This document shows positions 1-61,218 of a stretch of DNA of 61,218 nucleotides, piece after piece. The notes under the pieces were generated by a model. The model saw only the letters and a list, made by a program, of their open reading frames with translations. It did no database searches and was not told where the DNA came from. Numbering within the stretch: position 1 is the first letter of the stretch; each line of letters opens with the position of its first letter. This DNA is from Myxococcota bacterium. GTDB taxonomy: Bacteria; Myxococcota_A; UBA796; UBA2385. Position numbers and translations under genes: made by a program. The DNA is taken from the NCBI GenBank assembly GCA_044344255.1, contig JBIJDH010000032.1, positions 1 to 61,218 on the forward strand. The letters run 5' to 3'.

Positions 1-303
1 CACCCCTTCCTGCTGGGGCGATCGCCAGCCGCTACGCGTGCCGCGGTGTCCAAGGCGCTGAATCGCCTGCACGCCGGGGGAGTCCTCGCCGAGCACCTCT
101 CGCCGCACGCGCTGCGTCGGATGGCCTCCACCACGCTCCTGGAACGGGGGGTCGATCCCCTCGCCTACGAGGCGCAGATGGGCCACTCGTACACCATGGG
201 CCTCGCCGCCTACGGCGCGGCCCATGAAGAGCAACGACGAAAAACGGGAGACCTCCTCGCGCTGCCGCGCGGTGAAGTCGTCCCGTTCAGGCGGCCAGGA
301 TGA
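1..303 (+). CDS. Tyrosine recombinase/integrase, C-terminal part (gene truncated by the window start)
   Basis: Frame open from base 1 to TGA at 301-303; HALRR (HxLR), MGH and a downstream Tyr (AAYG) match the catalytic motifs; ends with VVPFR, a tail typical of phage-type integrases. Confidence 0.85.
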   Translation, partial: HPFLLGRSPAATRAAVSKALNRLHAGGVLAEHLSPHALRRMASTTLLERGVDPLAYEAQMGHSYTMGLAAYGAAHEEQRRKTGDLLALPRGEVVPFRRPG

Positions 304-305
304 TG

Positions 306-334
306 TGGCACCGAAGTGGCACAACTTCTGGCAC
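306..334 (+). repeat. Three TGGCAC direct repeats, candidate integrase arm-type sites of an att region
   Basis: TGGCAC at 306, 317 and 329 (11-12 bp period) between the integrase stop and the rpsD stop. Confidence 0.55.
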
Positions 335-368
335 AAACCTCCAAAGTGGAGGCTTGCGGCCGATCAAC

Positions 369-986
369 TTACAGCTTCTGGCTGTAGTACTCGATGACGG
401 CCTGGGTGTTCACTTCGAAGGGCACGTCTTCCTTGTTGGGAGAGACGAGCATCTTGCCGGTGGCCTTGGCGGGGTCGAACTCGAGGAAGGCCGGGCGGGA
501 GCGCTGGATGCTCTGCTCGAGGGCGGCCTGGATGAAGGGCTTGGAGCGGCTCTTGAGGCCGACCGAGATCTCGTCACCGGGGCGAACCGCACAGCTCGGA
601 CGATCCACGCGATGGCCGTTGATCTGGATGTGCCCGTGGACGACCATCTGCCGCGCAGCGGGGATGGTGGCGGCGAGGCCGAGGCGCCAGACGATGTTGT
701 CGAGGCGGGACTCCAGGGCCACGATGAGGTTGGTGCCTGCGGGGCCGCGGCTGTTGGAGGCCTTGACGACGTACCGGCGGAACTGGGCCTCGAGGAGGCC
801 GAAGTGGTACCGGAGCTTCTGCTTCTCAATCAGGCGGACCTTGTAGTCCGACGACTTGCCCTTGCGGCGCTCCCCATGCTGCCCGGGCGGGTTCTGCCGC
901 TTCAGGGTGGGGTCGACGGTGAGGCCGGGGAGGATCACCCCGAGGCTGCGGCAGATCTTGATCCGGGGTCCGAGATAACGAGCCAT
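369..986 (-). CDS. rpsD: 30S ribosomal protein S4 (stand-alone copy, no zinc-ribbon cysteine set)
   Basis: MARYLGPRIKICR...PPGQHG, EKQKLR, LESRLDNIVWRLG, ARQMVVHGH, IEYYS; ATG at 986. Confidence 0.97.
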   Translation of the reverse strand: MARYLGPRIKICRSLGVILPGLTVDPTLKRQNPPGQHGERRKGKSSDYKVRLIEKQKLRYHFGLLEAQFRRYVVKASNSRGPAGTNLIVALESRLDNIVWRLGLAATIPAARQMVVHGHIQINGHRVDRPSCAVRPGDEISVGLKSRSKPFIQAALEQSIQRSRPAFLEFDPAKATGKMLVSPNKEDVPFEVNTQAVIEYYSQKL

Positions 987-1173
987 CGTTCCGTATCCAT
1001 GAACTCGAGGAAGGGATGCCACAAGGGGCGGCCGGATCGCGAAGGTCTCGGCCGCGCCACTGCTCTGGGGGTTCGTACCGATGCGAAGACCGCATCATCT
1101 GGGACGGCGCGGGGACCGCGTCGTTCGAGGGTTGAACACCGAGAGCCACGAGGGCGGGAAGCAACGAACCGCG

Positions 1174-1202
1174 GGTCTATCGAGCGAAGGGTGGCCCGTC
1201 AA
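1174..1202 (-). promoter_or_regulatory. Sigma70-type promoter for rpsD
   Basis: Minus strand TTGACG-17 bp-TAGACC, about 190 nt upstream of the rpsD ATG. Confidence 0.6.
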
Positions 1203-1306
1203 GCCGCCGACTCCGCCCGCTCGGCCCCGACCGCAGCACCGCCGAACCACGAGGGCACATCCGTGGCGCGCCCTGCGGTATGATGTCGGCAACCTGGAGC
1301 CCGCCC

Positions 1307-2086
1307 ATGTTGGGAGCGACATCCCCCTCAACGTTGATCGACACCCGAACGACGTCGTCGTGCTCGTCGCTGGGCTCTCCCCCGCCCACGCCGTCGCTCG
1401 TCCCTACCCCGGGCGGCCTGCGCCGCGGCGCCCTCCGGCGCCTCCGACGCGGCATGACCCTGCTCGAGATCGTGATCGTGCTGGCGATCGTGCTGATCAT
1501 GACCTCGATCGGCATCGGGATGTCGAGCGACGTCATCCCCCGCTACCGCACCCGGAAGGCCGCCATGACCTTCTCCGCCAAGGTGCAGGAGTGTCGAGCC
1601 TTGGCCGTACGCTCCGGTCGGGAGTGCATGATCTGGCTTCGTGACCCGGACTCCGATCCCACGAACCTCAGCCAGAACACCGGCGTCTACTGGGTCGCCC
1701 TCGGCGACTCCCGCATGGACAGCACCGGCTGGGACTACCTGCCCGTGGACGAGGGCGGCGACACCGACGCCTCCCAGGGACAGGTCGACATCGGGAACTC
1801 GGACAGCAGCGACTACGCCCGCCACGTCGGCCTCGCCGAGTGGCCCTCGATCGGCGGCCCGGGCGTGGGCAACGACAACCGGATCATCTTCGACTCGCGC
1901 GGCTTCGTGAAGAACCCGGCCAGCGACTTCGACGGCTACGGCTACATCACCGTCACCTTCATGAACAAGGTGGTCCGCGCCGCCGGCCTGAACGAGGACT
2001 ACACGGTGTCGATCAGCAAGGCCGGGATGGTGCGGGTCGATAGCACCGCGGCCAATGAATTCGCCACCGCGGGCGTCCCCACCTAG
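1307..2086 (+). CDS. Prepilin-type N-terminal cleavage protein (FimT/GspH-like minor pilin or pseudopilin)
   Basis: RRLRRG|MTLLEIVIVLAIVLI class III signal with Glu at +5; C-terminal IIFDSRG and ISKAGMVRV are FimT/GspH-like; GGAG precedes ATG 1307 (start uncertain). Confidence 0.8.
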   Translation: MLGATSPSTLIDTRTTSSCSSLGSPPPTPSLVPTPGGLRRGALRRLRRGMTLLEIVIVLAIVLIMTSIGIGMSSDVIPRYRTRKAAMTFSAKVQECRALAVRSGRECMIWLRDPDSDPTNLSQNTGVYWVALGDSRMDSTGWDYLPVDEGGDTDASQGQVDIGNSDSSDYARHVGLAEWPSIGGPGVGNDNRIIFDSRGFVKNPASDFDGYGYITVTFMNKVVRAAGLNEDYTVSISKAGMVRVDSTAANEFATAGVPT

Positions 2087-2110
2087 GGCGGCGGGCCCCG
2101 CACAGCGCGC

Positions 2111-3418
2111 TCACGTCTTCGTCACTCCGCCGCGCCCCACGGTCGCTCCGCTGCGCCCGGCGAGGGCCAAGGCGGCCGCCGAGGCCACCGCAGGGCGGCG
2201 ATCTTCGAGCAGCGGTCGGATCGACTCGAAGGCGCCCATACCGGCGAGGGCCCCGATCGTGTTGGCCACGACGAGCTCGTCCGCCGCGAGCAGCGGGAGC
2301 AGCGGCCCCGGCTCGCGCAGGCGGACCAGGGCGTCCATCGCCGGCAGGTAGAAGCCGCCGAGCGCCGAGCCGTGGGTGTTGCCGAGGTAAGCGCCGAGCG
2401 CCGGAACAACGGCGGGATCGCCCGTCTCGCCGAGGGCGTAGAGCAAGGCGCTGCGGACGGGGAACTGCACCCCGAGCCCGGCGCCCGGTCGCCCCTCATG
2501 CTCGAGGGCCTCGTCGGTCAGGGCCTGGATCAGCGCCGACCCCAGCGCGGGGAGCCCCATCCGTCCGAGCGCCAGCCCGGCCTCCCGACGGGCCGTGAAG
2601 CCGTGGCCCGGATCGTCATCCATCGCCCGCAAGACACCGAGCAGGGCGGGGACCGCGCGCGGATCGCCGTGGTAGCCGAGCGCCACGGAGATGGCGTGGC
2701 GCTCCCGTCGGCCCGACTGGTGGAGTCGGCCGAGGAAGAAGGGGAGGTCGCCCGACTGCTGTTGGGCCCCGAGGGCCTCCTGGGCCGGCCGATCGGCGGG
2801 ATCTCGACGGAGGCGCTCCCGGAGCCCAGCGCAGATCAACAGCGCAGGGAGGGGGACGACCGCGTCCGGGGGCGTTCGTTCGGATCCGGGAGAGAGGGCC
2901 GGCGGGTGGAGCAGCAGGCGCCAGCGCGCCGCCCACACGGTCGGCCCCAGGCCCACGGCGAGGGACAAGTCGCGGAGCCCATAGGCGGTGGGCAGCACCC
3001 GGTGGACCCCCGCGAGCAGGATCGCCCAGGCTTCGGCCACCGGCCAGCCGCGCCGCGCCGCGGCCCCCGCCATCGCGAGGCGCACCTCGTCCTGGGCCTC
3101 GACCGACGCCGCCGAGGCCAGCGCCTCGGCGACCGCCTCTCCGCGCGTCCCCTCCGCGGCCGTGCCCTGGCCGAGCCGGGTGGCGGCGGCTCGTCGTACG
3201 CCGGGCACCCCATCGTGGAGCAAGGAGAGGAGGCGTTCGTAGACCCCGGCCTGCGCCGGCTCGCCGATGGCGCGGATGGCGCGGACCCGAAGCGCGGGCG
3301 AGCCCAGCCGCAGGGCCCGGAGCCAGGAGGCGTCGCTGGCCCCCTCGGGCTCCCCGAGGAGCGGGTCTACGGCCGCCGCGAAGATCGCGCGGCTCACTCG
3401 ACCGAGCCGATCTCGCAT
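2111..3418 (-). CDS. HEAT/PBS-lyase repeat protein
   Basis: Repeated VRRAAATRLG, RREAGLALGRMG, VRSALLYALGETGDPAVVPAL units; start estimated at ATG 3418. Confidence 0.7.
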   Translation of the reverse strand: MRDRLGRVSRAIFAAAVDPLLGEPEGASDASWLRALRLGSPALRVRAIRAIGEPAQAGVYERLLSLLHDGVPGVRRAAATRLGQGTAAEGTRGEAVAEALASAASVEAQDEVRLAMAGAAARRGWPVAEAWAILLAGVHRVLPTAYGLRDLSLAVGLGPTVWAARWRLLLHPPALSPGSERTPPDAVVPLPALLICAGLRERLRRDPADRPAQEALGAQQQSGDLPFFLGRLHQSGRRERHAISVALGYHGDPRAVPALLGVLRAMDDDPGHGFTARREAGLALGRMGLPALGSALIQALTDEALEHEGRPGAGLGVQFPVRSALLYALGETGDPAVVPALGAYLGNTHGSALGGFYLPAMDALVRLREPGPLLPLLAADELVVANTIGALAGMGAFESIRPLLEDRRPAVASAAALALAGRSGATVGRGGVTKT

Positions 3419-3651
3419 CCAGGGAGGTCTGACGGAGGAGGACACCCCGGGAGCATGTCCCCCTCGGGGGCACCCCGCAAGTCCACAGCCTTTTCCATAG
3501 GTTCGTCCATAGCACCCGCGCGCTCGCCGCAGAGGATCGGCGCGATGGCGCCCCCCCGATCGCCGAGAACGCACCATCGGGCCCCGGTCATGCACAGGGG
3601 GCCCTCGCCCCGGATGTCGATGAGGGGCCACCGATCGACGGCCTCCCACGG

Positions 3652-3660
3652 TTGTCCACA
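3652..3660 (+). promoter_or_regulatory. DnaA-box-like site (TTGTCCACA) within a run of degenerate CCACA/CCATA boxes
   Basis: One mismatch to TTATCCACA; related 9-mers at about 3479-3511 and 3641-3688 upstream of nrdJ. Confidence 0.5.
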
Positions 3661-3683
3661 GGATGTCGCCCACAGGAGGTCAC

Positions 3684-3699
3684 CCACAAGATGTGGGGG
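3684..3699 (+). promoter_or_regulatory. NrdR box
   Basis: CCACAAGATGTGGGGG keeps the conserved CnAnATnTnG core of acaCwAtATaTwGtgt, upstream of a ribonucleotide reductase gene. Confidence 0.7.
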
Positions 3700-4058
3700 G
3701 TCTCACGCCCCGGGGGCCCTACCGCTTGTGATCTTGTGACTTCACGCTTGCCCAGCCGGAGGGGACTCGGTAATCCATGGGGTGACCGCCCTCGGGTCAC
3801 AGGGCGGCCCTGATCCCCCGTCTGCAGCTCCACCGCTCGGCGTGGATCCCTGCGTCCACCGGCCGCGGGCCTGCTTCCTCGCCCCTCCGCGCACACCGCC
3901 CCCACCGACGTCCACCTGGTCCCGGACCGCGCCGCCTGCGCCTCTGGTCGGCCCAACGTGCTGTCGTGCTCGCAGCCACCCGCTGCCCAGCCCCCTCCCC
4001 TCCCCTCCGCCGCGCCCGCCTCCCCGACTCCCTCCTCACCTCCCCGACTCGGTGATCC

Positions 4059-6860
4059 TTGGAAACCTCCCCCGCCTCCCAGGCCCCGGCCCGCCCCCTC
4101 TCCACGCCTCGCGACAACGCCCTCCCGTGGACCCGCCGCTTCTGCCCCGAGGGGGTCGATGTCTGGGACACGGTGACCTGGGAGCGCCGTGATGCCTCCA
4201 TCGGTGATGCAGGCGGCGGCGTGGTCTTCGAACAAAAGGGCGTGCTCGTCCCCTCCACCTGGAGCATGACCGCCACCAACGTGGTGGTCTCGAAGTACTT
4301 CCGCGGACACCTCGGCACGCCGGAGCGCGAGACCAGCGTGCGCCAGCTCATCGGGCGGGTGGCCGACACCATCTCCCAGTGGGGCTGGAAGGACGGCTAC
4401 TTCCAGACCGAAGAGGACGCCGCCGCCTTTCGCGACGACCTCGTCTGGCTCTGCCTGCACCAGCACCTCGCCTTCAACAGCCCCGTCTGGTTCAACGTGG
4501 GCGTCGAGGCGGAGCCCCAGTGCTCGGCCTGCTTCATCAACTCCGTCGACGACACCATGGAGAGCATCCTGGGCCTCGCCCGCACCGAGGGGATGCTGTT
4601 CAAGTGGGGATCGGGCACCGGCTCGAACCTCTCTTCCCTCCGCTCGAGCAAGGAGCCCCTCCGCGGCGGCGGCACCGCCAGCGGCCCGGTCTCCTTCATG
4701 CGCGGCTTCGACGCCTTCGCGGGCGTCATCAAGAGCGGCGGCAAGACCCGCCGCGCCGCCAAGATGGTCATCCTCGACGTCGACCACCCCGACATCCGCG
4801 AGTTCGTGCGAAGCAAGGCCGACGAGGAGCGGAAGGCTTGGGCCCTCATCGACGCCGGCTACGACGGCGGCTTTAACGTCCCGGGCGGCGCCTACGACTC
4901 GGTCTACTTCCAGAACGCCAACCACAGCGTGCGGGTCACGGACGCCTTCATGCGGGCGGTCGAGGCGGACGGCGAATGGCACACCCGGGCGGTGACCTCG
5001 GGCGAGGTGCTCGGCACCATGAAGGCTCGAGAGCTGCTCCACGACATGGCTGAGTCCACCTGGATCTGCGGCGATCCCGGCATCCAGTTCGACACGACCA
5101 TCAACGACTGGCACCCTTGCATCAACACCGACCGGATCTACGCCTCGAACCCCTGCTCCGAGTACATGTTCCTCAATGACTCGGCCTGCAATCTGGCCAG
5201 CCTGAACCTGATGCGCTTCCGCGATCCCAACGGGGAGTTCGACGTCCATCGATACCGTGAGGCGGTGCGAGCCAGCATCACGGCTCAGGAGATCCTGATC
5301 GACCGGGCGAGCTACCCGACCCCCACCATCGCCCGCAACTCGCATGACTACCGGCCCCTCGGCCTCGGCTACGCCAACCTCGGCGCCCTGCTGATGGCCC
5401 GCGGCCTCCCCTACGACAGCGATGAGGGCCGCAACTACGCCGCCACCCTCACGAGCATCATGCACGGCGAGGCCTACGCCTGGTCGGCCCGCCTCGCCGC
5501 CACCCGCGGGCCCTTCGCCGGCTACGAGCGCAACCAGAAGCCGATGCTGCGGGTCATCGCCAAGCACCGGGTCGCCGCCCACGGCGTGCCGGCGCCCGGT
5601 GTGCCTCAGGGCCTCGCGATGGCCTCTCGCGACGTGTGGGAGGACTGCACCCGCCTCGGTAAGGAGCACGGCTTCCGCAACGGGCAGGTCACCGTGCTCG
5701 CCCCCACCGGCACCATCGGCTTCATGATGGACTGCGACACCACGGGCATCGAGCCCGACATCGCGCTCATCAAGTACAAGAAGCTGGTCGGCGGCGGCAT
5801 GATCAAGATCGTCAACCAGACGGTCCCCGAGGCCCTGCGACGGCTCGGCTACAGCCCCACGGAGGAGGCCGCGATCGCCGCCTACCTCGAGCACCACGAG
5901 ACCATCGAAGGCGCCCCCTTCGTCAAGCCGGAGCACCTGCCGGTCTTCGACTGCGCCTTCAAGCCCCGAAACGGGAGCCGCACCCTCGCCCCCATGGCCC
6001 ACGTGGCGATGATGGCGGCGGTGCAGCCCTTCCTCTCGGGCGCCATCTCGAAGACCGTCAACGTGCCCCCGACCGCGACGGTCGACGACATCGCCAAGCT
6101 CTACATGGACTCCTGGCGCCTCGGCCTGAAGGCGGTCGCCATCTACCGGGATGGTTGCAAGCGCACCCAGCCGCTCAACGTGGGCAAGGACGCCGACCTC
6201 AAGGCCAAGGCCGCCGAGGCCGCCGTCGTCACCGTGGTGGAGAAGGTCGAGTACCGGCCCATCCGCCGCAAGCTGCCGAACGAGCGGCACGCCCGCACCC
6301 ACAAGTTCTCCATCGCCGGGCACGAGGGCTACATCACCGTCGGCCTCTACGAGGACGGCTCTCCCGGCGAGATCTTCCTGGTGATGGCGAAGGAGGGGTC
6401 CACCATCTCGGGCCTCATGGACGCCTTCGCCACGGCGGTCAGCCTCGCGCTCCAGTACGGCGTGCCGCTCCAGGCCCTGTCCGAGAAGTTCAGCCATATG
6501 CGCTTCGAGCCCTCGGGCTTCACGGGCAACCATGAGATCCCGATCGCCAAGAGCTTGATGGACTACATCTTCCGCTGGCTCGACCTCCGCTTTGGCAGCG
6601 GCGAAGCGCCGGCCGAGCCCGAAGAGGGGGGCCTCGAGGCCCCGGTGCAGCCCATCGTCCAGGAGAGCGCCCCCGCGCTCGCCCCGTCGCCGGTCCGCGC
6701 CGCGAAGGTGGGCGCGCCGAGCGGGGCGCAGAAGCTCGAGCGCACCGTGTTCACCAGCCAGGCCGACGCCCCGCCCTGTCACGCCTGTGGCAGCATCATG
6801 GTGCGGTCGGGCAGCTGCTACAAGTGCTTCAACTGCGGGTGCACGAGCGGCTGCTCGTAG
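4059..6860 (+). CDS. nrdJ: Class II (adenosylcobalamin-dependent) ribonucleotide reductase with C-terminal TSCPD-like and zinc-ribbon domains
   Basis: FNSPVWFN, CSACFI, GGKTRRAAKM, NPCSEY, CNLASLNL, APTGTI, ISKTVN, YRDGCK; terminal CxxC...CxxC. Confidence 0.96.
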   Translation: METSPASQAPARPLSTPRDNALPWTRRFCPEGVDVWDTVTWERRDASIGDAGGGVVFEQKGVLVPSTWSMTATNVVVSKYFRGHLGTPERETSVRQLIGRVADTISQWGWKDGYFQTEEDAAAFRDDLVWLCLHQHLAFNSPVWFNVGVEAEPQCSACFINSVDDTMESILGLARTEGMLFKWGSGTGSNLSSLRSSKEPLRGGGTASGPVSFMRGFDAFAGVIKSGGKTRRAAKMVILDVDHPDIREFVRSKADEERKAWALIDAGYDGGFNVPGGAYDSVYFQNANHSVRVTDAFMRAVEADGEWHTRAVTSGEVLGTMKARELLHDMAESTWICGDPGIQFDTTINDWHPCINTDRIYASNPCSEYMFLNDSACNLASLNLMRFRDPNGEFDVHRYREAVRASITAQEILIDRASYPTPTIARNSHDYRPLGLGYANLGALLMARGLPYDSDEGRNYAATLTSIMHGEAYAWSARLAATRGPFAGYERNQKPMLRVIAKHRVAAHGVPAPGVPQGLAMASRDVWEDCTRLGKEHGFRNGQVTVLAPTGTIGFMMDCDTTGIEPDIALIKYKKLVGGGMIKIVNQTVPEALRRLGYSPTEEAAIAAYLEHHETIEGAPFVKPEHLPVFDCAFKPRNGSRTLAPMAHVAMMAAVQPFLSGAISKTVNVPPTATVDDIAKLYMDSWRLGLKAVAIYRDGCKRTQPLNVGKDADLKAKAAEAAVVTVVEKVEYRPIRRKLPNERHARTHKFSIAGHEGYITVGLYEDGSPGEIFLVMAKEGSTISGLMDAFATAVSLALQYGVPLQALSEKFSHMRFEPSGFTGNHEIPIAKSLMDYIFRWLDLRFGSGEAPAEPEEGGLEAPVQPIVQESAPALAPSPVRAAKVGAPSGAQKLERTVFTSQADAPPCHACGSIMVRSGSCYKCFNCGCTSGCS

Positions 6861-6865
6861 GGAGC

Positions 6866-7681
6866 TCAGCCGCCGACCATCCGGCGCACCCGCTCGGGAT
6901 CGAGCGGGGCGCCGATCTGGCCGCGCTCGTGGAGGTAGGTGCCCACGATCGCGCCCTGGGCCACCGCGCGCACGGCGGCGATGTTGTCCGGGGTGGTGCC
7001 GCTGCCCACCCAGCAGGGGCGGTCGGGGACCACGCCGCGGACCTGCCGCACCCGCTCGAGGTCAGCGGGGGCGCCGGTGCGGGGCCCGGTGACGATGAGG
7101 ATGTCAGCGCCGCCGCGCCAGGCGGTCTCGCGGGCGAGCTCTTCGATGTCGGTCTGCCCCGCGGGGACCCCGTGCTTGACCAGCAGGTCCGCCGCGATGG
7201 CCACGCCGCCCGAGCGCATCCCCGTGGGCGAGGCGACCCCCACCGCCTCGAGCGCGCGGCGGTAGCGGAGGGTCTCATAGGCGGTGCCCTGGATCAGGCC
7301 CTGGTCGGTCCAGGTGGCGCTCACGTGGACGTTGACGCGGATGAACGCGGCCTCAGCCGCGACGGCGGCGCCGAGGGCGGCGAGGGCGTCGTTACGCAGC
7401 ACATTGACCCCGAGCGTGAGCGCGTCCCCGAAGCGCGCCTTCACGGCGGCGGCGAGGGCCGCCATCAGCGCCGGAACATGGGGCTCGACGCCGATCGGGC
7501 GAAAGGGAGCGTCCCCAAAGTTCTCCAAGATCACCGTCCGGATACCGCCCTCCACCAGGGCCTCGGCGTCCCGGAGCGCGCGCTCCCGAACGGCCGCCAA
7601 GCCCGGGCCCGCGACCGGGGCGCCCGGCAGGGCCAGCAAGTGGAGGACACCGACGAGAGAGAAGGGAGCTTCAGCGTTCAT
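6866..7681 (-). CDS. BtpA/SgcQ family TIM-barrel protein
   Basis: GVLHLLALPG, ENFGDAPF, GVNVLRND, TDQGLIQG, VKHG, IVTGPRTG, VGSG motifs. Confidence 0.9.
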   Translation of the reverse strand: MNAEAPFSLVGVLHLLALPGAPVAGPGLAAVRERALRDAEALVEGGIRTVILENFGDAPFRPIGVEPHVPALMAALAAAVKARFGDALTLGVNVLRNDALAALGAAVAAEAAFIRVNVHVSATWTDQGLIQGTAYETLRYRRALEAVGVASPTGMRSGGVAIAADLLVKHGVPAGQTDIEELARETAWRGGADILIVTGPRTGAPADLERVRQVRGVVPDRPCWVGSGTTPDNIAAVRAVAQGAIVGTYLHERGQIGAPLDPERVRRMVGG

Positions 7682-8399
7682 GGGCCCCGGGGGTATCCCC
7701 GAAGAGGGGGAGCTGCACGACACCCACTGGCTCCGCCCAGCCGCGCCAGGGGCCCGTGATCACCGTGCCCGCCTTCACCGGCGCGGGCTCATCGAGCGAG
7801 ATGCAGAGGGCGCCCGGGGGGGCGAGCTCAGCGAGGCGGGCCGCGGTGGCGAGGTCGGGCCCGGCGCCGATCGAGACCTCGACGCCGAAGCTGTCGAGGC
7901 CAGTGGCGGCGCGGAGGCAGAGGGAGTCGAGCTCCGGGCCGCTCATCTCGCCGCCGACAAAGCGGGTGACCGCGTCTTCGGGGCCACCGCGTCGCCCCAT
8001 GTTGCCGCTCGGGTGGAGGCGCACGACCACCACGCGCGGGCCGGTGGCGCCGGTGGCCCGCTCGAGATCTCTCTCGACGCAGCGGATGTGGCCGACCGGC
8101 CGCCACCGTTGGGGCGAGGCCGGCACCGCTCCCGGCTCGGCGACGAGGCCCTGCGGGCTCAACCGACCGATCATCGGCCGCCCGAGGCCCTGCGGGCTCA
8201 GCAACAGGTAGTCGCCCTCTCCCCCCTCGGAGAGGCGAAGACGGTCTCCCGGGCGAAGGACCTGACCGCCGATCTCCCCCCACTTCACCACCATCACACT
8301 GCCATCCCGCTGCAATTGGAGGGCGGGGACAGCGAGGGTGCGACCGCCACGAGCTGACGGGAGGGCGGCGGCGGTCGGGTTCGGGAGGGGGGAAAACAT
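7671..8399 (-). CDS. Hypothetical protein with a near-C-terminal QLPLF motif
   Basis: GGAG upstream of ATG 8399; stop overlaps the start of the BtpA-family gene; no recognised family. Confidence 0.7.
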   Translation of the reverse strand: MFSPLPNPTAAALPSARGGRTLAVPALQLQRDGSVMVVKWGEIGGQVLRPGDRLRLSEGGEGDYLLLSPQGLGRPMIGRLSPQGLVAEPGAVPASPQRWRPVGHIRCVERDLERATGATGPRVVVVRLHPSGNMGRRGGPEDAVTRFVGGEMSGPELDSLCLRAATGLDSFGVEVSIGAGPDLATAARLAELAPPGALCISLDEPAPVKAGTVITGPWRGWAEPVGVVQLPLFGDTPGAHER

Positions 8400-8507
8400 G
8401 TTCAACTCCGTTCGCTACTTCTCCCTTTCTAATGGTGCCCCGGCGCATGAGTAGGACATTTTTCGTCCACCCCAAAAAAACTCCACCGGGCCCTCACCGG
8501 GAGGAAT

Positions 8508-8640
8508 GGGGAGCGGGGCCCTGGGGTCAACGGTACACGCGACGCGAGGGGGCGGTCCTCCGGTGGCCTCGTTGCTCGAAAGAGCGTTGACCGCCCTCTT
8601 GCGTCGCCGCCTCTTCACTCTTCCAGGGCCCCGACTCCCC
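8508..8640 (+). ncRNA. Candidate structured RNA: rod with central bubble (6S-like architecture or cis-regulatory leader)
   Basis: Outer stem 8508-8526/8621-8640, 12/13-nt bubble, 19-bp inner stem 8539-8557/8589-8607, apical GCTC-GAAA-GAGC; four G-U wobbles pair only on the + strand. Confidence 0.55.
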
Positions 8641-8755
8641 CACACTGCCCGCCTCCGCCCCCTGCCAAGCGGCGGGGGAGGCCTGAACAAGCAGAGGGGT
8701 CGCCTCGGACCGGCGGCGGTGAGGCTCGCGTGCTAGGCGACGCGCTGGAGGCTCG

Positions 8756-10111
8756 GTGCCGCCTGTCCTCGCCGAACAGACCCTCGCCCAGGCGCTCCCC
8801 GCCGTCGCCATGCTGCCCTTCGTGGGCCTGCTGGCCTCGATCGCGGTCCTGCCCTTGGTGGCCGGGCACTGGTGGGAGCGCCGCCGAAACCAGGCCCTGG
8901 TCGTGATGGGCTGGTCGGCGCCGGTCGTGGTGCAGCTGATCGGCCTCTGGCTCACCGACGCCGTGGTCGGCCCCGAGGCCGGCGCGAGCCTCCTGCGCGC
9001 CGCGCACGAGTACCTCTCCTTCGTCGTGCTGCTGGGCGCGCTGTACGTGATCTCCGGAGGGGTCCTGGTGGCCGGGAACCTCCAGGCCCGTCCGAGCGTC
9101 AACACCGCCTTCCTGGCGGTGGGGGCCCTGCTGGCCAACGTCGTCGGCACCACGGGCGCCAGCATGCTGCTGATCCACCCCCTTCTCCGCGCGAACCGGG
9201 AGCGGGAGCTCGTGGGTCACATCCCGATCTTCTTCATCTTCATCGTGGCGAACATCGGCGGCGCCCTCAGCCCGATCGGCGATCCACCGCTCTTCGTGGG
9301 CTACCTCCGCGGCGTGCCCTTCTCCTGGCCCCTCATCCACCTGGGCCCGGCCTGGCTGCTCGCCGTCTCGCTGCTGCTCTCCGCCTTCTACCTGATCGAC
9401 CGGCACTTCTACGCCCGCGAGCGCGTGGCTGACCTCGCCCTCGACGCGGCTCGGGCCTCCCCCCTGCGGATCGAGGGACAGCTCAACATCCTGCTGCTGA
9501 TCGGGGTCATGGGGGCGGTGCTGTGGCTCTCCCCGGACCCCGAGCGTTCGGACCTCCGGCGATACCCGCTGCGAGAGCTCAGCCTCATCGGGCTCAGCCT
9601 CCTGTCACTGCGCCTCAGCCCTCCCCACATCCGCCCCGCCAACGGCTTCAGCTGGGGGCCGATCCGCGAGGTGGCGCTCCTCTTCGCGGGCATCTTCAGC
9701 ACCATGGTGCCCGCGCTCATCCGCCTCGAAGCCGCGGCCGACACCCTGGGTCCGCCCAGCCCCCTACAGCTCTTCTGGGTGACCGGTCTGCTCTCGTCCT
9801 TCCTCGACAACGCGCCGGCCTACATGACCTTCTCGACGGTCGCCTGCGGGTCCGTGAGCGACTGCACGGGCCCGGAGGCCCTAGGCAGCCTCGCCGGGAG
9901 CCCCGTGGGAGCGGAGCTGCTGAAGGCGATCGCGCTCGGCGCGGTCTTCATGGGGGCCAACACCTACATCGGCAACGGCCCGAACTTCATGGTGCGGGCG
10001 ATCGCCCTCGAGAACGGCTACCGGATGCCCTCCTTCTTCGGGTACATCGGCTGGTCGATGACCTTCCTCCTCCCGTTGTACCTGCTCATCTCCTTGGTGT
10101 TCTTCTGGTGA
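8756..10111 (+). CDS. Sodium:proton antiporter-like membrane protein (ArsB/NhaD ion transporter superfamily)
   Basis: About 12 hydrophobic segments; GTTGASMLLI, NIGGALSPIGDPPL, SSFLDNAP, TYIGNGPNFMV motifs. Confidence 0.88.
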   Translation: MPPVLAEQTLAQALPAVAMLPFVGLLASIAVLPLVAGHWWERRRNQALVVMGWSAPVVVQLIGLWLTDAVVGPEAGASLLRAAHEYLSFVVLLGALYVISGGVLVAGNLQARPSVNTAFLAVGALLANVVGTTGASMLLIHPLLRANRERELVGHIPIFFIFIVANIGGALSPIGDPPLFVGYLRGVPFSWPLIHLGPAWLLAVSLLLSAFYLIDRHFYARERVADLALDAARASPLRIEGQLNILLLIGVMGAVLWLSPDPERSDLRRYPLRELSLIGLSLLSLRLSPPHIRPANGFSWGPIREVALLFAGIFSTMVPALIRLEAAADTLGPPSPLQLFWVTGLLSSFLDNAPAYMTFSTVACGSVSDCTGPEALGSLAGSPVGAELLKAIALGAVFMGANTYIGNGPNFMVRAIALENGYRMPSFFGYIGWSMTFLLPLYLLISLVFFW

Positions 10112-10121
10112 GGGTGTTCTT

Positions 10122-10553
10122 GTGGTCAGCCCGCGTGAGGCCCTCGGTTGGTTGTCCTTGAGCCTGGCTTCGGCGGGCCTCGCCGCCCTCACCTGGCGAG
10201 GGCCGGCAGAGGTGAGCTGGCCCCCGACCCCGCCGGCGCGTGCCCGCCCGGCCACCCCGGCGGAGATCGCCGCCGTCGAGGCCCTCGGCCGAAGCGCCAG
10301 CGACACGCTCGCCCGCGCCGCCGAGAGGCTCGGCCGCCCGCTCCACACCGACGAGCTCGAGGGCAGCGGCCCCGATGGCGCGCCCTTCCTCCCGGGCGGC
10401 CTCCCCGACAACCCCCTGCTGCCGGGCGTCGCCGGCGTGGAGGAGGCCTGTGAGGCGCGCCCTCAGGACGACGCCGGCGGGCCGATCCCCGACTGGCGCT
10501 ACTGCCCCACACAGTCCCGCCTCGCCCCGAACCTCCCGCCGGACCCTCCGTAA
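10122..10553 (+). CDS. Hypothetical protein with N-terminal membrane anchor
   Basis: Follows the antiporter by 10 bp; hydrophobic N-terminus, LPDNPL and DWRY segments. Confidence 0.55.
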   Translation: MVSPREALGWLSLSLASAGLAALTWRGPAEVSWPPTPPARARPATPAEIAAVEALGRSASDTLARAAERLGRPLHTDELEGSGPDGAPFLPGGLPDNPLLPGVAGVEEACEARPQDDAGGPIPDWRYCPTQSRLAPNLPPDPP

Positions 10554-10559
10554 GCGACC

Positions 10560-11291
10560 TCAGTACGCGAACGGGAAGACGGGGCTGAGGGTCCAGGCGC
10601 CTGCGGGGAGCGGCGCGCTGCTCACGGGCCCTTCGAGTCCGGCGTAGGCCTCATCGAGGCCGGCCACGCCGAAGGCGTAGATGGTGTCTGCGGCGTCGAA
10701 GGAGACATAGGCGCCGTTCAGGTGCGCCCACGCGGCCTCGCTCAGGCTCGCGTCGCCGCCTTGCGCCGCGCGCACATCCGGGTGCAGCTCGCCGACGCCG
10801 ACGAAGAGGCTGGAGGGGAGGTCGGGGACGAGCCCCACACACCCTCCGTCCCCCTCGCCCAGGCTCAACGACCACCAGGAGAGGATCAGCGGATCGGGCT
10901 CGGTGAGCCGGTGCGTGGCGGAGACGAGCGGCACCTGCTCGGCGCAGAGGGGCGCCCGATCGACGTCCTGGAGCTCGATCGAGAGGCTGCTCTCCGCCAC
11001 CGTCAGGCTCTCGTCTTCGGCGACGAGGAGCGTCCCGGAGAGGGTCCACCAGATCGGCTGAGCCTCGCCGGTGCCGCCGGAGTCACCCGATCCATCGTCG
11101 CCGTCGGCCCCGCCGTCCAGCTCGGCGGTGTCGTCGCCGCCGAGGCCCATGTTCTTCCCCGCACCGCAGCCCCCCACAAGGACCCCCACAGGGACCAGGA
11201 GGGCGAGCAGGCCCAAGGAGATCGCGGACCCAAACGGGGACCACCGGGCGTTACGCGCGCCCAAACAAGATCGCGCCAGTGTCTGTTGCAC
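10560..11291 (-). CDS. Hypothetical lipoprotein
   Basis: Hydrophobic signal ending VLVGG-C, acidic Gly/Asp linker, beta-rich domain with two Cys. Confidence 0.7.
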   Translation of the reverse strand: MQQTLARSCLGARNARWSPFGSAISLGLLALLVPVGVLVGGCGAGKNMGLGGDDTAELDGGADGDDGSGDSGGTGEAQPIWWTLSGTLLVAEDESLTVAESSLSIELQDVDRAPLCAEQVPLVSATHRLTEPDPLILSWWSLSLGEGDGGCVGLVPDLPSSLFVGVGELHPDVRAAQGGDASLSEAAWAHLNGAYVSFDAADTIYAFGVAGLDEAYAGLEGPVSSAPLPAGAWTLSPVFPFAY

Positions 11292-11374
11292 CGGAGACTC
11301 CTCACCGCGCCCAATTGGACCATAGCGCCAAGGGGGGGCGGTCGCCAGATTCGGCGCCCACCGACGAGGGCCGA

Positions 11375-11971
11375 TCAGAGATCCCAGGCGTAGGCGGGCC
11401 AGAAGACGTATCGCTCCCCGGGAGAGAGCCCGGACACGAGCAGCGGCTCACCCTGGTCGAGCCGCTCGTTCCAGACATAGCCGAAGGCGTCCACCGACTG
11501 GCCATCCCAGCCGAGGTACCAGCCCAGCGTGTCTTCGCCGTAAGGGGCGTCGGCGGCGAGGTCATCGGGCAAGGGGCCGACGGCGAAGGTGGCCACCGAG
11601 GCGTAGCCGAGCTTGGTGCCCTCCTCACCGGCGCAGTCGGTGTCGACCTCCTCGGTGCGGACCGACCACGTGGCCACGCAGTCCACGCAGCCCTCGAGGG
11701 AGTGAGTCTCGACGCCGACGATCGCCTGGACCCGCGCACAGACGTGGTCGTCCTCGGCCTTGTCGTCGCCCCAGTCCTCGTTGAAGAATTCCCAAGTTTG
11801 GTAGCCGGACATGCCGTCCGCATCCACGAGGGCGGAGGCGTGCTGCACCGACCAGCTCGAGGGCTCCAGCTTCTCCGAGCAGCCTGAGGCCAGGGCCGCC
11901 GTGAGGGTGAGCGCCGAAAGGAGGCGACAGGAGCCGACGGAGCGGCGAAGGGGCCAGGAGGCGAGGGTCAT
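11375..11971 (-). CDS. Hypothetical lipoprotein
   Basis: Lipobox LASG-C; acidic, Trp-rich mature part with CxxC. Confidence 0.72.
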   Translation of the reverse strand: MTLASWPLRRSVGSCRLLSALTLTAALASGCSEKLEPSSWSVQHASALVDADGMSGYQTWEFFNEDWGDDKAEDDHVCARVQAIVGVETHSLEGCVDCVATWSVRTEEVDTDCAGEEGTKLGYASVATFAVGPLPDDLAADAPYGEDTLGWYLGWDGQSVDAFGYVWNERLDQGEPLLVSGLSPGERYVFWPAYAWDL

Positions 11972-11979
11972 GGCCGCTC

Positions 11980-14900
11980 CTAACGGGCGTCGAGGCGGCT
12001 GCGCACCCGATCGGCGCGTGGGCCGGTGGGGTCGAGCGAGAGGTAGCGGTCCCAGACCGTCAGGGCGCGGGGGATGTTTCGCCGCGGATCGAAGTAGAAC
12101 AACCCCTGCGCGTAGAGCACGCGCGCGTTCTCGGGGCCCAGCAGCGCCGCCCGATCGAAGTGCTGAGCCGCGGCGCCCTCCTTACCGGCGGCCTCCAAGG
12201 CGAGGCCCAGGTGGACATGAGCCAAGGGCTCCCGGTAGTCTCGGTCTCCCATCGCCCGCACGCCCGCCTCCACCTGCTCCGGCGGGCCAAACTGGACCCG
12301 CGCCGCCGCCGCCCGGATGGCCAGGGGCCGATCGAAGGGGTCTGTTGAGACCAGCAGGCGCTGGTGGGCCTTCTCGAGGGCCGTGTCGGTGGCGCTGCGC
12401 AGCTCGACGTCGGGGCCGAGCGCGAGGCCCATCACGAAGAGGGCGAGGCCCTCGTTGCGGATCCCGTCCGCGCCGGCGCCGTCCCGCTGGCGGTCCTTCA
12501 GCAGGCCCGACATCCGAGCGGCGGCCTCCGCGTGCTTGTCCTGGGCGACCTCCAGCCAGGCGCGGAGGGTCTCGGCGTCTCCGCCCGAGCCCCAGGAGAC
12601 GAGCAGCTCATTGGCGCGCTGGCCGCGGTCGAGATCGAGCAACACCTGCACGAGGCCGCGCCGACAGTCCTCGTTCCGCTCGGCGAGGCTGAGGCAGCGG
12701 GTGAGCTCGCCCTCCGCCCGCAGCAGCAGCCCCTCGGCGATGAGCGCGGCGGCGCCGTGGTAGATCGCGGACGGAGAGGCCGGATCGCTCAGCAAGGCGG
12801 CGGCCCAGGCGGCGTCGGACTCGGAGCGGAGGCCGAGCTCGAGCAGCAGACCCGCCCGGACCACCTGGAGCCGCCCCGTCACCCGCGGCGGCAGCGGGCG
12901 GCCGGCGAGGCGGGCGTCGACCGCGGCGAGGCGCTGGGTGGCGTCTCCGCCGATCCAGCCCTGCTCCGCGGCCAGGGCGATCACGAGCGGGCTCTCGCCC
13001 TCCGCCTCCAGCAAGGCGGCGCCGGCGCGCTGGCGGGCCGAGGCGTCGGGCCGGAGCATCGGCAAGATAGCGGCGTGACGGGCGCCGCCGGCCTTGGCGT
13101 CGCCCCAGATACGAGCGGCGGCCTCGGCGTCGCCGCCCGCGAGCTGGACCCGCGCCGCGAGGTAGCGCCCCTCCGCCGAGCGCCGGTCGACCCGCTCGAG
13201 GGCCACCCGCGCGCCGACGAGATCACCCTCTCCAACGTCGAGCTGGGCTTGAGCGAGCGCGATCTCCTCATCGGGGGCGCCTCGCTTCGCGCCGAGCTGG
13301 ATCGCGGTCAGCGCGGCCTCCCGATCGGCGGCGTCCCCCGTGTAGTCCGACCACAACACCGCGCTCACGAGGGCGAGCTCGGCCACCTTGGCGTCCACCG
13401 GGAAGAGCCAGCTCTTGCCCTCGGTGTCCTCGCGGAGCTGGTCACGGAGCTCCCGGAGCGCGGCGGGATCTCCCACCTCCAGGGCGCTGTGGACGCGCTC
13501 GATGTCGTGGCCCCGCAGGTAGCCGCGGAGCACAAGCAGGAGGCAGACCACCGCGAGGGCCGCGATGAGCGCAAAGGCGATGAGGCCGAGCCAGATCGGG
13601 GCGAGCCGCCGGGCGGCGGTTTGCCGGTGCCCCTCCGCCGAGCGCGGCGCCAAAGCGCTATCGCTGCGCAGCGCGGCGTGGGCGGCCGGGGTGTCCTCGT
13701 CGTCGCCGGGGAGGCCGGCTGGGAGGGGGTCGGGGATGGGGTGCTTGGGGATCACCTCGATCGGACCGCGACGCTGCGGCTCCGGCTCGGGCGTGGATGG
13801 GCGCTCCTCCTTCTTTTTCAGGACGACCAGCCCGTCATCGCCGGTGGCGTCGTCCTCCTCGACGTCCTCCCCGCTGAGGTGCGGCCCGCTCGGCTGGACG
13901 CCCATGCTCTGCTGCCAGGCACGGAGGTCGAGCGTCTGGCGGAGCGGATCGGCGCCCTCTCCGCCCGCGCTCGGCTTGTGCAGCGGCCCTTCGGACGGGC
14001 CGAGGCGGGGCCCGGTCGGCCCGGTCGACGCGGTCGGCCCGGCCGAGCCGCCAGACGAGCTGCCGGGAGACGCAGTCTGACCGATGACCTGGAGGATCTG
14101 GGTGTCGCCGGAGTCATCCAAGCTGGCGACGCCGGAGTCGGTCGCCTCCTCGGTGGGGGGATCGAGCAGCTCCTCCCGGCTTGCCATCACCGCCGACATG
14201 GTGACATCGTCGTCGAGGCGGGGCCGATCGCCCGGCAGCGTGACGAGGTCAGGGCGGCGGAACAGGCTCGGGAAGGCGGGCCGGCCCTCCCCCTCCCGCT
14301 CCCGCTCCCGATCGCCTATGTCCGCCTCGGCGAACAAGCCGCTGCGCGCTGCGCTCTCGGTGTGATCGGCGTCCGCCCACTCCGCGGCGTCGGCGCTGCG
14401 GGTGATGTCGCGGGCGAGCTCCGCCAAGGGCTGGCCGGGGGTGGTGAACTCACCCCGGATGCCCCACATGAGCTGCTCGGCCCGCTTGTGGTCGGGCTGC
14501 TTCCGAAGCACCGCGTCGAGCAGGGTGCGGGCACGGATCACCGACCCCGTGGCGAGGTAACGCTCGGCCAGCGCCACCTGCTCGCCCACCTCTCCGTCCC
14601 GCTCGAGGTCGCGCGCGTTGGCGGGCGGCTGGAAGGGAGGCTCGGCGGCCTGCGCGACGAGGAGCTCCGCCGCCGCGTTCTCGGAGTCGACCGCCTTGAC
14701 CTGCTCGAGCACCTTTCGGGCCCGCGCCGGCCAGCCGCGTTCGATGAACATCTCGGCGGTGAGCAGCAGGGCCTGGACGTCACCCGGCTCACTCTCGGTG
14801 GCCTCCCGCAGGCGCACCCAGGCCCGATCCATCTGGCGGAGCTGCAAGAAGGCCCGCGCCTCGGCCATCCGTGCCGGGCCGCTGATGCTGCCGAGCTCGG

Positions 14901-15027
14901 CCCAGCGCTCCACGAGCCGGACGACGCCGACGGAGTCACCTTGACGCACGAGGTGCCCGAGCACCCGGTGGAGGGTCTCGGCGTCGGGCTGATCCGTGCG
15001 AGCGTGGGGTGACGCGACCGTAGACAT
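11980..15027 (-). CDS. Large bitopic TPR-repeat membrane protein
   Basis: N-terminal TPR-like helices, long acidic Pro-rich linker, one TM (IWLGLIAFALIAALAVVCLLLVL), C-terminal TPRs ending YLSLDPTGPRADRVR. Confidence 0.8.
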   Translation of the reverse strand: MSTVASPHARTDQPDAETLHRVLGHLVRQGDSVGVVRLVERWAELGSISGPARMAEARAFLQLRQMDRAWVRLREATESEPGDVQALLLTAEMFIERGWPARARKVLEQVKAVDSENAAAELLVAQAAEPPFQPPANARDLERDGEVGEQVALAERYLATGSVIRARTLLDAVLRKQPDHKRAEQLMWGIRGEFTTPGQPLAELARDITRSADAAEWADADHTESAARSGLFAEADIGDREREREGEGRPAFPSLFRRPDLVTLPGDRPRLDDDVTMSAVMASREELLDPPTEEATDSGVASLDDSGDTQILQVIGQTASPGSSSGGSAGPTASTGPTGPRLGPSEGPLHKPSAGGEGADPLRQTLDLRAWQQSMGVQPSGPHLSGEDVEEDDATGDDGLVVLKKKEERPSTPEPEPQRRGPIEVIPKHPIPDPLPAGLPGDDEDTPAAHAALRSDSALAPRSAEGHRQTAARRLAPIWLGLIAFALIAALAVVCLLLVLRGYLRGHDIERVHSALEVGDPAALRELRDQLREDTEGKSWLFPVDAKVAELALVSAVLWSDYTGDAADREAALTAIQLGAKRGAPDEEIALAQAQLDVGEGDLVGARVALERVDRRSAEGRYLAARVQLAGGDAEAAARIWGDAKAGGARHAAILPMLRPDASARQRAGAALLEAEGESPLVIALAAEQGWIGGDATQRLAAVDARLAGRPLPPRVTGRLQVVRAGLLLELGLRSESDAAWAAALLSDPASPSAIYHGAAALIAEGLLLRAEGELTRCLSLAERNEDCRRGLVQVLLDLDRGQRANELLVSWGSGGDAETLRAWLEVAQDKHAEAAARMSGLLKDRQRDGAGADGIRNEGLALFVMGLALGPDVELRSATDTALEKAHQRLLVSTDPFDRPLAIRAAAARVQFGPPEQVEAGVRAMGDRDYREPLAHVHLGLALEAAGKEGAAAQHFDRAALLGPENARVLYAQGLFYFDPRRNIPRALTVWDRYLSLDPTGPRADRVRSRLDAR

Positions 15028-15115
15028 ACCTGAACCACCGCAAGCTGGGGACTATATCACCCGCGGGCGCTCGGCTCAGAGGGCGACCGCTCCCCTCCCC
15101 GCACCCCGTCGCCAC

Positions 15116-15152
15116 AAAAAGGCAAACCCGACGACCCGGGAGGGCCATCGGG
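15116..15152 (-). terminator. Intrinsic terminator after etfA
   Basis: Minus strand CCCGATGGCCC-TCCC-GGGTCGTCGGG followed by TTTGCCTTTTT. Confidence 0.6.
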
Positions 15153-15172
15153 GCGCCGGAGCACGATGCGGG

Positions 15173-16138
15173 TCAGCCGCTGAGCGCGGCCTTCAGCTCT
15201 TCGGCCAGCTTGGGCCCGACCTCGAACATGTCGCCGACGATCCCGTAGGTGGCCACCTGGAAGATGGGGGCGTCCTTGTCGGAATTGATGGCGACGATGA
15301 CCTTGGAGGTGCGCATGCCGGCGAGGTGCTGGATGGCGCCCGAGATGCCGCAGGCGATGTACAGCGACGGGTTGACCGTCTTGCCCGTCTGGCCGACCTG
15401 CGCCGAGTGGGGCGCGAAGCCGGCGTCCACCGCGGCGCGGCTGGCGCCGGGGGTGGCGCCGAGGGTGGCGGCGAGGGGGCGGATGAGCTGGTTGAAGCCC
15501 TCCACCGACTTCACCGAGCGACCGCCCGAGACGATCCGATCGGCCTCGGTGAGGTCGGCGACCGCCGAGGAGGCGCCCTCGATCTCGAGCACCACGAGCG
15601 CGGTGTCGGCGGCGTCGAGCGAGACCTCGAGGGCCTCCACCGCGGCGACACCGGCGCCCGGCGCGGGCGTCGTGAACGAATTGGCCCGGACCGTGAACAG
15701 CGCCACCGAGGAGGTGACCCTGACATCCGCCAGCGCCTTGCCGGCGTACATCGGCCGACGACCGACGACGGCGCCGCCGTCGAGGCGGAGGCCGGTGACC
15801 TCGGTGCCGAGGCCCGCGCCCAGCCGCGCCGCGAGGCGGGGGAGGGCGTCCTTGCCGACCGCGCCGGCCGAGGCCAGCACCACAGCGGGGTTGACCGCGC
15901 TCACCGCGGCCTGGAGGGCGCGAACCCAGGGCAGCGTATTGTACTGGGCGAAGGCCGGACCGTTCACGGTCAGCACCTTGTTCGCGCCATAAGCGCCCAG
16001 CTCGGCGCCGCCGGTGTGGCCGATCACGAGCACCGTGACCGGGCCGCCGAGCGAGGCAGCCTTGGAGACAAGCTCGAAGGCGGTCTTCTTGAAGACGCCG
16101 CCCTCATGGTCCGCGAGGACGAGAATTCCAGTTCCCAT
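15173..16138 (-). CDS. etfA: Electron transfer flavoprotein alpha subunit
   Basis: [44 protein letters not shown]. Confidence 0.97.
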
Positions 16139-16172
16139 GGGATGATCTCCTGATGTCCGTGAGCCGGTGGTG

Positions 16173-16961
16173 TCAGATGACCTTGGCCTCGTTCCGGAGC
16201 AGGCGGACCAGCTCCTTCACGGCGGTCGTGGAGTCGCCCGAGAGGATGCGACCGGCCGGACGAGCCTCGGGGAGCCCCCAAGCCGAGAGGGTGGCGGAGG
16301 CCGCGGCGGCCCCGACGGTGCCGGCGACGCCGAGGGCGGCCGCGCCCTTGACCTCGATGGCCTTCTTCTTGGCGGCCATGATCCCCTTGAGGGAGGCGTA
16401 GCGGGGCTCGTTCAGACCCTTGTCGGTGGAGATCACCGCCGGGAGCGCACCCGCGACGACCGCGCGGGAGCCGCCGCCGAGGGCGCGCCAGGCCTTGAAG
16501 TTACCGCCGTCGATCTCCAGCTTGCTGACCACGAGGGCCTGCGACCAGCCGAGGAGCTCGGCCACCATCGCGGGGACCTGGGCGTTGTCATCATCGATGG
16601 CCTGCTTGCCGGCGAGGATGAGCTGAACGCCCTCCGCCTTGGCGGCGGCGGCGAGGATCCGCGCCACGCCGAGGCTGTCGGCGCCGGCGAAGCTCGGATC
16701 GTCGAGGCGGACGGCCTTGTCGGCGCCGCGGGCCAGGGCGTCGCGGACGCGGGGCTCGGTGTCGGCGCCGCCGACCGTGAAGACGATGACCTCGGTGGCC
16801 TTGCCCGCGTCCTTGAGGCGCAGGGCCTCCTCGAGCGCGAACTCGTCGTAGATGTTGATCTCCCACTTCACTTCAGCAGTGTCGATCCCCGTGGACGCGG
16901 CATTGATCTTGATGCGCGTGTCGCTGGCGGGGACCTGCTTCAGGCAGACTCCGACTTTCAC
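16173..16961 (-). CDS. etfB: Electron transfer flavoprotein beta subunit
   Basis: VCLKQVP, DEFALEEAL, GKQAIDDD, NEPRYASLKGIMAAKKK. Confidence 0.97.
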   Translation of the reverse strand: MKVGVCLKQVPASDTRIKINAASTGIDTAEVKWEINIYDEFALEEALRLKDAGKATEVIVFTVGGADTEPRVRDALARGADKAVRLDDPSFAGADSLGVARILAAAAKAEGVQLILAGKQAIDDDNAQVPAMVAELLGWSQALVVSKLEIDGGNFKAWRALGGGSRAVVAGALPAVISTDKGLNEPRYASLKGIMAAKKKAIEVKGAAALGVAGTVGAAAASATLSAWGLPEARPAGRILSGDSTTAVKELVRLLRNEAKVI

Positions 16962-16970
16962 GTCGACCTC

Positions 16971-17654
16971 CTAAGAACCGGTTGGAATGGCCATGCCCCG
17001 GAGGAAGACAGAGACGACTTCCTCCGCGGCCTGGTCGAGGTTGAAACGATCTCGCTTGCGCGAGAGCACCCACTGAACGGAGAGCTCATCGAGCGCCCCG
17101 AAGAAAGCCCACTTCACGATGAATGCGTCTGTCTCTTGTCGGAGGACGCCCTGCTCCTGGCCCTGGTGGATGAGCTCCTCGAAGGCGTCGAGGTAGTCCC
17201 ACAGCCGCTGCGGGCGGTATGCGCTGGTGAAGCGAGTGGACTGCCGCAGCTCGACCTGGAGGACCCGCGCGAGGTCAGGGTAGCTGCGCAGCTGCTCGAA
17301 GTGAAAGCGGGCGAAGGCCTGGATGCGGGCGATCGGGGTGTTGAAGCCGGCGAGGTAGGCCCGAAGCTCTGAGAGGAGCTGCTCCATCTTCTCTTCGAAG
17401 ATCGTGAGCAACAGCTCATCCTTGTTGTCGAAGTAGAGGTAGATCGTGCCGTCGGCGACGCCCGCCTTGCGGGCGATCTCGGAGATGCGGGCCTTGTGGA
17501 AGCCCTTCTCGGCGAAGACGGCGATGGCGGCGTCGACGATGCGGCCCCGCTTCTCTTGGCGCGTCACCTCGCGGGCGCTCTCGCGGGCGCTCTCGCGGGT
17601 CGGTTCGGGGGCCTCCGACGATCGGGCGCCCCGTCGGGGCAGGACGGGATCCAT
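16971..17654 (-). CDS. TetR/AcrR family transcriptional regulator (FadR/YsiA-like)
   Basis: AAIAVFAEKGFHKARISEIARKAGVADGTIYLYFDNKDELL HTH; directly upstream of etfBA. Confidence 0.92.
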   Translation of the reverse strand: MDPVLPRRGARSSEAPEPTRESARESAREVTRQEKRGRIVDAAIAVFAEKGFHKARISEIARKAGVADGTIYLYFDNKDELLLTIFEEKMEQLLSELRAYLAGFNTPIARIQAFARFHFEQLRSYPDLARVLQVELRQSTRFTSAYRPQRLWDYLDAFEELIHQGQEQGVLRQETDAFIVKWAFFGALDELSVQWVLSRKRDRFNLDQAAEEVVSVFLRGMAIPTGS

Positions 17655-17699
17655 GGGGCGCCCGTGTAGCGCCGGGCCCCCCTTCCGGCAAGGCGGGCC

Positions 17700-19259
17700 C
17701 TACCGATCCACACCAAGTCGAAACGCCAGCTCCGGCACCCAGGGGGGGCCATCCCATCCGCCCGACACCTTCAACGCGCGGACCACCCGGAGGGCCTCCT
17801 CCGCCTCACCCGCCCCCGCGGCGGCCCGGGCCCACCAGGCGACGTCCGCCGCGGTCAACCCGGCGGTGGGGCCGGCGCGGGCGAGCGCGAGGGCCTCGGG
17901 GAATTGACAGGCCTCTACCAGCGACTGGAGGCGCAGCGAGCGGTCCATCGGGTGGGGATGGGCGGTCTCGAGCGCCCGTCCGAAGGCGGAGGCCGCGTCC
18001 TCCCAGTCGCCGCGGGACTGCGCTGGATCACAGCGCGGCGCCGCTCCTCCGGCCGTCCCCAGCACGAGCGGGCCCGGCGCAGCGGCGATCAGCGAGACCA
18101 TCCCGCGCAGGTGCCAGGCATAACCAGACTCCGGCAGGGCCTCGGTGGCGGCGGTGAAGAGGCGCTCGTCGGAGCTCCAGGCGGCGGCGGCGCGGAGCTG
18201 GAGGAGCGGCCCCAACAACAGCAGCGGCCACGCGGCCCGCGGGATTGCCGGGAGGCGGGGGCGGACCGAGGCCACTATCAGTGCCAGACCGACGAGGGAG
18301 GGGTAGGCGTAGCGCTCGGCGGCCAGGTACCCGTGGAGCGTCGGCGGGAGCGCCAGGAGCGGGCCGCCGACGAGCAGCAGCAGGCCACCCCGGGCCAGGC
18401 GGTCCCGCATCGCCAAGGACAAGGCTACGGCCAGCACGAGCAGGCCGACCGGCAGGACCCAGGCCGGGGCGACCCAGAGATCACGCACCGCCGTCAGCGG
18501 CCAGGGCACAATCATCGAGCTCAGGGGCCAACAGAGGGCCAAGGGGACGAAGCCCAGCTTCCCCGCGATCGACCAGCTCGCGCCCACCCCGGCGAGCCCT
18601 CGCTGGGCGAGCGCGACGCCCACCGCGGCCGCCCAGGCCCAGAGCGCGCGCGGGGGCACGAGGCCCGCCACCAGCGCGGCCGGGAGGAGCAGCACCGCCG
18701 TCTCCTTGCTCATCATCCCGAGCCACAGCAGGATCCCGGAGAGCAGCAGCCCGCGGCGCGCCACCCACACCGAGGCCAGGCCAAAGAAGAGGGCCAGCGC
18801 ATCCGGCAGGGCCGAGATCCAGCCGAGGACCTCGGCGGCCAGCGGGTGAAGCGAGAAGGCGAGGGTCCCCGCGAGCGCGCCGGGTCGGCCCCGGAGGAGG
18901 CGGTGCACGAGCAGGGTGGAGCCCGCGTGTAGGGCCGCGGAGAGCAAGTGCCCGGCGGCAGGGCCGAGGTGGCCCACCAGCACGAGGAGGCTCATGGCGA
19001 GGGGGCGATAGTAGCCACCACCCACGTCCCCGCCGCCCACGGGGGTCGTCCAGAGGCCGAGGACCTCGGAGATGCCCATACCTGCGAGGTGATCGCGGAT
19101 GAGCTCGGCGTCGTCCCAGACCCACTGCCCGATCACGGCGAGCAGCGCCGCCGTGGGGACCGCGCCCGTGAGGGCGACCCACCGCGCCGCCCGCCCCTCC
19201 GCGCGCAGCGCAGCGTCCGCCGGCCCATCGGGCAGGGGCGCGTCCGGTGCCTCGCTCAC
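17700..19259 (-). CDS. GT-C fold membrane glycosyltransferase, TMTC/DUF1736-like (copy 2)
   Basis: WVWDD after TM1, [34 protein letters not shown], then short TPR-like tail; GTG overlaps the transaldolase stop. Confidence 0.75.
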
Positions 19260-19957
19260 ACGGTCTGGCCGTGCGCCAGGAGCCAGCGGGTGACCTGGGC
19301 CGTCACGTCCGGATCCGGCACGGTGGCCCAGTCCTTGAGGAAGGCCGCGTTCCCCGCGACGGTGAGCGGGTGGTCAAAGAGCCGGGCCAGCACCTTGAAG
19401 GGCAGCGTGGCGACGTCACAGCCCACCTTCGCGACCTGCAGCATGTGGATGGGGTCCCGGATGCTGGCGGCGAGGACCTCGGTGCCGAGCTCGGGGTAGT
19501 TCCCGTAGATCTGCACGATGTCCTCGATGAGCGAGACGCCGTCTTGGCTGATGTCGTCGAGCCGCCCGACGAAGGGGGAGACGTAGGCGGCGCCCGCCTT
19601 GGCGGCGAGGAGGGCCTGACCGGCCGAGAAGCAGAGGGTGACGTTGACGTCGATGCCCTCACCGGAGAGCACCTTGGTGGCCGAGATTCCCGCGCGCGTG
19701 AGCGGGACCTTGACCACGACATGCTCGCTCACCTTGGCGAGGAGGCGCCCCTCCCGCACCATGCCCTCGACGTCCTGGGCGACCGTCTCGGCCGAGACCG
19801 GCCCGCGGACGATGCCGCAGATCTCGTGGATGATCTCGACGAAGTCCTTGCCTTCGCGGGCGATGAGGCTCGGGTTGGTGGTGACGCCGTCGATGACGCC
19901 CCAGCTGTGCGCCTCGCGGATCTCGTCGAGGTTGGCGGTGTCGAGGAAGATCTTCAT
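19256..19957 (-). CDS. tal: Transaldolase / fructose-6-phosphate aldolase family protein (in frame with upstream folK)
   Basis: [50 protein letters not shown]; own GAGG RBS. Confidence 0.93.
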
Positions 19958-20521
19958 GCGGTGGCCTCTGCGAGCGCGCGGTGGTGCCGCTGTGTACCGT
20001 AAGGCCCCGCCTCCGGCAACGGGCGGGAGCACCCCCACCCTTCGCAGGCCGCTGCCCGGCTCCCCCGCGCGCGGGCCCCGGATCGACCCGAGCGGGCGCC
20101 CGATCAGGGGGTGAATGAGCTCCGGGGCCACCTCTCGCGCCGGCTCGAGGGCGAAGGGGCGGCGGAGCAGCTCCGGGTGCGGCAGCCGGAGGGCGGGGCC
20201 AGGTTGGACCCGATCGGCCCAGAGCAAGAGGTCGATGTCGATGCGGCGATCGGCCCAGCGGCAGGAGGGGCGCCGCCCGAGCCTGCGCTCGATCGCCTGG
20301 CAGGCCGCCAGCAGACCGCGCGGCGAGCGGCTGGTGGAGACCCGCACCGCCCCGTTCAGGAAGGGCTGACGCGCCGCGCCGAGGGGGGTGGAGCTGTAGA
20401 GGCTGCTGGTGGCGCGGACCTCGACCCCCTCGAGGGCGGAGATGGCCCCGAGGGCGAGGCGCAGCTGGGCGGCCCGATCTCCGAGCGAGCTCCCGAGGCC
20501 CAAGACCACCTCCGCCTTCAC
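19958..20521 (-). CDS. folK: 2-amino-4-hydroxy-6-hydroxymethyldihydropteridine diphosphokinase domain; no stop codon, reads into tal
   Basis: [53 protein letters not shown] 20521 overlaps the upstream stop. Confidence 0.88.
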
Positions 20522-21462
20522 GGCGAGGTGACCGGCAAGGGCCGCAGCAACATGGACCGCTCCTTTCCGACCCCCCGCCTCCGCTCCGCCTCCTCCGCCT
20601 CGGCGCTGCGGATCAGGCCGTCGGCGCCGAGCACCCACCCTTGGCCGTAGGGATCTTCGGGCAGCGGGCCAAGCTCATCCGGGCGAGCGACCGGCCGGCC
20701 GCGCGCGGCGCGGAAGCGCGCGTGGACCCCCTCGATCTCGTCGACCCGCTCATCGTGCATGAGCTCAACCGTCTTCTTTCTTAGCGCCTCCTGCACCCCG
20801 GGGCGGGTCTCGGTCTTGAGCTGCTCGGCGAGGTAGCGGATGGCCGCCCGCCGCTCCCCATCCTCGTTCATGAAGCCAGCGGCCGCGGCGTGGTACCAGT
20901 CGGGCGCGCCCGGCAACGCGGCCGCGCGCTCCAACCAAACGGCGGCGGCGCCGCGGTCTCCCCGGTACAAGAACGCGTTCATGCCCAGGGAGAAGGGGAA
21001 GAAGGGGTCATCCGGGAAGGCCGCTCGGCCGCTGGCGTAGACCTCGTCGCTGCCGTCGAGGTCCCCGAACACCCGCAAGAAGCCGCCCCCATAGAAGTAG
21101 GGCGTGCGCCAGCGGGGGTCGAGGGTGATCACCGCCTGGATGCTGGACTTCAGCCAGGGGAGCGTCACCGGATCGGCGACCTCGACGAGGTCGCCGAACT
21201 GCAGCACCGTGCGGAACCAGACGAGGTCGGCGAGGGCCGTGTGGAAGCCGAGGGAGGCCACCCGCATGCTGTCGCCGTTCGGCTGGAACGCGGTGAGGTC
21301 GTCCAGCCGCCGCTCGTAGCGCAGCTCATCGGCGTAGCGCTGGGCGGTGTGCGCGCCGAAGACCCCGACGAGCCCGACGGCGGCCAGCGTGAGCGGGAGG
21401 GCGAGGGCGGAGCTCCTGGGCGCGCCCGGAGGCAGACTCGGCGTGGTCTTCGCGGGGTTCAC
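20518..21462 (-). CDS. Membrane-anchored TPR-like pilus accessory protein (Myxococcus PilG-like)
   Basis: One N-terminal [35 protein letters not shown]; located downstream of pilA. Confidence 0.62.
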
Positions 21463-23114
21463 GGCGCGTCCCTCCGCGCGCTCGGCGGCGCTCGGCTCTT
21501 CACCAGCAGCGCCTCCGCCAGCGGCCTCAAGGGCCTATCCCGGGTCCAGCCAGCCTCCAGCGCGCGGAGGGCGGGCTCGTCGCCGCGATCGAGGGCCAGC
21601 GCCGCCCGCACCACCTCCCCGCGGTGCTCGGGATCGGGGGGCGCCCCCTCGAGCAGGGCCTCCGCCTCCGCCCAACGCCCCCCGTAAGCGAGCGCCGAGG
21701 CCGCCTGCCCCCGCCAGACGGGGTCGTCACAGCCCCGCTCCTGCGTCCACGCCACCCGACGCATCGCCCGATCGAGGTCACCGGTGTCCAGCGCCGCGCC
21801 CACCACCCGCGGGCACACCGTGAGATCGGGCTGGCGGTCAGCCAGGGCCCGCTCGAAGGCCGCGAGCGCGGCGCCCGGCTCCCCGGCGCTGCGGAGGGCG
21901 TGCCCGAGGCTGCCCCAGTTGAAGGGCGACGGCGTGGTGCGCACGGTCGCCGACCAGAGCTCGATGTCGTTGGCCCAGTCGGGGACCCGCAGGTGCAGGA
22001 TGAACAGCGCCGGCAGCGCCCCCGCGAGGGCGAGGGTCGGGCCCCGCTCCCGGGCCCAGGCCCCCACCGTCAGGCCGATGCCCGCCAGCGGGAGGTAGAG
22101 GTACCGCTCCCCCACGAGCCCCTTGTCGGCGATGGGGAGCAGGGTGGGGGCGAAGGAGACGAGCGCCCAGAGCAGGCCGGCCCGCCCCGCCGCCCCGCTC
22201 CGCCGACACAGCAGCAGCCAGCCGAGCAGGCCGACGTTGCCGAGCAGGAGCCGCCAGGTGGGCAGCCGGCCGATGTACTCGAGCGTGTAGCCAACCGAGA
22301 GCGGCCAAGGCGCCACGAGGGCCGAGCCATAGATCCCGAGCACGTTCGGCCAGCGGAGGAGCGTGAACCAGAGGCCCTCCGCGTCCGGTAGCGTCGCGCC
22401 GCCCACCCCCGCGAGCACCCGCGCGCTGAGGGTGAGCCCGATCCCCGTGAACATCGGGGCGTAGGCCCGCCACCCCCCGCCCTCGGCGAAGCCTCGACCA
22501 CGGGCCAGCTCCAGCGCCCCGTGGAGGAGGGGTAGCAGCACGACGTTCTCCTTCGTGAAGCCCGCCAGCGCGGTGAGCACGAAGGCGCCGAAGAGCCGCG
22601 CCAGCCGCCGCTCCCCTCCCCCCGCACCCGGCTCCAGGCAGAGCAATGCGCCGAGGCCCAGCGCAGCGGCCATGGGGTCGTTGCGGGCGGCGACCCAGAC
22701 GACCGCCTCGCTCTGGACAGGGTGGAGGCCAAAGATCGTCGCGGCGAGCAGCGCCCCGCCAGGGCCGATGATCGGCCGCAGGAGCCGGTAGAGGAGGGCG
22801 ACCGCCGCGAGGTGCCAGAGCAAGCCGTGGAGGTGGTGTCCCGCCGCGGAGAGGCCGTACAAGGCCCGATCGATCGCGAAGCTGACGAGCACCAGCGGCC
22901 GATAGTAGCCGCTGACCGAGGCCTCTACCGGCGAGCCGTCCCAGAGGTCCATCGTGAAGAAGCGGGGGATGTTCCCGAGGTCGCCCGTGAGGCGGTTCTG
23001 GACCACGAGGGGAGTGTCATCCCAGACGAAGCCGGCCTCCACGACCCCAATGTACGCCGCCGCGACAGCGAGCAGGAGGAGCAGCGGGCCGGACCCTCGA
23101 AGGCGAACGCGCAT
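21459..23114 (-). CDS. GT-C fold membrane glycosyltransferase, TMTC/DUF1736-like (copy 1)
   Basis: GFVWDD, YYRPL, LHPVQSEAVVWVAARND, TKE, ERYLYLP, WANDIELW, TPR-like tail. Confidence 0.82.
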   Translation of the reverse strand: MRVRLRGSGPLLLLLAVAAAYIGVVEAGFVWDDTPLVVQNRLTGDLGNIPRFFTMDLWDGSPVEASVSGYYRPLVLVSFAIDRALYGLSAAGHHLHGLLWHLAAVALLYRLLRPIIGPGGALLAATIFGLHPVQSEAVVWVAARNDPMAAALGLGALLCLEPGAGGGERRLARLFGAFVLTALAGFTKENVVLLPLLHGALELARGRGFAEGGGWRAYAPMFTGIGLTLSARVLAGVGGATLPDAEGLWFTLLRWPNVLGIYGSALVAPWPLSVGYTLEYIGRLPTWRLLLGNVGLLGWLLLCRRSGAAGRAGLLWALVSFAPTLLPIADKGLVGERYLYLPLAGIGLTVGAWARERGPTLALAGALPALFILHLRVPDWANDIELWSATVRTTPSPFNWGSLGHALRSAGEPGAALAAFERALADRQPDLTVCPRVVGAALDTGDLDRAMRRVAWTQERGCDDPVWRGQAASALAYGGRWAEAEALLEGAPPDPEHRGEVVRAALALDRGDEPALRALEAGWTRDRPLRPLAEALLVKSRAPPSARRDAP

Positions 23115-23153
23115 GGCGCCGCCTAATCCCCTCGGCCCTCCCAGCACACCGCC

Positions 23154-23187
23154 AAAACGAAGACGGGCAGCACCGAGGTGCTGCCCG
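23154..23187 (-). terminator. Intrinsic terminator after pilA
   Basis: Perfect 10-bp stem CGGGCAGCAC-CTCG-GTGCTGCCCG followed by TCTTCGTTTT; a second hairpin lies at 23205-23222. Confidence 0.65.
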
Positions 23188-23231
23188 CCGCCGACCCTCA
23201 TCCACCGACCCCGAGGGGTCGGAGGGGAGGC

Positions 23232-23678
23232 TCAGTAGACGTCGTTCGGGGTCTGCTGGCCGGCGTTGACCGACTTGCTGCAGGTATAGGTGGCCTGAAC
23301 GCCGTCCCCGTCCACGTCCGAGACCCCGGTCACCCGGAAGTCGGTGCTGGAGGTGGTGACCACCGAGTAGGCGCCGCGCACGTCACCGTCGGGAGACCAG
23401 CCGAGGGTCTGGAAGGCCGTACCAGAAGCCCAGGGGCGCGCGGGCTTGCCGGGGGTGCCAGAGGGAACGGCGGTGGACTGCTCGATGAACTTGTCGAAGG
23501 CGGCGTCGTAGCCGAGCTCGGCGGTCTTGATGCCGTCCACGTTGGAGGGCACTTCGGCGCGCTTGGCGCGGTACTGCATGGCCACGAAGTTCGGGATGGC
23601 GATCGCGGCCAGGATGCCGATGATGGCGACGACGATCATGAGCTCGACGAGGGTGAAACCCTGAAGCTTCTTGGACAT
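23232..23678 (-). CDS. pilA: Type IVa major pilin
   Basis: MSKKLQG|FTLVELMIVVAIIGILAAIAIPNF; follows pilSR; sigma54 promoter upstream. Confidence 0.93.
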   Translation of the reverse strand: MSKKLQGFTLVELMIVVAIIGILAAIAIPNFVAMQYRAKRAEVPSNVDGIKTAELGYDAAFDKFIEQSTAVPSGTPGKPARPWASGTAFQTLGWSPDGDVRGAYSVVTTSSTDFRVTGVSDVDGDGVQATYTCSKSVNAGQQTPNDVY

Positions 23679-23752
23679 GGTGCTCTCCGCGCGTGGGTGG
23701 GGGTCGGGGTCTGTCTGCGCCCCCATCGCTGCGGGGGCATCTGCATCCCTTC

Positions 23753-23769
23753 AAGCAAGCACCGTGCCA
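23753..23769 (-). promoter_or_regulatory. Sigma54 -24/-12 promoter of pilA
   Basis: Minus strand TGGCACGGTGCTTGCTT matches TGGCAC-N5-TTGCW. Confidence 0.9.
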
Positions 23770-24131
23770 AGCTTCGGTCGGAGACCCGGCGCCGAGCTCC
23801 ACCGCCCGCTCAACCGGCCGGCCCCAAAAAAACGGGCCTTTCCCCGTCGGGGACCGCACCGGGCTCGGCGAGGCGCGGCCCAATCGCGCTTCAGCCTCAT
23901 CGTCAACTGCCGATTTGTGTCATGCGAGGAACAAGGTGGGCAGCCGCAGAGTGGCTCGACCAACCATCAGGTACAACCCAGATGAATCAGCAGGACCGCG
24001 CGGCGGCTCGGCCGCCCGCACGAAATGATCACGGGTGGAGCGTGCTGACACTTTGCGGCACCCCCCGTCACCCGGCGCCGAGCCTGTCACCTTCGGTCAC
24101 CTCGACGCTCTGCCCGCCCCTCCGCCCCTCG

Positions 24132-25544
24132 TCAGGCCCCCTCGGGCTCCATCCCATACTTGGCGATGCGGTGGCGGAGAGAGCGGAAGGTCATCTGGAG
24201 CAGCGGCGCCGCGCGGGTGCGGTTGCCCTGCGTGTGCGCCAGCGCGGCGAGGATCCAGCGCCGCTCTTCCCGCTCGAGGATGGCGTCGAGGTTCACCCCC
24301 TCCTCGGGGAAGGTGGAGGGCTCGCCGACGCTCACCGCCGGGGGCGCGGCCGGGGCCTCGCCTCGCAACATCCGGTCCGGCAGGTCAGCCCGCTCGATGA
24401 CCGAGCCGCGGCACAGGGCCACCGCCCGCTCCATCGTGTTGGAGAGCTCCCGCACGTTGCCGGGGTAGTCCCAGGCCCGCAGCACGGTCATCGCCTCGGG
24501 GGAGACGCTGCGGACGTCCTTGCCGTTCTCCTCGGCGAACTTCCGGAGGAAGTGGCTGATGAGGTCAGGGATGTCCTCCCGCCGGTGGCGAAGCGGCGGC
24601 AGGCCGATCTCGACCACGTTGAGGCGGTAGTAGAGGTCCTCGCGGAAGTTGCCCTCGCGGATCTCGCACTCGAGGTCCGCGTTGGAGGCGGCGATGATCC
24701 GCACGTCGACCTCGTGCTCCCGGGTGTCTCCCACCGGCGTGATCATCCGCTCCTGGATCGCGCGCAGCAGCTTGACCTGGGCCGGCAGCGGCAGGGAGTT
24801 CACCTCGTCGAGGAAGAGCGTGCCCTGGTGGGCCGCCTGGATGAAGCCCACCTTGTTCTGCATCGCGCCCGAAAACGCGCCCTTCTTGTAGCCGAAGAGC
24901 TCGCTCTCCACGAGGTTCTCGGGGATCGCGCCACAATTGAGGGCGACGAAGGGGCGACCGGCTCGCACCCCGCTGTAGTGGATGGCGCGGGCGACGAGCT
25001 CCTTGCCGGAGCCGCTCTCCCCGACCACGAGGCAATTGATACGGTTGTCCTTCACGCGGCGGATCAGCTCATAGACCTGCCCCATCGCCGGCGAGGTGCC
25101 CACCATCCGGCCGAAGTGGAAGCGCTCCTGGAGCTCGCTCCGCAGCCGGCTGTTCTCGATCTCCAGGGCGCGTCGGCCGAGGGCGCGCTGGATGACGAGG
25201 CGCAGCTCGTCGTTGTTGAAGGGCTTGAGCACATAGTCGGCGGCGCCGTTCTTCATCGCCTCCACGGCGGACTGGGTGGTGCCGTAGGCGGTCACCATCA
25301 CCACCTCGACGTCCCGCCGACTGCGGGCGGCCATCGCCTTCAGCTCCTTCAACAGGTCCATCCCGGTGAGGCCGGGCATGTTCAGATCGGTGAGCACCAG
25401 CGCCGGCCAGCGCTCCTCGGCGGCTCGAATCGCGGCCTCCCCGGAGGCGGCGGTCTCGACGTCATGGCCATCGCGCTCGAGCAGGATCTTGAGGAACTCG
25501 CGGAGCGAGAGGTCGTCATCGACGACCAGCACACGGTCAGCCAT
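24132..25544 (-). CDS. pilR: Sigma54-dependent response regulator (receiver, AAA+, Fis-type HTH)
   Basis: VLVVDDD, TDLNMPG, GESGSGKE, ESELFG, GAFSGA, FREDLYYRLNV, YPGNVREL; between pilS and pilA. Confidence 0.9.
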   Translation of the reverse strand: MADRVLVVDDDLSLREFLKILLERDGHDVETAASGEAAIRAAEERWPALVLTDLNMPGLTGMDLLKELKAMAARSRRDVEVVMVTAYGTTQSAVEAMKNGAADYVLKPFNNDELRLVIQRALGRRALEIENSRLRSELQERFHFGRMVGTSPAMGQVYELIRRVKDNRINCLVVGESGSGKELVARAIHYSGVRAGRPFVALNCGAIPENLVESELFGYKKGAFSGAMQNKVGFIQAAHQGTLFLDEVNSLPLPAQVKLLRAIQERMITPVGDTREHEVDVRIIAASNADLECEIREGNFREDLYYRLNVVEIGLPPLRHRREDIPDLISHFLRKFAEENGKDVRSVSPEAMTVLRAWDYPGNVRELSNTMERAVALCRGSVIERADLPDRMLRGEAPAAPPAVSVGEPSTFPEEGVNLDAILEREERRWILAALAHTQGNRTRAAPLLQMTFRSLRHRIAKYGMEPEGA

Positions 25545-27117
25545 GGCGAATGTCCTGGTCCAGGGTACCGGGGTGCGGGCCCCCGATGGGGAAGCGGAGC
25601 ACGAAGGCGGCGCCCTTCCCCGGCTCGCTCAGCACCTCCACGGAGCCGCCGTGCGCGCGCACGATGCGGTCCACGTTGGCGAGGCCGAGGCCGGTGCCGC
25701 CGGAGCGGGTCGTGTAGAAGGGGTCGAAGATGCGCAGCAGGCGGTCTGGGGCGATGCCCACCCCGTCGTCGCTCACCCGCACGATCAGGGTGTCGTCCCC
25801 CTCCTGCTCGGCGGTGATCTCGATGTTGCCGTAGTCGGCGGTCGCCTGCGCGGCGTTGAGCAAGAGGTTCCAGAGCACCTGGCGGAAGCGAGAGCCGTCC
25901 ATCCGCACGGCCGGCACGGAGCGCACCCGGTTTCGCACCACCCGCCGCCCCTGGAAGCGGGGGTCGTTCTTGAAGGAGGCCACCACGTCGGCGATGATCA
26001 GGCCCGGATCGACCCGCTCGACGGCCAGCCGCACGGGGCGCGCGCTGTCGAGGAATTCCTCGACGAGCTCGTTCAGGCGTTTGACCTCGCGGAGCGCGAT
26101 GTCGTAGAGGGGGCTCGGGTTCTCGTCGCGGAGGAGCTGCACGGAGCCCGAGAGGCTGGCGAGCGGATTGCGGATCTCGTGAGCGAGGCCAGCGGCGAGC
26201 CGCCCCACCGCGCCGAGCCGCTCCTCCCGCTCGACGATGGCCTCCATCTCGCGGAGGCGGGTGACGTCCTCGAGCAAGACCACCGCGCCGCCATCTTCGA
26301 GGGGGCTCCGGCTGCAACGGAGCCTCGTCGTCGCGCTGCCCCGCGCGATCGACTCCTCCCAGCGGTCTCCCTCGAGCCGCAGGACCCCCGACACCGGTCG
26401 CCCCACCACGTCCCCGAGCTGGCTCAGCGCCCACGGGTTGGCGCTCCGCACCACGCCGGCGGCGTCGAGGATGAGCACGCCGGTCTGGAGCTGATCGAGG
26501 ACCCGATCATGCTGCACCTGCATCGCCGCGGTGCGCTCCACCTGCTCGACCAGCGCGCGGCCGGTCGAGCGCACCTTGGCGGCGAGGGTCCCCGAGAGCA
26601 AGCCGACCAGCAGGAAGGCAAAGATCTGCATCAGCACGTGGGTGTAGGCAGCGGAGGGGTCCCCGTTACCGACGGTGTGGGTGAGCCAGTCCGCGCCTCG
26701 GTAGCCGATGAGCGCCACCAGGGCCGACGCGTCGAGCAGGGCCACCGTCACCGCGCCGCCCGGGGAGAGCAGCCAGGCCGCCGCGACGATGTTGAGGAAG
26801 TACAACGGGAGGAACGCGCTGGTCGGGCCGTCGGTGAGCGCCACCAGCGCGGTGCAGAACACCGTGTCGAGCAGGAGCTGGGTCCAGACGAACCAGAGGC
26901 GCATCCCGAAGCGCGGCAGCAGCGCCGCGCTGACGCCCATCCCGAGGAAGAGCCCGGCCGCCAACGCGAACTCCGGCCCGAGGTCAAAGACGCTGCCCGG
27001 CCGCTGGTGCAGGAAGGACCAAGCGAGGCCCAGCATCCCGAGGCCGAAGAGCAGCCGCACCAGGATGTAGCCCGCGAGCGGGAGCTCCCGTTTGGGCCCG
27101 GGCCCTTCGCCCGACAT
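25537..27117 (-). CDS. pilS: Membrane sensor histidine kinase
   Basis: About six TMs, PAS-like segment, LAHEIRNPL, NLLLNA, DDGVGI, FYTT, GTGLGL. Confidence 0.88.
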   Translation of the reverse strand: MSGEGPGPKRELPLAGYILVRLLFGLGMLGLAWSFLHQRPGSVFDLGPEFALAAGLFLGMGVSAALLPRFGMRLWFVWTQLLLDTVFCTALVALTDGPTSAFLPLYFLNIVAAAWLLSPGGAVTVALLDASALVALIGYRGADWLTHTVGNGDPSAAYTHVLMQIFAFLLVGLLSGTLAAKVRSTGRALVEQVERTAAMQVQHDRVLDQLQTGVLILDAAGVVRSANPWALSQLGDVVGRPVSGVLRLEGDRWEESIARGSATTRLRCSRSPLEDGGAVVLLEDVTRLREMEAIVEREERLGAVGRLAAGLAHEIRNPLASLSGSVQLLRDENPSPLYDIALREVKRLNELVEEFLDSARPVRLAVERVDPGLIIADVVASFKNDPRFQGRRVVRNRVRSVPAVRMDGSRFRQVLWNLLLNAAQATADYGNIEITAEQEGDDTLIVRVSDDGVGIAPDRLLRIFDPFYTTRSGGTGLGLANVDRIVRAHGGSVEVLSEPGKGAAFVLRFPIGGPHPGTLDQDIRHG

Positions 27118-27119
27118 GA

Positions 27120-28349
27120 TCAACCGCCGACGGCGGAGGCCATCGAGAAGATCGGCATGTACATCGCGATGACGAGGCCGCCGATGACGACGCCCAGCAC
27201 GACGATGATGATGGGCTCCATCATGCTCGTCATGTTCTCCACGGCCTGATCGACCTCCTCGTCGTAGAAGTCGGCCACCTTGTTCAGCATCACGTCGAGG
27301 GCGCCGGTGGCCTCACCGACGCTGATCATCTGGCAGACCATCTCCGGGAAGACCTTGGCCTCCGTCAGCGGCTCGGAGATCGTGCGCCCCTCGGAGATGC
27401 CGTCCCGCACCTTGTTCACGGCGTTCTCGATCACCTTGTTGCCGGCCGTGCGGGCGCAGATGTCGAGGGCCTCGAGGATGGGCACGCCGGAGGAGATCAT
27501 CGTGCCCAGCGTCCGGCAGAAGCGGGCCACGGCGACCCGCTGCAGCAGCACGCCAAAGACGGGCAGCTTCAGCATCAGGCCGTCGAGCAGGACCTCCCCG
27601 CGGGCGGTGCCGTAGAAGCGCTTGAGGGCGAAGCTCCCCACCGCGCCGCCGACGATGATGAACACGAAATTAGCCTGGAGCCACTTCGACAGATCGATGA
27701 CGAACTGGGTGGGGGCGGGCAAGGCGGAGCCGAATTCCGAGAACATCTCCTCGAAGGTGGGCACGACCTTGAGGAGCAGCACCGTCACGACGATGGACGC
27801 GACCACCACCACGATGATGGGGTACATCATCGCGCCCTTCACCTGACGCTTCAGGCGGTCTGCCTTCTCGAGGTAGGCCGCGAGGCGGTTCAGGATGGTG
27901 TCGAGGATGCCGCCGACCTCACCGGCCGCGATCATGTTGCAGAACAGCGTATCGAAGGTGGTCGGGTACTTCTTCAGCGCGTCAGCGAAGGTGGAGCCGG
28001 ACTCCACTTGACCCTTGATGTCGGTGAGCTGCTCCCGGAAGGTCGGGTTCGACGCCTGCTTGCTCTGAATGTCGAGGCACTGGACGAGCGGGAGGCCAGA
28101 GTCGATCATCGTCGCGAACTGCCGCACGAAGATCACGAGGTCCTTCGTGCCGACCTTCGGCTTCATGAAGTCGAACTGGGGCAACTTGATCGCGGCGCTC
28201 ATCCCGCCGGCGGCCTTGGGCTTGACCGAGGTCGCCTGGATCTGCATCTGGCGCAGCCGGCTTCGGGCGGAGTCGGTGTCAGCCGCCTCCACCTCGCCCT
28301 TACGGACCTCTCCGCCGCTGGTTCGTCCTTCGTACGCGAAGACCGGCAT
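27120..28349 (-). CDS. pilC: Type IV pilus inner membrane platform protein
   Basis: RQFATMIDSGLPL, GEVGGILD, AMMYP, GEATGALDVML, MYMPIF. Confidence 0.95.
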   Translation of the reverse strand: MPVFAYEGRTSGGEVRKGEVEAADTDSARSRLRQMQIQATSVKPKAAGGMSAAIKLPQFDFMKPKVGTKDLVIFVRQFATMIDSGLPLVQCLDIQSKQASNPTFREQLTDIKGQVESGSTFADALKKYPTTFDTLFCNMIAAGEVGGILDTILNRLAAYLEKADRLKRQVKGAMMYPIIVVVVASIVVTVLLLKVVPTFEEMFSEFGSALPAPTQFVIDLSKWLQANFVFIIVGGAVGSFALKRFYGTARGEVLLDGLMLKLPVFGVLLQRVAVARFCRTLGTMISSGVPILEALDICARTAGNKVIENAVNKVRDGISEGRTISEPLTEAKVFPEMVCQMISVGEATGALDVMLNKVADFYDEEVDQAVENMTSMMEPIIIVVLGVVIGGLVIAMYMPIFSMASAVGG

Positions 28350-28515
28350 GCCACACTCTCTTGATGTCAACTCTCTGGAGTTGAGCCTGTGTCGACCGAC
28401 GAGGCCCGTAGGGCCCGCCGCTCCCTGCACGCTTCACCGAGACCTTACACGGGGGCGGCGCCCGAACGCAACGGGCGCCGCGCCACCTCCTCGGCGGCCC
28501 CCTCAACCGACCCGC

Positions 28516-30231
<1,716 letters not shown>

Positions 30232-30345
30232 CGGGTGGACTCCATCGGAAGTTCAGAACAGGAGGGCGCACATCCTACCCGAGCGAGGGGCCGGGAGGGG
30301 GAGCGGAGGGCAGGGAGCGAGCGCCCCCCGAGCCCGGCGCGAAGC

Positions 30346-31488
30346 CTACAGGTCTTCCATCTTGGCGATGATCTCGCGCATGACCTCACTCGTGCCGCCG
30401 CCGATCGTGATCAGCCGCGTGTCGCGGAAGGCGCGGCAGATGTCGTACTCCTCGACGTAACCGTAGCCGCCGTGGAACTGCAGGCAGTCATAGGCCACCT
30501 TCTGCGCGAGCTCCCCGCAGAAGAGCTTGGCCATCGAGACCTCTCGGGTGGGGTTCTCGCCGTCGACCATCTTCTGCACGGCGCCGTAGGTGAGGGCCCG
30601 CCCCGCCTCGATGCTGGCCATGTGCTCGGCGAACTTGTGGCGCCACCATTGGTACTTGATGATCGGCCGCCCGAAGGCGCTGCGCTCGCGCCCGTAAGCG
30701 ACGGCGTCGTCCACCTGCTTGCGGGAGCCGGCGTACGCCATCACGGCCGCCGCCACGCGCTCCCCCTGGAAGTTGTTCATCAAGTAGTAGAAGCCCATGT
30801 CCTCCTCGCCGAGGAGGTAGCGCTGGGGGATCCTGCAGTCTTCGAAGGCGATCTCGCAGGAGTCCACTGCGCGGGTGCCGAGCTTGTCGAGCTTGCGACC
30901 GACCGAGAAGCCCTTGGTGTCGGTGGGGAGCAGCACGATCGAGATGCCACCGAAGCCCTCCCCGCCCGTGCGCACGACGAGGGTGATGAAGTCTGCGAAG
31001 CTGCCGTTGGTGATGTAGGTCTTGGCGCCGTTGATGACGTAGTCGCCGCCGTCCTTGCGGGCGGTTGTGCGGATGCTGGCCACGTCCGAGCCGGCCCCGG
31101 GCTCGGTGACGCCGAGGGCGCCGATCTTGTCGCCGGCGATCAAGGGCGCCAGGAACTCACGCTTCTGCTCTTCGTTGCCCACCTCGGCGATGACCGGGCT
31201 GCACATGTCGGAGTCGACCAGCAGGCTCATCATCACGCCGCCGGAGCGGGCGTGCACGAGCTCCTCCATGTAGGCGAGGCTGTACCACCAGTCGAGGCCG
31301 AGGCCGCCGTGCTCCTCGGGGAAGCGGATCCCCAGCAGCCCGAGGTTGGCCATCTTCTTAAAGACCTCACGCGGGAAGCCGCCCGCCTTGTCCCACTCGA
31401 GGGCATGGGGGGCGAGCTCCGTCTCGCAGAAGTCGCGCACGGTCTTGCGGAGCTGGGCGTGAGAGTCGTTCCACGGGGGGAAGGGCAT
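30346..31488 (-). CDS. Acyl-CoA dehydrogenase
   Basis: [40 protein letters not shown]. Confidence 0.95.
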
Positions 31489-31534
31489 CGGTCCTCCGAA
31501 GCGGGGCGCGATATCTATCTCGCGCAACCTGGAG

Positions 31535-31966
31535 ATGAGCTTGGATCCGCAGCCCCCTGTCACTCCCCTCGCCCCCGCCACCCCCTCCCCCGATCACCGC
31601 TGCCTGTACGGGCACCGCGTCCCCGCGCGCCTCGCGTTCGCCATTCAAAGCCGCCAATGCCCTGTCTGCGGGGCGCCCTCCATCTCGATCTCGGGCTACC
31701 AGGCCGCACGACGACTCGCCGAAGAGCTCCAGATCGACGCCCTGGTCGCCTTCAACAGCGTCCGCCTGCTCGAGCAGAGCTACCGCCTCGTCCCCATCGA
31801 GGCCCCCGTGGCCGCCCCTCCTACGGGGGCACCGAGCCCCGTGGTGGCGGAGATCGAGGTCTCCGAAGACGACTTCGACCTCGGCGAGCCGACCCCTGCC
31901 GACGCGCCCACCCTCCGGGGCGCCCCGTCGGCCGCAGACACGATCCCCTCTACCTTCGGCGCCTGA
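31535..31966 (+). CDS. Small hypothetical protein with zinc-ribbon-like motif and acidic tail
   Basis: CLYGH...CPVCG; GGAG RBS upstream of ATG. Confidence 0.6.
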   Translation: MSLDPQPPVTPLAPATPSPDHRCLYGHRVPARLAFAIQSRQCPVCGAPSISISGYQAARRLAEELQIDALVAFNSVRLLEQSYRLVPIEAPVAAPPTGAPSPVVAEIEVSEDDFDLGEPTPADAPTLRGAPSAADTIPSTFGA

Positions 31967-31999
31967 GCGATCGCGTGGACGATCGAGGCCCCGCCCGCC

Positions 32000-33550
32000 T
32001 CAGGCGAGCAGCGCCTCGATCCAGCCCTCCGCCGCCGCGCCGCTGTCCACCGCTGTAAGCGCGTGGGCCGCCGCGGCCTCCCCCCAGCGGGCGTGGACGC
32101 GAGCGACGGTGTCCTCCCACGGCCAGCCCGGGCTGCCCTCGGGGATCGTGCGCCGCTCCGGCCAAGTGCCGCCGCGGGTGGTGTGGACCTTGACCTCCGC
32201 GTCGAGGCGGAGCTGCCACTCGTCGAGGCGGGCGTCCGCGAGATCGGGGCTGGCTCGCTGGATACGCTCGAGCAGGTGCCGCGGCCGGGCCTTCACGACG
32301 GCGAGGAGGTCAGCGGCGCCTGGAGTGGGGAGCCCGCCGCCGTAGACGCCTTGGGCGCGCATCCCCACCTTTTGGAGGTCGGAGAGGTTGAGGCCGGCGA
32401 AGAGCGGGGCGGCGACATCGACCATGTGCTCGACCAGGGCGAGGGTGCGCCCCCAGTCGTGTCGGACCTCGACCTTGCCCACCACGGCGGTGACCTTCTC
32501 CTCGTTGGCCGCGAGCCACTCGGCGGAGAGCTGGTCGGGGCCGAGCTCGTAGGCGACGCTCTGCACCGCGATGAGGCGGCGGGTGGAGCAGGCCACCGTG
32601 GCCGGATCGAGGCCGCTGCGGCCGGACATGAGGCGGTCGAGCGCGAAGCCGGGCGCCCCCACAGAGACCTCGATCCGATCGATCTGGTCGTGCCGCAGCC
32701 GCTTCTCGGCGGCCTTCACGTGCCGCTTCAACACCTCGGCCACCGCCTGGACGGGCACCTGGGTGTACGGATGGCCCGGGCTCAGCGAGAAGCTGAGGGT
32801 GTTGGTCAGCCAGGTCTGGCCGAGGCCCGTGAAGGCCGCGCGCAGCGGGACCCAAGACAGCGCCTCGAAGAGGCCGTCGCTGCGATCGAGGAGATCCGTC
32901 GGGCCGGTGACCCCGGCCATCGCCAGCTCGAGGGCCTCGAGCCCCGCCATGATCGGCGCGAGGGAGGTCATCACCCGCGCGTCTCCACCGAGCTGGACCG
33001 CCATCGGCACGCGCTGGGGCGCCGCGAGGGCGAGGGCGAGGGCGTGGGCCAGCCGATCGGCGTCCAGGCCCTCGAGCAGCCCCGCCGCGACCACCGCCGC
33101 CGCCGCCTGGGCGGGCGCGCAGCCGGCGCCCGTGGCCGGCCCGAAGAGCAGGCTGGCGCCGATGCGCCCTGCGATCTCGTTGGCGGCCACCGTGGCGGAG
33201 AGCACCTCCCCAACGCTGTGACCACGCCCCCAGGCCCAGGCGGCGCTCACGGCGCCCGGGCCGGGGTGGGCCAGGAAGAGGGTGTCCTCCATGCCGAGCC
33301 AGCCGACGAGGCCGGCGTGCAGGCGGGCCGCGTCTCGCCGCGGGGCGGTGCCGCCGGTGACGACCGTGGCGGCGCCTCGCTGGCCGCCCACCTTCCGGAG
33401 GGCGCGCGCCATGGGCCGGCCCTTCAAGGCCCGAACGGTGGCGGCGGCGCTCAAGTGTTGGAGCCGAGCCCGCTCGAGGACCGCGGGGGGCAGAGCCTCC
33501 GCGTGGAGTTCACGGGCCCAGTCGGCGAGGCGGTGCAGGGTGTTGGCCAT
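32000..33550 (-). CDS. MmgE/PrpD family protein (divergent)
   Basis: LADWA...LPPAVLERAR, EDT...HP, NEIAGRIG, LAHALALA, GVTGPTDLL, IDRIEV, IPEGSP; TGATG overlap with the upstream gene. Confidence 0.8.
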   Translation of the reverse strand: MANTLHRLADWARELHAEALPPAVLERARLQHLSAAATVRALKGRPMARALRKVGGQRGAATVVTGGTAPRRDAARLHAGLVGWLGMEDTLFLAHPGPGAVSAAWAWGRGHSVGEVLSATVAANEIAGRIGASLLFGPATGAGCAPAQAAAAVVAAGLLEGLDADRLAHALALALAAPQRVPMAVQLGGDARVMTSLAPIMAGLEALELAMAGVTGPTDLLDRSDGLFEALSWVPLRAAFTGLGQTWLTNTLSFSLSPGHPYTQVPVQAVAEVLKRHVKAAEKRLRHDQIDRIEVSVGAPGFALDRLMSGRSGLDPATVACSTRRLIAVQSVAYELGPDQLSAEWLAANEEKVTAVVGKVEVRHDWGRTLALVEHMVDVAAPLFAGLNLSDLQKVGMRAQGVYGGGLPTPGAADLLAVVKARPRHLLERIQRASPDLADARLDEWQLRLDAEVKVHTTRGGTWPERRTIPEGSPGWPWEDTVARVHARWGEAAAAHALTAVDSGAAAEGWIEALLA

Positions 33551-35118
33551 CAGTATTCGAAGCTCCATTGGAGTCCGGCGGCCCAGAGGTGCCCGCCGAT
33601 GGGGATCGCGGCCCCGTCCACCGGCGCGCCAGCCCGGTCCGGGTCGCCCCCCGGCTGGAGGTCGCCGCTCGCGATCTTCTGGTACTCGAAGAAGGTGTCC
33701 CAGGCGACCCGCCCCTCGGTGATCGCGAAGGGATCTTCGTGGCTGACGCCGATCCCCACCGTGCCGATCAAGCGGTCAGCGTCCAGGAAGGCCGTCCCGC
33801 TGCCCTGAGAGACGAGGGGGGTGGGCTCGAAGCCACCGCCGGCCCGCCCGGTGAAAGCGAGCTCCCCGAAGCGGGCGCCCACCTCGCGGCGGGAGAGCTC
33901 GACCTCACCGCCGGCCCGGGTCGACCAGGTCGGCTGCAGGCGGATCGCGTAGGGGTTCCCGTCGTGAATGGTGGGGTCCGAGAGCGTGATGATCTGGCTC
34001 TGGACCTCGGAGTTCACCACCGTGGCCACGTTGAGCCGCATCCGATCCCAGCCGGTCCGGCGCACGTCGACATAGGCCCGCCAGGCGGGGGCCTCCCAGG
34101 CGACACCCCCCGTCCACTGCTCCGGGAGGTAGTGGTCGAAGACGTCGAGGCCGATCGGCGCGACCAGGGTGTAGACGAGGGGGTCGAGGTCCCCCACCTC
34201 TTCGGCCCGGAAGTTGCCCTGCAGCTCGACGTCGACCTCGACGGGGAGGCCGACGGCGCCGCGGTAGGTGAGGCCCATCTGCAGCCCGTCGAGGGCCGGG
34301 AGGAGCTCGCCCACATCCCACTGGACGCCCGCCAGCGGGGCGAGCGCGGGCGAGACGTCGAGCTCCATCTCGTGGGGATCCAGGGTGATGGGCCCGACGA
34401 GCTCGCCGAGGGTCTCGTCGTCGTCCGCCGCGCCGTGCACCGGCACGTCCATCGTCAGCCGCAAGGTGTACCGGGAGCGCGCGATCATCTCGACCGCGCC
34501 GCCCACCCGCACACCCCGAAATTGCTCCCAGCCGAAGCCCAGGGCCAGCTCAAAGCGCTGGGCGCTGTTCTCGAGCATGAACCAGCTCGGCAGCGCGGGC
34601 TCGAAGGTGTGGATGCGGAGGAGGGAGCGCGACGGGGCGAAGGCCGCGAGCGCGATGCCAAAGCGCTCGCGGATGGGCTTTCCGATGGCGACGGAGAAGC
34701 CGTCCGCTGGCTGGGGGTTCGGATCGAGCTGAAGCGGCTCGTCGGTGTCGTCGACCACGCCGTCCTGGTTCGTGTCCCATCGGACCGCAGGCAGCGCGGC
34801 GAGGCGCATCCGCAGCAGCGAGTAGCCGACCATCGCCTTGGGCTCGGGCATCCGAACGAGGGCGGCCGGGTTGAGGAACACACCAGCGGGATCGTCTACG
34901 ATCGCGACGCCACCACCCCCACGCCCGATCGCAGGGGCGCCGAAGCCGTAGAGGTCATTCGGCCCCGCCTGCGCCACCGAGGTCAGCGTGAGGCCCGCCA
35001 ACGGGAGCATGGCGAGCGCGAGCCGCCGACGCGGCGCGCCCTCGAGCGGAGCACGACCTCGAGTCGGAGCGCCGATTGTGGCCAGGGCGCGGTGGGAGGG
35101 CTTCAGGATGAGGCACAT
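33550..35118 (-). CDS. FadL/OmpP1-type outer membrane transporter
   Basis: YGFGAPAIGRGG, FLNPAAL hatch motif, amphipathic beta strands, terminal aromatic residue; real start may be ATG 35010. Confidence 0.8.
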   Translation of the reverse strand: MCLILKPSHRALATIGAPTRGRAPLEGAPRRRLALAMLPLAGLTLTSVAQAGPNDLYGFGAPAIGRGGGGVAIVDDPAGVFLNPAALVRMPEPKAMVGYSLLRMRLAALPAVRWDTNQDGVVDDTDEPLQLDPNPQPADGFSVAIGKPIRERFGIALAAFAPSRSLLRIHTFEPALPSWFMLENSAQRFELALGFGWEQFRGVRVGGAVEMIARSRYTLRLTMDVPVHGAADDDETLGELVGPITLDPHEMELDVSPALAPLAGVQWDVGELLPALDGLQMGLTYRGAVGLPVEVDVELQGNFRAEEVGDLDPLVYTLVAPIGLDVFDHYLPEQWTGGVAWEAPAWRAYVDVRRTGWDRMRLNVATVVNSEVQSQIITLSDPTIHDGNPYAIRLQPTWSTRAGGEVELSRREVGARFGELAFTGRAGGGFEPTPLVSQGSGTAFLDADRLIGTVGIGVSHEDPFAITEGRVAWDTFFEYQKIASGDLQPGGDPDRAGAPVDGAAIPIGGHLWAAGLQWSFEY

Positions 35119-35128
35119 CCAGCGGCGA

Positions 35129-35887
35129 TCAGGCGTAGCCGATCTCGGGGATCGGGATGAGCGCCTGACCGCTCACGATCTCGACCAGCTTCGACACCGG
35201 CTCGCCCGGCAGGGCCTCGCGGATGCAGGCGAAGCGCCCGGAGAGGTAGGCGGTGGCGACGCCCGAGCCCTTGAAGGCACCGCGCTTCCCTTCCACCAGC
35301 TCGTAACCATGGGTGAGGAACTTACCGGTGAGGTTCCCCCACTCCGAGCGGGGGAACCGATGCGCAGGAAAATAAAAGACCTTCTCGAGCGGACAGTCGG
35401 GGTGGGTGGCCACGCCGACGGTGTCCGGGAGGTCGGCGGGGTAGGCTCGCTCGCCCTTCGGGTGCGCGGCGGCCAGCACGACGGAGCCAGCCTCCACGGC
35501 GAGCGCCGCGGCTTCGCGGAGGAGCAGCGCCTTGCCCATGTTGGGCGTGCCCAGAGAGAGGTTGATGACGCCGGCGCCGTGGCGGAAGGAGGTCTCGATG
35601 CCGGCGGCCATGAGGTCTGCGCTGGTGCGCAGGCGCTCGTCCATGATCTTGACGGCGACGATGTTGACCTCGGGGGCGAGCGCGACGACGGCCGCCGCGA
35701 TGTCCGTACCGTGGCCGTTGTCATCCCTGAACTTCGAGCCGAGCGTGGCGTGACCGGTCGCATTGAACTGGATGTTCCAACCCTCAACCTTGACGCCACG
35801 GAGCCGTGGATCGTCCGGATTGACTCCGCTGTCGAGGATGGCGACGGTGACGCCCTTACCCGTGTACTCACTGCCCCGGAACCGCAT
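35129..35887 (-). CDS. Short cytoplasmic S8 subtilase-like protein, catalytic Ser region altered
   Basis: GKGVTVAILDSG, NGHGT, VINLSLG, YPA; GSGVAT in place of GTSxAT. Confidence 0.8.
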   Translation of the reverse strand: MRFRGSEYTGKGVTVAILDSGVNPDDPRLRGVKVEGWNIQFNATGHATLGSKFRDDNGHGTDIAAAVVALAPEVNIVAVKIMDERLRTSADLMAAGIETSFRHGAGVINLSLGTPNMGKALLLREAAALAVEAGSVVLAAAHPKGERAYPADLPDTVGVATHPDCPLEKVFYFPAHRFPRSEWGNLTGKFLTHGYELVEGKRGAFKGSGVATAYLSGRFACIREALPGEPVSKLVEIVSGQALIPIPEIGYA

Positions 35888-36100
35888 TCTTGGCCAACCT
35901 TCTGTCGGTGGCAGATAAGCGCCCGTCGGCCATCTTGCAAGCGGGGTGTCAGGATACGCCCGATCCCGACAGTCCCCGCGCCGGGGCGCGCGCTCCGCCC
36001 CTCGGCCAGCCAGCGCCCCCGACCGCGGTTACCCTCGACCGGACGGGGGCGGCTCGTACGGAGCGCTCCTCCACCTCCCCTCTCCCCGACGAGCGCGCCG

Positions 36101-37144
36101 TTGACGTCCCCCTCCTCTCCGCCATCGCCCCCCCTGGGGGCTGGTTCGAGCGCAGACCGCCTAAACGCGGCGCCCACGGGGGACGCACGCGCGGCGCTGC
36201 CCGCCATCGCCGACGGCCTCGTTCGGCGGGGCCGAACGGTCGAGCTCCACGGGACGGTGGTTCACCCCAGCAATGGCTCCGCCCTCCTCGGCTATGGCGC
36301 CCTGCTCGGGGTCATTGCCCTCCTCGGCCTCTGGAGCCCGCTCGGCGCCCTCGCCCTCAGCCTGGCCGGCCTCTTCGCCGGTCTGGTCGACCTGGACAGC
36401 GGGCGGAGCTGGCTGCGGAGCCTCGTGCCCCGGCGGATCAGCCGCACGGTGGTCTGTTGGGGTGGCGACCCTGCGGGGAGCCGAACCCTGCTCATCGCCC
36501 TCCCCGCCAACGCCGAGGCGCGCGGGCTCGCCCTCTCACCCTTGCTGCCGATCGCGGGGGGGCTGGTGGTCTTCATCGGCCTCATCACGCGGCTGTTCGA
36601 ACCAGAGGCCTCGCTCCCCTTCCTGGGCGTCGCGGGCGGCTTGGCGCTGCTCACCTCGCTCGTAGGGGCCCTCCGCGACGCCCGCGGGCGGGTCGAAGAC
36701 GGCGTCGCCGCCGCCCGCCTCACCGACGAGCTGCTGCGAAACCTCGATGAGCAGCCGGTCCCCGGCCTCAAGATCTGTGTGGGCATCTTCGGCGGCCTCT
36801 CCACCTTCGCCGACGGCCTGGAGACCCTGCTCCTCAATCACCGCGGCCGCCTCGATCCCACGGTCACGCGCGTCCTCGTCTGGTCACCCGCCGCCGGAGA
36901 GCTCCGCGCCCTCGATCCCGAGGGTCGAGTGCAGCGACGGGCCGCCGACCCCCTGCTCCGCGGGCTCAGCCAGGCCGCCGGGCTCCCCTTCGCCGCCGGC
37001 ACCTCGGCGGCTCGCCGCGCCCAGGGCCTCGGGTGGCCAGCCATCGGCTGGCGCGGCCCGGCCGATGCCCTCACCGAGCCGCTCCTGGCCCTCCTGCGCG
37101 GCGCGGCGCCACCCTCGACTCCCTCGACGAAGGACGGCCCATGA
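36101..37144 (+). CDS. Hypothetical membrane protein resembling a degenerate M28 peptidase
   Basis: Two TM hairpins within an alpha/beta pattern (PRRISRTVV, RTLLIAL, DGVAAA); stop overlaps the next ATG; start uncertain. Confidence 0.55.
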   Translation: MTSPSSPPSPPLGAGSSADRLNAAPTGDARAALPAIADGLVRRGRTVELHGTVVHPSNGSALLGYGALLGVIALLGLWSPLGALALSLAGLFAGLVDLDSGRSWLRSLVPRRISRTVVCWGGDPAGSRTLLIALPANAEARGLALSPLLPIAGGLVVFIGLITRLFEPEASLPFLGVAGGLALLTSLVGALRDARGRVEDGVAAARLTDELLRNLDEQPVPGLKICVGIFGGLSTFADGLETLLLNHRGRLDPTVTRVLVWSPAAGELRALDPEGRVQRRAADPLLRGLSQAAGLPFAAGTSAARRAQGLGWPAIGWRGPADALTEPLLALLRGAAPPSTPSTKDGP

Positions 37145-38919
37145 ACCTGCTGCTGTTCGCCCCGTCCGTCTTCGCCGCCACCCTCTCGGGCACGGTCCGG
37201 GACGCCGACGGCGCGCCGCTCGCCCGGGCCACCGTGCAGGTGTGGAACCAGGCGCTCGACTCTCAGCAGATCACCGCCGAGTCGGACGGCAGCTTCACGA
37301 TCGCCGATCTCCCTCCCGCGATCTACCGCCTCCGCGCCACCCCCGCCCGCACCGACAACCGCGCCCCGCGCTTCCTACCGGACGAGCGCGACTTCTGCTC
37401 GAGCGTCGCCGTCACCCTCACCGATGAGTCGGCGACCGAGCTCGGGCTCGACTTCACGCTGCCGGAGGGGGCCACGGTCTCCGGCCGCCTCCTCGATCCC
37501 GACGGGGCGCCCGTCGAGGGCCTGACGGTGTGGATCATCGGCGCCGAGGAAGAGAACTCGGGCTGGGGGCGACCCGCGCTCAGCGACGCTGCCGGGGAGT
37601 TCGTCGCCGTCGGCCTCGACGCGCCCGCCTCCGGCCCCGGCCTCTGGGCCGTCGGGGTGGTGGGGGAGGGCTGGCCCACCCAATATGGCTTCGGCACCTA
37701 CGACACAGACCTCGCCGAGCGCTTCGAGATCCCCGCCCTCTCGGACCAGGACCTCGGCGACTGGGAGCTGCTCCCCGGCATCGTCGTGCGCGGCATCGCC
37801 ACCGGGCCCGACGGCCCCCTCGCCGACGCCGACGTCCACGTCTATGCCAACAGCCAGATCCGCACCGTCCAGACCGAGGCGGACGGCTCCTTCGAGGCCG
37901 ACGGCCTGCCCGCGGGCGACGTGCTGCCGTGGGTGAGCGCGGAGGGCCACGGCCTCACCTACTTCCCGAACGTCGATCGACCGACCAGCTTCCTCCCCGA
38001 CCCCGGAGAGGGCAACACCCTCGAGGGCGCCGATCTGGTGGCCCCCTTCGAGGCCACCCTCCCCCTGCGGGTGGTCGACGCCGCCACGGGCCTCCCGCTG
38101 GCAGAGGTGCAGGTCCTCCTCTACAACGACACCCACACGGTCGGTCGCGGCGACCGCACCGACGCCGATGGCCGCGTCACGATCGACCAGCTCTTCGGGG
38201 GCGAGTACGAGCTCTACGTTTGGGCCTCCGACTCCGGCCACGCCGACGACTGGGTGCGCGACGCCGACGGCGAGCCCGCTCGCTTCGTGGTCGCGGGCGA
38301 GCAAGCCAACGAGGAGGTCGAGGTGGCGCTCGTGCCGGCCGCCAGCCTCCACGGCACCGTCACCGACGACGCCGGGCTCCCCATCGAGGGGGCCTCGATC
38401 ACGGCCTCTCTCCCTGATGGGGCCGGCATCCTGGCCCAGACCGACGCCGCCGGCGAGTGGGCGCTCACCGGCCTCGCCCCGGGAGAGTGGTCGATCCACG
38501 CCGGTTATGCGTCCTACTGCCCGGGAGACCCTGGGTACGTCACCGTCTACTGGGAGGACGAGGTCGATCCCGGGGTTGACGACACCCTCACCATCGAGGA
38601 CGACAGCGCCATGCGCGACATCGCCTTCGTGCTGCCCGTCGACATTGACCACGACGGCATGTCCGACCGTTGGGAGGAGGCGGTCGGCCTCGACCCCAGC
38701 CGCGACGACGCCCTCGAAGATCCCGACGAGGACGGCGCGCTGAACCTCCAGGAGTACTGGGCCGGCACCGACCCCTTCGATCCGCCCGTCACCCCCCGCG
38801 AGGGCTGCGGATGTGGGGACAAGGGTGACGAGCGCGCCGCCGCCGGTCTCCTCCTCCCGCTCCTCTATTTCGGCCGCCGACGTCGCCCGGCGCGCGAGAC
38901 GCCCCCGGCCCGGCGGTGA
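37141..38919 (+). CDS. Surface protein with carboxypeptidase-regulatory-like repeats and a MYXO-CTERM-like tail
   Basis: Signal peptide, repeated SGTVRDADGAPL-type beta domains, DIDHDGMSD calcium-like loops, GCGCG...LLLPLLYFGRRRR. Confidence 0.82.
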   Translation: MNLLLFAPSVFAATLSGTVRDADGAPLARATVQVWNQALDSQQITAESDGSFTIADLPPAIYRLRATPARTDNRAPRFLPDERDFCSSVAVTLTDESATELGLDFTLPEGATVSGRLLDPDGAPVEGLTVWIIGAEEENSGWGRPALSDAAGEFVAVGLDAPASGPGLWAVGVVGEGWPTQYGFGTYDTDLAERFEIPALSDQDLGDWELLPGIVVRGIATGPDGPLADADVHVYANSQIRTVQTEADGSFEADGLPAGDVLPWVSAEGHGLTYFPNVDRPTSFLPDPGEGNTLEGADLVAPFEATLPLRVVDAATGLPLAEVQVLLYNDTHTVGRGDRTDADGRVTIDQLFGGEYELYVWASDSGHADDWVRDADGEPARFVVAGEQANEEVEVALVPAASLHGTVTDDAGLPIEGASITASLPDGAGILAQTDAAGEWALTGLAPGEWSIHAGYASYCPGDPGYVTVYWEDEVDPGVDDTLTIEDDSAMRDIAFVLPVDIDHDGMSDRWEEAVGLDPSRDDALEDPDEDGALNLQEYWAGTDPFDPPVTPREGCGCGDKGDERAAAGLLLPLLYFGRRRRPARETPPARR

Positions 38920-40109
38920 CCGACCCCTCGCCCCCGAGCGAACCCGCTCCCCCCGCCGACACGGGCTGGGGCCGGGCCTTACGCCGCCGAGCTTGGGGGA
39001 TCGGCGCGGGCCTGCTCTTTGGCGCCTTCGCGCTCAGCCTCGCGCTCTACGGGGTGCCGCTGCGCTCCGTCCAAGACGCCCTCGCCGAGACCGATCCCGT
39101 GTGGCTCCTCCTGCCTGCGCTCCTCTTCCTGCTGCAGCAGGCCGTGCGCGCCTGGCGACAGGCCCTGTTGATCCGGGCGAGCCACCCAGCGCACCGCTTC
39201 CGCGACAGCCTGTCGGTGCTCTGCGTGAGCTTCTTCTTCATCAACACGCTGCCGGCCCGTATGGGTGAGGTGGTGCGCCCGCTGCTGCTCTTGGAGCGGG
39301 AGGACATCCCGCTCGGGCAGGGCTTCGCGGTGGTCTTCGTCGAGCGGGCCATCGATCTCGCCGCGATGATCGGGATGCTCAGCCTCGCGGCCTGGTTCGT
39401 GCCGATGCCCTCCCACCGGCTCGTGGTCGGCGGGGCGGAATTCGATCCGGTGGAGATCGGCCGCCGCCTCGCCGGCGTCACGCTGCCGCTCTTGCTCCTC
39501 GGCCTCCTCGCGCTCGTCCTCGGCGGGGAGCGCCTCCTCGACCGGATCGAGCCAGCCGTCCAGGCGAGGCTGCCCGCCCACCCTCGCCTCGGGCGACTCG
39601 CGGCGGTGCTCTTGGCCTTCTCGCGGCAGTTCGTCAGCGGGATCCGCGCCATCCGCGATCCGAAGCGCCTCGCCGCGGTCCTCGCGCTCACCGTGCTCAC
39701 CTGGACGCTGACCGCCGCGATGTACGGCCCCGCAGCGCGGGCCTTCCACCTCCCCGTCCCCATCGGCATGGGCGAGGGGGTCGCGATCCTCGGCATGACG
39801 ATGGCCGGCATGGCCCTGCCGGCCGCCCCCGGCATGGCCGGAACCTACGAGGCCTTCGTGCGAGCCGCTCTCGCGCTGCTCGGCGTCTCGGGCTCGACGC
39901 CGCTGCACCCCGGCGGGCCTACGCTCGACGCCCTGGCCGTGGCCTACGCCCTCGTGATGCACTGGGGGCTCAACCTCGTGCAGTCGGCCTCAGCCCTCGT
40001 CTTCCTCGTCCTCGACCGAATCTCCGTGCGCCGGCTGGCCCTCGCGCTCGGCCGGAGCCTCGGGGGCCTCCCCGGCGACACGGCGCAGCAGCAGGGCGTG
40101 GCTCGGTAG
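38916..40109 (+). CDS. Lysylphosphatidylglycerol synthase TM-region / flippase-like membrane protein (UPF0104)
   Basis: RAWR, NTLPARMGEVVR, VERAID, PAAPGMAGTYE. Confidence 0.85.
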   Translation: MTDPSPPSEPAPPADTGWGRALRRRAWGIGAGLLFGAFALSLALYGVPLRSVQDALAETDPVWLLLPALLFLLQQAVRAWRQALLIRASHPAHRFRDSLSVLCVSFFFINTLPARMGEVVRPLLLLEREDIPLGQGFAVVFVERAIDLAAMIGMLSLAAWFVPMPSHRLVVGGAEFDPVEIGRRLAGVTLPLLLLGLLALVLGGERLLDRIEPAVQARLPAHPRLGRLAAVLLAFSRQFVSGIRAIRDPKRLAAVLALTVLTWTLTAAMYGPAARAFHLPVPIGMGEGVAILGMTMAGMALPAAPGMAGTYEAFVRAALALLGVSGSTPLHPGGPTLDALAVAYALVMHWGLNLVQSASALVFLVLDRISVRRLALALGRSLGGLPGDTAQQQGVAR

Positions 40110-40784
40110 GCCTCGACGCATGAACTTCGACTGGTAGTTCGTGATGATGTCGTCGCCGGACTCCCAGGGGTAGCCGGTCTTCTCGACGTCCTCGGTCCGC
40201 CCCACGACCTCAAAGGGCAGCCCATCCATCGCCGCGAGCAGCCGCTCGAGGTTGGGCAGGTGGTCGCTCTTCAGGCGGAGCGGGGCCCCCACCGCCATGG
40301 CGCGCGCGGCCCAGGCGGCGAAGGGCGGCGCGAGCAGGCGCTTCTTGTGCTCCGAGGCGCGGGCCCAGGGATCGGGGAAGTGGATGTAGAGGCCCTCGAT
40401 CTCGCCGAGCGCGAAGACGTCGTCCAGCCACCAGGCGTCGTAGCGGGCGATTCGGGCGTGCGGCAGGCCGGCCTTCTTGATCTTCTGGGCGCAGAGCATG
40501 ACACGCTTGAAGCGGATCTCCACCCCGAGCAGGTTCCACTCGGGGTGGAGCGCCGCGAAGCCGGAGAGAAAGAAGCCATTTCCGGAGCCGATCTCCACGT
40601 GGAGCGGCGCCTCGCGGCCGAAGGCCTCGGCCCAGCGACCGCGGAAGGGGGGGGCCTCGGAGGCCGTGACCACCGGCGGGCCCATCTCCTTGTGCTGGAC
40701 CATGTACGGGTTGCTGTCCCGGTACCGGTACTCCTCGATCGCCTTGTCCCGAAACCGCGGCTGGCGCGGGTTGTCCGACCTCAA
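39990..40784 (-). CDS. trmB: tRNA (guanine-N7)-methyltransferase
   Basis: HVEIGSGNG, GVEIR, HFPDPW, KKRLL, KSDH, TNYQSKF. Confidence 0.92.
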   Translation of the reverse strand: MRSDNPRQPRFRDKAIEEYRYRDSNPYMVQHKEMGPPVVTASEAPPFRGRWAEAFGREAPLHVEIGSGNGFFLSGFAALHPEWNLLGVEIRFKRVMLCAQKIKKAGLPHARIARYDAWWLDDVFALGEIEGLYIHFPDPWARASEHKKRLLAPPFAAWAARAMAVGAPLRLKSDHLPNLERLLAAMDGLPFEVVGRTEDVEKTGYPWESGDDIITNYQSKFMRRGLPSHALLLRRVAGEAPEAPAEREGQPAHGDSVEDEEDEG

Positions 40785-40841
40785 GATCTGCTCCTTCGAT
40801 GTTCCTGCAGGGTGCGCGGGGCGGCGCCGGAGCGCCGAAGT

Positions 40842-41270
40842 TCAACCGCTGTCCGCGGGCGGAGCGTTGGCCTTCCAGGCCGCGCCGTCTGCGTAGCGCT
40901 CCTTCTTCCACACCGGCACCCGCTCCTTGAGGGCGTCGATGCAGAAGCGGCTCGCCGCGTAGGCTTCGGCGCGGTGGGGCGTAGAGACCGCGATGATCAC
41001 GCTCACCTCGCCGACCGTCAGCGAGCCGGTCCGGTGCACCATCGCCACCCGACAGCCCGGCCAGCGCTCCCCCGCCTCGGCGGCGATGGCCTCCATCACC
41101 GGCACCGCCATCTCTGCATAGACCTCGTACTCGAGGCCCAACACAGTCCGACCCTCAAAGTTGTCCCGGGTGGCGCCCGAGAAGACAAGCACCGCGCCCG
41201 CGCCCGACCAGGACACGGCGGCCTCGAGGGCGCGGGGATCGAGGGGGCCATCCGCGAGTCCGATCATCAA
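40842..41270 (-). CDS. moaE: Molybdopterin synthase catalytic subunit
   Basis: GAVLVFSGATR, LEYEVY, HRTGSL, HRAEA, KERVPVWKKE. Confidence 0.95.
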   Translation of the reverse strand: MMIGLADGPLDPRALEAAVSWSGAGAVLVFSGATRDNFEGRTVLGLEYEVYAEMAVPVMEAIAAEAGERWPGCRVAMVHRTGSLTVGEVSVIIAVSTPHRAEAYAASRFCIDALKERVPVWKKERYADGAAWKANAPPADSG

Positions 41271-41578
41271 CCACCCCCAAGCGGCGGGATGAAGGCGACC
41301 TCGTCGCCCTCGGTGAGCACCTGCGCGGCGGAGGCGTACTCCCGGTTGACCGCGAAGAGCACGGGGATCGCGCCCTCCCGACCGGCCGGGAAGAGCGCGG
41401 CGTAGAGGCCCGCCGCCGTGGTGCCGACGGCGACCTGCACGTCCTCTTCGTCTCGCCCGCGGCGCTCCCGCAGCACCGCGAAGAGGCGGACCCGCACCGA
41501 GAGCGTCGCCTCCGAAGCGGGGCCACGCGGAGGCGCGCTCGGCTCACCGGGAGCCCGTGGTTCGTTCGCCTCGCTCAT
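41267..41578 (-). CDS. moaD: Molybdopterin synthase sulfur carrier subunit
   Basis: VRLFAVLRE, AVNREY, GDEVAFIPPLGGG C-terminus. Confidence 0.93.
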   Translation of the reverse strand: MSEANEPRAPGEPSAPPRGPASEATLSVRVRLFAVLRERRGRDEEDVQVAVGTTAAGLYAALFPAGREGAIPVLFAVNREYASAAQVLTEGDEVAFIPPLGGG

Positions 41579-41640
41579 CGCCGCTCGGTCCTCATGCCAA
41601 GCACCCCCTCTCGGTCCGGCCGTTGGATATCATGGGCTCC

Positions 41641-42273
41641 ATGCGACTGCCGGACCGCCCTCCCCCCACCGCGCGACCTGCCCGGCCGACCGCGCGCGCC
41701 CTGGCCCTGGCCATCGGCCTCGCCTTCGGCTGCGGCTGCGGCGGAGAGGAGCCGGTCCTGCAAGGCGTGCCGGCGGCGCCGCTCCTCGCGCCGGACGTCC
41801 CCACCGCTCCGGAGGGCCAGGCCGAAGACGCGGCCCCGCCCACTGACCCCGAGGCCCCCTACCGACGCGCGGCCAACGTCTACGTCGACATCGCCTACCT
41901 CGGCGGCAAGGAGCTCGACGAGGTGCGCGACGCCCTCGCCGATCAGCTCGGCACAATGGGCCACAGCGCCGAGCTCCCCGAGGGAGGAGGCCGAGAGCTC
42001 ATCTACTCCCGCGGCACCATCCGGGTGGCCGACGGGCGGATCTACATGCTGCGGGTGCCCCTCCCCTCCCCCACCCAACGCGCCGAAGCCCTCGGCATGA
42101 TGGGCTTCCCCACGCAGGTCGGCCGCGCGTTGACCCTCCACCGCGAGTACCGCCTGAACCACGAGTGGGACTTCCGCCGCATCCGCATGAAGCGCCTCGA
42201 TCGGGAGAGCGAGCTGGTCACCGAGATCGAAGCCTGGCGTTGGGTGCCCGGAGAGTACAGCAACCGCCGCTGA
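41641..42273 (+). CDS. Hypothetical lipoprotein
   Basis: LALAIGLAFG-C lipobox, Pro-rich linker, globular C-terminal domain. Confidence 0.7.
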   Translation: MRLPDRPPPTARPARPTARALALAIGLAFGCGCGGEEPVLQGVPAAPLLAPDVPTAPEGQAEDAAPPTDPEAPYRRAANVYVDIAYLGGKELDEVRDALADQLGTMGHSAELPEGGGRELIYSRGTIRVADGRIYMLRVPLPSPTQRAEALGMMGFPTQVGRALTLHREYRLNHEWDFRRIRMKRLDRESELVTEIEAWRWVPGEYSNRR

Positions 42274-42315
42274 GCACAGCGAGCAACACTGCGCCCTCGT
42301 CCCCGCGCGGGGGCC

Positions 42316-42344
42316 TTGACACGAATCGCACATAGGCGGACAAT
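42316..42344 (+). promoter_or_regulatory. Sigma70-type promoter
   Basis: TTGACA-17 bp-GACAAT upstream of the vWA lipoprotein operon. Confidence 0.6.
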
Positions 42345-42434
42345 CAGAGCGCCTCGCTCCAGGCTCGCCTCGGCGGCCAAGGTTACGAGCCCATGGCGCT
42401 CCCTGCGCCCCATTGGCCTGGATGTCTCTCCAAC

Positions 42435-43415
42435 ATGCTCGTCCCGGTGGCCCACCCCTCGCGCTCCTGCAGCGGCCTCCCGTTGGCCCTCGCCGCGACC
42501 GCGTGGGGCTGCGGCGACTTCTCGCTCGGCGGCGTGGATGAGGCCTACATCGAGCCCGTGCGTATGGAAGAGCGCTTCGTCCAGTCCTCCGCCTCCCGCA
42601 TGGACGTGCTCTGGGTGGTCGATGACACCGCCTCGATGGGGCCCGAGCTCGAGCGCCTGCAGGTCCTCGGCCCGGGCTTCCTCAGCCGGCTCAACGAGAC
42701 CCCCATCTCCTGGCAGATGGGCGCAGTCTCAGCTTCCCACCCCGATCAGGTTGACGCTGGGCTGCTCCGCGGCGATCCCTGGATCCTCACCCCCGAGCTC
42801 GCCGAGCCGGAGGCCGCGCTGGCCCTCGCCCTCGACGTCGGCACACAGGGCCGCGGCACCACGAGCGCCCTCTACGCCGCCTGGCTGGCCCTGAACGCCC
42901 CCCTGGTGAGCGAAGAGAACCGAGGGTTTCGGCGCCCAGACTCCGCCCTGGAGATCATCGTCTACGCCGACGGCGACGATGAAGGGGACCCCTCCTTCGA
43001 CGACGCCGCCGGCGCCCTCAGCGACTGGCTGGAGGAAGAGGCCGCACGGACCGGGCAGCCGGCTCGCCTCTCCGCGATCGTCGGCGACGCCGGCGGGGGC
43101 TGCGGCGACGGGGCGCTGGAGGCGACCGAGGGGGCGGCCTACATCCGGGTTGCCGAGGCCACGGAGGGGGTCGTGGCCAGCATCTGCTCCCCTGACCTCA
43201 CGCCGGTGCTGGAAGCCCTCGTCGATGGTCTGGCCCGCCTCCCCACCCGCTTCCCCCTCCAGGCCGCCGCCCGCCCCGCCAGCATCCGGCTCTCCGTAGA
43301 CGGCGTCCGCCAGGACGCAGGCTGGGCCTACGACGACGCCGACCCTGCCGTCGTCTTCGACGTGGCGCCCCCCGCGGGGGCCGCGCTCGAGCTCCGCTAC
43401 GAGGTGGCCGAGTGA
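42435..43415 (+). CDS. von Willebrand factor A-like domain lipoprotein
   Basis: Lipobox TAWG-C; MDVLWVVDDTASM (MIDAS-like), GFRRPDSALEII, SICSPD; start could be 42393. Confidence 0.78.
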   Translation: MLVPVAHPSRSCSGLPLALAATAWGCGDFSLGGVDEAYIEPVRMEERFVQSSASRMDVLWVVDDTASMGPELERLQVLGPGFLSRLNETPISWQMGAVSASHPDQVDAGLLRGDPWILTPELAEPEAALALALDVGTQGRGTTSALYAAWLALNAPLVSEENRGFRRPDSALEIIVYADGDDEGDPSFDDAAGALSDWLEEEAARTGQPARLSAIVGDAGGGCGDGALEATEGAAYIRVAEATEGVVASICSPDLTPVLEALVDGLARLPTRFPLQAAARPASIRLSVDGVRQDAGWAYDDADPAVVFDVAPPAGAALELRYEVAE

Positions 43416-45223
43416 GTGCGCGCTGGCGGCTCCCCCTCGGCGTTTGCCTCGGCCTCGGCCTCCGCGCCTCGGAGGCCCGCGCGGGTGAGCTCAGCCATTG
43501 GACCCTCGACAGCGACGACGGCGGCTTCGTCTCCGGCGGTGACACCCTGCAGTGGGAGTGGGGCGCGCCTTCGACCGGCCCGGCCGTCGAGGGCACCGAG
43601 GGCAGCAGCGAGCCCACCTGGGCCACCGTGCTCGACGGGAACTACCTCCACGACAGCCTCGACTGGCTGCGCCTCCCGCCGGGCTCGCTGACGAACTCCC
43701 TCCGCCCACTGCTCGGGATCCGCTCCTGGATGGACATCGAGCCGGACGGTGACGTCGGCTACGTCGAGATCTGGGACGGCCTCACGTGGCAGCGGGCCGA
43801 GCCCATCTACGGCTACCCGAGCCCCGGCGGCTTCACCGGTGAGAGCGAGGGTTGGGTCACCACCTGGTGGGACCTCTCCGGGGTCGCCGACTCCAGCTTC
43901 GTCCGCCTCGTCTTCTCCTCCAACCCCACGGTCTCTCGCACGGGCTGGTACATCGACGACGTCGTCATCGAAGACGGTGACCCCGTACCACCCACCCTCA
44001 CGATCACGGTGGCGCCCTCCGACACCGATGACCTCGACGGACCCTACCCGATCGGCGTGTCGGTCGAAGATGACGTCGCGGTCACGGGCGCGGTCCTCAC
44101 CTTGAGCGTGGACGGCGCCGCCCCGATCCGCAGCGCCTTGGTCCCGCCGCCCCTCGGCTCCACCGAGTGGAGCGGCACCATCCCCGGGATGCCGCCCGAC
44201 ACAACCCTCACCTGGACCGTCGAGGCCACGGACGGCGTCAACACCACCACCTCCGCGCCGCAGTCCTTCCGGGTCGCCCTGCCCGCCCCCACCGATCTCC
44301 GGGGGCCGGAGGGCCGGGTCGTCGCCCGCACCGCCGCGCTGAGCTGGACGCCGCCCGAGTCCTCGCACCGGGTCACGGGCTACCGCGTCTACCGCGACGG
44401 GGAGCCGCTCATCGAGGTGACCGCCCCCGAGACCGAGGCCGCCTTGGTCGGCCCCGAAGATCGGTTCACGGTGAACGCGCTCTTCGCCACCGGCGCCGAC
44501 AGCCCGCTGGAGGGGGATCCGAGCGGTCCCCTGGTCATCGAGGCGGCGGTCCCCGTGGTCCGAGCGCTCGAGCCGGCCTCGGCCTGGCAAGGTGATCAGC
44601 TCCGCCTCCGCTTGACGGGCGAGCACCTCTTGCTCGAGCAGGACGCCGTCTCCCTCGATCTCGGCGAGGGGATCACCGTGCTCTCCGTGGAGGTGGAGAA
44701 CGTCGACCTCGTCACCTTCACCCTCCGCGTCGAGCACGACGCCCCCGTCGGGGCCCGCGTCGGCGCGGTGGAGAGCGGCGCCGGGGTCGTGCCGCTCGAC
44801 CTCCCCTTCACGGTCGAAGACGGCGCAGACCGCCCAGCGCTCCAGGGTGTCGAGCCGGAGGCGGTCTCCCAAGGGGAGGAGGTCGAGCTTCGGCTCCGCG
44901 CCAACCGGTCGCTCAACCCCACCGGCGCCTCGGTAGACCTCGGCCCCGGCCTGCTCGTGACCACCCTCCGCGCCGAGGGCGACGAGATCATCATCGGCGT
45001 GGTCGTCGAGAACACCGCGCCCGTGGGCCTTCGAGACATCGTGTTCGACGACGGTACGCGCCTGTACGAGGGGGTCCAGCTCCGGGTCCGCGACCGAGCC
45101 GTCGCCGGCGAGGCGGGCTGCGGCTGCACCACCCAGCCGCCCGGCGGCGCGCTTCGCCTCTTCGGCCTCAGCGGCGCCGCCCTCCTCTTGCTCCGCCGTC
45201 GGCGGAGGGTGACCGCACCCTGA
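43412..45223 (+). CDS. Surface protein: MAM/immune-inhibitor-like beta sandwich, Ig/FN3-like domains, MYXO-CTERM-like tail
   Basis: WEWGAP, GWYIDDV, PAPTDL...LSWTPP...GYRVYRDG (FN3), GCGC...LLLLRRRRR. Confidence 0.8.
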   Translation: MSARWRLPLGVCLGLGLRASEARAGELSHWTLDSDDGGFVSGGDTLQWEWGAPSTGPAVEGTEGSSEPTWATVLDGNYLHDSLDWLRLPPGSLTNSLRPLLGIRSWMDIEPDGDVGYVEIWDGLTWQRAEPIYGYPSPGGFTGESEGWVTTWWDLSGVADSSFVRLVFSSNPTVSRTGWYIDDVVIEDGDPVPPTLTITVAPSDTDDLDGPYPIGVSVEDDVAVTGAVLTLSVDGAAPIRSALVPPPLGSTEWSGTIPGMPPDTTLTWTVEATDGVNTTTSAPQSFRVALPAPTDLRGPEGRVVARTAALSWTPPESSHRVTGYRVYRDGEPLIEVTAPETEAALVGPEDRFTVNALFATGADSPLEGDPSGPLVIEAAVPVVRALEPASAWQGDQLRLRLTGEHLLLEQDAVSLDLGEGITVLSVEVENVDLVTFTLRVEHDAPVGARVGAVESGAGVVPLDLPFTVEDGADRPALQGVEPEAVSQGEEVELRLRANRSLNPTGASVDLGPGLLVTTLRAEGDEIIIGVVVENTAPVGLRDIVFDDGTRLYEGVQLRVRDRAVAGEAGCGCTTQPPGGALRLFGLSGAALLLLRRRRRVTAP

Positions 45224-45240
45224 ACGCCCCCACTGGCTGC

Positions 45241-46239
45241 GTGAGCTGCGGCGCTCGTCGCGCCCCGGAGGACCCCCGCTGCGACTGCGGCGCGGTGCGG
45301 CCCTCGCACGGCTGGGCGGGCCCGGTCACCCAGCCTGAGCAGCCGCTCAAGGGCGGCACCAGCACGGGCTGGATCCTCGGCGGACCGCTCCCGCCGGAGG
45401 GGCCGGTGCTGCGGTACCGGGCCCGCCTCCATCGAGAAGGAAAGCCCGAGAAGAAGGGCGTGGTGCGGATCGTCACCGAGCCCGCCCTCTACGCTGAGAT
45501 GGAGGCTCGCACGGGAGCCCTGGCCGGGCTCCGCCACGCATCCCTGGTCGCCGTGCTCGACCATGGCCGCTACCGCGGTCGCCCCTTTCGCCTCGACGCC
45601 GAGCTCGACGCGCCGACGGTGCGAGACTGGGCGCGAAGCCAGGGGCCCATGCGCTGGGGAGCGGTGAGCTCGGTGGCCGGCGAGCTGGTCTCCCTGCTCG
45701 AGGCGCTGCACGCCGCCGGCCTCGTCCACGGCCACGTCTGCCCGGACACCGTGCGCCTGGTCCGATCCGGCGACCGCCTCCTCCCCATCCTCACCGACAC
45801 GCCCGCCCTCGCCGCCGGGCTGTGGCAGCCCTTCGCCGCCCCTGAGCTCCGCCAGGACAACCGCCCCGACGCCCGCGCCGACGTGTTCGGCCTCGGCCTC
45901 GTGCTCCACGGCCTGCTCAACGGGGAGGCGTCGACCGCCGAGCCGGGGCGCAGCCCCTGGGGTGAGGGACGCCCAGGACCGGCCGTGACGCTCGACGAGG
46001 CCGTCACCCTCGATCCCCCGCTGCGGGAGCTCCTCTCCGCGATGGTGGATCGTTACGCCTCTCGCCGACCAGACTCCGTCAGCGCCCTGCGCGCCCTCGC
46101 CGGGCCGTCGGGAGCGACCGGGACGCCCACCCCGCCGGTGCTCGCCCGCCGCCCACCGTCGACCGCGCTGTGGTTCGCCCTCCTCGGGCTGCTCGCCCTC
46201 CTCACCCTGATCGGGGGCCTCTGGGCGACGCGCGGCTGA
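45241..46239 (+). CDS. Ser/Thr protein kinase-like protein (probable pseudokinase) with C-terminal TM
   Basis: LRHASLVAVLDHG, LHAAGLVHGHVCPDTV, AAPE, ADVFGLG, RRP; start uncertain. Confidence 0.72.
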   Translation: MSCGARRAPEDPRCDCGAVRPSHGWAGPVTQPEQPLKGGTSTGWILGGPLPPEGPVLRYRARLHREGKPEKKGVVRIVTEPALYAEMEARTGALAGLRHASLVAVLDHGRYRGRPFRLDAELDAPTVRDWARSQGPMRWGAVSSVAGELVSLLEALHAAGLVHGHVCPDTVRLVRSGDRLLPILTDTPALAAGLWQPFAAPELRQDNRPDARADVFGLGLVLHGLLNGEASTAEPGRSPWGEGRPGPAVTLDEAVTLDPPLRELLSAMVDRYASRRPDSVSALRALAGPSGATGTPTPPVLARRPPSTALWFALLGLLALLTLIGGLWATRG

Positions 46240-46251
46240 GGGACCTCCCCG

Positions 46252-46842
46252 TCAGCGCGCCTTCCCCACGTCGAGCGTGACCCCGAGCTCCAGCCAGCCG
46301 TAGAAGGCGGGGCCCTGATCGTCGGACAGCCAGTCCAAGCCCAGGTCTAGCGCGAGGCCGAGGCGGTCGGGGAGGATCGGCGTGCGGTCTACCGGGAGGG
46401 CCAGCCCGGCGGCCGCCTCGAGCCCGCTGCGGTGGTGGATACCCTCCCCCGATCCGATGAAGGCCCCCGTCGGATCAGCCTTGAAGGCCGCGGCGGGGAC
46501 CTCGTGATGGTGCGCGAAGCCGAGGCGGGCATAAGCCGGCCCGGGGGGGCTCCAGCGTGCCCCTGCGAAGATCGCGCCGACGCTTCGATCATCCCCGAAG
46601 AACCAGCCCTCCCGCGCGGCCGCCTCGCCAGCCCACCGGCCCGACTGCACGATGAGGCGCCCCACGCCCATCGCACCTCGGGAGGACTCCCCGCCCTCCG
46701 GCGCCGTGCCCAGACCGCCGCCCAAGGCCCCGACGAGCCGGACGGGGTACTCCCCCGGATCGCCCGCCACCGCTGAGTGGCCAAAGAGCAGGAGCGCCCA
46801 GAACAATGCCGCGGGTCGGCCCCGAAGCCCCCGGGCCGCCAC
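46252..46842 (-). CDS. Hypothetical exported, probably outer membrane beta-barrel protein
   Basis: Signal-like [15 protein letters not shown] then alternating amphipathic strands; start estimated at GTG 46842. Confidence 0.55.
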
Positions 46843-46856
46843 GGGAGGATCGTGGA

Positions 46857-46884
46857 TTGACGCACACCCCCGCGTGGATAGCTT
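46857..46884 (+). promoter_or_regulatory. Sigma70-type promoter for the rubrerythrin operon
   Basis: TTGACG-16 bp-TAGCTT about 110 nt upstream of the ATG. Confidence 0.45.
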
Positions 46885-46993
46885 CCGCCCTCCTGGTGAA
46901 CTGGCCTGCTCCTCGACCGCTGGCAGTCGCCCCATCTCTCCCTCCAGTCCCCTCACCGACCCCCACCCCGACCGACCCCACCGGAGCAATAGC

Positions 46994-47410
46994 ATGTCCG
47001 CCCTCAAGGGTACTCAGACGCACGACAACCTCAAGGCCGCCTTCGCCGGCGAGTCTCAGGCCAACCGCCGCTACCTCTACTTCGCAAAGCAGGCCGACGT
47101 GGAGGGCTACGCCGACGTGGCGGGCCTGTTCCGCGACACCGCTGAGGGCGAGACCGGCCACGCGCACGGCCACCTCGACTTCCTCGCCGAGGTCGGCGAC
47201 CCCGCGACCGGCCTGCCGATCGGCGACACCGAGTCCAACCTGAAGGCCGCCGTCGCCGGTGAGACCTACGAGTACACCGACATGTACCCGGGCTTCGCCA
47301 AGACCGCCCGCGACGAGGGCTTCCCGAAGATCGCCAGCTGGTTCGAGACCCTCGCCAAGGCCGAGAAGTCCCACGCGGGCCGCTTCCAGAAGGGCCTCGA
47401 CGGCCTCTAG
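46994..47410 (+). CDS. rbr: Rubrerythrin (short form, no rubredoxin domain)
   Basis: [40 protein letters not shown]. Confidence 0.93.
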
Positions 47411-47512
47411 TCGCCCCGGGGGGCCCAGGCCCCCTGCCACGGCCGGACCGCCCCATCGCGGTCCGGCCGAACTTCAAGCCGCGCCGCTGTCCCGCCCCGC
47501 CCTGGAGCCCCG

Positions 47513-48967
47513 TTGACCTTCGCCATCCCCACGCCCCGAGAGCCCGTCTACTGGGAACGCAGTGCGCTCGAGGCCGAAGAGAAGCGTGTCTTCGAGATCT
47601 GCAACGGCTGCCGTCTCTGCTTCAACCTCTGCCCATCTTTTCCCGCGCTCTTTGACGCCGTCGACGCCCTCGACCCCTCCAACGGGGAGGCGGTGCAGCC
47701 CTCCGGTGTCCAGGTCGACGCCCACGGCAACCACGCTGGTCTCGCCGAAGGCCACCATGCGGCGCCCCCTCGCCACGACATCCTCGGGCAGGCAGAGGCC
47801 CTCGACAAGCTGCCGGCCTCGGTCAACCAGCGTGTGGTCGACCTTTGTTATCAATGCAAGCTCTGTGAGCCGATCTGCCCCTATGTTCCGCCTCACGAGT
47901 TCGCGGTAGATTTCCCTCGGTTGATGCTGAGACACAAGGCGATCGACGCCCGAGAGAAGGGGGTCCCCCTCCAGGATCGTTTCCTCGGTGACCCCGACCT
48001 CGTCGGCAAGCTCGGCACGCTGCTCCCCGCGGTGGCCAATTTTGGCGCCGGCTTGAAGGTGAACCGCGTGCTGATGGAGGCCGCCCTCGGAGTCCATCGC
48101 GACCGCCAGCTCCCCGCCTTCGCCAACGAGACCTTCCTCACCTGGTTCAACAAGCGGCACCCGAGCCCGCGCTCCCCGGATCAGGTGAGCGGCCCCAAGG
48201 TGGTGCTCTTCTACACCTGCTCGGTGCAGTGGAACGAGCCGCAGGTCGGCCGGGCCGCCGTCGAGGTGCTGGAGCACAGCGGCATCACCGTCTTCGCCCC
48301 CGAATTTCGTTGTTGCGGCATGCCGGCCCTCGACGGCGGTGACGTGCCCCGGGCCACCGCCTGGGCCGAGCACAACGTCCGCCTGCTCGAGCCCTTCGTC
48401 GCCGCCGGCTGCGACATCGTCTCACCCGGCCCCACCTGCTCCTTCATGCTGAAGCGGGAGTGGAAGGACTACCTCGGCACCACGGCCGCCGAGGCCGTCT
48501 CCGCCCGCTCCTTCGACCTCATGGAGTACCTCTTCCGACTGCGGAAGGAGAAGCGGCTGGCCACCGACTACACGGTGGAGGTGGGCGACATCGGCTACCA
48601 CCTCCCCTGCCACCTCAAGGTACAGAAGATCGGCTTCCGAAGCCGTGACATGATGAAGGGCCTCCCGGGGGCGAAGGTCACCCTCGTGGACAAGTGCTCC
48701 TGCATGGACGGCACCTGGGGCATGAAGAAGGAGTATTACGAGCTGAGCAAGAAGGGGGCCGAGCCCCTGATTGAGGGGCTGACGAAGAACAAGCCCGCCA
48801 CCCTCTCGAGTGACTGCCTGATCGCCAAGCTGCAGATCGAGGAGGCGACCCAACAGGCCGTGATCCACCCGATCGAGGTCCTCTGGAAGGCCTACGGGGG
48901 CAGCCCCACCACCCCCGTCCTGCCAGGCCCGGTCGTCGTGCCACCACCGGCGGAGGAGCCCGGATGA
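47513..48967 (+). CDS. Fe-S oxidoreductase, GlpC/HdrD-like (rubrerythrin-associated)
   Basis: [19 protein letters not shown]...[21 protein letters not shown]. Confidence 0.9.
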
Positions 48968-49554
48968 AGCCCCTGGTCGCCGCCGACATCCTGCCGATCG
49001 CTGAGTTCAAGGCCGTCCGCGGGCGCCTCGAGCGGGAGCTCCTCGAGGTGAAGGCCGCGCGCCGCATCGCGCTCGGCGAGCACATGAGCCTGCTCTTCGA
49101 GAACCGAGAGACCTGCCGTTGGCAGATTCAAGAGATGTGCCGGGTCGAGGGCATCACCGCCCCCACCGCCGTGCAGCACGAGCTCGACACATACAACGCC
49201 CTCCTCCCCGGTCGGGGTGAGCTCAGCGCAACGCTCCTCATCGAGTACGTGCGTCCCGCCGAGCGAGAGGTCGCCCTCCGCGGGCTGGTCGGCCTCCACG
49301 AGCACCTCTGGCTGGAGATCGCACGCCAGGAGCCGATCCACGGCCGCCTCGACGTCGAGCAGTTCAGCGATGAACGCATCTCGAGCGTTCAATTTCTCCG
49401 ATTCAACTTGAATGAAGCGCAGATCATCGCCTTTCACGACCACCGGGTCGAGGCGGCCATCACCTGCACCCACCCGGCCTACCCCGCCCGCGCGGTCCTG
49501 CGTGGGGCGAGCCGGGGCGCCCTCGCCGAAGACCTCGCCTCGACCCTCGACTGA
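48964..49554 (+). CDS. DUF3501 family protein
   Basis: LFENRET, QIQEM, ELDTYNALLP, ATLLIE, SSVQFLRF, HPAY; characteristic position after rbr and the oxidoreductase. Confidence 0.88.
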   Translation: MKPLVAADILPIAEFKAVRGRLERELLEVKAARRIALGEHMSLLFENRETCRWQIQEMCRVEGITAPTAVQHELDTYNALLPGRGELSATLLIEYVRPAEREVALRGLVGLHEHLWLEIARQEPIHGRLDVEQFSDERISSVQFLRFNLNEAQIIAFHDHRVEAAITCTHPAYPARAVLRGASRGALAEDLASTLD

Positions 49555-49662
49555 TTCCGGTGAGACGCGGCCTCTCGCCTCGTCAGGCCTCGCGCTACGA
49601 CCCCCTGCACACTCTGTTCAACTCGCGCACGTCGCGCATCCTTCGCTCTCTCTGGAGATCCC

Positions 49663-50124
49663 ATGAGCCTCATCGGTCAGACCGCCCCCAGCTTCTCCCT
49701 CCCCAACCAGAAGCGAGAGTGGATCTCTCTCGAGAGCCTCCGCGGGAAGAAGGTCGTCCTCGCCTTCTACCCGGCCGCCTTCACGGGAGTCTGCCAGAAG
49801 GAGCTCTGCGCCTTCCGCGACTCGCTCGCCGAGCTGAACGGCCTCAACGCCACGGTGCTGGGCATCAGCGTCGACGCCCCCTTCTCGAACGCGGCCTTCG
49901 CCGAGAAGAACGGCGTGGAGTACTCCCTCCTCTCCGACTACAAGCGCGAGGCGGTGCACGCCTACGGCATCGCCCTCGACAACTTCGCCGGCCTGCCCGG
50001 CTACACCGCCAGCAAGCGCGCGGTCTTCATCGTCGATGAGGGCGGCACCATCTCCTACGTGTGGGAGGGCCCCAACCCCGGCGTGGAGCCCGACTACGAG
50101 GCGGTCAAGGCCGCCCTCCGCTGA
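49663..50124 (+). CDS. Peroxiredoxin (BCP/PrxQ or AhpE-like)
   Basis: FYPAAFTGVCQKELC, GISVD, LLSD, RAVFIVD. Confidence 0.93.
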   Translation: MSLIGQTAPSFSLPNQKREWISLESLRGKKVVLAFYPAAFTGVCQKELCAFRDSLAELNGLNATVLGISVDAPFSNAAFAEKNGVEYSLLSDYKREAVHAYGIALDNFAGLPGYTASKRAVFIVDEGGTISYVWEGPNPGVEPDYEAVKAALR

Positions 50125-50161
50125 CTCCCCGGCGCCAGCCTCGAGGACGCCGCGCTCCGGC

Positions 50162-50860
50162 TCACCGAGGCCGGCGCTGGTAGCGCAGCGAGAGAGACCT
50201 GGGGTCGGCCCCAAGGCGATACGCGAGGCGTAAGGCCCAGAGTCGAACGACGGTGCGGTTGACCCCCTCCTGCTCCCATCGGCGGGCCGAGGTGGTGACC
50301 GTGGCGGGCACGACGACCGCGGGCCAGCGAGCCTGCGCCCGGTCGGCGAGGTCGAGATCTTCGAAGGCGGGCAAGGCGGCGAACCCGCCGAGCTCGAAGA
50401 ACGCGGATCGCTCAAACCAAATCGCCATATCCCCCGAGCAAGCTCCGCTCCGGCGAGCGCGCCGGTTCATCCAGGCACCCGTGAAGCGGAGGCGAGGGTC
50501 GTCGCTGTGGACGCGGACCTCGAAGCATCCCCAGCGGCCCTGCCCCGAGGCCAGCCGAAGGGCGGCGCCCGACCCCTCCGGCACCCCGGCGTCTGCGTGG
50601 ACGAACCAGAACAGATCCCCGATGGCGACGGCCGCCGCGGAGTTCATCTGCGGGCCTCTCCCGGAGGGGGCCTCGATGACCCGCGCGCCCGCCGCCCGCG
50701 CGCGATCACGGGTGCGATCGCGGCTCCCACCATCGACGACGATCACCTCGTCGGCTTCGACGCGCAGCTGCGCGACGATCCGCCCGACGCCGGCTTCTTC
50801 GTCGAGGGTGGGCACGATGGCGCTGATGCGGGGCGGCGAGGGGTGGCTCACCCCGACCAA
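50162..50860 (-). CDS. GT2 glycosyltransferase, TIGR04283-like family
   Basis: SAIVPTLDE, VVDGGSRD, GRGPQMN, FVHAD, GD, FED, TSARRW. Confidence 0.85.
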   Translation of the reverse strand: MVGVSHPSPPRISAIVPTLDEEAGVGRIVAQLRVEADEVIVVDGGSRDRTRDRARAAGARVIEAPSGRGPQMNSAAAVAIGDLFWFVHADAGVPEGSGAALRLASGQGRWGCFEVRVHSDDPRLRFTGAWMNRRARRSGACSGDMAIWFERSAFFELGGFAALPAFEDLDLADRAQARWPAVVVPATVTTSARRWEQEGVNRTVVRLWALRLAYRLGADPRSLSLRYQRRPR

Positions 50861-50919
50861 CTATCCCGGCGCCGCCCACGCCCCCTTTGACAGGCCGCCT
50901 GCTCGTGTAAAGCTCTCCC

Positions 50920-50955
50920 CCCATCTCTCTACCCATCTCTCGACCCATCTCTCTC
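50920..50955 (+). repeat. Three tandem 12-bp repeats (CCCATCTCTCNN)
   Basis: cccatctctcta, cccatctctcga, cccatctctctc between TTGACA (50887) and the sodB start. Confidence 0.8.
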
Positions 50956-51011
50956 CCAACGACCTCCCCCCAGACCACCCAACGGGCCGCATCTTGGCCG
51001 CGGAGACCTCC

Positions 51012-51605
51012 ATGTCCTTCCAGCTCCCCACCCTGCCCTACGAGAAGAACGCGCTCGCCCCCACCATCTCGGAGGAGACGATCAACTTCCACTATGGCAA
51101 GCATCACCAGACCTACGTGACGAACCTGAACGGCTTCGTCGAGAAGGACGCCTCGCTGGCCGGCAAGAGTCTTGAGGAGATCGTCCGCACCAGCAGCGGC
51201 CCTGTGTTCAACAACGCCGCCCAGGTCTGGAATCACACCTTCTACTGGCACAGCCTCAGCCCCCAGGGCGGCGGCCTCCCCACCGGCGCCCTCGCCGAGG
51301 CCATCAACCGCGACTTCGGGTCCTTCGACACCTTCAAGGCGGAGTTCACCGCTGCTGCCCTGGGCCAGTTCGGCTCGGGCTGGGCCTGGCTCGTCAGCGA
51401 CAAGGACGGAAAGCTCAAGGTCGTGAAGACCGCGAACGCCGAGACCCCGCTCACCACCGGCGCCACCCCGCTGCTCACCTGTGATGTGTGGGAGCATGCC
51501 TATTATGTGGACTTCCGCAACAACCGCGGCGCCTACGTGCAGGGCTTCTGGACCCTCGTGAATTGGGCCTTCGCCTCGGCCAATTACGCCGCCGTCACCG
51601 GCTGA
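51012..51605 (+). CDS. sodB: Superoxide dismutase [Fe]
   Basis: HYGKHHQTY, FNNAAQVWNHTFYW, QFGSGWAW, DVWEHAYY; AQ at the specificity position suggests Fe. Confidence 0.93.
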   Translation: MSFQLPTLPYEKNALAPTISEETINFHYGKHHQTYVTNLNGFVEKDASLAGKSLEEIVRTSSGPVFNNAAQVWNHTFYWHSLSPQGGGLPTGALAEAINRDFGSFDTFKAEFTAAALGQFGSGWAWLVSDKDGKLKVVKTANAETPLTTGATPLLTCDVWEHAYYVDFRNNRGAYVQGFWTLVNWAFASANYAAVTG

Positions 51606-51640
51606 TCCGGGGAGGCTGATCCGGCGAGGCCGCCCCGATC

Positions 51641-51689
51641 GCATCGTGCATCGTGCATCGTGCATCGTGCATCGGGCATCGGGCATCGG
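51641..51689 (+). repeat. Heptamer tandem repeat (GCATCGT)4(GCATCGG)3
   Basis: Seven contiguous units between the convergent sodB and murG stops. Confidence 0.92.
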
Positions 51690-51696
51690 GCGCCGC

Positions 51697-52812
51697 TCAG
51701 CGGGCGAATTGCGCCTCGATGAGATCGGCGACCTCCTCGGCCGTCCCCGGGTGGCCCTGCCCGCGGGCGGCCGACGCCATCTTGTTCAGCGCCGTACGGT
51801 CGAGCAGGAGGGCCTCGATGCGCTCGATCGCGGCGCCGATGTCCATGCCCTCCTCCACGATCACCGCGGCGGCGCCCACCGCCTCCAGCCCGCGCGCGTT
51901 TCCCTCCTGGTGATTGTCGGTCACGTTCGGCGAGGGGACCAGGACCGATGCCTTGCCAATGGCGGTGAGCTCGGCCAAGGTAGACGAGCCGGCGCGGCAG
52001 AGCACGAGGTCGGCGACGGCAAAGGCATCGGCCATCCGGTCTTCATAGGGTCGCAGCGCGAGGCCGGGCGGCGCAGGTTCAAGCTGCGCCCGGACGGCGT
52101 CGAAGTAGCTCGGTCCCGTCACGAAGAGGAGCTGGTAGGGCCGCTCCGGGCGCTGCGCCAGGGCCACGCCGAGCTCACAGAGCGTCTTGGCGCCGAGCGA
52201 GCCACCGACGACCAGCAGCGTGGGCCGATCCCCGGAGAGGCCGTACCGCGCGAGGGCCGCCCCACGGTCACCGGTCATCACCGCAGGGTTGACGGGACAG
52301 CCCACCACTCTACGAGGCGCCTTCCCCGGGAGCCGCGCAGCGGTGGCGCCATACGTGAGCAGGACGAGGTCGGCGACCCGCGCGCAGAGGCGGTTGGCGA
52401 GCCCCGGGGTGACGTTGGCTTCATGCACCGCGCGCGGGATACCGAGCGTCCAGGCGGCGAGCACGGGCGGGGCCGAGATGTAGCCGCCCACCCCGAGGAC
52501 GAAGGTGGCCCCCTGCGCCTTGAGGTGGCGCCGCGCCTCCACCACGCTCGTCAGCAAGGCCCCGAAGAAGCGCAGCTTGGAGACGAGGCCGGCCCGCGGG
52601 AATTGGGGAGCCTTCAACGGAACGAAGGGGATGCCCCGCTCCGGGACCACCCGCCCCTCAAGCCGCGAGGCCTCCCCAAAGTAGACCAGCTTGTGCCCCC
52701 GCGCCTGGAGCGCCGCCCCCATGGCGAGGGCCGGATAGACATGGCCACCCGTGCCGCCTCCGGCGAGCACGATGGTGAGGTGACGACCGACGGGCGCAGG
52801 AACAGCAGACAA
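51697..52812 (-). CDS. murG: Lipid II GlcNAc transferase
   Basis: AGGGTGGHVYPA, GGYIS, HEANVTPGLAN, GGSLGA, CRAGSSTLAE, HQEGNA; TTG 52812 preceded by GGAGG. Confidence 0.93.
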   Translation of the reverse strand: MSAVPAPVGRHLTIVLAGGGTGGHVYPALAMGAALQARGHKLVYFGEASRLEGRVVPERGIPFVPLKAPQFPRAGLVSKLRFFGALLTSVVEARRHLKAQGATFVLGVGGYISAPPVLAAWTLGIPRAVHEANVTPGLANRLCARVADLVLLTYGATAARLPGKAPRRVVGCPVNPAVMTGDRGAALARYGLSGDRPTLLVVGGSLGAKTLCELGVALAQRPERPYQLLFVTGPSYFDAVRAQLEPAPPGLALRPYEDRMADAFAVADLVLCRAGSSTLAELTAIGKASVLVPSPNVTDNHQEGNARGLEAVGAAAVIVEEGMDIGAAIERIEALLLDRTALNKMASAARGQGHPGTAEEVADLIEAQFAR

Positions 52813-53009
52813 CGCAGGACCCTCCGAGCGCCGCCCCCTAACCGAACCGACGCCGCGATTGCCTCTCAGGGCCTTCCCGCCCCGCGACGGGGTGGCTACC
52901 CTTCGGTCCCAGGCTAGAGCCACCGCGACCGGCTCCAGCGGACGGTTCAAGCAAAGCTGCCTTCGAAACTCAGAACAAACAGCGAAGACTACATCATGAA
53001 GTCCCTCCG

Positions 53010-54842
53010 ATGAAGAACTACAGCCGAGGCCTGTTTCTTTGGGTGTTCCTCGCCCTCGTCGTGATGCTGGCCTTCACGGTGGTGGACCAAGAGGGCCGGG
53101 GGCGAAGTGAGGAGATCCGCTTCTCCGAGTTCGTCACCCACGTAGAGCGCGGCGACATCTCCGACGCGCGCATCCAGGGCCAGGAGATCGAGGGCAAGCT
53201 GAAGGACGGCACCGCCTACAAGACGGTCGGTCCGAATGACGCCGACGCCGTGCTCGGCCTCCTCCGGGAGCGTGGGGTCACCCCTGACTTCGAGCCCGCC
53301 CCCACCGGCGGCCTGCTCGCGGTGGTCTCCACCGCCCTGCCTCTCGTGCTCATCGTGGTGCTCTTCGTCGTGTTCATGCGCCAGCTCCAGTCCGGGGGCG
53401 GAAAGGCCATGAGCTTCGGAAAGTCAAGGGCCAAGCTTCTCTCCGAGACAGGCCGTCGAATCACCTTCGAGGACGTCGCCGGATGCGAGGAGGCGAAGAC
53501 CGAGCTCGAAGAGATCATCCACTTCCTCAAAGACCCCCGCAAGTTCACCCGCCTCGGCGGCCGGATCCCCAAGGGTGTGCTGCTGATGGGCCCTCCGGGC
53601 ACCGGCAAGACCCTGCTCGCCCGGGCGGTCGCCGGAGAGGCCGGGGTGCCCTTCTTCAGCATCTCGGGCTCCGACTTCGTCGAGATGTTCGTCGGCGTGG
53701 GCGCGAGCCGCGTCCGTGACCTCTTCGAGCAGGGAAAGAAGCAGGCCCCCTGCATCATCTTCGTAGACGAGATCGACGCCGTCGGGCGCCACCGCGGCGC
53801 CGGCATGGGCGGCGGTCACGATGAGCGCGAGCAGACCCTGAACCAGCTCCTCGTCGAGATGGACGGCTTCGAGTCGAACGACGGGGTCATCCTGATGGCC
53901 GCCACCAACCGCCCCGACGTGCTCGACCCCGCCCTCCTCCGCCCGGGTCGCTTCGACCGCCGCGTCGTGGTCTCCAACCCGGACGTGAAGGGCCGCCTCG
54001 GCATCCTCAAGGTCCACACCCGCCGGACCCCCCTCGACGAGTCCGTCAACCTCGAGATCGTGGCGCGCGGAACCCCCGGCTTCTCCGGCGCCGACCTCGA
54101 GAACCTCGTGAACGAAGCCGCGCTCGTCGCCGCCCGGGAGGGAAAGCAGAAGCTCGAGAACATCGACTTCGACCGTGCCAAGGACAAGGTCTCGATGGGC
54201 GTGGAGCGGAAGAGCATGGTGGTGCCCGAGGCAGAGCGCCGTCGCACCGCCTACCACGAGGCCGGCCACGCCATCGTCGCCCGCCTCCTCCCCGAAGCCG
54301 ACACCGTCCACAAGGTCACCATCGTCCCCCGCGGGCGGGCCCTCGGCCTGACCCAGATGCTGCCCGACGAGGACCGCCTCGGGGCGACGGTCGCCGAGCT
54401 CCGCACCCGCCTCGCGATCTTCATGGGGGGGCGCGCCGCGGAGGAGCTGGCCCTCGACGAGCTCTCCACGGGCGCGTCCAACGACCTCAAACAAGCCACC
54501 CGCATCGCGCGGGCGATGGTCACCGAGTACGGCATGAGCGAGGTGCTCGGCCCCGTCTCGCTGAATGAAGACAGTGAGGTCTTCCTCGGTCGCGACTTCG
54601 GCAGGGTGCAGGAGTTCTCGGAGCACACCTCAAGGATGGTGGACACCGAGGTAAAGCGGATGCTCGACGAGGCGTACAGCATCGCCCACTCCGTGCTCAA
54701 GGCGAACTTCCACATCCTCGAGCGCCTGGCGCAGATCCTCCTCGAGAAGGAGACGGTTGAGGGCCGCGAGTTCGAGGAGGTCGTCGTCAACTTGAACCCC
54801 GTCTTCCCCACGCTGCCGCCGGCCTACGCGCAGAGCCGATGA
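53010..54842 (+). CDS. ftsH: ATP-dependent zinc metalloprotease
   Basis: Two TMs, [38 protein letters not shown]. Confidence 0.98.
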
Positions 54843-55627
54843 GCGCAGACCGCACCGCGCGGCCGCTCGTCCAGGGGGTGCTCAACTGCACGCCCGACTC
54901 CTTCTACGATGGGGGGCGTCACGGCGATGTAGACGGGCTCATTCGCCAGGCCCACCGCATGGTAGAGGCCGGCGCCGACTGGATCGACGTCGGCGGCGAG
55001 TCCACCCGCCCCGGGAGCGCGGCCGTCCCCCCCGAAGAGCAGCTCCGCCGGGTGCTGCCGGTGATCCGAGCCCTGTCAGGCCTCGCTCCGATCAGCATCG
55101 ACACCACCTCGGCCAGGGTCGCGGCCGCCGCGCGAGAGGCCGGCGCGACCCTCCTCAACGACGTCCGCGGCCTCCAAGACGCCGAGCTCGCCGCCGTCTC
55201 CGCTGAGTTCCAGGCCACCGTCGTCATGCACAGCCGGGGCAGCCCGGCGACCATGGGCCGCCTCACCGACTACGACGACCTGGTGGCCGAGGTTCGCGAC
55301 TGGCTGATCGAGGCCGCCGGCCGCGCCAAGAGCCCTCTCGTCTACATCGACCCCGGCCTCGGCTTCGCCAAGACCGCGGTCCAGAGCACGCGCCTCCTCC
55401 GACACACCGACGAGCTCGTGGCCACGGGGCTCCCCGTGCTGATCGGCGCCTCACGAAAGAGCTTCATCGGCGCCGCCCTCGGCCAACCCTCCCCCGAGGA
55501 TCGCCTGCCAGGCTCGCTGGCAGCGGTGGCCTTCGCGGCGGCGGCCGGCGCACGCGTCTTCCGCGTGCACGACGTCGGACCAACCGTCCAGCTCCTGGAT
55601 ATGCTGGCCGCGATCCGGGCGGCCTGA
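54839..55627 (+). CDS. folP: Dihydropteroate synthase
   Basis: LNCTPDSFYDGG, GGESTRPG, SIDT, DPGLGFAK, SRKSFIG, RVHDV. Confidence 0.96.
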   Translation: MSADRTARPLVQGVLNCTPDSFYDGGRHGDVDGLIRQAHRMVEAGADWIDVGGESTRPGSAAVPPEEQLRRVLPVIRALSGLAPISIDTTSARVAAAAREAGATLLNDVRGLQDAELAAVSAEFQATVVMHSRGSPATMGRLTDYDDLVAEVRDWLIEAAGRAKSPLVYIDPGLGFAKTAVQSTRLLRHTDELVATGLPVLIGASRKSFIGAALGQPSPEDRLPGSLAAVAFAAAAGARVFRVHDVGPTVQLLDMLAAIRAA

Positions 55628-55703
55628 CCGCCCCCGCTCCCGCCCACGCACCTTCGCTCCCCCAGCCCCGGGAGCCCGACGGTCCCATGCCTCACCGGTC
55701 GCG

Positions 55704-56504
55704 ATGAACCACTGGATCTGGGAGACCCTCGAGTGGGCCGATGCGATCGACATCGGCGTGATGGCGTTCATCCTCTATCGGACGATGCTCGTCATCCAGG
55801 GCACCCGAGCCATCCAGAGCCTCGTGGGGCTCCTCGTCCTGCTGGGCCTCTACCTCGTGGCGAACGCGCTCCACCTCGTGAGCGTGACTTGGCTCTTTGA
55901 CAAGCTCTTCGTCTACATCGTGTTGGCCGTGATCATCCTCTTTCAGGACGACATCCGCCGCGGCCTCGCCAGCGCAGGCGGCCGCCTCTTCACCCGGCTC
56001 CGGCGTAACGCCGAGCTCTCCGTCTACGAAGAGATCATCAAGGCGAGCTTCGTGCTGGCCTCCCGGCGTATCGGGGCCCTGATCGCGATCGAGCGCGGCG
56101 CCTCTCTCGAGGAGTACGTGGAGCCCGCCACGCAGATCGAGGGCCGGGTCAGCCAGGAGCTGCTGCTCGCGATCTTCCACCCGACGAGCCCCTTGCACGA
56201 CGGCGCCGTCATCCTCCAGAAGGGTCGGATCACCGCTGCCAAGGCCTTCCTGCCCCTCACCCAGTCGAAGAACATCTCCCGCTTCTTCGGCACCCGTCAC
56301 CGCGCCGCGATCGGCCTGGCCGAGGAGACCGACGCGGTCGTCATCGTCGTGAGCGAAGAGCGTGGCACCGTCAGCATCGTCGAGCATGGCGAGGTGCGGC
56401 CCACCGCGGACGCCAATGAGCTCCGGGAGGCCCTGCAGAAGCTGCTGAGCCAGCCGATGCCCCCGACCTCCAACCGCACCATCCCGCCCGCGGGTGACCG
56501 ATGA
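55704..56504 (+). CDS. cdaA: Diadenylate cyclase, membrane-bound
   Basis: Three N-terminal TMs, FQDDIRR, GALI, PLHDGA, GTRHRAA, VSEE. Confidence 0.95.
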   Translation: MNHWIWETLEWADAIDIGVMAFILYRTMLVIQGTRAIQSLVGLLVLLGLYLVANALHLVSVTWLFDKLFVYIVLAVIILFQDDIRRGLASAGGRLFTRLRRNAELSVYEEIIKASFVLASRRIGALIAIERGASLEEYVEPATQIEGRVSQELLLAIFHPTSPLHDGAVILQKGRITAAKAFLPLTQSKNISRFFGTRHRAAIGLAEETDAVVIVVSEERGTVSIVEHGEVRPTADANELREALQKLLSQPMPPTSNRTIPPAGDR

Positions 56505-57490
56505 AGGCGCTCCACCCTCGAATCCGCCAGTTCCTGCTCGAGGTGCTCACGGACAACCTCGCCTTCAAGGTGCTCTCCCTGTGCCTCGCCGCCGGGATCT
56601 GGGTCGGTGTACAGAACGAAGACGTGACCGATCACCGCGTCCGTGCCCGCATTCAATACACGTGGCCCGAAGGTCTGACCCGCGCCGAGGACGCCGTCAG
56701 CACGCTGTCGGTCTCGATCAGCGGCCCGCACGGCCTCGTGCGCCTCGCCGAGAAGCGGGAGCTCATCTTGCCGGTCGACCTCTCGGAGGCCGAGGCCGGC
56801 AGCGTGACCGTCGACTTCACCGATCGCCCCATCCTCGGCCTGCCCGCCGGCCTCGATGTGGTTCAGCGCTCTCCGCCCTCCGTCGAGATCGTGCTCGACA
56901 AGATCACCACTCGCCCGTTGAAGGTGAAGCCCGTCCTCAAGGGCGACCCCGCGCCGGGCTGGCAGCTCGTGAGCGTCACCACGGAGCCGAAGCTGGTCGA
57001 CATCTCCGGCCCGCTCACCGTCGTTCAAGGGATGTCGGAGATCGGCACCAACACGATCAACATCAGCGGCATCAACGCAGACCTCGACGTCGAGATCGGC
57101 CTCGCCGTCCGAGGGCGCACGCTCACTCCCCGCAGCCGAAACCCGGTCAAGGTGCACATCGACGTCGAGCCCATCTTCACCGAGCGGGCCTTTCCTGCGG
57201 TGCCGGTCCTCGTCCGCACCCCCGGCTGGAAGGTGGAGCCAGCCACCGCCGCCTTGGTCCTCCGCGGCACCAAGAGAGATCTTGAGGCCCTCAAGCCCGA
57301 CGAGGTCAACGTCGTGGTGAGCCTCCCGGAGCCCCTCCCCCCGCCCGCGGCCGAGGGCGTCGCCCCCGGCCTGGACCTCAGCTGGAGCGCAGAGAGTCGG
57401 ACGGTGCGGGTCATTCACACCGGCTCGGCGGAGGCCATCCAGGTGGGCGAGCTCAGCCCGATCACCTTCCACGTGGAGCCCCTACCGTGA
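56501..57490 (+). CDS. cdaR: YbbR-domain regulator of CdaA
   Basis: N-terminal KVLSLCLAAGIW anchor, repeated beta domains, overlap with cdaA. Confidence 0.85.
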   Translation: MKALHPRIRQFLLEVLTDNLAFKVLSLCLAAGIWVGVQNEDVTDHRVRARIQYTWPEGLTRAEDAVSTLSVSISGPHGLVRLAEKRELILPVDLSEAEAGSVTVDFTDRPILGLPAGLDVVQRSPPSVEIVLDKITTRPLKVKPVLKGDPAPGWQLVSVTTEPKLVDISGPLTVVQGMSEIGTNTINISGINADLDVEIGLAVRGRTLTPRSRNPVKVHIDVEPIFTERAFPAVPVLVRTPGWKVEPATAALVLRGTKRDLEALKPDEVNVVVSLPEPLPPPAAEGVAPGLDLSWSAESRTVRVIHTGSAEAIQVGELSPITFHVEPLP

Positions 57491-58860
57491 AGACGCCCCC
57501 CCTCCAGCCCCGCGCCCCCCTCCGTTTCGGGACGGACGGTGTCCGCGGCGCGGCCGGTCAATGGCCGCTCACCGAAGAGGGCGCCATGCTCGTGGGCCAG
57601 GCCCTCGCAGACACCCTCCGCGCCGAACAGCCCGAGGCCACCGTCGTCATCGGCATGGACACCCGTCGTTCGAGCCCCTGGCTCGCCCGCTGGCTGGAGT
57701 CGGGGCTTCGCCGACAGGGTGTCCACGTGCTGCGGGCCGGCGTCCTGCCCTCCGCCGGCCTGTCGCTGGCCGTGGTCGCGAGCCGCGCCGACGCCGGCGT
57801 GATGATCACCGCGAGCCACAACCCGGCCTCCGACAACGGCATCAAGCTGATGGGCCCGGATGGGCGGAAGTGGGTCGGCCAAGAGGCTCTGGAGGCGCGC
57901 TTGGACCAGGCCCTCGAAGCGGCGCCCCCTCCAGCCCCGATCCGGGGTAGCGCTCGAGACCTCGAAGACCCGGCTGGACCCTGGCGGGCCGCGATGCCCC
58001 GCCTCGATCTCTCTGGCCTCCGCCTCCTCCTCGACTGCGCGCACGGCGCCGCCGCGCCCCACGCCCCCGCCCTGCTCCAGTCGCTGGGCGCAGCGCTCCA
58101 ACTGCGCGGCTGCGATCCGGACGGGGACAACATCAACGCCGCCGTGGGCGCCCTCCACCCACCGAGCGCCGCCGAGGTGGCCGCCGCTGGCTGCGCGCTC
58201 GCGCTCTGCCTCGACGGCGACGCCGATCGTCTGCTCCTCGTCGATCCCGAGCGCGGCGTGCTCGACGGCGACGACGCCCTCTTCCTCCTCGCCGCCGAGG
58301 GGCAGGGGCCGGTGGTGGGCACGGTGATGAGCAACGGGGGCCTCGACGCCGCGCTCCCTGGCCGCCTCCTGCGGAGCCCCGTCGGGGACCGCTCGGTCGC
58401 CGCCAAGATGCTCGAGTCCGGCGCCCGCTTCGGGGCCGAGCCCTCCGGTCACATCCTCTTCTCCGACGGCCCGCCCACCGGGGACGGCGTCTACGCCGCG
58501 CTCCGCCTCCTCGCCGTGGGCGCCACCGAGGGGCGGCCCCGCCTCCCCTTGCTCTCCGGAGACGGCCCCAGCCCGCCCTCAGAGGTCGGGGTGGGCACGT
58601 CGAGGCGACGCTGGAGCCGGTGGCCCCTGTTCACCCGCGACGTCCGCTTCAGCGGGGCCCGCCGCTCCCTCGAGGGCCTCACCTCGATCCACTCCGCCGA
58701 AGCCGCCGGGAACCGCGTCGTGGTGCGCTACTCCGGCACGGAGCCGCTGCTCCGCATCTTGGTGGAGGGGCCCGCCTCGCCGGGCGGGGAGGGCGCGCCG
58801 GACGCGGGCCAAGGCCCGGCCGCCTGGGTAGAGCGCATCGCGCAGGAGTTCCAGTCATGA
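57487..58860 (+). CDS. glmM: Phosphoglucosamine mutase
   Basis: FGTDGVRG, ITASHNP, DGDADR, GTVMSN, GAEPSGH, RYSGTEP. Confidence 0.93.
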   Translation: MKTPPLQPRAPLRFGTDGVRGAAGQWPLTEEGAMLVGQALADTLRAEQPEATVVIGMDTRRSSPWLARWLESGLRRQGVHVLRAGVLPSAGLSLAVVASRADAGVMITASHNPASDNGIKLMGPDGRKWVGQEALEARLDQALEAAPPPAPIRGSARDLEDPAGPWRAAMPRLDLSGLRLLLDCAHGAAAPHAPALLQSLGAALQLRGCDPDGDNINAAVGALHPPSAAEVAAAGCALALCLDGDADRLLLVDPERGVLDGDDALFLLAAEGQGPVVGTVMSNGGLDAALPGRLLRSPVGDRSVAAKMLESGARFGAEPSGHILFSDGPPTGDGVYAALRLLAVGATEGRPRLPLLSGDGPSPPSEVGVGTSRRRWSRWPLFTRDVRFSGARRSLEGLTSIHSAEAAGNRVVVRYSGTEPLLRILVEGPASPGGEGAPDAGQGPAAWVERIAQEFQS

Positions 58861-59612
58861 GCTCGAAGGGCCCCTCCGTCTCCCCCCGCCGCCTCGGCGT
58901 GAACATCGACCACGTCGCCACGCTCCGTCAGGCGCGAAGGGCGAGCTACCCGGACCCCGTGGCCGCTGCGATCGCCGCTGAGCTGGCCGGGGCGGATCAG
59001 ATCACCTGCCACCTGCGAGGCGACCGGCGCCACATCCAGGACGCGGACCTCCCCCGCCTGCGCGACGCCACCCAAACGATGCTCAACGTCGAGCTTGCCA
59101 CCACGGAGGAGATGATCGGCATCGCGGTCTCCCTGCTCAGCGTCCGGGCCTCCCCGAATCGGCAGCACCAGGTCACCCTGGTCGCCGAGCGCCCTGGCGA
59201 GGTCACCACCGAGGGGGGCCTCGACGTCGCCTCCCAAACGAAGGTGGTCGGACAAGCCGCCGCTCGCCTCGTAGACGCTGGGATCCGCGTGAGCGCCTTC
59301 GTCGATCCCGACGAGCGGCAGGTCCGCGCCTGCTCAGAATCCAGCTACGCTGCCATCGAGCTCAACACCGCGCGCTACGCCGAGGGAGCGCCTGGGGAGC
59401 TCGACCGCCTGCGACGGGCGGCCTTGCTGGCCCGTGAGCTCGGCCTGGAGGTGGCGGCGGGGCACGGCCTCACCCACCACAACCTTCCGCCGCTGGTAGC
59501 CGCCGTCCCGGAGATCATCGAATACAACATCGGTCACAGCATCATCGGGCGGGCGGTCTTCGTCGGCATCGATCGCGCGGTGAGGGACATCCTCGACCTG
59601 ATCCGTCGATGA
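58857..59612 (+). CDS. pdxJ: Pyridoxine 5'-phosphate synthase
   Basis: LGVNIDHVATLRQAR, HLRGDRRHI, TTEGGLD, AGHGL, NIGHSII. Confidence 0.96.
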   Translation: MSSKGPSVSPRRLGVNIDHVATLRQARRASYPDPVAAAIAAELAGADQITCHLRGDRRHIQDADLPRLRDATQTMLNVELATTEEMIGIAVSLLSVRASPNRQHQVTLVAERPGEVTTEGGLDVASQTKVVGQAAARLVDAGIRVSAFVDPDERQVRACSESSYAAIELNTARYAEGAPGELDRLRRAALLARELGLEVAAGHGLTHHNLPPLVAAVPEIIEYNIGHSIIGRAVFVGIDRAVRDILDLIRR

Positions 59613-61051
59613 TCCCCGTCTCCACCGCTGGCGGCGTCCGGGCGCTCGACGCCGCCGTCATCGAGCGCCTCGGGCTCCCCGGGCGCGCCTTGATGGAGGT
59701 GGCGGGCGCCGGCTGCGCGGAGGTCATCCACAGCCGTTGGCCCGAAGCGCCGATCACCGTGCTCTGCGGCCCGGGGAACAACGGAGGGGACGGCTATGTC
59801 ATCGCCCGCCGGCTGCAGGATCAAGGGCACTCCGTCCGCTTACACTCCGCGTGCGCCCCCGCCAGCCCCGACGCCTTGGCCAACGCGGAGAGCTGCGCTC
59901 GGCTGCAGATCCCCATGGTCGCGCTCCCCTTCACGCTCCGCCCCGGAGAGGTGCTGGTCGACGCGCTGCTCGGCACCGGCCAGCGGCAGGCACCGAAGGG
60001 GGCCGTAGCCAACGCCGTGACGTTCCTGAACAAGGCGATCGGGCACCCTCGGGTGGCGATCGACACGCCCACCGGCGTCGACGCCGATCGCGGGCAGGTG
60101 TTGGGAGAGGCCGTCACCGCCACCCTCACCCTGACCTTGGGAGAACATAAGGCGGGCCTCTTCTGTGAGCCCGGCGCCACCCTCGCCGGGGAGGTGCGCC
60201 TCATCGACATCGGCCTCGGACAGGGCCGCGCCCTCGACCCCTCCCTCCGGCCGGCCGCCTGGCTGCTCGAGGACAGCGACACCGCGCCATGGTGGCCCCC
60301 GAGGGGACCCGGGATCGCCAAGTGGGACCGCGGCTATGTCGGTATCCGCGCTGGTGGTGGCGCGGGGGTCCTCTCCGCCCACGCTGCCCTCCGCGCTGGC
60401 GCCGGCCTCGTCACCCTCTTCGTTCCACGTGAGGACTGGTCCGGCTTGCACGGACTCTGGCCCGAGGTGGTGCTGGCCGAGCCCGACCGCATCGGCGTCC
60501 GCCGTCAAGACGCGATCGTGCTCGGACCGGGGCTCGGCCTCGATCCGGTCACGCGAGAAGAGGTGCGCCGCCTCTGGCGTGAGCTCGCCATCCCCCTGGT
60601 CGTCGACGCCGACGCGCTCACCCACCTCGCCGACGCCACCGACCGGGGATGTGGCGGACCGCGGGTCATCACCCCTCACGTCGCCGAGGCCGCCCGCCTG
60701 CTGGCCACCGACCGCGCCGCCGTCGAGGCCGACCGTTTCGCGGCCCTCCAGTCCCTGCGCCGCTTCGGCGTGCCCGTGCTGAAGGGGCGCTTCACCCTGA
60801 TCGGCGCCACCCTAGAGCCCCCCCCTCCGGGGGAAGACGACGCGCCGTGGATCAACCAGACGGGCAGTCACCGGCTGGCCACCGCCGGCTCCGGCGACGT
60901 CCTCGCGGGGGTCATCGCCGCGCTCCTCGCTGCTGGCCTCCCCCCTCGACACGCCGCGGCCCTCGGGGTGACCCTCCATGGCCAGGCCGGAGAGAGAATG
61001 AGCCCCGGTGACACCGCGAGCGACCTGGTCCGCCTGATTCGTCCCGCCTGA
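59609..61051 (+). CDS. nnr: Bifunctional NAD(P)H-hydrate epimerase/dehydratase
   Basis: LMEVAG, CGPGNNGGDG, DALLGTG, GPGLG, DADAL, TPH, LATAGSGDVLAG. Confidence 0.92.
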   Translation: MIPVSTAGGVRALDAAVIERLGLPGRALMEVAGAGCAEVIHSRWPEAPITVLCGPGNNGGDGYVIARRLQDQGHSVRLHSACAPASPDALANAESCARLQIPMVALPFTLRPGEVLVDALLGTGQRQAPKGAVANAVTFLNKAIGHPRVAIDTPTGVDADRGQVLGEAVTATLTLTLGEHKAGLFCEPGATLAGEVRLIDIGLGQGRALDPSLRPAAWLLEDSDTAPWWPPRGPGIAKWDRGYVGIRAGGGAGVLSAHAALRAGAGLVTLFVPREDWSGLHGLWPEVVLAEPDRIGVRRQDAIVLGPGLGLDPVTREEVRRLWRELAIPLVVDADALTHLADATDRGCGGPRVITPHVAEAARLLATDRAAVEADRFAALQSLRRFGVPVLKGRFTLIGATLEPPPPGEDDAPWINQTGSHRLATAGSGDVLAGVIAALLAAGLPPRHAAALGVTLHGQAGERMSPGDTASDLVRLIRPA

Positions 61052-61086
61052 GACCCTCAGCACACTGATCGAGGAAACGAGAGCCC

Positions 61087-61127
61087 GAAAAGAAGAACCC
61101 CCGACCGCCAGAGGCGATCGGGGGTTC
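61087..61127 (-). terminator. Intrinsic terminator downstream of the 5S rRNA
   Basis: Hairpin GAACCCCCGA...TCGGGGGTTC (61095-61127) followed on the minus strand by TTCTTTTC. Confidence 0.75.
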
Positions 61128-61136
61128 AGAAAGATT

Positions 61137-61218
61137 GGTCGGCGATAACCTACTCTCCCACCGGGCTACCCCGGCAGTACCATCGGCGCCTTGGAGCTTA
61201 ACTTCCGTGTTCGGAATG
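61137..61218 (-). rRNA. rrf: 5S rRNA, 3' part (truncated by the window end)
   Basis: Reverse complement contains CATTCCGAACACGGAAGTTAAG, CGCCGATGGTACTG and GGGAGAGTAGG. Confidence 0.95.

Follow-up and report, generated by a model that had tools for sequence, protein, structure and literature searches.

6S RNAs are described as about 200 nt long with a closing stem; a truncated, short-armed form of the B. subtilis 6S-1 RNA still works in vitro, and two 6S RNAs occur in some bacteria (PMC8876501). Cation riboswitches are described as preceding transporter genes, and the platform of the Na+ riboswitch (DUF1646) as a U-run terminator overlapping the aptamer (PMC9337991). Among small RNAs of stress regulons, FoxI of Fusobacterium nucleatum, an 87-nt sigma-E-dependent RNA, is reported to repress at a Shine-Dalgarno site independently of Hfq, and MicA, RybB, VrrA and MicV are named alongside it (PMC9546586). 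Only a few small RNAs have been described from Myxococcota, a phylum that lacks Hfq. In Myxococcus xanthus, Pxr is described as having three stem-loops, a predicted sigma-54 promoter and a conserved loop in which its function resides, and as Hfq-independent, in keeping with the reported lack of Hfq in myxobacteria (PMC5684412).

The element analyzed here occupies positions 8508-8640 (+) of a 61,218-nt stretch of DNA from a Myxococcota genome (G000; GC content 71%), the whole of that stretch being called the window, and lies between a divergent gene (gene X) and a CitMHS_2-family transporter gene (Table 1). Each of the described systems is resembled in part. The G000 sequence alone folds as stem-bubble-stem, as does 6S RNA (RF00013), but the closing stem is not conserved, the element is shorter, the 6S model does not match it, and a canonical 6S RNA is encoded elsewhere in the genome. 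As with the Na+ (DUF1646) and Li+ (nhaA-I/II) riboswitches, a structured RNA precedes an ion-transporter-type gene (PMC9337991, PMC9646797); here, however, there is no Rfam match, no U-tract terminator overlapping the structure, and a promoter-like motif stands between RNA and gene. With Pxr, as described, the element would share the character of a myxobacterial small RNA with a conserved loop and without Hfq (PMC5684412), but Pxr has its three stem-loops and predicted sigma-54 promoter, whereas the locus matches no Rfam family (E<=10) beyond chance. Compared with the published description of FoxI, the RNA is predicted to be similar in size, promoter class and anti-Shine-Dalgarno word (PMC9546586), but a 19-bp stem would carry the loop that holds its seed, and there is no U-tract terminator; the likeness would be one of function, and no sequence relationship is claimed. 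By sequence comparison, the inner ~70 bases look like an uncatalogued small regulatory RNA, and the element is a new RNA family, of a kind that is probably known, carried by five species of one uncultured family.

Table 1. Features of the RNA locus and its flanks in G000 (window coordinates).
Feature	Position	Strand	Remarks
Divergent gene X, 242 aa	7671-8399	-	neighbor conserved in 19/22 family genomes
Palindromic operator-like site GGACA-N5-(T/C)GTCC	8454-8468	.	upstream of gene X; conserved with or without the RNA
Predicted ECF-sigma -35 box GGAAT	8503-8507	+	G(G/T)AAT in 6/6 loci
5' arm of outer stem	8508-8526	+	coincides with predicted 18-nt promoter spacer; sequence unconserved (identity 0.29); pairing significant in G000 alone
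Predicted ECF-sigma -10 box GTCAAC	8526-8531	+	in 5/5 species, invariant GGGT and last C at a constant distance from P1
RNA core: P1 (8539-8557 x 8589-8607), which encloses the loop and the small side hairpin	8539-8607	+	94.7% of cells paired
Near-invariant loop CCUCCGGUGGCCUCG, partly unpaired, starting with CCUCC	8557-8571	+	predicted seed or protein-binding site
Side hairpin GCUC-GAAA-GAGC	8574-8585	+	79% of cells paired; most homologues keep the hairpin, not the loop sequence
Pyrimidine-rich single-stranded tail, predicted 3' end region	8608-8622	+	in all homologues; sequence differs
3' arm of outer stem	8621-8640	+	inverted repeat particular to G000
Downstream GC-rich hairpin	8651-8682	+	no U tract; conservation in homologues not seen
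Extended -10-like motif (GTGCTAGGCG) of transporter gene	8730-8739	+	downstream of the RNA; G000 copy lacks the final T
CitMHS_2-family (PF16980) transporter	8756-10111	+	E 5.5e-147

A sequence-only reading had described the feature as a 133-nt rod, and its structural statements hold when checked pair by pair. The outer stem (8508-8526 x 8621-8640) has 19 pairs, 17 Watson-Crick and 2 G-U, with a single bulged A at 8634; the bubble sets 8527-8538 (12 nt) opposite 8608-8620 (13 nt); the inner stem, P1, has 19 pairs, two of them G-U, which brings the wobbles to the four that were reported; and both the GAAA hairpin and another hairpin at about 8651-8682 are present. What does not stand is the apical role given to the GAAA hairpin, which is a side branch, the most conserved part being the overlooked loop beside it (8557-8571). 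The rod has a minimum free energy of -86.8 kcal/mol (z -5.92; 0/200 shuffles equally stable), and its minus strand folds well too (-81.9 kcal/mol, z -5.18), so that the G000 sequence alone prefers the plus strand just modestly. G000 carries a single copy, with one DNA match and one covariance-model match genome-wide, which rules out the dispersed REP/MITE repeat that had been raised as a refuting possibility; the 14-nt loop word recurs exactly only once more, in apparent coding sequence and without the stem. Flank-to-flank outer pairing reaches z -4.0 in G000 and lies between -0.4 and +1.2 in the five other homologous loci, being significant in one of the six; the outer stem is thus particular to G000, and so is the bubble.

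P1, by comparison, is maintained across the six homologous loci, which represent five genomes and one further locus (L037). Two-sided changes occur at 11 of its 19 pairs, and its covariation score of 0.56 stands against 0.11-0.18 for slid controls and was reached in 0/500 shuffles. Because the sequences were aligned by fitting to the model and represent five independent species (L037 being close to G003), the covariation is best taken as strong, without a formal probability. The nine G-U cells in P1 outnumber the six unpaired cells of every kind, which favors the plus strand. Selection at the RNA level, previously argued from the wobbles of one genome, is accordingly borne out by the homologues, through P1 covariation and G-U cells, and the covariation proposed as a check separates the two stems, P1 covarying strongly and the outer stem not being conserved. 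The loop has the consensus CCUC(C/A)GGUGGCC, with a mean pairwise identity of 0.97 over 12 nt in the five species; in predicted folds it is partly unpaired, and in G019 and G012 largely paired. Its first five bases, CCUCC, form an anti-Shine-Dalgarno word. No conserved small open reading frame was seen on inspection by eye. The structure of the P1-loop element is, as judged from the aligned sequences, well supported.

The distribution of the RNA is narrow, at five species of one uncultured family. Gene X is present in 19 of 22 genomes of this family, and the hairpin was seen upstream of it in G000, G003, G006 and G019 and is absent from the other 15, three of which are shortened by contig ends. 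A covariance model built on three sequences added G012 and recovered G006, and a metagenome scan, whose pattern gave one locus and was too strict for some homologues, added L037. The final tally is five of the 22 family genomes, that is, G000 and four other species, spanning four genera besides that of G000, or three with the two g13 genomes merged. In G019, contig C68 carries the gene X-RNA-transporter locus a second time (L026/L044); its numerous small indels and a stop suggest a duplicate assembly rich in errors, and this copy was excluded from all counts. At the order level, one weak match without the loop was found among 129 genomes outside the family, and at the phylum level the covariance model had no match in 150 genomes; because these searches score filtered candidates only, absence means not found in the genomes searched. 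An exact pattern run over 185,579 species returned eight loci, three of them known homologues and five without the stem. Weak model matches at L043, L045, L046 and L047 were rejected, having no convincing loop, stem or promoter, and those at L115-L117 had E values of 0.55-0.77. Trees of gene X and of the transporter are compatible with one origin without establishing it (p-AU 0.23 and 0.079).

At gathering scores, Rfam finds 5S rRNA alone in the whole window, and permissive thresholds give only chance matches at the locus (E<=10) and at the five homologous loci (E<=5). The Rfam comparison that had been proposed, with 6S RNA and the riboswitches in view, has thus been made and returns no family at the locus, which agrees with the earlier suggestion of an undescribed structured element. 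No description of the RNA was found among the articles that literature searches listed. RNA contigs from three runs of one freshwater sample contain pieces of gene X at a depth of ~2-3 and nothing over 8451-9847, a low depth that is uninformative on a short RNA.

Directly upstream of P1, the motif G(G/T)AAT-N17/18-GT(C/T)nnC is found in all six homologous loci and ends 7 nt before the stem. In an ungapped alignment anchored at the start of P1, the invariant positions are -15 to -12 (GGGT) and -8 (C). Identity across species is 0.97 in the loop, 0.75 in the -10 region and 0.29 in the spacer. Such a motif with an unconserved spacer is, at the level of sequence, the pattern of a two-box DNA promoter. 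The pair of boxes is absent after the operator-like site in 15/15 loci without the RNA (three shortened by contig ends). The motif matches published ECF-sigma boxes, which include the sigma-H promoter GGAAT-N18-19-GTT of C. glutamicum and the GGAAC and GTC boxes of E. coli sigma-E (PMC10012870), and a related GTAA-n16-CGT is given for DdvS of M. xanthus (PMC6061681). An ECF-sigma promoter directly upstream of the RNA is likely on these comparisons, with a predicted start at A8537 or G8539, both of which are purines in all five species. The outer 5' arm of the rod would then be promoter spacer and is predicted to fall outside the transcript.

Genome-wide, motifs of this kind before predicted G000 genes number 24 at a spacer of 17, whereas the other spacings average 6.9 (Poisson p 3e-7); spacers of 16 and 18, with 14 and 12, are weakly enriched, the RNA's own G000 spacer, 18, only marginally (p 0.05). 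G000 has 25 sigma-70-family region-2 matches, and within 250 nt of these 25 sigma genes no convincing autoregulatory copy of the motif was found, with one loose match, and no cognate sigma factor emerged. A copy upstream of lolA was discarded as not conserved (absent in 13/13 relatives). Sites of the form GGAACC-N16-GTC(A/T)G also lie upstream of G000 genes, many of them with signal-peptide-like N-termini, and suggest a sigma-E-like regulon.

The explanation that we favor, and to which we give about even credence, is that 8539-8607 with the pyrimidine tail form an ~85-nt stand-alone, ECF-sigma-driven small RNA that would repress translation through ribosome-binding sites. Upon activation of the ECF sigma factor, the RNA would be transcribed from A8537 or G8539, at the foot of P1; with a start at this place, the long GC-rich stem would protect both ends and present the loop. 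The CCUCC-bearing loop may then pair with ribosome-binding sites, leading to repression of translation. Such an RNA would act in trans and independently of Hfq, which was not found in G000 (95% complete), as a non-coding arm of an ECF stress response, and the outer stem would be a G000-specific inverted repeat whose 5' arm lies outside the transcript. Since no Rfam family matches and a promoter, a start and a seed are all predicted, the element offers a testable candidate for such an arm in Myxococcota.

Potential targets were sought in 6,093 predicted start regions, the whole-genome scan covering G000 only. The duplexes have a mean energy of -16.5 kcal/mol (sd 3.6), and the best, at -36.3 kcal/mol, involves a helicase gene; this candidate was rejected as unconserved, its orthologous sites giving -11.4 in G006, -11.7 in G012 and -20.3 kcal/mol in G019. 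The start of gene X, with good pairing in G019 (-23.5) but not elsewhere (-12.8 to -14.4), and the transporter start, whose pairing energy is ordinary, were likewise rejected. No conserved target emerged from the G000 scan together with the comparison of three candidate genes across species. Exact loop complements in G000 are no commoner than those of a reversed control, and wobble-tolerant intergenic sites number 44 against 55 in the control; within 20 nt of a predicted start there are 7 such sites against 2, as expected of any word ending in a Shine-Dalgarno sequence.

The alternative that survives best, possible though unlikely, makes the hairpin the 5' end of a second ECF-driven transporter transcript, where it would serve as a stabilizing or regulatory cis leader (a protein site or a new riboswitch). 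Every homologue lies upstream of the transporter gene on the same strand wherever the contig reaches that gene, a fixed position for which synteny alone also accounts. No U-tract terminator is found in 8300-8850 of G000, and none lies between hairpin and transporter, so read-through into the transporter gene is possible and the 3' end predicted for the small RNA has no such terminator behind it, and a place before a transporter gene is known for cation riboswitches, as described in PMC9337991. Against a leader, 9/16 loci have the extended -10-like motif no more than 70 nt from the transporter start, some start calls being approximate, and it stands downstream of P1 in 4/5 RNA-bearing loci that include this start, while the same transporter gene occurs without the RNA in 11 loci. 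Pairing between the loop and the transporter start does not stand out (mean -17.4; genome mean -16.5, sd 3.6), and the 19-bp stem would sit at the extreme 5' end with no evident switch. Of the cis-regulatory RNA that the sequence-only reading had offered, the position is retained; with no Rfam riboswitch match, no U-tract terminator of the riboswitch kind and a promoter-like motif between in 4/5 loci, the case for a riboswitch of the transporter is left weak.

Because conserved or enriched target sites were not found, a protein-binding role remains a serious rival to repression by base pairing. Here the invariant loop of the ECF-driven small RNA would be a protein-binding site, and the RNA might, for instance, act as a decoy that captures a sigma factor or an RNA-binding regulator; we hold this to be rather improbable. 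Its appeal is that twelve loop bases are near-invariant without a conserved mRNA complement, in a genome in which Hfq was not found. Against it, no partner came to light, the seeds of base-pairing RNAs are invariant too, and the target scans were genome-wide for G000 alone.

We judge it very unlikely that sigma-54 recognizes the upstream motif as a promoter, or that the feature as a whole is a structure at the DNA level or the remnant of a mobile element. A GG-N10-GC spacing does occur in four of the five species, but AC replaces the GC in G000, the GG is followed by TCAA, TTGA or TCTG rather than by CACG, which prevails at sites of this type in G000 (42 against 1-3), and the start would fall within P1, whose basal pairs covary. 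As to a DNA-level origin, the almost equally good folding of the minus strand and the patchy presence in 5/22 genomes point toward it, but the G-U pairs and the single copy speak against a DNA repeat.

A canonical 6S RNA is encoded in G000 on contig C4 (23407-23587, -; locus L001, 54.8 bits), and canonical 6S was also found above the cut-off in G003 and G006 and just below it in G019 (3/5 genomes searched). In the 3-kb locus around the G000 6S gene, no zapA-like or ygfA-like open reading frame is evident. SRP RNA (RF00169) has a single match, on contig C83, and none at the RNA locus. The minimal 6S-like RNA first proposed for the locus, a second 6S mimicking an open promoter with the full 133-nt rod, is highly implausible: a rod with a 12/13-nt bubble and an outer duplex at z -4.0 does exist in G000, and a functional truncated 6S-1 and bacteria with two 6S RNAs have been described (PMC8876501), but the outer pairing is at chance level in 5/5 other loci, RF00013 has no match at the locus at E<=10 while canonical 6S lies elsewhere, the length of 133 nt (~85 nt conserved) falls short of ~200 nt, and no sigma-70 promoter was found upstream of 8508. 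The case illustrates how a conserved small RNA and its promoter spacer can together pass for a convincing 6S-like rod in a single genome. It might be speculated, as a long shot, that the RNA, transcribed with an ECF sigma factor, binds a sigma factor or RNA polymerase with the invariant loop on its 19-bp rod and so feeds back on its own stress regulon, in the manner of 6S but as a decoy of an alternative sigma factor, and that the extra inverted repeat of G000 can fold a longer form with the promoter's -10 box in the open bubble.

The neighborhood of the RNA presents features of its own. Gene X has no Pfam, NCBIfam or PDB sequence match, and Foldseek gave nothing at E<=0.001, with Atlas matches at or below 0.80. 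In its AlphaFold model (pLDDT 80.6), residues 119-205 align with the palm folds of polymerases and cyclases, at a best Z of 7.1 and an rmsd of 3.4 with 83 aligned, values within background, and weak Atlas leads point to IMS (Y-family polymerase) clusters (0.80). Its C-terminal QLPLF/QLGLF resembles a sliding-clamp motif, and its N-terminal beta domain resembles LexA/S24 by eye. Gene X is a candidate for a new DNA-damage protein. The palindrome of its operator-like site, GGACA-N5-TGTCC with one mismatch allowed, also precedes G000 genes at C36:416508, C51:55267, C59:280028 and C83:124371, whose N-termini read by eye as recA, sbcD, gyrA/parC and recN, among 30 sites listed. The palindrome is not found upstream of lexA, so a LexA-independent DNA-damage regulon is possible, and the palindrome may mark one; no relevant paper on it was listed by a literature search. 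GTTCAG, similar to one half of the LexA box of M. xanthus, is found in the promoter region of lexA (L118, 1360-1380) and, in L009, L010, L011, L013, L014 and L015, directly ahead of the gene X ribosome site. On the far side of gene X, the window encodes a class II (B12-dependent) ribonucleotide reductase with a TSCPD domain (4059-6860) and a BtpA-family gene (6866-7723) that overlaps the end of gene X.
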